DNA of 36,826 bases, taken from positions 1-36,826 of the forward strand of contig JBFGQG010000001.1 of the NCBI GenBank assembly GCA_041564295.1. Reading direction: 5' to 3'. Shown here in pieces: positions 1 through 36,826 of the stretch. The DNA comes from Anaerolineales bacterium (GTDB taxonomy: Bacteria > Chloroflexota > Anaerolineae > Anaerolineales > JABWBV01). How positions within the stretch are numbered: position 1 is the stretch's first letter; every line of letters begins with the position of its first letter. A program made the translations under genes and the position numbers. Under the pieces are notes generated by a model, which was given only the letters and a program-made list of their open reading frames with translations, did no database searches and was not told where the DNA came from.

Positions 1-617
1 GGGTCGAAATCCGCGATTATCGGGATCTCCGTGGTGTGATCGCCCATTATAAAGCCGGCGAGACCGTTCGCATCAGCTGGTACCGGGCCGGAGAAGAGCA
101 CTCAGGTGAACTCACTTTCTCTGGCCGCCCGATTCCGTTCATCCCGGCTTCACCCGCCGAACTGGCCGACTATGTCCAGAGTATTTACGCACGCTCCGAG
201 GCGGAGCTGGCCGAAATTATTGAAGACGCTACCGAAGCGCAGGCAGAATATAGACCTAATGAAAAAGAGTGGAATGTCAAGGAAATTCTTGCACACATTA
301 TCCTCTCTGAGCGTGCAATCCAGTTCTGGGTCGCTTCTACGAAAGAAGGCGACCTGATCAGGTCATGGAACAGCAATGATTTCGGCCTCGTCGAATCTGT
401 CGTCAGCACGTACCCGACCCTGAAGGAGCTTGTCGCTGAATTGCAGCGCACACAACAGCAAACCATTGCTTTGCTCCGCCGCCTGCCGCCTGAAATCGTG
501 GATTACAAAGGGACTTATACAAATATTGTAACGACTCTCGGTGAACAAGGGCTGCCTATTCATACCCGGATGCATGTCGAGTCCGCCCACGCTTTGCTCG
601 CTGAAGCGCAGACATAA
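1..617 (+). CDS. C-terminal part of a PDZ-domain protein fused to a DinB-like domain; the 5' end lies outside the window
   Basis: The frame is open from nt 3 (VEIRDYRDLRGVIAHYKAGETVRISWYRAGEE, PDZ-like), so the GTG at 36 in the ORF track is probably internal. KEILAHIILSERAIQFW and HTRMHVESAH resemble the DinB/YfiT His-containing helices. Stop at 615-617. Confidence 0.65.
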   Translation, partial: VEIRDYRDLRGVIAHYKAGETVRISWYRAGEEHSGELTFSGRPIPFIPASPAELADYVQSIYARSEAELAEIIEDATEAQAEYRPNEKEWNVKEILAHIILSERAIQFWVASTKEGDLIRSWNSNDFGLVESVVSTYPTLKELVAELQRTQQQTIALLRRLPPEIVDYKGTYTNIVTTLGEQGLPIHTRMHVESAHALLAEAQT

Positions 618-714
618 TAAACAGGCATAATCTGTTGGACGATCCCGGGAGATAGGCCACACCCGGGGCACGGCAAGCAGTTAATTTCCCTCACCACACA
701 CAGGAGGTACAGCA

Positions 715-1686
715 ATGAAACGCACGTTAGGAAAAAGCGGTTTGGAAGTCAGTGCAATGGGGCTCGGTTGCTGGGCAATCGGCGGCCCATGGGATTTTTC
801 CGACGGAAAAGAATCCTGGGCAGCCGGCTGGGGCCAGGTCGACGATGCCGAGTCCGTCTGGGCGATCCAGACGGCGTTAGACTTAGGGATCAATTTCCTC
901 GACACGGCAGCGAACTACGGGGCTGGGCACAGCGAACGCATCCTGGCGAAAGCTCTAAAAGGTAAACGCGAAAAGGTCGTCATTGCCACAAAATTCGGCT
1001 TTCTCGTGGATGAAAAAAACAAAAAAGTCACCACTGATGACGCTCTGATCGTCCAAAACATCCGGAAAGATTGCGAGAACAGTTTACGCAGGCTGGATAC
1101 CGACTATATCGACGTTTACCAGCTTCACCAGGGCGGCCTTGATCCCGAAATCGCCCCGCCAGTGATGGACAAACTCGAAGAACTCGTAGCCGAAGGCAAG
1201 ATCCGTTGGTACGGGTGGAGTACGGACTCTTCCGAGCGAGCGGCTATCTTCGCCCAGGGCAAACACTGTACCTCTATTCAATTCGACCTGAATGTTTATC
1301 GCGATAACCCGGAAACGCGCCGGATTATTGCGGAAAATAACCTCGCCGGAATCAATAAAAGCCCACTGAACCGCGGCATTCTGACAGGAAAATTCCACAG
1401 CGATTCGACCTTTCCCGAGAATGATATCCGGCACGGACTCAACTTTCGAGAAGGTGTCGCCGCAGAACGCCTGCAGCAGCTTGAAATGGTCCGAGATGTG
1501 ATGACAGCCAACGGCCATACGCTCGCACAGGCGTCTCTGGCTTATATCTGGGCGCTCGACCCCAACATGGTTCCTATCCCCGGCTTTCGATCCATCGCGC
1601 AGGTCAAAGAAAATGCGAAAGCGATGGAACTTGGGCCGCTCTCAAAAGACCAGGTCTCACAGATCCACAAGATTCTTGGACGGTGA
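715..1686 (+). CDS. aldo/keto reductase family oxidoreductase
   Basis: 323 aa. AKR motifs GLGCWAIGG, LDTAANYGAGHSE, ATKFG and YIDVYQLH. AGGAGG-like RBS (acaggaggt) about 7 nt upstream of the ATG. Confidence 0.9.
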   Translation: MKRTLGKSGLEVSAMGLGCWAIGGPWDFSDGKESWAAGWGQVDDAESVWAIQTALDLGINFLDTAANYGAGHSERILAKALKGKREKVVIATKFGFLVDEKNKKVTTDDALIVQNIRKDCENSLRRLDTDYIDVYQLHQGGLDPEIAPPVMDKLEELVAEGKIRWYGWSTDSSERAAIFAQGKHCTSIQFDLNVYRDNPETRRIIAENNLAGINKSPLNRGILTGKFHSDSTFPENDIRHGLNFREGVAAERLQQLEMVRDVMTANGHTLAQASLAYIWALDPNMVPIPGFRSIAQVKENAKAMELGPLSKDQVSQIHKILGR

Positions 1687-1692
1687 TAGAGC

Positions 1693-2688
1693 ATGGCTGA
1701 GTACAGAAAACTTGGAAGGACGGGCGTCAGGGTCTCACCGCTCTGTCTCGGCACGATGAATTTCGGGCCTCGCACAAGCACACCAGAGTCTATCCGAATC
1801 ATCCACGCCGCGCTCGACTCCGGGCTGAATTTTATCGATACGGCAGACTTCTACGGCCAACCGCTCAATAACGGGCGAGGCCAGGGGACGACGGAAAGAA
1901 TCGTAGGAGAGGCGCTGAAAGACCGCCGCGACAGCGTTGTCCTGGCAACAAAATTTTTCGCCACGACCAACCCCGATGATCCCAATGCGCGCGGTGGCAG
2001 TCGGCGACACGTCATCCAGGCCTGTGAAGATTCCCTGCGCAGGTTGAACACGGATTACATCGACCTGTACCAGATGCACCGGCCCGATGTGGAGGTCCCG
2101 ATCGACGAAACCCTGCGGGCGCTGGATGACCTCGTCCGCGCAGGTAAAGTCCGATATATCGGGACGAGCACTTTTGCCGGCTGGCAGGTCGTCGAAGCGC
2201 TGTGGCAATCAGAAAGGCTCGGGATTAATCGCTTTATCAGTGAGCAGCCGCGCTACAGCCTGGTGGATCGCCGCATTGAAGAGCACCTCATCCCCGTCGC
2301 ACTGAAATACGGTGTGGCTGTGCTTCCATACTCTCCGCTGGCAGGAGGCATCCTGGCCGGCAAATACGACCCCGACGAGGAAGCGCCAAAGGATTCGCGC
2401 GCAGCGGACGAGGCCTGGGGAACCTGGGCGCGCAGTTTTCTGTCGGAAAAAGTGTACGCGCTTGTTGAAGTGCTGCGTTATGTCGCCGCCGAACATGAGA
2501 CCTCGCCCAGCCAGATCGCCCTTGCCTGGGTGCTGGCCCAACCCGGTGTTACCAGCGCCATCATCGGACCGAGGACGATGGATCATTTTGAAGATAATCT
2601 CGCTGCGACGCAGATTACGCTGCGCGAATCAGACCTGGAAAGCCTGAATGCAGCTTCAATTGCCGGCGGAAAGCTGTTCAACGGTTGA
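1693..2688 (+). CDS. aldo/keto reductase family oxidoreductase (second, tandem copy)
   Basis: 331 aa. LGTMNFG, IDTADFYG, ATKF, YIDLYQMHRPD, IGTSTFAGWQ. Starts 6 nt after the previous stop. Confidence 0.9.
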   Translation: MAEYRKLGRTGVRVSPLCLGTMNFGPRTSTPESIRIIHAALDSGLNFIDTADFYGQPLNNGRGQGTTERIVGEALKDRRDSVVLATKFFATTNPDDPNARGGSRRHVIQACEDSLRRLNTDYIDLYQMHRPDVEVPIDETLRALDDLVRAGKVRYIGTSTFAGWQVVEALWQSERLGINRFISEQPRYSLVDRRIEEHLIPVALKYGVAVLPYSPLAGGILAGKYDPDEEAPKDSRAADEAWGTWARSFLSEKVYALVEVLRYVAAEHETSPSQIALAWVLAQPGVTSAIIGPRTMDHFEDNLAATQITLRESDLESLNAASIAGGKLFNG

Positions 2689-2725
2689 ACAGCCCGCCAA
2701 TCCAATAAGTAAAAAGGAACCAGAA

Positions 2726-2953
2726 GTGACTTTACACATAAATGATTTTGAAGCGCCTCCGGCCCTGGAGGACGACCCGCTTGCAGGATGTGCGGTCCAC
2801 AAAGTGATTGCTACGGGGTGCACCGAGCCGGACTGCCCAAACAATGTGGTCAACCAAAGCGAAGGCGTGCTGCCTCCGGCCTGGAAAGCCCTGGCGAAGA
2901 GATCCCCGACCCCAATCTTCCGAACCAGGTCAAAAACCAGATGCATCTTGTAA
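2726..2953 (+). CDS. hypothetical small Cys-containing protein (75 aa), speculative
   Basis: GTG at 2726 preceded by AAGGA (2714-2718) at 7-nt spacing. The ORF fills an otherwise empty 283-nt gap. Product VTLHINDFEAPPALEDDPLAGCAVHKVIATGCTEPDCPNN... has no similarity I recognise. Confidence 0.25.
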   Translation: MTLHINDFEAPPALEDDPLAGCAVHKVIATGCTEPDCPNNVVNQSEGVLPPAWKALAKRSPTPIFRTRSKTRCIL

Positions 2954-2971
2954 GCCATTGGAGGCGCGCGA

Positions 2972-3547
2972 ATGCTGCATTTTTCCCAATTGCGAAATAA
3001 AGAAATCACCCTCGAAGCGTTCTGTGAGCTCGTCAAGCCGGCGGACCTGCGTACTTTGACAAACGAAATGATCGATGAGCAGCTTGCCCTGATCGCGCAA
3101 TCTGTCGATGCTGATGTCACTTTCGAGCCCCAGGATCCGCTGGCGCAGGATGACGCGGCCGCATCTCCGGGCGAGGTCAAGATGCCGTGGACCCTTGGGC
3201 ATGTCATCGTGCACGTGACCGCCTCCTCCGAGGAATCTGCATTCCTTGCAGCTGAAATGGCCCGCGGCGTTCCGTATGAGCCGCGCCGGTCCCGTTCGGA
3301 AGTCCATTGGACGAAGATGAAAACAATTGAACAGTGCCGCGCGCGCCTGGAGGAAAGCCGGCGCATGCGGCTGGCAAGCCTGGCGCTCTGGCCCGATGAG
3401 CCTTATCTGGATAATACATACACGTCCCCGAAAAGCGGAAAAGCGATCAACCCTATCATGCGCTTCATCTTTGGGCTGCTACACGACGACGACCACCTCA
3501 GCCAGATTAAGGACATCGTCGACCAGGCGAGAGCTGCACGTGCCTGA
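2972..3547 (+). CDS. DinB-family (DinB_2-like) protein
   Basis: 191 aa. GGAGG at 2960-2964, 7 nt before the ATG. His-containing helices (LGHVIVHVTASSEE, LLHDDDHLSQI) are typical of the DinB/YfiT fold. Confidence 0.8.
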   Translation: MLHFSQLRNKEITLEAFCELVKPADLRTLTNEMIDEQLALIAQSVDADVTFEPQDPLAQDDAAASPGEVKMPWTLGHVIVHVTASSEESAFLAAEMARGVPYEPRRSRSEVHWTKMKTIEQCRARLEESRRMRLASLALWPDEPYLDNTYTSPKSGKAINPIMRFIFGLLHDDDHLSQIKDIVDQARAARA

Positions 3548-3566
3548 AACAAAACCACCTTCAGGA

Positions 3567-4889
3567 ATGACCGGATTCACAGTGATCTGGCTGGGGCAGC
3601 TGGTCTCGCTGCTGGGCAGCGGAATGACAACGTTTGCCGTCAGTATCTGGGCGTGGGAGGAAACCGGGCAGGCCACCGCGCTTGCACTGGCGATGTTTTT
3701 CGGTTTCGGTCCGCAGGTCTTGTTGAGCCCTTTGGCCGGAGCAGTCGTTGATCGCTATAACCGGAAGCTGGTCATGATCCTCTCTGACCTTGCTGCAGGG
3801 GTCTCTACCATCGTTCTTCTGACGCTTTTTTTGTCCGAACGGCTCGAAATCTGGCACCTTTATGCCGCGAATGCTTTTGCAGGCGCGTTCGGGTCCTTCC
3901 AATTCCCGGCATATTCTGCCGCTGTATCCGTGATGATCCCTAAAGATCATTACGGCAGAGCAAACGGGATGATCGGCCTGGCGGGGTCAGCTTCCGGCAT
4001 CCTCGCGCCAGTTCTGGCCGGAGCATTGATCGGCTGGATCGGCATTGGCGGCGTCATGACGATTGACATCATTACTTTCGTGTTCGCCATCGCGATGCTC
4101 CTGATCGTTTTTATTCCTCAGCCCGAAGTGTCGGCTGAAGGGCTTCAGGCACGCGGCAGCCTGTGGTCCGAATCGCTGTTCGGATTCAAATATATCTTCA
4201 GCCGGCCCAGCCTGTTAGGCTTGCAGCTCGTCTTTTTCTTTATTAATTTCACCGCAATGCTCGGATTCACCGTGATGGCGCCGATGGTGCTGGCACGGAG
4301 CGGTTCAAATGCGTTTGCATTAAGCTATACGCAATCAATCACCGCGGTCGGCGGGGTCGCCGGCGGACTGACGATGTCTTTCTGGGGTGGGCCCCGGCGG
4401 CGCGTCAACGGCGTGCTCGGGGGTATGATCCTGATCAGCCTGCTCGGCAGCATCCCCACCGGCATCGGTCGCAGCGTCGCCTGGTGGGCCGCCGGAGGAT
4501 TTATTGTCGGCTTTATCCTGCCAATCCTGAACGGTTCGAACCAGGCAATCTGGCAGGCGAAAGTCAAACCGGATATACAGGGGCGCGTGTTTGCTGTCCG
4601 GCGTTTGATCGCACAGATTGCTGCACCGGTGTCCATGCTCTCAGCCGGACCTCTTGCGGACTATATTTTCGAACCTGCAATGGCCGAAGGCGGCGCCTGG
4701 ACAGGGACGTTCGGTTGGCTCGTGGGAACTGGCCCCGGCGCAGGCATGGGACTGATGTTCCTGATGGTCGGGTTTTTAGGTGCTTTGATCGGTCTCGGAG
4801 GATACGCTTTTCCCAAAATTCGCTATGTAGAAGATATAATGCCTGATCATGATGAAGTGCCGGCGCAGACCGCTCCAGCAGCAACATAA
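3567..4889 (+). CDS. MFS transporter (EntS/MFS_3-like efflux type)
   Basis: About 12 hydrophobic helices. N-terminus MTGFTVIWLGQLVSLLGSGMTTFA and motif VDRYNRK are typical of this MFS subfamily. The 80 codons upstream in the ORF track overlap the DinB gene and look non-coding, so I chose the ATG at 3567. The SD is poor, so the start is uncertain. Confidence 0.85.
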   Translation: MTGFTVIWLGQLVSLLGSGMTTFAVSIWAWEETGQATALALAMFFGFGPQVLLSPLAGAVVDRYNRKLVMILSDLAAGVSTIVLLTLFLSERLEIWHLYAANAFAGAFGSFQFPAYSAAVSVMIPKDHYGRANGMIGLAGSASGILAPVLAGALIGWIGIGGVMTIDIITFVFAIAMLLIVFIPQPEVSAEGLQARGSLWSESLFGFKYIFSRPSLLGLQLVFFFINFTAMLGFTVMAPMVLARSGSNAFALSYTQSITAVGGVAGGLTMSFWGGPRRRVNGVLGGMILISLLGSIPTGIGRSVAWWAAGGFIVGFILPILNGSNQAIWQAKVKPDIQGRVFAVRRLIAQIAAPVSMLSAGPLADYIFEPAMAEGGAWTGTFGWLVGTGPGAGMGLMFLMVGFLGALIGLGGYAFPKIRYVEDIMPDHDEVPAQTAPAAT

Positions 4890-4910
4890 GACTCCGACAG
4901 AAAATAGCCA

Positions 4911-6011
4911 ATGACCGAACAATATGAACCTCGCTTAATCTGGGACGCTGCAACCGGCTACGATTTCTTCGTTAGCCTGCATGTGCTGCACGCGCCAGAC
5001 CAATTCGCTCTCCGTGCCTCATGGGCGAAAGGCGTGCGGACGCGGCTCCCCGCTGATGCGCGCGCTTTCTTTGAAGAAACGAGCCACTTGCTGCTGTCTG
5101 CCCTGCCCTGGGTGCACGACCTGCCCGAACCGCGCAACGCTGCGGTTGTCCTCGAAGCCCTCAAAGCGATTCCGGCGGAAAAACGCTTCACAACACTGAT
5201 GCTCTCACCTGAAATCCCGGAAGAAATCATCCTGACATTGCAATCCATCGCTGAACAGCGCGCATGGGACGAAGCGGACCTTGCCTTGATTTCAAAAAGA
5301 GAAGAGACACACAAAGAGAGCAAGGCAGAAATCCGCAAAATGCTGGACCTCTGGGCCAGGTCGGCAGAACTGGGCAGCAGGACGCTTGAAGCGCTCACGG
5401 CTTATTACGAAGTGTTCTTCGAAGAGGAAGAGACCCGGCTCCTGCCTGCGCTGGAAGAGGCCGTTTTCCGCGGCCAGGAAATGGCGCAGCAGCTGCCTTT
5501 TCCCGAACTGCTGGCTGAATTGTCTGAGGGCATTCGGTTCGAGGACGATCTGCTGTCATATAAAGAATGGGTCATGGTGCCTTCGTTCTGGATTTCCCCC
5601 CGGATACTCGTGTCGCGTCTCAGCCGGGACCAGGGCGTGTTCTTTCACGGTGGACGCTCTGCTGAAGCCTCCCTGGTGCCGGGCGAAGCCGTTCCGGATT
5701 CGCTGTTCCTGACTCTCAAAGCCCTGGCAGACCCAACTCGTCTCCGCATCCTGCACTACCTGCAATCCCAACCTCAAACGCCCTCTGAACTTGCGAAAAC
5801 GCTGCGCCTGCGCGCGCCGACAGTAATTCACCACCTCAACAGCCTGCGCCTGGCCGGTCTTGTCTACGTGACCTATGGCAAAGGCGATAAGCGATATGCC
5901 GCTCGCACAAGCCGTGTTGCGGAGATGTATCTCCAGCTTAGGCGTTATCTCGGCGTCTCCGAGGTCAAGCGGCGCGAGGAAATTTCCGGCAGGCCGCCTT
6001 ATATTGCATAA
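4911..6011 (+). CDS. ArsR-family transcriptional regulator with a ~270-aa N-terminal domain of unknown function
   Basis: C-terminal LADPTRLRILHYLQSQPQTPSELAKTLRLRAPTVIHHLNSLRLAGLV is a canonical ArsR/SmtB wHTH. Follows the MFS gene by 21 nt. Confidence 0.8.
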   Translation: MTEQYEPRLIWDAATGYDFFVSLHVLHAPDQFALRASWAKGVRTRLPADARAFFEETSHLLLSALPWVHDLPEPRNAAVVLEALKAIPAEKRFTTLMLSPEIPEEIILTLQSIAEQRAWDEADLALISKREETHKESKAEIRKMLDLWARSAELGSRTLEALTAYYEVFFEEEETRLLPALEEAVFRGQEMAQQLPFPELLAELSEGIRFEDDLLSYKEWVMVPSFWISPRILVSRLSRDQGVFFHGGRSAEASLVPGEAVPDSLFLTLKALADPTRLRILHYLQSQPQTPSELAKTLRLRAPTVIHHLNSLRLAGLVYVTYGKGDKRYAARTSRVAEMYLQLRRYLGVSEVKRREEISGRPPYIA

Positions 6012-6030
6012 GACGAAGCAAATAAAAACG

Positions 6031-6477
6031 TTACCCGTTTAGTGCCAGGTACTCGCCGGCCAGACGTATGGGTTCGCCTACAGCGGCTGGCCGGCAGATT
6101 CTTTGCGCCTCCTCCGCCGGGCACCAGGTCCAGCGGTCGTGTTCGGGGCTGAGCGTAATGCCGGCTTCTGGCGGGGCTTCGGCCAGGTAAACCAACCAGT
6201 CTTCCGTTCCAAAATCCGTTTTCTCCATATCGAGAGCCAGCCCGGTTTCTTCGCCGAGTTCGCGACGCGCGCAGACATCTACATTTTCGCCCGGGAAACG
6301 CGCGCCGGACGGCGGTGTCCAGGCCCAATCACCGTCATACTCCAGGCCGTTGTAGACACGGTGCAGCACCAGGAATTCAACCTGGCCTTGTTTCCAGCGA
6401 TATACGAGGATTGTCGTCCCGTACGGCTTCTCCTGGCTGACGGGCGCGCCGTCCCACGTCGTCTTCTCCTCCCCCAT
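6031..6477 (-). CDS. NUDIX hydrolase
   Basis: Nudix box GENVDVCARRELGEETGL. I chose the ATG at 6477 (MGEEKTTW...) because it overlaps the upstream TAA stop as TAATG. The longer ORF-track start lies inside the upstream gene. Confidence 0.85.
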   Translation of the reverse strand: MGEEKTTWDGAPVSQEKPYGTTILVYRWKQGQVEFLVLHRVYNGLEYDGDWAWTPPSGARFPGENVDVCARRELGEETGLALDMEKTDFGTEDWLVYLAEAPPEAGITLSPEHDRWTWCPAEEAQRICRPAAVGEPIRLAGEYLALNG

Positions 6478-7313
6478 TACGCCTCCAGCCGCGGCGGCCC
6501 GTGCCGTATACGCCGCAGGAGCGAGTCGAAATCTTCCGCCTGCCACATGGACTCGATCCACCAGGCCGCACCGGCATCAGCGAACGGCCGAACTGCTGCT
6601 TGCTGCCTGTGAACATCGTCTCCAGGCGTGGTGCCTTCAACAACGATGTCGATCGCATGTCCTTCCGGCGCGTTTTCAGCGAACCAGCCGGACATCTCGG
6701 CGACGATTGCAGGTGTGACTGCCTGGTGTTTGCCGTCTGCAGAAAGCACATTGGGAAGAAAACCGTCACAGCGGAGCACGCGCTGCATCGATTTCGGACG
6801 ATTCCAGGCGCCGACCATCCAGATCGGGATATGCGGTCGGCCTCCCCGTTGCTGAACCGGGGGCGGCGCCGTGATAAAAGACTGTTCCTTTATCCGGAAA
6901 TGTTTTCCGCGGTATGGGAACGGCTTGCTCTGCCAGAGCCCTTCCAGGATTTCCAGGCCTTCGTCCACCAATTCTGCGCGATGTTTCTTGTCCGTCGGTA
7001 AACCGAAATCAGCAAAACCAGTATCGATCGCGCCCAACCCTACCGACAGGATCACCCGCCCGCCCGAAAGCGCATCGAGCGTGGCCGTTTCAGAAGCGAG
7101 CTTCCAGGGTTGCCGGATGGCCAGTGGAGTCAGGAGGGTCCCGAGGCGAATGTGCTCTGTCCTGGATGCGGCTGCACCAAGCGTGACCCATGGGTCCATC
7201 CCCCAGGGCGCTTCCCAGGTTAAAAATGCGTCCCAGCCAGCCAGTTCCGCTTCTGCCGCTGCTTCAACGGCGGCTGCAGGGTCGTTTTTTGGAAATACAA
7301 AACCGAATTTCAT
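6477..7313 (-). CDS. LLM-class (luciferase-like) flavin/F420-dependent oxidoreductase
   Basis: 278 aa. MKFGFVFP..., GWDAFLTWE, IRLGTLLTP and GGRVILSVGLGA are typical of the LLM family. The ATG overlaps the upstream stop as ATGA. Confidence 0.85.
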   Translation of the reverse strand: MKFGFVFPKNDPAAAVEAAAEAELAGWDAFLTWEAPWGMDPWVTLGAAASRTEHIRLGTLLTPLAIRQPWKLASETATLDALSGGRVILSVGLGAIDTGFADFGLPTDKKHRAELVDEGLEILEGLWQSKPFPYRGKHFRIKEQSFITAPPPVQQRGGRPHIPIWMVGAWNRPKSMQRVLRCDGFLPNVLSADGKHQAVTPAIVAEMSGWFAENAPEGHAIDIVVEGTTPGDDVHRQQAAVRPFADAGAAWWIESMWQAEDFDSLLRRIRHGPPRLEA

Positions 7314-7900
7314 TGCTGGTTTTTTCTGCGAGGCAGCAGCCTGCCTGTCCGCGCAGCGTAGTCCATGTAAGCTTTGCCGAAACGCTCCTTCAGCATGGTT
7401 TCTTCACGCGGAACGCGGGTGAAATACAGAACCGGAAAGACGACGAGAAGCGATGGGCCGGCAATCCAGTTATGCAGGAGCAAGAGATTTGCGAAAGCCC
7501 AGAGCCATATTGCAGCGTAAATCGGGTGCCGGATCCGTCCATAAATCCCCGTTGTAACGAGTCGCTGCCCCTCCCTGATGTCGATTTTCGGTGACCAATT
7601 GTGCCCTAATGTGTTGTATGAAACCAGGAGGCCCCAAAAACCTGCGAACATAGAAAGCCCGCCAGGCCAAAATGCCCAGTCTGGAAGCTCGTAGTCGGCA
7701 AATTTGAACCAGTCCGTAAAAATATAGAGGAGAGGAAGCACCTGCCATGCGACGAAAGCAGCAAAATCTAAAAACGCATCGAAAAAGCGTGTGTGTTCGC
7801 TAGAAACTTTTATCTTCCGGAAAGCCTGTATCCTCGGGCTGTAAATCCCGAAGAGATACAGCCCCCAGATAATCAGCCAGAATAAATGGGGGGCAGGCAA
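7310..7900 (-). CDS. isoprenylcysteine carboxyl methyltransferase (ICMT/PEMT) family membrane methyltransferase
   Basis: 196 aa, multi-TM. C-terminal RLVTTGIYGRIRHPIYAAIWLW...REETMLKERFGKAY is the ICMT-family signature. TTG start with GAGGA overlapping the glgC stop. Confidence 0.8.
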   Translation of the reverse strand: MPAPHLFWLIIWGLYLFGIYSPRIQAFRKIKVSSEHTRFFDAFLDFAAFVAWQVLPLLYIFTDWFKFADYELPDWAFWPGGLSMFAGFWGLLVSYNTLGHNWSPKIDIREGQRLVTTGIYGRIRHPIYAAIWLWAFANLLLLHNWIAGPSLLVVFPVLYFTRVPREETMLKERFGKAYMDYAARTGRLLPRRKNQQ

Positions 7901-7909
7901 ACCAAATCC

Positions 7910-9178
7910 TCAGGACGGCTCCTTGGGCCCGATAAATGTTTTTGCAGGAAGAACCGTGTTTTTCGGAATGACAACGATCCCATCTCGGACGAACCAGCCT
8001 TCCCCATCCAGTTCTGTTCCCGGCGGGAACGGCTCGATCACAACGCCTGCTCCAAGGCGAACGTTCTTGTCGATAATTGCGCCGTTGAGCCTGCAGCCTT
8101 CACCAATACCGAGTGGCAAATCCGGGAAGGGGTCATGCCGCTGGACGGTGTAAAAATCTGCTCCCATGATGATAGATTTCGTGATCTTAACGCCATCCCT
8201 GATCACACTGCGCAGTCCGATCACCGAATCGCGGATGATTGCCTGCCCGATCTTACAGCCGTCTGCCAGGAGGACGTTCTCCATAGTTGCTCCGTCGATG
8301 GTGGCGCCGGGCAAGAAGCGTGCGCGGGTGAATATCGGGCCGCTGGACGCATGGAAATCGAAGGGAGAATCCGGTGTCGCCAGCCGGAGGTTGGTTTCGT
8401 AAAAGGAGCGGATCGTCCCGATATCTTCCCAGTACCCGTCGAAGTCGAAGCCGTAGACGCCCAGGGAGCCGATAGCGTTGGGGATCACGTCGCCGCCGAA
8501 ATCGTCGTCGGTGGAGTTTTCCAGCAGGTTGCAGAGAATCTCAGTTTTGAACAGGTAAATGCCCATTGAGCCCAGGAAGGGCCGCTCCGGGTCGTCCCTG
8601 CTGACAAATTCTTCCAGCATAGAGGGGTCTTTTGGTTTTTCGAGGAAATTTGTGATGGTGCCTTCTGGTGTGCGCTTGAGCAGTCCAAAGCGGGATGCTT
8701 CGCCTACCGGCACAGGCTGGACGGCGACAGTGATGTCTGCCTCATTTTGCACATGGAACTCGACCATTTTTTCATAATCCATCCGGTAGAGATGGTCGCC
8801 GGCCAGGATCAGCACATATTCGGCCCGCGTTGATTTTATTTCGAGGAGTTGCTTCCGGACGGCGTCCGCCGTACCCTGGTACCAGTCAACGCTTTGCAGC
8901 GTTTGCTCAGCCGCCCAGATCTGCACCCACCCGCTGTGAAAAGGGTCAAAATTATAGGTGCGGGTGATGTGCCGGTGCAGCGATACCGAGTTGTACTGTG
9001 TCAGGATTGCAATGCGGGAAATGCCGGAGTTGATGCAATTGCTGATCGGGACATCGATCAGGCGATATTTTCCGGCAAACGGGACGGCGGGCTTGGACCG
9101 ATCGCGTGTGAGCGGGTAGAGTCGTTTACCGGCACCTCCCCCTAGAATGACACCCAGCACGTTGATCACTGATGACAT
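7910..9178 (-). CDS. glgC: glucose-1-phosphate adenylyltransferase
   Basis: GGGAGKRLYPLTRDRSKPAVPFAGKYRLIDVPISNCINSGI plus a C-terminal left-handed beta-helix repeat region. ATG at 9178 is preceded by GAGGAGG; the longer ORF-track start has no RBS. Confidence 0.9.
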   Translation of the reverse strand: MSSVINVLGVILGGGAGKRLYPLTRDRSKPAVPFAGKYRLIDVPISNCINSGISRIAILTQYNSVSLHRHITRTYNFDPFHSGWVQIWAAEQTLQSVDWYQGTADAVRKQLLEIKSTRAEYVLILAGDHLYRMDYEKMVEFHVQNEADITVAVQPVPVGEASRFGLLKRTPEGTITNFLEKPKDPSMLEEFVSRDDPERPFLGSMGIYLFKTEILCNLLENSTDDDFGGDVIPNAIGSLGVYGFDFDGYWEDIGTIRSFYETNLRLATPDSPFDFHASSGPIFTRARFLPGATIDGATMENVLLADGCKIGQAIIRDSVIGLRSVIRDGVKITKSIIMGADFYTVQRHDPFPDLPLGIGEGCRLNGAIIDKNVRLGAGVVIEPFPPGTELDGEGWFVRDGIVVIPKNTVLPAKTFIGPKEPS

Positions 9179-9317
9179 GAAAATCCTCCTCAGATTGATG
9201 TCAAAAAGCCGGTCGCGACGCTCGGGCAATAATGGTTCGACCGGTACTGAAGCCTGCTGCAGCAAGCCAGCTGAACATGGTTAAACAACCAGCCTTGTCC
9301 GCGAAACCCGGCTGGTA

Positions 9318-10949
9318 TCAGTAAGGTCCTTCCCGGAAGATGCGGACACGGCGATGGGGCTCTTTTCCATATGAATGTGAGACGAGCTCTGCATCTCGCG
9401 CCATTTCATGCTGGATGCGGCGAATGTATGAGGATGCCGGCGGCAGTTCGACCCACCGCTCCCCATTCAGAACAGCATCGATTGCATCGCGCGTGTTTGC
9501 GATCATGGCTTCCTCGCTCCCACCGTTGTCCGCTGAGGCAGCCATTCCGAACAGGTCCATCAAGAAGCGTTCCATCTGCTTGACGGTGTTCGCACGCAAG
9601 ACGTAGATCGGCATGCCGCGGTTTTCTGCGTCCACGACGGTCTGCTGGCGCTTCCGGTAATAGGAACGTAAGGTCACCAGCACATCAGCGTCGCCGGCGT
9701 CGCGGATGACGATAGCCGGCACCCGCAGCCGTTTTGCAGCCTGCATCAAGCGGTTGCGCGCAACACCGTATGGGTAAATGCGCACCGGATTTAACGGTTC
9801 GTCAGCAACCGCAGACTGCGATTGGCGGGCGAACGAGCCTTCAAGCGAATCTTCTAGCCTTATTCTGCGCGAGCGGTCAGGGGGCAGGTCGTTTGTGCCC
9901 TGCCTGAGAAAGCCCTGGGGATCCCTGGCAGATGCGCGCTGCGGCGAGGGAGCTCGCTCAATGTGGATCTGACCTTCTTCATCGCGCGAGCGAATTTCCG
10001 GCGGCAGCGCATTTCCGCGCAGGAGGAAATCGACCGATCCGGCAACGTCCGGATGGACTGCCAGCCTGTCGCGCGTCTGGATTTCGATCAGCACATCAAA
10101 AGTCGGCGGCGAACGCCGCTCGAGGACCGTTTTTTGAGTGCCGCGCCGGCGGGCTTCTTCATCGGAGAGGGTGACAGATTCGATTCCGCCCACGAGGTCC
10201 GACAGGGTCGGGTTGAGCAGCAGGTTGTCCAGCGTGTTGCCGTGAGCTGTGCCGATCAGCTGTACGCCGCGTTCAGCGATCGTGCGGGCCGCGATCGCTT
10301 CGAGTTCACGCCCAATTTCATCGATCACGATGACTTCCGGGTTGTGGTTTTCGACGGCTTCGATCATGACCTCATGCTGGTAAGAAGGCGTGGATACCTG
10401 CATTCGCCGCGCCTTACCGACTGCCGGATGGGGGACGTCGCCGTCACCGCCGATCTCGTTCGAGGTATCGACGATCACGACGCGGTTTTTCTCTGCCAGG
10501 ATGCGGGCAGCTTCGCGCAGCATAGTCGTCTTCCCGACGCCCGGCCGGCCGAGCATGAGGATACTTTTTCCGCTGGCAATGAGGTCTTCAATAATGTCGA
10601 TGGTGCCGTATACGGCCCGCCCGACGCGCAGCGTCAGACCGACGATCTGGCCGCGCCGGTTGCGGATTGCAGAAATCCTGTGCAGGGTGCGTTCAATACC
10701 GGCGCGGTTATCTTCGTCAAATGTGCCGACCCCTTCCACAACATAAGAAATTTCGTCATGGTTGACTTCACCATCTTCGCGCAGGACGATTTCTCCATGG
10801 GTGTAACGGGCCGTGGGCAGGCGCCCGAGATCGAGGATGATCTCGAGCAGATCGTCCTCCCCTCCCCGCCGGGAGACAGCTACCCGAACGGAATCGGGAA
10901 GGACGCGGAGCAAAGCATTTAAATCATCAGTAATTTTTTTCTTATTCAT
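9318..10949 (-). CDS. R3H-domain AAA ATPase (ycf45 / SpoIIIAA-like)
   Basis: Walker A GRPGVGKTT, Walker B VIVIDEIG. C-terminal R3H-like LPPASSYIRRIQHEMA...SHSYGKEPHRRVRIF. The ATG overlaps the upstream stop (ATGA). Confidence 0.85.
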   Translation of the reverse strand: MNKKKITDDLNALLRVLPDSVRVAVSRRGGEDDLLEIILDLGRLPTARYTHGEIVLREDGEVNHDEISYVVEGVGTFDEDNRAGIERTLHRISAIRNRRGQIVGLTLRVGRAVYGTIDIIEDLIASGKSILMLGRPGVGKTTMLREAARILAEKNRVVIVDTSNEIGGDGDVPHPAVGKARRMQVSTPSYQHEVMIEAVENHNPEVIVIDEIGRELEAIAARTIAERGVQLIGTAHGNTLDNLLLNPTLSDLVGGIESVTLSDEEARRRGTQKTVLERRSPPTFDVLIEIQTRDRLAVHPDVAGSVDFLLRGNALPPEIRSRDEEGQIHIERAPSPQRASARDPQGFLRQGTNDLPPDRSRRIRLEDSLEGSFARQSQSAVADEPLNPVRIYPYGVARNRLMQAAKRLRVPAIVIRDAGDADVLVTLRSYYRKRQQTVVDAENRGMPIYVLRANTVKQMERFLMDLFGMAASADNGGSEEAMIANTRDAIDAVLNGERWVELPPASSYIRRIQHEMARDAELVSHSYGKEPHRRVRIFREGPY

Positions 10950-11926
10950 AAGAGACTTTCTATCGGTCGCGAGGGGCTTTGCGTTTCAGATTTACCATTT
11001 TCCTCTACGATCGAATAAGTTGAAGTTTCAGGCTGGACATTTTCAATCCCGGCCTTTTTTGCCTGGCGGGCCGGTTCTTTGAGCGAGACCACCAGTCTTT
11101 TGACCAAGACGGCCTGATGAGGTCCTGCCTCCAGGTCCATGTCCTCCAGGAACGGCGTCAGCCAGGCCTGGTGAGACCGCACACAGAGATATACAGGTCT
11201 CGAGCGGACGTTAGGGACGGCTGCGAAGATCGAGGCGAGCAGTTCCTCAGCATGGTCCGTATCCGGGTGGACGATCGGTTGGGCCAGTATGCCCTTTGGA
11301 CCGTAGGATAGGTGGACATAGCCCAGGACTTCGCCTTCGTGTTCAAAGATCAGCCCGCTCATATTCTCCCATGGCGGCGGTTCGGTCTGTTGGACGAGGG
11401 CAGGCACCAGGGAGTTGTAGAGATAATGCACGTGATATTCGTCTTTTTCCTTCACCTGCCGCCAGAAAAGGTTCGAGATTTTTTTGCTCTGGGAGAGATC
11501 CCACACCCGCTGCCGGGCGTAAATCGCGTAACCGGCCAGGCGGAGCACCTCGTAAGCGGCGGAGCGCTCATTGACTTCGGCCAGCAGGTTGAGTGCGCCG
11601 CGGTCGCCTGCGCGGGCGGCGAGGTAGTCGAGGAGCCGGAACACAGCGGGAGATTCGACCAGTTCTTCCGGTGAAATGAACGTCAACCTCGCGTTCGATC
11701 TGCCGGGTGAGAGGAAAAACTGACCGACGATCTGATCGCCGTTCGCATCTTCGCTGTCGGTGACGTAGGTGAAAATGCCGGTTGCTGGCGCGAAGGTGGC
11801 GAGTAAAGCTCCAGCCGGAACGAGACCCATCCAGCGCGTAAGGGCCAGAGAGGTATCCAGCCAGATGCCGTCATTCCTGTTGCGGTGGAGGGAAGGGAAA
11901 TCGCGCCAATCGAAAGAACGAATCAT
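10946..11926 (-). CDS. hypothetical protein with two GNAT-like (acetyltransferase-fold) halves
   Basis: 326 aa. LLDYLAARAGDRGALNLLAEV...LRLAGYAIYARQRVW and a second similar half (GEVLGYVHLSY...) resemble GNAT beta4-alpha3 cores. Tightly packed between pdxT and the ATPase gene. Confidence 0.55.
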   Translation of the reverse strand: MIRSFDWRDFPSLHRNRNDGIWLDTSLALTRWMGLVPAGALLATFAPATGIFTYVTDSEDANGDQIVGQFFLSPGRSNARLTFISPEELVESPAVFRLLDYLAARAGDRGALNLLAEVNERSAAYEVLRLAGYAIYARQRVWDLSQSKKISNLFWRQVKEKDEYHVHYLYNSLVPALVQQTEPPPWENMSGLIFEHEGEVLGYVHLSYGPKGILAQPIVHPDTDHAEELLASIFAAVPNVRSRPVYLCVRSHQAWLTPFLEDMDLEAGPHQAVLVKRLVVSLKEPARQAKKAGIENVQPETSTYSIVEENGKSETQSPSRPIESLL

Positions 11927-11930
11927 ACGA

Positions 11931-12500
11931 TCAATGAATCAACGAAACGAAATACTTGTGGAAGCGGTCGTCATTCGTCAGCTCCGGGTGGAAAGACGTC
12001 GCGAGGATGTGCCCTTGTTGGGCGGCCACGATGCGCCCGTCCTCCAACCTTGCGAGAACCTGGGCGTCGCCCTGGACCGATTCTATCAGCGGTGCGCGGA
12101 TAAAGATGGCATGGTAAGGCGTACCGTGTTCCTCGAGAGCGGGTATAGGGATGTCGACCTCGAAGCTGGCGACCTGGCGGCCGAAAGCGTTCCGCTCAAC
12201 CGTGATGTCCATCACGCCGAGGAGCGGCTGGTCTCTCTTGGCGTCGCGGGAAAGAAAGATTGCCCCGGCGCACGTGCCCCAGACGGGTTTTCGAGAGGCG
12301 AAGTCCTTTAACGGTGCCAGCAGGCCGAAATCTACGGCAAGCTTTCCGATCGTAGTCGATTCACCTCCGGGGATGATCAGTCCGTCCAGGTCCTCCAGTT
12401 CGTCGGCGCGGCGGACTTCCACCGCGTCGACGCCAAGGGAAGAGAGCATCTGGATGTGTTCGGCGAAGGCGCCTTGCAGCGCCAGCACACCGATTCTCAT
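11931..12500 (-). CDS. pdxT: pyridoxal 5'-phosphate synthase glutaminase subunit
   Basis: MRIGVLALQGAFAEH..., GLIIPGGESTT, WGTCAG (catalytic Cys), SFHPE. 5 nt after pdxS. Confidence 0.92.
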   Translation of the reverse strand: MRIGVLALQGAFAEHIQMLSSLGVDAVEVRRADELEDLDGLIIPGGESTTIGKLAVDFGLLAPLKDFASRKPVWGTCAGAIFLSRDAKRDQPLLGVMDITVERNAFGRQVASFEVDIPIPALEEHGTPYHAIFIRAPLIESVQGDAQVLARLEDGRIVAAQQGHILATSFHPELTNDDRFHKYFVSLIH

Positions 12501-12505
12501 AAGCT

Positions 12506-13393
12506 TTACCAGCCTCGATGAGCCAGCAGTTCAGAATCGGGGATTTCAGAGACCTGGCGCCCGACCATCGGCTCGCCCAGGTTCTTGCTGACTTCAGCCA
12601 GGACTGCTGGATCGTTGTAATGGGTGACGGATTTGACGATCGCTGCGGCGCGTTTTGCGGGGTCGCCGGATTTGAAGATACCGGAGCCGACGAAAACACC
12701 GTCGACGCCGAGTTGCATCATCAGGGCTGCGTCTGCAGGGGTGGCGACGCCGCCGGCGGCAAAATTGACGACCGGGAGACGACCCAGGCGCCGCGTTTCT
12801 ACGACGAGCTCGTACGGCGCGCGGATTTCTCTGGCAAAAGACATCAGCTCTTCTTCCGGCATGATCTGCAGACGGCGGATATCGCCGAGAACGGAGCGAG
12901 CGTGCCGCACGGCTTCAATGACATCGCCTGTGCCGGCTTCGCCCTTCGTACGGATCATGGCTGCGCCTTCGCCGATGCGGCGGAGGGCTTCGCCAAGATT
13001 CCGGCAGCCGCAAACGAACGGGATGCGGAAAGTGTGTTTATTGATGTGGTGTTCTTCATCGGCGGGGGTGAGCACCTCGGATTCGTCGACGTAATCGACC
13101 CCGAGAGCTTCGAGAATTTGCGCTTCGACGAAGTGGCCAATGCGGGCTTTTGCCATTACCGGGATGGACACCGCGGCCATGATGTCCTCGATCATGCCCG
13201 GGTCGCTCATCCTTGCGACGCCGCCGTGAGCGCGGATGTCAGCCGGGACGCGTTCGAGCGCCATCACGGCGACGGCGCCGGAGTCTTCAGCGATGCGAGC
13301 GTGCTCAGGGGTGACGACGTCCATGATGACTCCACCCTTGAGCATTTGTGCCAGCCCTTTTTTAACGGCAAAGGTGGCGACTTCCTGTTCCAT
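12506..13393 (-). CDS. pdxS: pyridoxal 5'-phosphate synthase lyase subunit
   Basis: [72 protein letters not shown] at 13393 is preceded by GGAGG at 8-nt spacing. Confidence 0.92.
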
Positions 13394-13724
13394 GAGCTTA
13401 CCTCCTTGGGCGGCTGTCTGCCGGCCCATTAAATGTGCGGCGATCTGCGCCGAGAAGAGAAGGTGGGGCGCAATTTCGCCTCACGATTCTACCATGCAGC
13501 GCGTTTAATGCCATTAACGAGGGATAAATGAGCGGCATGTTTCAACGCGCAAAAAGACCGATTTTAAACTCAATGAATGCTAGATATTATGCAAAAGATG
13601 CAGGAAAGCAATAAATGATGAATTCCAGCGGCGGTTGGGTTTGGAGTAGAATTTGTGTAAGTGCGAGGTGCGGGCAGGTAAAATAAAGCTTGCTGGCCTG
13701 CCAGTATGTCAACAAAAAAACATC

Positions 13725-13738
13725 GTTTCACGTGAAAC
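13725..13738. promoter_or_regulatory. perfect 14-bp palindrome GTTTCACGTGAAAC, copy 1, in the yhfC-like 5' leader
   Basis: Read directly. Ends 17 nt upstream of the ATG at 13756. An identical copy lies at 14615-14628. Confidence 0.5.
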
Positions 13739-13755
13739 AAGAAAAGGCTGAAGTT

Positions 13756-14607
13756 ATGCTGTTTGTTCGATTTTTAAACCCGTTGCTGATGGTGATCCTG
13801 GGTCTGGGTGCAGGGGCGGTCCTGGCCGGGCGCAGAGCGGAAGCGTGGCGTTTTTATTTTGTGGGCGTCGTGACGTTTATTCTGTCCCAGGTGCTGCATA
13901 TCCCTTTCAATGTCTGGATTCTGAATCCATGGATCGGGTCGTTTTCGAGCAATGGATCTACGCTCTTGATCGTTTCGGTTTTTCTGGGGCTGTCCGCCGG
14001 GGTTTTTGAAGAAATAGCGCGTTATGTGGCGTTTCGGTTTGTGGTGCGCGAGGCGCGCGATTGGCACGCGGGGGTAATGTTCGGCGCAGGGCACGGCGGT
14101 GTGGAGGCGGTGCTCGTCGGGTTATTTGCGCTGTACACTGTCATGCAGTTAACGATGCTTCGCGGGCAGGATGTGGGGGTGCTGATCGGTGACGCGCCTC
14201 TGGAGCAACTGGAGCGAGTACAGGCCCAGGTTGCAGCTTTTTGGGCGCTACCCTGGTACGCTGTGCTGTTGGGAGCCCTGGAGCGCCTGTTTGCTATCCT
14301 GTTTCACCTGTCGGCATCGCTGATGGTGCTGCAGGTTTTCCTGCGCAGGAACCTCGCCTGGTTGCTGGCGGCAATCCTGTGGCATACAGCGCTGGACGCT
14401 GTGGCGGTTTATGTATCTTCCGTTTGGGGGATCTACTGGGCAGAAGCGGCTGTCGGCTTGATGGCGCTTGTGAGTGTCGGCATTCTTTGGGCGCTGCGAG
14501 ATCGTGGGCGCGAGGAGCCTGATGTGCAGCCTGCTGAGCAAGAACTTCTTAATCTGGAGCGAGTCGACTTAACGCAAGACCAGATCGACAGCAGTCGGTT
14601 CAGCTGA
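13756..14607 (+). CDS. YhfC-family intramembrane metalloprotease
   Basis: Multi-TM protein with FEEIARY, GAGHGGVEA and WHTALD motifs characteristic of YhfC/CPBP-like membrane proteases. I chose the ATG at 13756 (MLFVRFLNPLL...) over the TTG at 13690. Confidence 0.8.
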   Translation: MLFVRFLNPLLMVILGLGAGAVLAGRRAEAWRFYFVGVVTFILSQVLHIPFNVWILNPWIGSFSSNGSTLLIVSVFLGLSAGVFEEIARYVAFRFVVREARDWHAGVMFGAGHGGVEAVLVGLFALYTVMQLTMLRGQDVGVLIGDAPLEQLERVQAQVAAFWALPWYAVLLGALERLFAILFHLSASLMVLQVFLRRNLAWLLAAILWHTALDAVAVYVSSVWGIYWAEAAVGLMALVSVGILWALRDRGREEPDVQPAEQELLNLERVDLTQDQIDSSRFS

Positions 14608-14614
14608 ACGCGAT

Positions 14615-14628
14615 GTTTCACGTGAAAC
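14615..14628. promoter_or_regulatory. perfect 14-bp palindrome GTTTCACGTGAAAC, copy 2, just after the yhfC-like stop
   Basis: Read directly. Begins 7 nt after the TGA stop at 14605-14607. Confidence 0.5.
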
Positions 14629-14764
14629 GAAGAGTAGTTGTTGGCTTGCTGGTCCGTTTGTTGATTTCCGGGTTGATTGCTGGTATCAGGTCTTGTGATG
14701 ATGTCTATGCCGGGCTGAGTTATCGCTTGCCGCACTTGTTTTGATACCAACCGACCGTCAATTC

Positions 14765-15487
14765 TTAAAACACGAGCTGCGCGATTCTGCGAATCTCCGC
14801 CGTGTATGCTTCGGGTTGTTCGAGATTTGCCAGATGGCCAGCATGTTTCAGCTCGTGAAGCGAGCCCTTTCGGAGGTTGGTGAGTAATTTCTCCTGCTGA
14901 GCGACATTCGGTTCATCTTCTTCGCCGTTGAGGATGTGTACGGGGTGGGGGTAGTTTCTCAAGTGCTGATGATAGTCTGTACCGGCGACCTGGCCAAAGG
15001 CGCTTGTCGCCCCTGAAAGGTAGAGACCGCCGGGCATTGCGGGTCCGAGGACCTCCGGTGCGACTCTCCGCTGGAAGGATTTCAACGTGTTCTCTGCTAC
15101 CCAGGCATTTCCTCGTAGTTTGAGGAAGACGCCGGTCGCTTTGAAACCGAGACCCGCAAGACCGTTGAGGTTCATGCTGCATCCGGTGAGGACCAGTCCG
15201 CATGTCCGGCCAGGGTAAAGGGCAGCAAATCGCACGGCCAGATAGCCGCCGAGAGAAATACCGACGATCAAGACGGGAGAACTGTCGTTGTCGATGAGGA
15301 TCTTTTCGAGATCTCGAACCGCCTGCTGGATGCGAAAGGGTCTGGCGGAGCGCAGGCCGTGCCCGGGCAGGTCTGGTGCGATGACGTTGAAGTCAGGGGC
15401 AAGGGCCGTGATCTGTGGGTGCCACCAGTGATGGTCCACTCCGCCGCCGTGAAGGAACATGATAGTGCGTGAAGTCCTGTGGGTCAA
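14765..15487 (-). CDS. alpha/beta hydrolase
   Basis: FLHGGG, nucleophile elbow GISLGG, C-terminal HAGH. The TTG start overlaps the upstream TGA (TTGA). An internal ATG at 15460 is possible but would leave too short an N-terminus. Confidence 0.85.
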   Translation of the reverse strand: MTHRTSRTIMFLHGGGVDHHWWHPQITALAPDFNVIAPDLPGHGLRSARPFRIQQAVRDLEKILIDNDSSPVLIVGISLGGYLAVRFAALYPGRTCGLVLTGCSMNLNGLAGLGFKATGVFLKLRGNAWVAENTLKSFQRRVAPEVLGPAMPGGLYLSGATSAFGQVAGTDYHQHLRNYPHPVHILNGEEDEPNVAQQEKLLTNLRKGSLHELKHAGHLANLEQPEAYTAEIRRIAQLVF

Positions 15488-16155
15488 ATTTTCTCTCCCC
15501 GGGTTTTTCCCGTTCCGGGTTTTCCACTGTCAACGTCGAGCGAGGGGATGAAGACGGTAAGCAGGTTGTAGACCGCGCCTTCTCCTTCCAGTTCACGATC
15601 TTTTGCCGCGGAGAATGCCTCTGTTAGTGCCATCAGCCGGGCCTGGAAAGCGCGGGCCTGCGAAGGAGTGAGACGGACCCGTTCCTGGGTGAAGTGCGCC
15701 CAGCGCCCATCGAAGCTTGCAAGGTGTTCTCGTTCGCCTTTGGACGATTCCATCAGGGTGATGAAGTCGCTGCGAGTGGACTGCGCGGCCGAATCGAAAA
15801 GCGCAACCGCGGAAGCGGATTTTTCCGCCGATCGCTCCCCTGTGTTGAACAGGTTTTCAGTAACCTGGATCCGCATGGCTTGCATGGCGTAGTGCTTTTC
15901 GATGATGCCTGAGACCACCTGCGTACCGGCAACGCGGATCAGACCGTGCTCCTCGAGCATGTGGATATGGTAGTAAAGCTTTTGAGGAGTGGTTTCCAGC
16001 ACTTTTGCCAGCTGTTTGACCGTACGCAGCTCGCCCCGGTCATTTGCCAGGTTGATCTCGTCCATCAGGCGGATACGGAGTGGGTCGCTGATTGCTTTCA
16101 GGGTTTCGAAATTATCGACGACAAAAAGGGGGTTTCTTTTAATCCCAACCGACAT
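15484..16155 (-). CDS. winged-helix (ArsR/HTH_20-type) transcriptional regulator
   Basis: ISDPLRIRLMDEI...RTVKQLAKVLETTPQKLYYHIHMLEEHGLIRV. GGAGG RBS upstream of the ATG. Confidence 0.8.
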   Translation of the reverse strand: MSVGIKRNPLFVVDNFETLKAISDPLRIRLMDEINLANDRGELRTVKQLAKVLETTPQKLYYHIHMLEEHGLIRVAGTQVVSGIIEKHYAMQAMRIQVTENLFNTGERSAEKSASAVALFDSAAQSTRSDFITLMESSKGEREHLASFDGRWAHFTQERVRLTPSQARAFQARLMALTEAFSAAKDRELEGEGAVYNLLTVFIPSLDVDSGKPGTGKTRGEKI

Positions 16156-16159
16156 TCAA

Positions 16160-16198
16160 GTTTCCTCCATCATTAAAATAAATTTAAATGATGGAAAC
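16160..16198. promoter_or_regulatory. imperfect AT-rich inverted repeat (GTTTCC[TCC]ATCATT - 12 nt - AATGATGGAAAC) covering the regulator's RBS
   Basis: Read directly. The left arm contains the complement of the GGAGG Shine-Dalgarno of the gene starting at 16155. Confidence 0.4.
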
Positions 16199-16247
16199 TA
16201 TTATAACACCCCAAAACAGTTTAATCCAGTAACGCTAAAATTTGCTT

Positions 16248-17630
16248 TTAGGGGATATCGTAGCCGGCGCGTGCCAGGAGGTCGCCGAGGGTCTCGTGCG
16301 TAACGTCCTGCAGTTCCGGGGATAGGTCAGTCTGCCAGCGATTAATCGATTTAATCGGATTATTTCCGGAGGTTTTATGCGGCGTCAGGCGGGTGAACAG
16401 GCCGGGCCAGCGCTGCTGCATGCGCTTCGGCACGAGATAGGACAGCACGTTTTTCGCCCGCTGCTTGGTAGGCACGGAATTCGCCGCCTTCAACATTCTT
16501 CTCACGGTCTTCGCGTCGTTCTTCACGCCGATATATGCCAATACACCGGGCAGCGTTTCTTCAGGCTGCAGAATCAGGTCTTCATATTTCATAAGGATCG
16601 AGCGGTCTTTGCGCTCATCGTAGCTGTCCAGGAGCTGTTCGATGCTCGGGCGGAGCTTGCGGATGAAGTCGGCCTCATCAACGGCGACCAGCGGCCCCAC
16701 GCCGACGTAGCCGCGCATTTTGTTGAACGCGAACATCGAGCAGACCATATCGCGGAAATCCCGCAGGACGAAGACCTCCCTAGCTCCCGGATACAACCCA
16801 TACATGAGCCTTGGAATGTGGTCTGCTCGGTTTTTTTCAGCAAAGAAACGCGGCTTCGGATCCTTCTGCGCACGCGCGAGGTTCAGATAGAATTCGTCAA
16901 TGTTCTGCTGGCAGAATTGAGCCGTGCGTACGACCATATCTCGGCCGAACCAGCGCCGCATTTCGCGGTGTTCGATCACAGGATGTGTGAAATAAGGGTT
17001 CTGACCGGTGTTCCACGGCCGGTCGGCAAAGCCGAGGCGTTGCATCGACTGCTCGTGGTTTGCCGGGTCCGTAAGCACCTTCAACTGGTGAATCCAGTAA
17101 TTCGCCGCCATGGTTTCGTATGGATGCACCCGGTGAATCACAATTTCGGGATGCTCGCCGAAGAGCCGCACCGACCAGGTCGAACCGCTTCTGCCGTGCG
17201 AGGTAATCATCAATGGCTGAAGTTTCGCATCGTAATTCGATTGGAGCGGTTCGTGCTTCAGGCGGATCGAACCGAACGGTACCAGCGGCCCATCCTTGAT
17301 CTGGACCTGCAAGACGAGTTCGCAGGGGGATGGGAAGCCCGTGACACCGACCTCTGTGATAAAACCTGGCGTCTGCGCACCGGGCTGCGCCGGGTAACGC
17401 AGGCTGATTTTCGGCCAGAGGGTGTTGACCGGGACGACCTTGACCCGCACACCCTGGTGGGTGATCACGACCGATTCGACAGGCTGCCTGGCCCCGAGCA
17501 ACCAGCCTGCCAGGGAAAACGAGTAAATGTCGTCAGAAAAACCGACCGCAGGTTTCTCTATCATGCCCTTGAACAGCCAATCACTGTCTATTTGGTCCGT
17601 GCGGACTTCCAGTATTTCGATCGTTGCCAT
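16248..17630 (-). CDS. sulfotransferase-family protein with a ~150-aa N-terminal extension
   Basis: PAPS 5'-phosphosulfate loop TSHGRSGSTW and 3'-phosphate motif VLRDFRDMVCS. I chose the ATG at 17630 (AGGAAA 9 nt upstream); the ORF track extends to 17699. Confidence 0.8.
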   Translation of the reverse strand: MATIEILEVRTDQIDSDWLFKGMIEKPAVGFSDDIYSFSLAGWLLGARQPVESVVITHQGVRVKVVPVNTLWPKISLRYPAQPGAQTPGFITEVGVTGFPSPCELVLQVQIKDGPLVPFGSIRLKHEPLQSNYDAKLQPLMITSHGRSGSTWSVRLFGEHPEIVIHRVHPYETMAANYWIHQLKVLTDPANHEQSMQRLGFADRPWNTGQNPYFTHPVIEHREMRRWFGRDMVVRTAQFCQQNIDEFYLNLARAQKDPKPRFFAEKNRADHIPRLMYGLYPGAREVFVLRDFRDMVCSMFAFNKMRGYVGVGPLVAVDEADFIRKLRPSIEQLLDSYDERKDRSILMKYEDLILQPEETLPGVLAYIGVKNDAKTVRRMLKAANSVPTKQRAKNVLSYLVPKRMQQRWPGLFTRLTPHKTSGNNPIKSINRWQTDLSPELQDVTHETLGDLLARAGYDIP

Positions 17631-17735
17631 AAATACGTTTCCTGTACGAACGCATAGTTTACCAGCGGCTATCATATCACCGACTTGCCCGACTTGCATT
17701 GGCCAAAATGCACGGGACCCTCAAAAGACCTTTTC

Positions 17736-17764
17736 TTGACGTGCATTTCTCTTTATGGGAGAAT
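17736..17764 (+). promoter_or_regulatory. candidate sigma70-type promoter for the wzm/wzt operon
   Basis: TTGACG (17736-17741), 17-nt spacer, GAGAAT (17759-17764), about 80 nt upstream of the ATG at 17846. Pattern match only. Confidence 0.3.
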
Positions 17765-17845
17765 ATGGAGCGCTTTTACTTGGGGAGCCAGGTTACGGCT
17801 GAATCAATTTCGAATTCCTGACCCTACGTGATCTGAGAATACTTT

Positions 17846-18676
17846 ATGGAACGAGCTGCCGGCCTGCCGGTCTATGATACCGCTAATTTAAAACCTGCTT
17901 TTATCCAGGAATTGATCGATTCTTACCGGTATCGCCACCTGCTCATGCAGCTCGTCCGGCGAAACATCACGGTTCGCTACAAGCGCTCCTTTCTTGGGGT
18001 GGCCTGGAGCATGCTCAACCCACTCGGTATGATGATCGTGATGGCCGTCGTCTTTTCAACTATATTCGGTTCAGAAATCGAATACCGCGTATTCCTCCTG
18101 AGCGGCCTCCTGGCGTGGAATTTCTTTGCGGAAGCTTCGGCACTCGGGGTTGGCAGCATGGTCTGGGGTGGGGACCTGATGCAGCAGGTCTTCGTGCCGC
18201 GTTCTGCCTTTGTCGTGTCCTCGGTCGGGACCGGTCTGGTCAACCTGATGCTCGCGATCGTCCCGCTCCTGGGAGTAATGCTCTGGGTGGGCGTCCCGAT
18301 CAACTGGGCGATCCTGTTTGCACCCGTGCCGGCTATCTTCATCCTCCTCTTTACGCTGGGCGTTAGCCTGATCCTCTCTGTAGGCGCGATGTATTTTGCC
18401 GACGTCAACGAGATGTTTAAAGTTGTCCTGAGAGCCTGGATGTACCTGACCCCTATCGTCTATCCGGAGACCCTTCTGATTAACAACGGCTACGAATGGC
18501 TGCTGACCTACAACCCGATGTACTACCTCGTGCGCGTCTTCCGCGTGCCTTTCCAGTTCGGCCGCCTGCCGACGCCGGAAGAGTTCTGGTCCGCTTTTGT
18601 GATCAGCACCGTCGTGTTCTTGCTAGGCTGGCTGATTTTCAACCGCTACGCAGATGAGTTTACCTACCGTGTCTGA
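17846..18676 (+). CDS. ABC-2 type polysaccharide export permease (Wzm/TagG-like)
   Basis: 276 aa, 6 predicted TM. N-terminal RRNITVRYKRSFLGVAWSMLNPL is the typical ABC-2 signature. Confidence 0.85.
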   Translation: MERAAGLPVYDTANLKPAFIQELIDSYRYRHLLMQLVRRNITVRYKRSFLGVAWSMLNPLGMMIVMAVVFSTIFGSEIEYRVFLLSGLLAWNFFAEASALGVGSMVWGGDLMQQVFVPRSAFVVSSVGTGLVNLMLAIVPLLGVMLWVGVPINWAILFAPVPAIFILLFTLGVSLILSVGAMYFADVNEMFKVVLRAWMYLTPIVYPETLLINNGYEWLLTYNPMYYLVRVFRVPFQFGRLPTPEEFWSAFVISTVVFLLGWLIFNRYADEFTYRV

Positions 18677-19484
18677 GTCCAGGTTGACACCCGTACCGGA
18701 GGCTGCGGCCGCGCACGCCGATCTGATCACGATCGAAAACCTGGGCGTTCGTTACCGCTTACCTTCGATTGCCACACGCTCGATCAAAGAGTTCTCCATT
18801 CGCGTGCTCAAGGGACAGTTGGAATATAAATATCATTGGGCCCTGAAAGACGTCAGCCTCAACATCGCTAAAGGTGAAATCCTCGGTCTTGTAGGGCATA
18901 ACGGGGCCGGGAAAAGCACGCTGCTTAAAGCTGTTTCCAGGATCCTGAAACCGACGGAAGGCCGGATTGTCGTGCACGGCAACGTGGCCGCGCTCCTCGG
19001 CGTCGGGGCGGGCTTCCATCTCGAGCTTACAGGCCGCGAGAACGTTTTCCTGAACGGTACGCTTCTGGGTTTCACCGTCAGGCAGATGGAGGAAAAGTTC
19101 GAGCGCATCGTCGATTTTGCCGAACTCTGGGACTACATCGACCAGCCTATCAGGACCTACTCTTCGGGTATGCGCGTGCGTCTCGGCTTCGCCATAGCGA
19201 CGGATACGATGCCGGACATCCTGATCGTCGACGAAATCCTTGCCGTCGGGGATGAATCATTCCGTAAGAAGAGCGCCGACCGCATGAAAGCGTTCCGGAT
19301 GAACGGCGCCACCATCCTGCTGGTGACACACAACATGGATATTGTACGGGAAATCTGCCACAGGGTCGCCTGGATTCACCAGGGCAACCTGCGGTTGGTC
19401 GGGGAAACGGAAAGTGTCGTCCAGGAGTACATCAACGAACGCAGCCGCCATTCCGAAAAAGTCAACCCACGGGCGCGCGCCTGA
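18654..19484 (+). CDS. ABC transporter ATP-binding protein (Wzt/TagH-like), NBD only
   Basis: Walker A GHNGAGKST, signature YSSGMRVRLGFA, Walker B ILIVDE. No C-terminal carbohydrate-binding extension. The start is uncertain (23-nt overlap with wzm, no clear SD). Confidence 0.88.
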   Translation: MSLPTVSESRLTPVPEAAAAHADLITIENLGVRYRLPSIATRSIKEFSIRVLKGQLEYKYHWALKDVSLNIAKGEILGLVGHNGAGKSTLLKAVSRILKPTEGRIVVHGNVAALLGVGAGFHLELTGRENVFLNGTLLGFTVRQMEEKFERIVDFAELWDYIDQPIRTYSSGMRVRLGFAIATDTMPDILIVDEILAVGDESFRKKSADRMKAFRMNGATILLVTHNMDIVREICHRVAWIHQGNLRLVGETESVVQEYINERSRHSEKVNPRARA

Positions 19485-19515
19485 ACCTGGGCCAAACCGC
19501 AATACTTAGAAAACC

Positions 19516-22197
19516 ATGACGAGCCTGCCAGACGAACAACCCTCCGCACAGTCCGGAACAGGGTATTTTGAACGCATTGCCGCAGAAATCCGATCGAAAA
19601 TCGCGCCCGAACGCGTGATGGACCTGGGTTGTGGCGCCGGTGCACTTGTTAAAGAGCTGCGCGCAGTGGGGATCGAGGCCTACGGGCTCGATCCGGATTC
19701 GGAAAAAGTTCTCGCCGCCGGTGCGGTGCTGCAGAATTACCTTCATTCAGCTCCTTTGAGCAGCCCCCTTGACGGAAAATATGACCTTGTGACCTGCCTG
19801 AACGTCCTTCACAGGCTGCCGGAAGAGACGATCGAAGAGGTTTTGTCTGTCCTTGCTGCCGGGACAGGCGATGTATTGTTTGCCGCGCCCCCGCCGGATT
19901 ATGCCGGAGCAGAACCGGCCTTTCCGCCCGATTATTGGGCCACCGTTTTTGCGAAGCACGGCTTTTTCCACGACCTTGATTTCGACGCGTCCTTTATTGC
20001 TCCGTGGGCTTTCCGCTTCCGCAAACGCAGCGCCCCAACGCTCCTTGATGCTGTCGAGGCGTATGAACGCGGTTTGTGGTCCCTGCGGCGCGAGAATGTC
20101 CAGTTAAAAGACACGTTACGAGAAACCGAGCGCTCCCGCGACCTCGCTCTGGCTGAAAACGACCCGTTGATGCAGACGCTCACATACCGTCTGAAGCAGT
20201 GGGAAACGACCTGGGCTGACCTCGAGCAAAGCGCAGGTTGGAAGCTCCTCTCGGCTGTGAGGAAATTCCGTCTCAGGTTCGCACCGCCAGGCAGCCGCCG
20301 AGCGGAACTCCTGCGGCTTGTGCGTGACGGTTTTGGAACCCTCGGGAGGGACGGTATGGGGGCTTTTTTCAGGCACTGGTGGAACGGCCTGCGCTCCCCT
20401 TCACTGCGGTTCGCAGCCGGTCAGAAGACAATTGAGCAGCGGAATGCGGAGGCTTATCCCGGTTTTGTCGAACGGACCGTGCTGTCGACCGGGCAGCTTG
20501 ACGAACAGCGTGCGGAGGCCGCCTCGTGGGATTGGCGACCGCTGATCAGTTTCATCACGCCGGTCTACCAGCCACCGGTTAATGTGCTCGAAGCACTGCT
20601 CGAATCCGTCCTGGCCCAGACCTACGACCGCTGGGAGCTCTGCATCGCAGACGCAAGCCTGCAAACTCCTGAAACGCGCAAGCTGCTGCAGTCCTACGCT
20701 TCCAGGGACGACCGCATCCGTCTCCAACTGCTTGAGGCAAACCTGGGGATTTGTGGTAACAGCAATGCCGCGCTGCGCATGGCTTCCGGTGAATACATCG
20801 CCATCCTCGACCACGACGACCTGCTTGCTCCGGACATGCTGTTTGAAGTCGCACGGCGGATCCGCAAGAATCCGGCCGTGGACGTCATTTATTTTGATGA
20901 AGATAAGCTCTCTGCCGACGGCACCGAGAGGCGCGAACCGTTTTTCAAGCCGGATTTTGCACCAGAAATGCTGATTTCGGCGAACTACCTGACCCATGCA
21001 GTCTACCGCAAGCGCCTCGTGGAGGATACCGGCGGTTTCGACCCGGCCTTCGAAGGCTGCCAGGACTGGGACCTGGCGTTCAAGGTGACCGAACGCACGG
21101 AGCATATCATCCACATCCCGCGCGTGCTGTATCACTGGCGGCAGGTCAGCGGCTCGACGGCGGGAGAATTCGGTGCAAAAGGCTACGTCTTCGAGCGCCA
21201 GCTCCGCTGCGTCAGGGGGCACCTCGAGCGCCTTGGGATGAAAAACGTGCAGACGAGTTTCCCGTTCCCGGGTTTCCTGAGGGCGACCTGGCCAGTGCCC
21301 GGACGCAAAGTTTCGATCATCATCCCGACGAAAGACAAGGTCGCTTTTCTCAAGCGGACGATCGACTCGATCCTGAAGAAAACGGATTATCCCGATTTTG
21401 AAATCGTGATCGTAGATAACGGCAGCCGCCAGCGGAATACGTTGAAGTATTTTGCTAAGCTGCAGGACAACCACCAGGTCAAGATCGTGGATTACAACGA
21501 AAAATTTAATTTTTCAAGAGCGAACAACATCGGTGCGGCCCACGCTTCCGGAGATCTCTTCCTGTTTTTAAACAACGACATGAAGATTCTTCACGCAGAC
21601 TGGCTGGAAGAACTGGTCCGGTGGGCAGAGCGGCCTGAAATTGGCATTGTGGGTGCAAAACTGCTTTATCCGGACGATTCGATCCAGCATGCCGGCGTCA
21701 TCGTGGGAATGGAAGGGCATGCCAGCCACGTTTTCTGGGGGTACAGGGAGCGCCAGAGCGGGCCGTTTGGTTCGGTAGATTGGTACAGGAACTTCACGGC
21801 GGTTACCGGGGCGTGCATGCTGATCCGAAGAGACACATTCGAAGAGATAGGCAGCTTTTCCGAACGGTACGTGCTCGCTTTCAGCGATATCGAGCTTTGC
21901 AAGCGGGCAATTGATAACGGCTACCGCGTGGTCTATACGCCGTTCGCAAGACTCTACCATTTCGAAGGGAAATCGCGCGGTGACCACATCCCTTCAATCG
22001 ATATCCGTGTCGGGTACGATGATTTAATGGCACTGGTCGAATCCGGCGATCCGTTTTACAATCCGAACCTGTCCTACATAGAACGGAAGCCCCTCATCCT
22101 GTCGCCGGACGAAGAAGACAGGGTCGCTCGTTTACGCCGCGTGGCCGCGCGGGTCCGCGTCGATGAATTAACCTTGCCACCGGAAAAGCAAAACTAA
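19516..22197 (+). CDS. multidomain glycan assembly protein: class I SAM methyltransferase - coiled coil - GT2 - GT2
   Basis: SAM motif I VMDLGCGAG (aa 34-42). Heptad-like charged segment at aa ~175-250. GT2 #1 ISFITPVYQPP...LDHDD (aa ~343-545). GT2 #2 VSIIIPTKDK...VIVDNGS...LNND (aa ~598-815). Confidence 0.85.
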   Translation: MTSLPDEQPSAQSGTGYFERIAAEIRSKIAPERVMDLGCGAGALVKELRAVGIEAYGLDPDSEKVLAAGAVLQNYLHSAPLSSPLDGKYDLVTCLNVLHRLPEETIEEVLSVLAAGTGDVLFAAPPPDYAGAEPAFPPDYWATVFAKHGFFHDLDFDASFIAPWAFRFRKRSAPTLLDAVEAYERGLWSLRRENVQLKDTLRETERSRDLALAENDPLMQTLTYRLKQWETTWADLEQSAGWKLLSAVRKFRLRFAPPGSRRAELLRLVRDGFGTLGRDGMGAFFRHWWNGLRSPSLRFAAGQKTIEQRNAEAYPGFVERTVLSTGQLDEQRAEAASWDWRPLISFITPVYQPPVNVLEALLESVLAQTYDRWELCIADASLQTPETRKLLQSYASRDDRIRLQLLEANLGICGNSNAALRMASGEYIAILDHDDLLAPDMLFEVARRIRKNPAVDVIYFDEDKLSADGTERREPFFKPDFAPEMLISANYLTHAVYRKRLVEDTGGFDPAFEGCQDWDLAFKVTERTEHIIHIPRVLYHWRQVSGSTAGEFGAKGYVFERQLRCVRGHLERLGMKNVQTSFPFPGFLRATWPVPGRKVSIIIPTKDKVAFLKRTIDSILKKTDYPDFEIVIVDNGSRQRNTLKYFAKLQDNHQVKIVDYNEKFNFSRANNIGAAHASGDLFLFLNNDMKILHADWLEELVRWAERPEIGIVGAKLLYPDDSIQHAGVIVGMEGHASHVFWGYRERQSGPFGSVDWYRNFTAVTGACMLIRRDTFEEIGSFSERYVLAFSDIELCKRAIDNGYRVVYTPFARLYHFEGKSRGDHIPSIDIRVGYDDLMALVESGDPFYNPNLSYIERKPLILSPDEEDRVARLRRVAARVRVDELTLPPEKQN

Positions 22198-22226
22198 ATA
22201 CGAAATCAAAACACGTCAAACCGCTT

Positions 22227-22251
22227 CCGGGCCGTCCTTCGGCCAATTCGG
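22227..22251 (+). terminator. GC-rich hairpin after the glycosyltransferase gene (no U-tract)
   Basis: CCG-GGCCG-tcctt-CGGCC-aatt-CGG, read directly, 30 nt after the stop. No T-run, so terminator function is doubtful. Confidence 0.25.
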
Positions 22252-22374
22252 AACACCACGTGGATAATTGCCTTTTTTACATCACCAGGCACACAGAACC
22301 AGGGGGTTTTAGACCAGTAGCGAAGCACGACCACAAGGCTCATAGATCCGCATACTCACTGGAGGCATCTGCGC

Positions 22375-24237
22375 TTGTTCAACAAACCAAACCGGAACCA
22401 ACATTTTTTCGTGATATTAATGATCGGCCTGGCCGTTTTTCTCGGCGCAGAACCCCGGACGGCAGAGTCCGCTGCGCCCAGCCTGACGCTCGGAAAAACG
22501 GTCGTTGGCGAGGGGGATGATTATGCAACCCGCGTCCTCGGATTTCCCTGGTGGAATCTGAATGGCCCACCATATCCCGACGACTTCACAGCGCTGAAAA
22601 ACATCAACGAGGGCACTTTCTCGGTAACAAATGACGGATTCTGGCAAATGACGTCCACCAGCGACGATGCGAATATGTGGCTAAGCTGGCCCGGCCTGGA
22701 TCTGACGCAGGTTGTTCTCAAAATGGGAGCTTCAAACCCCATCGATGCGAATAAATACAAACTGGTGTCCTATTATATGTGCCTGGCTAAGGCGCCGGCG
22801 CAGAATAACGAGACCTGGGCTTCCATCATTTACTGGTTTTACGACCGGATGCCGTTCACCGATCCGGGAAATGGGCTTTCAAATTTCCTTTTTTTCTACC
22901 AGCAAGGAAAATTTAAGGAAGACGGTGATTGCGAACTGCTCACGTTCGACCTGAGCCAGCCTGCAGCCTGGATGACCGGATCCTGGAACAACAACCCGCG
23001 CCAACCGATCGGCTTCCGTCTTGATCCTGTAAATGTGAGCAACATGGGCTTTAAAGTTGGTTGGGTCCGCCTTACGACAAAGGATACCGGCAACATTGTC
23101 CCGCTATCATGGTCCGGCGCACCGCCCGGACAAAACGAGTTTTATGTCAGCCTGACTGGCTGTGGGCAAAACGGCGTCCTTGTTGGAGGGAAGAGTGGGG
23201 CCAGCGGGACGTTCAACTGGGGACAGCAGGTGATTCCGGGTTTTTCAGAAGTGCATCCGCTCCCGCTGCCGGAATCGTTCGAACCGGGGCAGTATCACCT
23301 GTACATGAAAGATTCAACGGGCGGCATCACCTGTGCCGGGAATAACCCCCTGACAGTCTCCCCGGCGCCGGTTTTTGCTTTTCAAAAGCCATCTTTCCAG
23401 AGTGGGCCTGATTTTGCAACCGAGACTCTCGGTGATCCCTGGGGCATGGCTTCGAGCGGTGATGTCAACAAAATCGTCAACGCGGACTTTACCTCGTTTA
23501 CGGATGGCATTCTGACGATGACATCGAACGACAACGATCCGCAGATCTTCATGAACCTCGGCGGAAACACGATCCCTGCGGACAGCTATCGTTATGCGTC
23601 ATTCCGTTTCAAGATCAACGGCAATCACACCTACCAGAGTGACTGGGTGCAGCGCTGGATCTGGTGGTATTCGGGCGGGCCGTTCGTCGACCATGTCACC
23701 ACGCAGGATATGGAAATTTACGAAGGGTGGCATGTGTACACGCTCGATATGGAAAATGCCCTGACGGAAAACTGCGCGTCGAACTGCTGGTCCGGAAATC
23801 CGCGGGTCTTCCGTTTTGACCCTTTTGAAACACCGAAACCGACGAACATCCAGATGGATTACGTCCTCCTGACGGGACCGGAGACGGTAATCCAGGGTGA
23901 CTTGTTCCGCATTGCTTTCACGACCGATGCGTCGCCAGATGCAACGCTCACGTTTTATTATGATAATGATAAGGATCCCGGCAACGGCCGGACAAAGATC
24001 GGCGTATTTGGTGTCCCGAACATGGCTCAAACCCCTTCAGGCGGCGGGCCTTTTCAATTGTTTTTTCCCAGCACTTTCATGATAGACAACAGTGAAATTC
24101 CCCTCTACTCAAATTCGCAGTTCTACCACTGGGACACAGCAAACGTGCCGAAAGGCACCTACTTCGTCTCGGCCGTGGTCGATGATGGGATTATAAAAAC
24201 GACATGGTATAGTGAGCTTCCAGTGACGGTAAAGTAA
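22375..24237 (+). CDS. secreted hypothetical protein with two tandem [beta-sandwich/CBM-like + Ig-like] units
   Basis: TTG start with GGAGG 9 nt upstream. The N-terminus (KPNRNQ + FFVILMIGLAVFLGA + AESAA) looks like a signal peptide. The internal duplication is described in the findings. Confidence 0.7.
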   Translation: MFNKPNRNQHFFVILMIGLAVFLGAEPRTAESAAPSLTLGKTVVGEGDDYATRVLGFPWWNLNGPPYPDDFTALKNINEGTFSVTNDGFWQMTSTSDDANMWLSWPGLDLTQVVLKMGASNPIDANKYKLVSYYMCLAKAPAQNNETWASIIYWFYDRMPFTDPGNGLSNFLFFYQQGKFKEDGDCELLTFDLSQPAAWMTGSWNNNPRQPIGFRLDPVNVSNMGFKVGWVRLTTKDTGNIVPLSWSGAPPGQNEFYVSLTGCGQNGVLVGGKSGASGTFNWGQQVIPGFSEVHPLPLPESFEPGQYHLYMKDSTGGITCAGNNPLTVSPAPVFAFQKPSFQSGPDFATETLGDPWGMASSGDVNKIVNADFTSFTDGILTMTSNDNDPQIFMNLGGNTIPADSYRYASFRFKINGNHTYQSDWVQRWIWWYSGGPFVDHVTTQDMEIYEGWHVYTLDMENALTENCASNCWSGNPRVFRFDPFETPKPTNIQMDYVLLTGPETVIQGDLFRIAFTTDASPDATLTFYYDNDKDPGNGRTKIGVFGVPNMAQTPSGGGPFQLFFPSTFMIDNSEIPLYSNSQFYHWDTANVPKGTYFVSAVVDDGIIKTTWYSELPVTVK

Positions 24238-24274
24238 AACCAGAAGACAGGCTTTTATTCACAAACCTCGCTTC

Positions 24275-27200
24275 CTAATCGGTTGGAAAATCGACAGAGA
24301 CCGTCTGCAGCGTATCGGAGGCTGTCTGGATGTACAGCACGCCGTTCGAATAGTGAATGTTGTCGGCCCGGGGGATGCCCTGGATCGTGATTTCCCATAG
24401 AGGTTCCAGCTGGCGCTTGACGTAACCTCGGCATACGAGTTGGGTCTCCGCTCGAACAAGAGTGCACAACGTCAGATTAACCGCCGACGTATCTTCTGCC
24501 ACGACGAATGATTCTGATAAGTCTACCGTGATCTGGTTCAGGACCTCACCTTCAAAAGTCACCCAGTCGTAAATAATTGACCGGCCACCGGCCTGGACGA
24601 AGACGATCCAGATCGTGCCGTCTTCCGTGACCGAGAGCCGCGGTGGCAGGCCGCGCGTTGCATTGGGAGGAAAAGCGATCGTCACCTGCCTCTCGATGTT
24701 CAAATGGCCGCCAGGCAGGAGCGTCCATTCCATCACGGTGCTGCCGCTCATCAAGTAGGTTTTCCCGTCCCTGCCCATTGCGAACTGGTCGATCGGGAAT
24801 TCCGTTTCAACCAGCTCGACCAGCTCCCCGGTGGACGAGCGGACCACGTTATCGTCCACCGAGATCCAATCACCGGCTGGCGTGATCTGGATGGGGCGGT
24901 AGAAATTGAAGGTCTGAAGGGGTGTACGCCAACGCTGCGTGCCGTCCGGCCCGAGGGCTTCAATCTGGCCGCGTGTGCCGTTTGTTATCGTGTAGAAAAT
25001 ATCACCTGTGCTGCTGAAAACGGGGAAAAAGAATGCCGGGCGAAGGCCTTCTTCGAGGTCGTGTTTCCATAATAGTCCTTCCGAAGGCGTAAAGGCATAC
25101 AAAGAACCCTGTGAATCGAGAAGATAATACGTGTCGTCCGCGAGGCCGGTGATCGGCGGCGAATGCGGGGCTGCATCGAGCGGTATTTCCCAGTTCAACG
25201 TCCCATCGAGGGTGATGGCATAAAGGCGCGTATCCGAAGCCACGACAATGCTGCCGTCCTGTGCCAGGATGGGTGGAAAGGCCGTGCCGACCGTTCCGCC
25301 ACCGAAGAGCGTTTCTTGGAGGACATATACCGGTTCGGGCAGGGCGAAGGTGTGCAGGACAGCTCCGTCTGAATCCAGCACATAGAACTGGTCATCGGTT
25401 GTCAGCAAATATACGGTCTCGTTTTCGTGCAGGAGCGGTTCTACAAGCAAATCAGATGGGGTTTTAAAGATCCAACCGCTGCCTGTCGCGGTAATCGCAG
25501 TGCTTTCTTTGGCGGCATTGGCTTGCTGCTCTTCCAACGCTTCTGCGATACTCCGCTCCATCACGCCATAGATAAAGCCCTTCCGGCTGGCGAAGATGAA
25601 ACCGGACGGTGTACGAGTCCCGCCGGTGAGCGTATCCTGGATCCCCGGATATTCGCCGAAATCCACCTTCCAGGCGGGTCTTTCTCCGGTTTGCGTGAGG
25701 CTGAGGCAGGTTTCTTTTAATGGATCTTGCAGGCTGAACCGGTACCGTCCACAGACAATGACCGACAGATCGTCTTCCAATGAAACCGGCATGATCAGGA
25801 AGTGGTTGTCCGGTCCATGCGTCTCAAACAGCAGCTCACCCAGCTCGTTTTGCCAGAGGACGAAGCCTCCGAATACGAAGATGAATAGATTATCTTCCGT
25901 CACGTGTACGGTGAGGGGAGAAGCGACTCCGCCGAACTGCTCCGTGATCCCTGAAGCGCGGATGGTGGTGAGCAACTCCATCGTGCTGCCGCTGCGCTGC
26001 CATTCAAAAACTGCGGGTCCGGAGACCATGTAGTTCTTTCCATTGGTGCCGACGAAGAAAGAATCGGGCGCGATGGCGCTTTCAAGGATGACCGGCTCAC
26101 CAGTAGCGCTGTCGAAAAGTTCAGCGGCGATAAACACATACTCGCCTGCAGCCGTGAGCCCCGGCGGGCGGAAGAATTTTGCCGTCTGGATCTCTGCCCG
26201 CCAAAGCGGGCTTCCGTCCGGCCCGACGGCCTGTACAAGTCCGGATGTGCCCCGACTGATCGTGTAATACAGCACGCCATTCAAATCGATCACCGGCTGC
26301 GAAACGGCAGAATAACCGCCATCGGGCTGAACGTATTGCCATACCACCTCTCCTTCGAGCGTCAGGGCTGTTAACCCTCCGGACCGGTCCGGGAGGAAGA
26401 GCGTTTCACCGGAAATGACCGGGGAAAACGCAGGCGCCGGGTCGAGTGTGAGCTGCCAGCGGGACGAACCGTCGGGATTCAACGCGTAGACTTCCCCGCC
26501 GAGGCTCGCCACGTAGATGTTGCCCTCGGAATCGACAGCCGGATGTCCGGCGAAGCCGCTCTTGTCTTCCAGGGTCCATACGATGACCGGATCGGTGATC
26601 TGCACAGGCTCGGTCGGCATGGTGAACGGTTCTTCGCTGTTCCCGGCACCGGGGGTTTCGACCGGCTCTGCGGAGATCGTTTGCGATCCGCTGTCGCTCC
26701 CAACTGGTGTGGCGCTGCCTTCTGCCGCGCCGGGCAGTGGCGTCAGCGTGGGAGGAGCGCTTTCATAAAAGAACAGGTTGACCTGCGATTCCGGCAGCTT
26801 GAAAGTGCCGGCCTGCCAGCCCCGGACGCCGAAATAACCCAGCAAGCCGCCGGCAAGAAGCGCCCACAAGATGACGGCTACCCTCGTTCCAAACAACACG
26901 TTGCCGACCGGGTGCCAGGCCTGCGCGATGTTGAGCCGCAACGCGCCCATGGCATTGCTAAGCCAGCGGATGCGCAGGGTCTGTATTTCAGGGGAAAGCC
27001 GCAAACGCAGACCTTCGCCGATCAGGTTGAAGCCGAGGACGGCGACGAAGACCACGCTGCCCACAGAAACAAGCCCCCAGGGATCTGTGAGCCGCACCCA
27101 GGCGGTCGCAAGCATTTGCCCCAGTTCCGGCGAGCCGCTCGTGCGCCGGGCAACGAAGTCGGCCACGTCCACCCAGACATCGCCGCCGATGTAATAACCC

Positions 27201-27913
27201 AAAAAACCGAGTCCTGCGGTCAGCATCAACGTACTGCCCACTTCGAACGCCAACAGCATAAGCAGCATGGAGCGGATTTGCCGCAAGACGTGGCGGAAAA
27301 CGATCTGCGAATCGGTTGCGCCCATGGCGTAAGCAGCCTCTACGTAGACCTCATTGCGCACCGTGCGCGTTTGCTCCCGAACGAGACGGGCCGTCTCTGC
27401 CCAGCCAGTGAGCGACAGGCCAATGACGAAGGCCAGCACCCCCAGTTCCACCCCGACGATGGCAATTGCCCCGAGGGCGACGAGCAGCCCTGGCAGCGCC
27501 AGGGCGCTCGAGATGAGCGTATCGAAAAAGCTGCCGATTCTGCCGATCGAATAGCCGGCAACCAGTCCGATCAGGGTGCCGAGAATCAGCCGCACGCCTG
27601 CCACTACGAAGACCATCTGGAACGTAGGCCGCACGGCGTGCAGCAGCCTGCTGTAGATATCCCGCCCGAACTCGTCGGAACCGAGTGGAAAGCCGGTCAC
27701 TGTGAAGGCTTTGAACGGCGGCACGTGCCATTTCCCGGTGAACGGGTCTTTAACGATCAGGTTCTCTTCGATCGGGTCCCTGGGGGCCAGGGAGGGGCCG
27801 TAGACGGCAAGATAAGCGATTGTGCCGACGAAAAGAATCCCCAGCCAGAGCGGCCAGTTGATGGAAAAGCGGTACCCGCGTGCTTTATTGCGCCTGAGTG
27901 TTTTTGTCGTCAT
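24275..27913 (-). CDS. DppC/OppC-type ABC permease fused through an extra TM helix to ~850 aa of beta-propeller (PQQ/BamB-like) repeats
   Basis: aa 1-310: BPD-transport permease with the EAA-type loop VEAAYAMGATDSQIVFRHVLRQI. aa 344-363: additional hydrophobic helix VAVILWALLAGGLLGYFGV. aa ~440-1212: repeated motifs of the type GEVYALNPDGSSRWQ, TRLYAITLDGTLNWE, GSLYAFTPSEGLLWKH. Confidence 0.85.
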   Translation of the reverse strand: MTTKTLRRNKARGYRFSINWPLWLGILFVGTIAYLAVYGPSLAPRDPIEENLIVKDPFTGKWHVPPFKAFTVTGFPLGSDEFGRDIYSRLLHAVRPTFQMVFVVAGVRLILGTLIGLVAGYSIGRIGSFFDTLISSALALPGLLVALGAIAIVGVELGVLAFVIGLSLTGWAETARLVREQTRTVRNEVYVEAAYAMGATDSQIVFRHVLRQIRSMLLMLLAFEVGSTLMLTAGLGFLGYYIGGDVWVDVADFVARRTSGSPELGQMLATAWVRLTDPWGLVSVGSVVFVAVLGFNLIGEGLRLRLSPEIQTLRIRWLSNAMGALRLNIAQAWHPVGNVLFGTRVAVILWALLAGGLLGYFGVRGWQAGTFKLPESQVNLFFYESAPPTLTPLPGAAEGSATPVGSDSGSQTISAEPVETPGAGNSEEPFTMPTEPVQITDPVIVWTLEDKSGFAGHPAVDSEGNIYVASLGGEVYALNPDGSSRWQLTLDPAPAFSPVISGETLFLPDRSGGLTALTLEGEVVWQYVQPDGGYSAVSQPVIDLNGVLYYTISRGTSGLVQAVGPDGSPLWRAEIQTAKFFRPPGLTAAGEYVFIAAELFDSATGEPVILESAIAPDSFFVGTNGKNYMVSGPAVFEWQRSGSTMELLTTIRASGITEQFGGVASPLTVHVTEDNLFIFVFGGFVLWQNELGELLFETHGPDNHFLIMPVSLEDDLSVIVCGRYRFSLQDPLKETCLSLTQTGERPAWKVDFGEYPGIQDTLTGGTRTPSGFIFASRKGFIYGVMERSIAEALEEQQANAAKESTAITATGSGWIFKTPSDLLVEPLLHENETVYLLTTDDQFYVLDSDGAVLHTFALPEPVYVLQETLFGGGTVGTAFPPILAQDGSIVVASDTRLYAITLDGTLNWEIPLDAAPHSPPITGLADDTYYLLDSQGSLYAFTPSEGLLWKHDLEEGLRPAFFFPVFSSTGDIFYTITNGTRGQIEALGPDGTQRWRTPLQTFNFYRPIQITPAGDWISVDDNVVRSSTGELVELVETEFPIDQFAMGRDGKTYLMSGSTVMEWTLLPGGHLNIERQVTIAFPPNATRGLPPRLSVTEDGTIWIVFVQAGGRSIIYDWVTFEGEVLNQITVDLSESFVVAEDTSAVNLTLCTLVRAETQLVCRGYVKRQLEPLWEITIQGIPRADNIHYSNGVLYIQTASDTLQTVSVDFPTD

Positions 27914-27943
27914 AAAGGCTCTCTAAATAATTCACTTTACACA

Positions 27944-28885
27944 TTACCCGGCCCTCAGCCTTGGGTCGACGGAGCGGACGATCACGGAAGCCAGCAGATC
28001 GGTGACCAGGAAAAGTCCGCCGAATGCCGTCAGGATGATGGCAACGGCTTCCGGATCAAGGAAAAGCAGGGTCCCATCGGCGCTGGACAGCAGAGGTGGT
28101 ACAAGCGTCTGTGCGAGGAGGCGGCCCAGGCCTGTCCAGGCAAAAAGCCACTCCACGACCACAAGCTCGCCGACCAGCAGCCGGAAAGATCCTGAAACTG
28201 TCAGGATAACGGGAGCGATGATATTGCGCATGGCGTATTTGAGTCGGATGGAACGCCAGGTCTGGCCGAGGCTGCGGCCGGCCCGCACGTACTGCTTGTT
28301 TAGCTCCCCGGAGAGTGTGCCGGCCGTGAACTGGGCTATCTGCATAGTCGGGCGGGCCATCAGCGCGATCGTGGGGAAGACGAGGTGCCTGTCCCAGCCG
28401 AAACCCTGGATCGGGAAAGGGATGTCTGTTTCCGGCCCGGCCCATATCACGTACGAAACGGAAGCAACGATGAGCAGGCTCCCGATATAGAAACTCGGCA
28501 TGGCCAAGCCGGATGTTGAAACAAAAGTCAGCCAGCGAGAAACGCCGGGGGGATCGTTACGGACGGCCCGCAGTCCCAGCAGGAAGCCGATGATTATGCT
28601 CAGAATCAGCGCCAGCGCCAGCAATCCCATGCTGGCCGCTGTAGCTTCGCGAATGGATCCCAGGATGCTCGCTTGCGTGTGGCTGCGCAGTTCCGGGTTG
28701 AAGATCGTGCGCAGGTAACCGGCATATTCGGGAAATAAGGGCCCAGGTTCTTCGACGAACGGCAGGTAAGGCGTCCGTTTTGCGCGCAGCGGTCGTGCGA
28801 AATGAGCATACGTGTACCCCAGGAAGTTCACGGCCATCAGCGCCGGAGGGATAAGAAGTAATCTTCGAATGATATAACGCAGCAT
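27944..28885 (-). CDS. DppB/OppB-type ABC permease
   Basis: MLRYIIRRLLLIPPALMAVNFL... N-terminus and EAA loop YVRAGRSLGQTWRSIRLKYAMRNIIAPV. AGGAG RBS 5-6 nt before the ATG. Confidence 0.88.
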   Translation of the reverse strand: MLRYIIRRLLLIPPALMAVNFLGYTYAHFARPLRAKRTPYLPFVEEPGPLFPEYAGYLRTIFNPELRSHTQASILGSIREATAASMGLLALALILSIIIGFLLGLRAVRNDPPGVSRWLTFVSTSGLAMPSFYIGSLLIVASVSYVIWAGPETDIPFPIQGFGWDRHLVFPTIALMARPTMQIAQFTAGTLSGELNKQYVRAGRSLGQTWRSIRLKYAMRNIIAPVILTVSGSFRLLVGELVVVEWLFAWTGLGRLLAQTLVPPLLSSADGTLLFLDPEAVAIILTAFGGLFLVTDLLASVIVRSVDPRLRAG

Positions 28886-28921
28886 ACTTGCTCCTGATAA
28901 CGATTTGCTTCCTGTGAGGCG

Positions 28922-30502
28922 TCAGGGAATTTCAAGATCGAAGGCGTAAAAACTCAATGGGTCCGGCTGCATATAGAGCCTGCCGTTCAGGTAGTTGATG
29001 TAAAAATTGTGTCCAGACACCGGAGAGTAAATGCCGTCTATTTTTAGGGTCCAGACGGGTTCATCCATTCCCGGGATATTCCGCGCACAGGAGATATCAC
29101 CGGTTTCTATATCCGGATCGCAGCGCAGGTATTCCACTTCTCCCCGGTTTGTCGAGAAATGGAACTGTGTTAACGGCACGGGGAAAACCCGGATTCCATC
29201 GGTGATTGTGTCAATCCAGACGAGTTGAGATTCTCTCCCAGAATATACGGTGAATTCGATCAAGCCGTCCGGATGGATGTGCAGGAACGGTCGGAAAAAA
29301 TTGTTAAACCCTTCCATGTTGACCGTGATGTCCTTCAACTGTTCGAACCCGTCGGGGCCGATACGCCAGCGAATGATGTGCAGACCGGTGATGAGATAGT
29401 CGAACCCGTCCTCCCCGGCAAAAATATTATCGACCGTGAACGGGAAATCAATCACTCGCAGCTGCCCGTCAGACAGGGAGATAAAGTCTTTGTCGATAAA
29501 GACGTAATCCTTACCAGCAGAAAAGGAAGGTGAGATGTTAAAGCGGTGGGTTTCCAGCCGCGTGCGCCAGCGCTCTTCGCCTTCCGGCGTGACGGAGACG
29601 AGAATTCCGGACATGCCGCCGGAAAGGACCAGGTAGATGTTGCCGTCAGGACCAATCTGGGGATCGGAGGAAACATGCAGGTTTTCGCCGGGGCTGAAGG
29701 TCCACAGAAGCCCATCCCGGCCGAAAGCGTGGAGGTTTCGGCTGTCAGCCAGGTAAAACACATTCTCATCCGAAACTGCTGCAATGAAGTATTCATCGTT
29801 GGGAACACCGTCGAGCGGGAAAGTCCATAGCAGGCCTTCTACGGGAGTGAAAGCATAAATATTGAAAGCGGCGTCGGCGATAAGCCAGACGTCGCTGCTC
29901 TGAAAAAGATTGGTGAAATATCCCGGTGAATCGAGCGAAATTTCGAATTCCGAGCGCATCCCTGACTCCGGATGGACGGCAAACACGCGGTTCCCGGTGA
30001 CCTGGACGACCGTCAGATCGTCCAAAAAGAACGTGCGACCTTCCAGGATATCTTGTTTTTCGATAACAGCGTCATCCTTGAAAGGATATGCGACCATCGT
30101 GCGCGGGCTGCCGTCGGCATTTACGAAGTAAAAAGTGCCGCTTTCTCCTGTGAAACCGGCAGTCCCGTCAGAAAGGATCTGCGGTCGCCCGACCAGTTTC
30201 TCCGGAGCCCGCCAGACCCAGCCGTTCGGTAAGGGTGTGGCCGGGTTGAACCCGTCCGCTGGTTCGTTTGGTGCGGGCGGCGAGCCGGTTGAGTCGCTGA
30301 TAGGCGTCTGTGTTGGGATGTTGATGCTGACCGGCGTGGGCGGGACGCGTGTCGGCGTGGGTATGACGTTGGCAGGGCCGTTTTGAGGGGTTAAAGCGGG
30401 ATCGTAAGCGAGCAGCCCGCCAAAGAGCAGCCCGGCTGCCAGGATGACGACGAGGAAAAGCCCAGTATGGTTATCGTAAAATTGCCTGATTTTCTCTTTC
30501 AT
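28922..30502 (-). CDS. membrane-anchored beta-propeller (PQQ/BamB-like) repeat protein, paralogous to the permease-fused modules
   Basis: N-terminal TM LFLVVILAAGLLFGGLLAY, then a Pro/Thr-rich linker. Repeats GTFYFVNADGSPR, NIYAFTPVEGLLWTF, NLHAFGRDGLLWTF, VSVTPEGEERWRT. The ATG overlaps the anti-sigma stop (ATGA). Confidence 0.8.
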   Translation of the reverse strand: MKEKIRQFYDNHTGLFLVVILAAGLLFGGLLAYDPALTPQNGPANVIPTPTRVPPTPVSINIPTQTPISDSTGSPPAPNEPADGFNPATPLPNGWVWRAPEKLVGRPQILSDGTAGFTGESGTFYFVNADGSPRTMVAYPFKDDAVIEKQDILEGRTFFLDDLTVVQVTGNRVFAVHPESGMRSEFEISLDSPGYFTNLFQSSDVWLIADAAFNIYAFTPVEGLLWTFPLDGVPNDEYFIAAVSDENVFYLADSRNLHAFGRDGLLWTFSPGENLHVSSDPQIGPDGNIYLVLSGGMSGILVSVTPEGEERWRTRLETHRFNISPSFSAGKDYVFIDKDFISLSDGQLRVIDFPFTVDNIFAGEDGFDYLITGLHIIRWRIGPDGFEQLKDITVNMEGFNNFFRPFLHIHPDGLIEFTVYSGRESQLVWIDTITDGIRVFPVPLTQFHFSTNRGEVEYLRCDPDIETGDISCARNIPGMDEPVWTLKIDGIYSPVSGHNFYINYLNGRLYMQPDPLSFYAFDLEIP

Positions 30503-31932
30503 CCGTCTAGTTCTTCAAGGGCCCAGATGCGGACGGTGCCGTCATGCGAGCCGGATGCGATGAGTTGATCGTCGGGGGAAACATCCACCGACGTGACGGG
30601 ACCGGTATGACCCAGGAGTTGACCGATAAATTCTCCTTCAGCAAGCGACCAGAGGATCACTGTGCCGTCTTCGCCGCCGGAAACCAGGAAGCGGCTGTCG
30701 GCGCTGAAATCCAGGTTGTTAACCCAGCCCTCGTGCCCCGTGAGGTTATAGATCAGATTACCCGTGATCGTACGTGAAACTCGGGCTATACCGTTGACTG
30801 CATTGGTTTCATCCCTGACAGTGAGGTCGAAAATTTTCCATAGCGAGATCAGGCCGGTCGTTGAACCAGAAGCGAGGAGAGAGCCCGAAGAAGATAAAAC
30901 CACGTCCAGTGATCTGCCGCTTTGGCCTTGAATGTTCAGGGTGAACGGTACATCGCTTTTGCCGTGGATCCAGATGGCGCTTTCGGCCGAGGCGATCAGG
31001 TAGCTGTTGCGGTCGGAGGCCTGGTTGACATCAAGGCGGATCGAACTTTCGAACGTGTCGAGCTGCTGTCCGTCGCTGACTCGCACCAGGGTCACCATCC
31101 GGTTGCTGAGCGTGACAGCGAGCAGGTCTCCGGTGGGCGAGAATTGGAGTTCCTCAACCTGAGACGAGACGGACATCAGCGTTTTGACGAAGGCACCGGT
31201 TTTCGGCAGCCAGACCTGGACGTCGCCATCGCGCCCGCCGCTTACCAGGAGCTCGCCATCAGGTGAAAAAGCGACGCTGGTCGCTTCCTTCTCGTGTGCG
31301 TCAAGGGTGCGCAGCAGCGCGCCGTCTCGCACCCGCCAGATCCGGATTTTTCCGTCGCTCGCTGCTGCTGCGACGATCGAGCCATCCGGCGAGAAGGCTA
31401 AGCTCGTAACTGGGCTGCTGCCGTCGCCGAGAGTCAGGCGAAGCTGCCTGGAAAATGGGACGAACGGGGTGGATGGAACCGTTTCTGACGGTGCAGGTGT
31501 GGGGGCGATAATTGGTGCGAACGATTCCTGCGGAGGGGCGCCAACTGTGTTCATGGCCGTGGCTGCCGGTTGGGGAGGAGTGCGGGAAAAGGAATTGAAC
31601 AGCCAGTTCAGGCCGAGGACGATAGTGAGTGTCAGTGCGGCCCAGGAAACTGAACGGACAGCCTGCCCCGCAAAAGCAAGGACGTTCTTATTTCTCCGCC
31701 GCTTCCGGATGAGGCCGGCAGCTTTGCGAAGATCTTGCTGCGTAAGTTGCGGAGGCGCGGACGCAGCGGATAGCGCAGCTCGCAGAGCATTCTCCCGTTC
31801 AAGGAAGTCATGCCGGTACGCGCGGCAGGATTCGCAGCCGGCAAGGTGTTCCTCGAGCGCTGCCTGCTGGTCGGCAGGCAGCTGGCCATCTCGCGCGCTT
31901 TCGATCCAGGACTGGAACTGGTCGTGGCTCAT
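30499..31932 (-). CDS. zinc-binding (ZAS, zf-HC2) anti-sigma factor with one TM and a WD40-repeat ectodomain
   Basis: HLAGCESCRAY (H-x3-C-x2-C). TM VSWAALTLTIVLGLNWLF. About seven WD40 units (FSPDGSIVAAAASDGKIRIWRV, FSPDGELLVSGGRDGDVQVW, FSADSRFLVSGGEDGTVILWSL, SPDDQLIASGSHDGTVRIWAL, and others). Confidence 0.85.
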   Translation of the reverse strand: MSHDQFQSWIESARDGQLPADQQAALEEHLAGCESCRAYRHDFLERENALRAALSAASAPPQLTQQDLRKAAGLIRKRRRNKNVLAFAGQAVRSVSWAALTLTIVLGLNWLFNSFSRTPPQPAATAMNTVGAPPQESFAPIIAPTPAPSETVPSTPFVPFSRQLRLTLGDGSSPVTSLAFSPDGSIVAAAASDGKIRIWRVRDGALLRTLDAHEKEATSVAFSPDGELLVSGGRDGDVQVWLPKTGAFVKTLMSVSSQVEELQFSPTGDLLAVTLSNRMVTLVRVSDGQQLDTFESSIRLDVNQASDRNSYLIASAESAIWIHGKSDVPFTLNIQGQSGRSLDVVLSSSGSLLASGSTTGLISLWKIFDLTVRDETNAVNGIARVSRTITGNLIYNLTGHEGWVNNLDFSADSRFLVSGGEDGTVILWSLAEGEFIGQLLGHTGPVTSVDVSPDDQLIASGSHDGTVRIWALEELDG

Positions 31933-31976
31933 AGCGGAGGCCTCGATTGCCGGGTAATTTTCGTGTGCTGATCCAT
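31929..31976 (-). CDS. 15-codon mini-ORF (MDQHTKITRQSRPPL) between the sigma and anti-sigma genes, speculative
   Basis: ATG at 31976 preceded by GGGGGAGG at 5-nt spacing. Its TGA overlaps the anti-sigma ATG as ATGA. Read directly; coding status unproven. Confidence 0.2.
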   Translation of the reverse strand: MDQHTKITRQSRPPL

Positions 31977-32008
31977 TTGGTCCTCCCCCTGCCCGGATCA
32001 GCGGGTGG

Positions 32009-32575
32009 TCAACCGAGCCGGACCAGGTGGTGGAGCTGCTTCCTGGCGTGATGGAGCCGGGAATGAATGGTGCCGGGGTTCGTATCGAGGAGTTGCGAAA
32101 TCTCCGGCACGGATAAGTCGTGTATGTAATACAGGATGACGGCGATGCGGTGTTTTTCTGGCAGCGAATCTACCGCTTTGAACAGCTCACGGTTCATTTC
32201 ACTGCGGACGGCAAGCTCTTCAGGGCTGCGGGTCGTGGTTTGCGGGCGTCGGAAGGACAGGAGTGCCTGCTTCAGGCTCAACCAGCGTCTTCGTTTTCGG
32301 AGTAGAGTCCGACAGATGTTGATCGCAATTCCGAAGAGCCAGGTCTTCACTTTTGCCTCGCCGCGGAACTGCTGAAGACTGCTTGCGGCAGCGATGAACG
32401 TTTCCTGAGCGGCATCTTCGGCGTCGGCCGGTTCCTGAAGGATTGAACGGCACAGCCTGAGGACGTCCGCGTAGTATGCGTGCACAAGTGAATCGATTTG
32501 CGTCGTTTCGCTGGTGTCAAAATGTCCCGCGTGATCGAGTGGGAGTGCGGCTGTGTTTCGCTTATCCAGAGGCAT
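32009..32575 (-). CDS. ECF-type RNA polymerase sigma-70 family factor
   Basis: Region 2 DAEDAAQETFIAA...KTWLFGIAINICR and region 4 LPEKHRIAVILYYIHDLSVPEISQLLDTNPGTIHSRLHHARKQL. Confidence 0.9.
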   Translation of the reverse strand: MPLDKRNTAALPLDHAGHFDTSETTQIDSLVHAYYADVLRLCRSILQEPADAEDAAQETFIAAASSLQQFRGEAKVKTWLFGIAINICRTLLRKRRRWLSLKQALLSFRRPQTTTRSPEELAVRSEMNRELFKAVDSLPEKHRIAVILYYIHDLSVPEISQLLDTNPGTIHSRLHHARKQLHHLVRLG

Positions 32576-32785
32576 TCGTCATCCGTATTGATTTGTCGTC
32601 TTTGGGGATCAAATCCTTTAAAATTGGTTGAAATTGGTGCTGGATATTGCTATCTTATCAAAAAACCGGGTTGAATCCGGGATGAATTGCTGTTTTGCAG
32701 TGAATCGATGAAGTGGGATCACAATTAATTCATAATTTGACGGACCGGCGCGAGAGATGGGGCTTTAGCCCCATCCTCTCGCCTC

Positions 32786-32813
32786 TTGACCGGCAAACTG
32801 GATTTGGTATACT
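32786..32813 (+). promoter_or_regulatory. near-consensus sigma70 promoter for tRNA-Leu
   Basis: TTGACC (32786-32791), 16-nt spacer, TATACT (32808-32813). The tRNA 5' end lies 12 nt downstream of the -10 element. Confidence 0.5.
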
Positions 32814-32825
32814 TTCTCGCACCAA

Positions 32826-32907
32826 GCCGAAGTGGCGGAACTGGCAGACGCGCGCGACTCAAAATCGCGTTCCTTCGGGAGTGTGGGTTCGATTCCCACC
32901 TTCGGCA
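32826..32907 (+). tRNA. tRNA-Leu (anticodon CAA)
   Basis: Hand-folded cloverleaf: acceptor GCCGAAG/CTTCGGC, D arm GCG-GAACTGGCAGA-CGC, anticodon stem CGCGA/TCGCG with loop CTCAAAA, long variable arm TCCTTCGGGAGT, T arm GTGGG-TTCGATT-CCCAC, discriminator A. CCA is not encoded. Confidence 0.93.
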
Positions 32908-32910
32908 TCC

Positions 32911-32943
32911 GAACCGTTCAATTGAAATGAACGGTTTTTGTTT
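32911..32943 (+). terminator. rho-independent terminator after tRNA-Leu
   Basis: Stem AACCGTTCA / TGAACGGTT with loop ATTGAAA, followed by TTTTGTTT. Confidence 0.7.
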
Positions 32944-32997
32944 AATTCTCGACGAGAGAACTCGAGTTTGTGTTCCAATCCGGTGAAAGGAGCTTTT

Positions 32998-33693
32998 GTG
33001 CAGAAAAATTATGAGAATCAGCAGTTAGACGCAGCGATTCGCCATTTTGTCTACACTTTTTTTGCCGGCGAAGCCCGTCCCCCCAGCACACAAGAGGCTG
33101 CAACCCAGCTCGGTCTGTCCGTAGCTGGAGTTGAGGCGGCATTCGAACGCCTGGCGGAAGAGCACCATCTCGTCCTGGCGCCAGGCACGCATACCATCTG
33201 GATGGCGCATCCTTTTTCCGGTCTTCCGACGAATTACAGCACACGTATCGGCTCGCAAACTTATTGGGCGAACTGTGCCTGGGATGTTTTTGGCATTGCA
33301 GCGATTCTGGGGAAAAACGCAACCGCCGATATTCCGTGCGGCTGCGGGGTGTGCAACCGACAGATAGTATTGGAAATAAATCCTGATGAAAGGATCGAAT
33401 CGAACTGGTTGGTGCACTTTGTTGTACCGGCCGCGCAGTTTTGGGATCGCATCGGGTATACCTGAGCAACGATTCTCCCCTTCAGTTCGAAGGAACACCT
33501 GGCTGACTGGTTGGACCGGCGTGGATTGCGCCAGGGATACACGATGTCCGTACAAACCTGTTGGGACCTTGCGCAGCGCTGGTACACCGGAAGAATGGAC
33601 CGCGATTGGTCGCGCCCTGATGTTGCAACTGTTCAAGAAATGTTCGATACTCTGGGTCTTTCGGGATCGTTTTGGGCGTTGACCGGAAACTGA
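32998..33693 (+). CDS. alkylmercury lyase (MerB) family protein interrupted by a single in-frame TGA at 33463-33465 (candidate selenocysteine codon, or a pseudogene)
   Basis: GTG at 32998 with AGGAG 5 nt upstream. YWANCAWDVFGIAAILG matches MerB LYAWCALDTLIFPALIG. The ORFs 32998-33465 and 33466-33693 are in the same frame. The downstream part, ATILPFSSKEHLADW, matches MerB CHVHFFASVPTAEDW. Confidence 0.6.
33479..33493 (+). other. small hairpin 13 nt downstream of the in-frame TGA (weak SECIS candidate)
   Basis: CCUUC-AGUUC-GAAGG, read directly. Only 5 bp; the loop has G at its second position. Confidence 0.2.
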
Positions 33694-33875
33694 AAAATAC
33701 GCGACAAAGCCGGATTGTGCAATGACCCCTACCAAAAGATATAAGCGGTTTCGGGGGGATAGCTTCGTTCTATGCGTTGTGCAGCAGAGATCCGGGAGAA
33801 TATCTGAGTGCTTTCAGTCCGGTCCCTTTCCGAACCTTGCGCTTTGCGATAAGATGGGCAGCAGAGACGACCACC

Positions 33876-34505
33876 ATGTTCATTACCTTAGAAGGCCCTG
33901 ACGGCAGCGGAAAGACCACCCAAATGTTGATGCTGGCTGAAGCGCTCAATGCGCGCGGCCGGACAGTATTCACCACCCGTGAACCCGGTGGGACGGATAT
34001 CAGCGACCAGATTCGCAATATCCTGCTTGACCATGAGAACAAAGCTATGGTGCCGCGTACGGAAATCCTCTTATTCCTGGCGTCCCGCAGCCAGCATACG
34101 GAAGAAGTCATTCGACCGCGCCTGGCGGCCGGGGAAATCGTCATTTGCGACCGGTATCGTGATTCAACGATCGCGTACCAGGGGTACGGGCGCGGCGTGG
34201 ACATTGTACTGCTCCACCAGTTGAACGATTTTGCCACGAACGGCCTGCTGCCTGACCTGACGTTGCTGCTGGATGTTTCCGCAGAGACCGGGTTGAAGCG
34301 CCGGGCGAGCGACGGGGACTGGAATCGCCTGGATGCCGATGCCGTCGATTTCCACCGGCGCGTCCAGGCCGGCTACCACGAACTGGTGAAAGCCGAACCG
34401 GCGCGTTGGGTCGTAATTGATGCGAATCGGGAAAAAGACGAGGTGCAGCGAGACCTGCTGGAGGCCGTACTCGCACGGCTTACCGAAGCGGGTGCAGTAC
34501 GTTAA
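33876..34505 (+). CDS. tmk: dTMP (thymidylate) kinase
   Basis: MFITLEGPDGSGKTTQ P-loop, TREPGGT, DRYRDSTIAYQGYGRG. I chose the ATG at 33876; the longer ORF-track N-terminus has no homology signal. Confidence 0.9.
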   Translation: MFITLEGPDGSGKTTQMLMLAEALNARGRTVFTTREPGGTDISDQIRNILLDHENKAMVPRTEILLFLASRSQHTEEVIRPRLAAGEIVICDRYRDSTIAYQGYGRGVDIVLLHQLNDFATNGLLPDLTLLLDVSAETGLKRRASDGDWNRLDADAVDFHRRVQAGYHELVKAEPARWVVIDANREKDEVQRDLLEAVLARLTEAGAVR

Positions 34506-34915
34506 ACATCGATAATATCGTCACCGCCAGGACTGCCGCCAAGACCTTCTGCAAGGTCAGGCATGGAAGCTTCGATGTCTTCGGGGCTCTGGCCTTTTTC
34601 CAGGCGATCGACGACTTCATCAAATTCCGGGCCGAGGTCTTCCCCCATTTCCGTGCTCATTTTGCGCATCAGGCGCCCCATGGCCTGCGGATCGTCCTCC
34701 AGGCCTTCGAGCGCATCCGGGTTGGAAAACATCGAATCGAGGTCATCCATCCTGGAATCTTCAGAGCGCAGGAAACGGACCCGGTCAATCAGGCGTTTTA
34801 AATCAGCGCTTTCACAAAAAGGACAGACGACTGTAACAGTATCGTAATCTTTGTATGAAAGGAATTTTCGAAACTTTTTTCCGCAGTTCTGGCAATGATA
34901 TCCGTAACGAGGCAT
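34502..34915 (-). CDS. FmdB-family zinc-ribbon (CxxC-x-CxxC) putative regulatory protein with an acidic tail
   Basis: MPRYGYHCQNCGKKF...VVCPFCES. The C-terminal two thirds are Asp/Glu-rich. Confidence 0.8.
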   Translation of the reverse strand: MPRYGYHCQNCGKKFRKFLSYKDYDTVTVVCPFCESADLKRLIDRVRFLRSEDSRMDDLDSMFSNPDALEGLEDDPQAMGRLMRKMSTEMGEDLGPEFDEVVDRLEKGQSPEDIEASMPDLAEGLGGSPGGDDIIDV

Positions 34916-34926
34916 GTTCTATCTCC

Positions 34927-34956
34927 GTGATATTGAGATTCGAGGGACATTATAAT
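34927..34956 (+). promoter_or_regulatory. candidate promoter for the homoserine dehydrogenase gene
   Basis: GTGATA (34927-34932), 18-nt spacer, perfect TATAAT (34951-34956). This implies a ~115-nt leader. Confidence 0.3.
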
Positions 34957-35079
34957 TCGAGTCAGCAATGATGGTGCCAGGTTCCAGGTGCAGAGTGCAA
35001 AAATCCCGGCACCGAGTACCTGGACTCTGACACCTTACAGCCAACCACCTAACCACCTAACCAACGAACCATTAAAACC

Positions 35080-36105
35080 ATGAAACATTACAAACTTGCA
35101 TTACTGGGCTTTGGAAACGTCGGGCGAGCGCTGGCCCGGCTGTTTTTGGAAAAAGAAGAAACCCTCCGCAGCGATTACGGCATCACATTTTCTATCACCG
35201 GAGTCGCCACCGGCAGCAAAGGCCGTGCAGTCGACCCGGCCGGGCTTGACATCCAGAAGGTGCTGGCTCTTGTTGAGGGGGGGCAGTCGATCGATAGCCT
35301 GTCTAAACGGGTTGTTCAGGATAATTTTGACTTCCTTGCTGCCAGCGAAGCAGACGTGATGTTCGAGAATACGCCGGTCAGCTATGCAGACGGGCAGCCC
35401 GCCGTGGACCATATCCGCGCGGCGCTTGAGATGAGCATGCACGTGGCTACTGCAAACAAGGGACCTGTCGTCCATGCCTATTATGAACTGACGGCGCTCG
35501 CGGCCTCGCGAGGCGTCCGGTTCTTTTTCGAATCGACTGTAATGGACGGCGCCCCTCTGTTCGGACTGTTTCGCGGTGCACTGCCTGCTGCAGAGGTGAA
35601 AGCGATCCGGGGCGTATTGAATTCAACGACCAATCTGATCCTATCCCGGATGGAAAAGGGCGATTCGTTCGACCAGGCGGTTGCATATGCCCAGGAGATC
35701 GGCATTGCAGAGACAGATCCAAGCGGCGATATCGACGGCTGGGATGCTTCTATCAAGATTGCTGCGCTGACTACGGTTCTCATGGGCGTCCCCCTTAAGC
35801 CGGCCGAGGTCGATAGAGAGGGCATTCGTGAAATTGGACCGGCTGAGGTGGCGCACGCAAAGGCAGCGGGCAAACGCTGGAAGCTGGTCTGTACTTCCGA
35901 GCGCACGGGCGAAGGCGTGCAGGCGCGCGTTGCGCCAGAGCTTGTGGGCGTGGAATCACCGATGTACGGCGTGGAAGGGACAACTTCGATTGTCCAGTTC
36001 AAGACTGACGTACTGGGCTTGCTTTCCCTTGTGGAAGAAGATCCGGGAGTACATACCACGGCATATGGCCTTCTTGCCGACTTCCTTAACGCCGTGAAAG
36101 ATTAG
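35080..36105 (+). CDS. hom: homoserine dehydrogenase family protein (short form)
   Basis: N-terminal Rossmann LALLGFGNVGRAL, ATANKGP, and a C-terminal catalytic domain with DPSGDIDGWDASIKIAALT. Confidence 0.8.
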   Translation: MKHYKLALLGFGNVGRALARLFLEKEETLRSDYGITFSITGVATGSKGRAVDPAGLDIQKVLALVEGGQSIDSLSKRVVQDNFDFLAASEADVMFENTPVSYADGQPAVDHIRAALEMSMHVATANKGPVVHAYYELTALAASRGVRFFFESTVMDGAPLFGLFRGALPAAEVKAIRGVLNSTTNLILSRMEKGDSFDQAVAYAQEIGIAETDPSGDIDGWDASIKIAALTTVLMGVPLKPAEVDREGIREIGPAEVAHAKAAGKRWKLVCTSERTGEGVQARVAPELVGVESPMYGVEGTTSIVQFKTDVLGLLSLVEEDPGVHTTAYGLLADFLNAVKD

Positions 36106-36629
36106 CCTTCCGGATAATGCACGATCGTGCAGCCGTAGGGCTGTGCTTCCCCGACCGGCGGGGATTTTCCGGCAAGCAATGCATTTACTGCCTCGCGCAG
36201 ATAATTCGTCGAGGCTGTTTTCTTTCGAAACGTCACATCGTCGAATGCCCCCTGGTAGCGCAGCCTGCCGTCCACGTCGATAACGTAAATGTGAGGCGTC
36301 GTCTCAGCGCCGAAGGCCGCTGCTACCAGCCGGTCATGATCATGCAGGACCAGCGGTAGTTTCCTGTTATTGGCCTCGCGCTCGATTTCTTCCAAAGTTT
36401 CGTTGGCATTGGGGGCGATGTACATCCATACGACGCGGCTTTCCCATGTTTCTCTCAAGTCCGCGATCTCCTCGTCGGCGCGTTTCGACCAGGGACATTC
36501 GGCAGACCAGAAATTGACCACCACAATTTGTCCCCGATAATGACTCAGTGTATGCGGGTGGCCGTCCAGGTCACGGAGAAGGAAATCGGGTACGATTTCG
36601 CCGGTTTTCAGCGTTGTTTCAGGTGACAT
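36102..36629 (-). CDS. thioredoxin-fold redoxin (AhpC/TSA-TlpA-like, CxxS motif)
   Basis: VVVNFWSAECPWSKR. I chose the ATG at 36629 because AAGGA lies 7 nt upstream; the ATG at 36650 is an alternative. Confidence 0.8.
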   Translation of the reverse strand: MSPETTLKTGEIVPDFLLRDLDGHPHTLSHYRGQIVVVNFWSAECPWSKRADEEIADLRETWESRVVWMYIAPNANETLEEIEREANNRKLPLVLHDHDRLVAAAFGAETTPHIYVIDVDGRLRYQGAFDDVTFRKKTASTNYLREAVNALLAGKSPPVGEAQPYGCTIVHYPEG

Positions 36630-36658
36630 TGCAGTTTCCTTATTATTCATTCCCTGGT

Positions 36659-36826
36659 TCACGGCAACCAATATGGTGAAAAACCGTTTATTACCAGGCG
36701 AATGGCTGGAGAGCCGTCGATGTTGATTATCCAGATTTCTGGAGCTTCATTCAGGTCGGCCTGGTTTGAGCGGACAAATGCAACGTGGGCCTTATCCGGG
36801 TGCCAGGTGAACCCAGTATGGTTAAA
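36659..36826 (-). CDS. 3' end of a PD40/TolB-like beta-propeller repeat protein; the start lies beyond the window
   Basis: My own translation of the minus strand: FNHTGFTWHPDKAHVAFVRSNQADLNEAPEIWIINIDGSPAIRLVINGFSPYWLP, then a TGA stop at 36661-36659. It is too short to appear in the ORF track. Confidence 0.45.
   Translation of the reverse strand, partial: FNHTGFTWHPDKAHVAFVRSNQADLNEAPEIWIINIDGSPAIRLVINGFSPYWLP

Follow-up and report, generated by a model that had tools for sequence, protein, structure and literature searches.

The window analysed here is a stretch of 36,826 nucleotides from an Anaerolineales bacterium, and the features of the gene described below are on its forward (+) strand. 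A single 231-codon frame at 32998-33693 was found by translation to contain one internal stop, a TGA at codon 156 (33463-33465). It opens with a GTG (32998), 5 nt downstream of a Shine-Dalgarno-like AAGGAG (32987-32992; read directly), and closes with a second TGA (33691-33693), the true terminator, which has no SECIS-like context. The earlier note had described two same-frame ORFs parted by only one TGA and giving 231 aa when read through, and the translation agrees. The 75 codons between the two TGAs (33466-33690), which would complete a MerB fold, are treated in annotations either as non-coding DNA or as an ORF of their own, 60 aa long. TGA terminates 12 of the 27 Pfam-supported genes in the window, which, in agreement with the earlier note, rules out its global reassignment. 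No further TGA-split gene was found in the window, the other candidates being off-frame noise or same-frame adjacent genes. The gene is surrounded by genes for an ECF sigma factor, tRNA-Leu, tmk, a Zn-ribbon protein, homoserine dehydrogenase and a peroxiredoxin, and the only signals in a promoter scan were those of the upstream tRNA-Leu. Named relatives of GlgC point to Anaerolineales (Chloroflexota) as the most likely source.

The read-through product matches the Pfam MerB family (PF03243) with 80.8 bits (cutoff 27) over profile positions 1-125 of 126. In HMMER alignments to MerB from the PDB (1s6l/3f0o family) and to MerB2 (5c17), the TGA is placed opposite Cys159 of MerB or the corresponding residue of MerB2, and the NCAWD of the window is aligned to the WCALD of MerB. 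Cys93 (TGT, 33274-33276) is thereby equated with the metal ligand Cys96, and Asp96 (GAT, 33283-33285), which is invariant in the family alignments, with the proton donor Asp99. The distance from Cys93 to codon 156 is 63 residues. Both motif assignments and this spacing had been proposed from an ungapped comparison, and all three hold in the profile alignments. The same comparison had placed the Cys at +21 on MerB Cys117, which is not correct, as a 2-residue gap puts Cys116, not Cys114, on that position. These residues belong to a Cys cluster, C114-G-C116-G-V-C119 (33337-33354), in the region of MerB Cys117; the motif reads P-C-G-C-G-x-C in the subclade of the window and C-x-x-C in the main family. 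Cys93 and Asp96 of the MerB triad are kept in the window, and the third position is a UGA, chemically analogous to Cys and not a literal Cys159. The codon in the Cys93 column of the main family is TGC in 58 loci and TGT in 22. Structure prediction was carried out with AF2 on a natural Cys-form relative (P0005), which shares 40% identity with the window protein. The model has a pLDDT of 96.5, and all 11 of its PDB matches with E<=0.001 are MerB or MerB2. Judged from this Cys-form model, the window product is predicted to have the MerB three-dimensional fold.

It is also evident that the in-frame TGA is shared widely. Column 156 is TGA in all 80 of the best loci, which come from 80 different species-level genomes, cover many phyla and show 34-45% identity; it is the only in-frame stop in these loci. 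The tblastn matches in the 80 genomes extend to residues 226-231. In 79 of them the TGA is followed by a conserved tail of 71-89 aa, and the remaining one (L074) continues for 240 aa. Fifty-eight metagenome loci likewise have TGA at this column, and the tblastn-type scans, which the earlier note had suggested for related genomes, bring the total to more than 130 loci with the same in-frame TGA. Since TGA is found in 80 of 80 species-level genomes and in the 58 metagenome loci, its occurrence at this column is far above chance. Inspection of the column in homologues, another of the suggested checks, yielded TGA or Cys and nothing else, and never TAA or TAG. The residue before it, Thr155, is invariant in protein alignments; in the genome loci it is Thr in 79 of 80 and Ser in L055. 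Among 185,579 species genomes we found at least 597 matching stretches, each a confirmed relative, and the size of the family is put at about 600 species-level genomes as a minimum, and at about 490 clusters at 50% identity. In a search of cluster representatives with the exact 155-aa product as query, column 156 is where about three quarters of the 150 best matches stop.

The window is a single MAG contig, which leaves room for a sequencing or assembly error in place of a true TGC or TGT. Support for the TGA was one of the checks that the earlier note had called for. Six further independent assemblies of the same population (GCA_041602895.1, GCA_041589135.1, GCA_041622735.1, GCA_041575435.1, GCA_041607875.1 and GCA_041628555.1) keep the TGA and differ at 2-3 other positions, and the codon is conserved family-wide; an error of this kind is of negligible probability. 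The differences amount to three SNPs, all of which are synonymous, and two of the three are third-position changes in the tail after the UGA.

Full-length relatives with Cys at column 156 are rare. Nine were found (P0005, P0077, P0114, P0133, P0184, P0091, P0202, P0106 and P0175), with the dipeptide T-C in eight and A-C in P0184, and in these forms the tail is contiguous with the N-terminal part. The Cys codon is TGC in the four that were examined at the DNA level (L164-L167). A GerE/LuxR DNA-binding domain is fused to some of the Cys-form relatives. The contiguity of the Cys-forms, together with a conservation that resumes right after the UGA and without a start codon, rules out two separate genes.

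In the main family, a hairpin of 7-9 bp is found 3′ of the UGA, with a GGUC loop in 73 of 80 loci. Compensatory changes occur at seven of the nine pairs, and the covariation exceeds that of 500 of 500 shuffles; pairing is 84%, against 52-62% in slid registers. Codon choice within the hairpin is also strongly skewed in genomes that range from 37 to 75% GC: the Arg codon is CGG in 72 of 73 (background 0.31) and the Ser codon is TCG in 75 of 78 (background 0.34). Both the hairpin and the GGUC loop are lost in all four Cys-forms compared. The window carries the variant CCUUC-AGUUC-GAAGG at 33479-33493 (stem 33479-33483/33489-33493, loop 33484-33488), which starts 13 nt downstream of the UGA codon. 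Its 5-bp stem has a local energy of -6.0 kcal/mol and is absent when the region as a whole is folded to its MFE. In its subclade all 32 of 32 sequences can form the five core pairs, C-G to U-A compensation is seen at two pairs, the covariation exceeds that of all 500 shuffles, and the loop consensus is N-G-[U/G]-U-C. The hairpin that the earlier note had pointed out is thus present, and its description as a weak candidate does not stand, since it is the form that a strongly conserved, covarying SECIS-like stem-loop takes in this subclade. Searches of Rfam gave no SECIS or other family at the site (gathering threshold for the whole window; E<=10 for 33400-33600), a result that weighs little.

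The SECIS of E. coli fdhF is likewise a stem-loop immediately 3′ of the UGA and inside the coding region. Its GGUC apical loop lies at +21 to +24, and that of the family consensus at +22 to +25, a match within 1 nt; the G-U of the window loop, at +22/+23 from the U of the UGA, has the same offset as in fdhF. The family stem is shorter than that of fdhF and is without its lower helix and bulged U, and the window differs further in its AGUUC loop of 5 nt and its stem of 5 bp. The GGUC loop and its spacing match those of the canonical SelB-binding SECIS, by analogy with which SelB binding is predicted here.

These observations bear on the caveat, raised before, that the gene could be a recent pseudogene, in which a TGY to TGA change inactivated a Cys-type MerB-like gene whose downstream frame has not yet decayed. 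Such a change is a single step, a 155-aa product is what databases list, and frameshifts are present in a few related loci (L135, L143 and L150). A decaying frame is difficult to reconcile with a TGA, never a TAA or TAG, in all 80 genomes of many phyla and in the 58 metagenome loci, with a tail that is conserved at the protein level and whose SNPs are synonymous, and with a hairpin that covaries and is tied to the TGA. We consider this origin extremely improbable. The conserved TGA, the Cys-forms and the covarying hairpin instead support the earlier reading of a Sec-containing MerB homologue, and there is hardly any doubt that the in-frame TGA encodes selenocysteine.

We then considered whether UGA156 might be decoded as Cys or another standard residue, for instance through a SelB paralogue and a tRNA-Cys that resembles tRNA-Sec (selC*), or through near-cognate read-through, with the hairpin acting as a recoding signal without selenium. 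The window and 60 related loci were scanned with ARAGORN, which detected no tRNA-Sec. Neither the window nor 1.25 Mb of related DNA (flanks of up to 10 kb) yielded selA, selB or selD; there, tblastn with E. coli SelA, SelB and SelD returned only a generic GTPase and an AIR-synthase-type match at about 25% identity. In addition, opal-suppressing tRNA-Cys species (selC*) with linkage to selB* are known, and allo-tRNA suppressors have been reported in Acidobacteria (PMC5389517). However, selC* has been reported only in anaerobic Firmicutes, Thermodesulfobacteria, Nitrospirae and Proteobacteria, and it always accompanies a complete Sec system (PMC5389517). The Sec trait itself is documented at the phylum level in Chloroflexi, Actinobacteria and Acidobacteria (PMC1794560, PMC5389517); our literature search on Sec in Anaerolineae found nothing decisive. 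Keeping a UGA and a SECIS in many phyla merely to insert Cys would also be pointless, given the TGC forms without a hairpin, and the loop and spacing are those of a SelB-binding element. Decoding as a standard residue is thus unlikely, and insertion of selenocysteine is the reading that we follow below.

A second UGA is common in the genes most closely related to that of the window. The Cys93 column is TGA in 52 subclade loci, and most of the closest relatives of the window have TGA at both ligand positions; the window itself has TGT at Cys93 and TGA only at codon 156. In the double-UGA clade a candidate hairpin at +13 to +52 accompanies the first UGA, and a further hairpin is placed at +53 to +73. 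These results raise the possibility, to which we give close to an even chance, that an uncatalogued and widespread family of MerB-fold Sec proteins exists in which the clade of the window mostly uses Sec at both ligands, with one hairpin per UGA. If so, the active site in this clade would be a diselenolate Sec/Asp/Sec. The Sec/Sec, Cys/Sec and Cys/Cys forms, which would gain and lose a hairpin with each UGA, would then offer a natural system for the origin of SECIS elements within coding sequence.

Taken together, the locus is very probably explained by a 231-residue MerB-fold selenoprotein with a SelB-read UGA156, acting as a protonolytic lyase and belonging to a Sec clade distinct from SaoL. 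SelB and Sec-tRNA(Sec) would use the stem-loop at 33479-33493 to decode UGA156, completing an active site of Cys93, Asp96 and Sec156 that would match Cys96, Asp99 and Cys159 of MerB. With the metal bound by the selenolate and the thiolate, and a proton supplied by Asp, the enzyme would cleave a carbon-metal(loid) bond by protonolysis. Its gene stands alone, outside a mer operon and the SAO locus. We infer the function of the window protein from its fold and residues only. Turnover might be prevented by the stability of an Hg-Se bond, and the physiological substrate may therefore not be an organomercurial.

A related view accepts the selenocysteine and holds that the protein is not an organomercurial lyase, being engaged instead in metal(loid) or selenium binding, trafficking or sensing, or acting on an organometal(loid) of Sn, Pb, As or Se. 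No merA, merR, merT/P or transporter gene was found among the neighbours of the window gene, and there is no conserved neighbourhood across the family, the commonest neighbour family occurring in 8 of 81 loci; the recurrent neighbours are of clade-limited synteny and by eye have no tie to metals. Against the NCBIfam MerB equivalogs the window protein scores far below the cutoffs (30.9 versus 193 for NF009710 and 21.3 versus 200 for NF033555). Metal-bound PDB entries are available for MerB2 and for the MerB D99S mutant, and MerB-fold proteins bind other metals. Copper is bound by both of these proteins. The GerE/LuxR domain of some Cys-forms and the extra Cys cluster near the active site point in the same direction, and the SaoL paper argues that the metal of its related selenoprotein need not be Hg (10.1101/2022.07.06.499078). 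The full triad is nevertheless invariant, including the proton-donor Asp that is absent from MerB2, which is a signature of bond cleavage and not of mere binding. We regard a role other than organomercurial cleavage as a substantial possibility, somewhat short of an even one, and retain the protonolytic lyase as the preferred reading.

All database entries and gene calls that we saw for the family are truncated, at about 155 aa for single-Sec and about 90 aa for double-Sec proteins, under source names that include "hypothetical protein", "organomercurial lyase" and "MocR regulator". These sequences would probably be lost from any merB diversity survey that demands Cys159. A family model combined with the SECIS pattern would restore the complete proteins in hundreds of genomes. 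Habitats of the family include soil, freshwater and marine environments. If the double-Sec interpretation is true and the proteins act on methylmercury or organometal(loid)s, they would provide selenium-dependent demethylation without a mer operon and a direct enzymatic link from the selenium cycle to the mercury cycle. A selenol in place of one or both Hg-binding thiols of a carbon-metal lyase further raises questions about the rate of protonolysis, the release of Hg-Se and mercury as the substrate. The commonness of the clade in phyla with many aerobes runs against the statement of a 2026 review that selenoproteins are rarely retained by aerobic bacteria (PMC13188914).

Compared with MerB of plasmid R831b (1s6l, 3f0o and 3f0p), the family has the same fold (Foldseek TM of about 0.6-0.66 for the Cys-form model). 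The window keeps the Cys96-x-x-Asp99 of MerB in its N-C-A-W-D, and the two proteins share the column of the third ligand. The window protein differs from MerB in having Sec for Cys159 and no adjacent Cys160, in an identity of only about 21-22%, and in lying outside a mer operon. The best match in both sequence and structure is MerB2 of Bacillus megaterium (5c17; profile E 6e-14, TM 0.70/0.76), whose local motif G-T-C-x-x-I-x-x-F-S-S-x-E-H corresponds to Y-T-U-A-T-I-L-P-F-S-S-K-E-H in the window. MerB2 has a Ser (C-A-I-S) where MerB has Asp99, whereas the Asp is invariant in the window family (C-A-W-D), in which Sec takes the place of the MerB2 Cys.

A Sec-containing MerB relative has been known as a concept since 2022, when SaoL (NF040728), a MerB-like organometallic lyase selenoprotein, was reported by Haft & Gwadz (10.1101/2022.07.06.499078); we found no description of the larger clade to which the window belongs. 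Among 15,511 genomes 52 SAO loci were found, 45 of which contain SaoL, and its hosts are exclusively anaerobic spirochaetes, deltaproteobacteria and clostridia (10.1101/2022.07.06.499078). The two share the PF03243 fold, a UGA-encoded Sec at the MerB Cys159 column, the Cys96 and Asp99 equivalents, database entries that routinely stop at the UGA, and the existence of rare Cys-forms. The window protein scores only 30.8 bits against the SaoL model (cutoff 140), its dipeptide at the Sec is T-U and not C-U, and the nine-gene SAO locus (with an ABC transporter and SaoE) was not found around the gene. For these reasons the window gene is not SaoL and belongs to a second, much larger clade of Sec-containing MerB-like proteins. 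The tail after the Sec is about 75 residues long in this family and about 50 in SaoL. SaoL, the sole MerB-like selenoprotein described, is rare and restricted to strict anaerobes, whereas the window family, with its at least 597 occurrences among the species genomes, is spread far more widely, through Gemmatimonadota, Chloroflexota, Acidobacteriota, Actinomycetota, Marinimicrobia and others.

The MerB-like gene (32998-33693, forward strand) reads as a single frame of 231 codons from a GTG start, with AAGGAG visible directly in the sequence 5 nt upstream. The frame is interrupted only by an internal TGA (33463-33465) and is closed by a second TGA (33691-33693). The two same-frame pieces described in the earlier note were recovered by ORF listing. 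TGA closes 12 of the window's 27 genes with Pfam support, so it serves this genome as a normal stop codon and, as had been argued, is not globally reassigned.

Among 5.8 billion proteins searched, 54 relatives of the window product were found. Most of them are short entries (132-162 aa), and every aligned short entry stops at one identical column, with an invariant Thr as its last residue. In three full-length entries W stands at the TGA column, which is due to a gene caller applying the TGA=Trp code, because the DNA of two of the three reads TGA; a single entry, P0005, has Cys. We also scanned 185,579 genomes, one per species, with a pattern that fixed Cys at the first ligand site and so placed double-Sec forms outside its reach. 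Among at least 597 confirmed relatives, the 80 best-scoring loci (34-45% identity to the window protein) span Gemmatimonadota, Chloroflexota, Acidobacteriota, Actinomycetota, Marinimicrobia, Calditrichota, NC10, Phycisphaerae and one myxobacterium. At the Sec column all 80 have TGA, which is their sole in-frame stop; neither TAA, TAG nor any sense codon occurs there. In 79 loci the frame continues for another 71-89 codons (that of the remaining locus, L074, continues for 240 aa beyond the UGA), and the tail opens with a conserved [AS]-T-[IM]-L-[LF]-F-R-S-E-E-[HD]. In an exhaustive phmmer comparison with 1.84 billion cluster representatives, 1,135 clusters passed E<=0.001 and 490 passed E<=1e-10; of the 150 best, well over 100, read by eye from the table, stop at the Sec column. 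Full-length Cys-forms are rare (P0077, P0114, P0133, P0184, P0091, P0202, P0106 and P0175), and the residue before their Cys is Thr, except for Ala in P0184. Thus, the homologues show TGA or occasionally Cys at this column, and related genomes share the same in-frame TGA, the two comparisons that the earlier note had proposed.

The same note had cautioned that the TGA might mark a recent pseudogene or a sequencing error. The window gene was found again in six other MAG assemblies (L156-L161), all with the identical TGA, so that the source population is represented in at least seven assemblies (GCA_0415xxxxx-0416xxxxx series), in all of which the gene is called as a 155-aa product. Each of the six sister copies differs by no more than 2-3 SNPs (positions 234, 528 and 642). 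All three changes fall on third codon positions and are silent when the frame is read through, and two of them lie 3' of the TGA. A sequencing or assembly error is rejected because the TGA is shared by these six assemblies and family-wide, and a pseudogene is rejected because the TGA is kept across many phyla, the tail is conserved and the SNPs in the tail are synonymous.

With Cys in place of the stop, the window product matches nearly the whole Pfam MerB domain (PF03243) at 80.8 bits, the cutoff being 27 bits. HMMER alignments to solved structures place its N-C93-A-W-D96 on W-C96-A-L-D99 of MerB and the TGA column on MerB Cys159 and the equivalent Cys of MerB2, the Bacillus megaterium homologue, in agreement with the assignment first made from the sequence. 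Around this site MerB2 has G-T-C-K-Q-I-H-Y-F-S-S-V-E-H, whereas the window protein has Y-T-U-A-T-I-L-P-F-S-S-K-E-H. P0005, a natural full-length Cys-form 40% identical to the window protein, stood in for fold modelling. Its AlphaFold2 model (pLDDT 96.5, pTM 0.91) has 11 significant fold matches in the PDB, all of them MerB or MerB2, the top one being mercury-bound MerB2 (5c17; TM 0.70/0.76). The window protein scores 30.9 and 21.3 bits against the NCBIfam MerB equivalog models (cutoffs 193 and 200) and 30.8 bits against the model for SaoL (cutoff 140), the MerB-like selenoprotein of the nine-gene SAO locus. All three scores are far below threshold, so that the protein is a divergent member of the MerB superfamily outside both named families. 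A conserved extra cluster, Cys114, Cys116 and Cys119 (33337-33354, forward strand), lies around the MerB Cys117 position. It reads P-C-G-C-G-x-C in the subclade to which the window gene belongs, and in the main family it reads C-x-x-C. This cluster could serve in metal hand-off or as a resolving pair for a Se/S-bound product.

Nearly every homologue carries the hairpin CUCUUCC-GGUC-GGAAGAG, beginning 15 nt after the U of the UGA. Among the 80 best of the at least 597 loci, the loop is GGUC in 73, and the 7-bp core has all of its pairs in 53 and six pairs in 21. In the ungapped nucleotide alignment of this family, both sides have changed at 7 of 9 pairs, the covariation score (0.180) is higher than in 500 of 500 column shuffles, and 84% of hairpin cells are paired, versus 52-62% with the 3' arm slid by 1-3 nt. 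The protein sequence over the hairpin is F-R-S-E-E, and its synonymous choice is nearly frozen over genomes of 37-75% GC: CGG for Arg in 72/73, TCG for Ser in 75/78 and GAA for the first Glu in 55/78, against backgrounds of 0.31, 0.34 and 0.34 in the same genes. In four Cys-forms read at the DNA level (n = 4), the codon is TGC, 3-5 of the 7 pairs are left, Arg is CGC and the loops are GCUC, GCAC, AAUC and GCCG. The hairpin is degraded in these four Cys-forms, and therefore its structure goes with the UGA rather than with the protein sequence. The fetched and folded E. coli fdhF element has its apical GGUC at +21 to +24, and the present family has it at +22 to +25.

The window gene carries a variant of this element, CCUUC-AGUUC-GAAGG (33479-33493, forward strand), which encodes P-F-S-S-K-E. 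This variant is typical of the subclade: of 34 distinct sequences compared, 23 have AGUUC as their loop, 7 have AGGUC, and the other four also fit N-G-[G/U]-U-C. The five core pairs are formed in 32/32 aligned sequences, two pairs show double changes from C-G to U-A (one in 5 sequences, the other in 3), and the covariation score (0.205) is higher than in 500 of 500 shuffles. The loop G-U at +22/+23 has the same offset as the G-U of fdhF. Because of this covariation, pairing and offset, the hairpin is a credible SECIS-like element of the window gene; the earlier note, which called it weak, had picked the right element.

Most of the window's closest relatives carry TGA at both the Cys96 and the Cys159 columns of MerB. 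In metagenomes scanned for sequences close to the window protein, 52 such loci were found (including L084-L132; 45-62% identity), with G-N-U-[AVI]-W-D and T-U-A-T-I-L at the two sites. The same holds for L081 (970-972 and 1159-1161) and L082 (549-551 and 738-740), at sites homologous to window 33274-33276 and 33463-33465. The double-TGA genes, as read from their sequences, imply a Sec/Asp/Sec active site. A separate long hairpin follows their first UGA at +13 to +52, and 82% of its cells are paired versus 40-50% in slid registers (44 distinct sequences); its covariation score (0.212) is higher than in 500 of 500 shuffles, with double changes at no fewer than four pairs. The outer helix has 9.6 of 11 pairs in double-TGA genes, versus about 6 of 11 at the homologous sites of Cys genes, including the window gene and its relative L083, so that genes with TGY at this codon lack the hairpin. 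These two are the sole Cys/Sec tips in a 46-tip, otherwise Sec/Sec clade of a neighbour-joining tree without support values. We found no published description of a MerB-like enzyme with Sec at both metal ligands, and if the both-ligand reading is true, such a Sec/Asp/Sec enzyme would be new to the literature searched.

A second, nearly perfect hairpin of 7-8 bp spans +53 to +73 after the first TGA in 44 double-TGA loci (L082:602-622, CACACCC-CGUGC-GGGUGUG, over the H-T-P-C-G-C-G codons). It has 7.2 of 8 pairs in double-TGA genes, whereas the main family has 3.0 and the window gene and L083 have 5-6, with a degenerate counterpart at window 33327-33347 (forward strand). Its variation is mostly G-U wobble, and it may belong to a composite SECIS or have nothing to do with one. 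Three subclade copies, L135, L143 and L150, are frameshifted or divergent after one TGA codon, owing either to genuine decay or to misassembly of metagenome contigs with low coverage.

The window gene is flanked by genes for an ECF sigma factor, tRNA-Leu(CAA), thymidylate kinase, a Zn-ribbon protein, homoserine dehydrogenase and a peroxiredoxin. The most widespread neighbour family is common to at most 8 of 81 loci, and therefore the gene stands alone. The GlgC encoded in the window has its named relatives (67-73% identity) exclusively in Anaerolineales bacteria, which makes an Anaerolineales (Chloroflexota) MAG the most likely source. The 36.8-kb window holds no selA, selB, selD, tRNA-Sec or mer genes, and no MerA partner; selenoproteins and tRNA-Sec are documented at the phylum level in Chloroflexi, Actinobacteria and Acidobacteria (PMC1794560; PMC5389517). 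The tRNA-Leu(CAA) gene (32826-32907, forward strand) lies 90 nt upstream and has its own promoter-like site and terminator. In six Gemmatimonadales loci, a tRNA-Leu(TAA) lies 0.6-1.3 kb upstream of the selenoprotein gene (L016:5329-5413, L026:5072-5156, L036:4800-4876, L042:5274-5357, L046:4630-4714 and L047:4839-4923). This recurrence in unrelated lineages may be coincidence or mark an insertion hot spot.

Other architectures were also observed. The Cys-forms P0091 (L166:3001-3942) and P0202 have a C-terminal GerE/LuxR-type helix-turn-helix domain, which hints that some members act as sensors or regulators and not as enzymes. In P0013 the MerB-like part is fused to an RNase H domain at the N-terminus, and L061:1099-2385 has 428 aa of ORF before the UGA. 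Elsewhere in the window, a 1,212-aa ORF of unusual architecture (24275-27913, reverse strand) joins a BPD_transp_1 permease domain to a PQQ/BamB-like beta-propeller; next to it lie another permease gene and an ORF of 526 aa without a Pfam match.

We consider it very probable that the window gene encodes a genuine selenoprotein of the MerB fold. The elements observed are that fold, Cys93 and Asp96 (both conserved), the UGA, likewise conserved, at the third catalytic position, a stem-loop that covaries and accompanies the UGA, and a conserved tail that looks translated. If SelB directs the insertion of Sec at the UGA, the product would be an enzyme of 231 aa whose active site combines Cys, Asp and Sec. 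On the model of MerB, the metal(loid) would be held through S and Se and Asp would protonate the carbon ligand; release of an Hg-Se product complex may be difficult. The physiological substrate might equally well be an organomercurial or another target.

The earlier note had asked whether a Sec-containing MerB-like family was already catalogued. One was described in 2022: SaoL, whose C-U motif falls on Cys159 of MerB, occurs in 45 of 52 nine-gene SAO loci from 15,511 genomes, all in anaerobes (Haft and Gwadz, bioRxiv 2022, 10.1101/2022.07.06.499078); the present family, however, is not SaoL. Two reviews (PMC9312934; PMC13188914, 2026) list SaoL as the only MerB-like selenoprotein, and we found no further such family in the literature searched. 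NCBIfam release 20 has no model for the present family, and all of its named database entries among the 54 protein relatives are truncated and bear generic names. The present family shares with SaoL a Sec at the Cys159 position of a MerB fold, but it differs in HMM score, motif, locus and host range. Whereas merB sits in mer operons and saoL in its nine-gene locus, the window gene has no conserved neighbours. The concept is thus already known, and these differences argue that the present family is a separate variant, distinct from SaoL.
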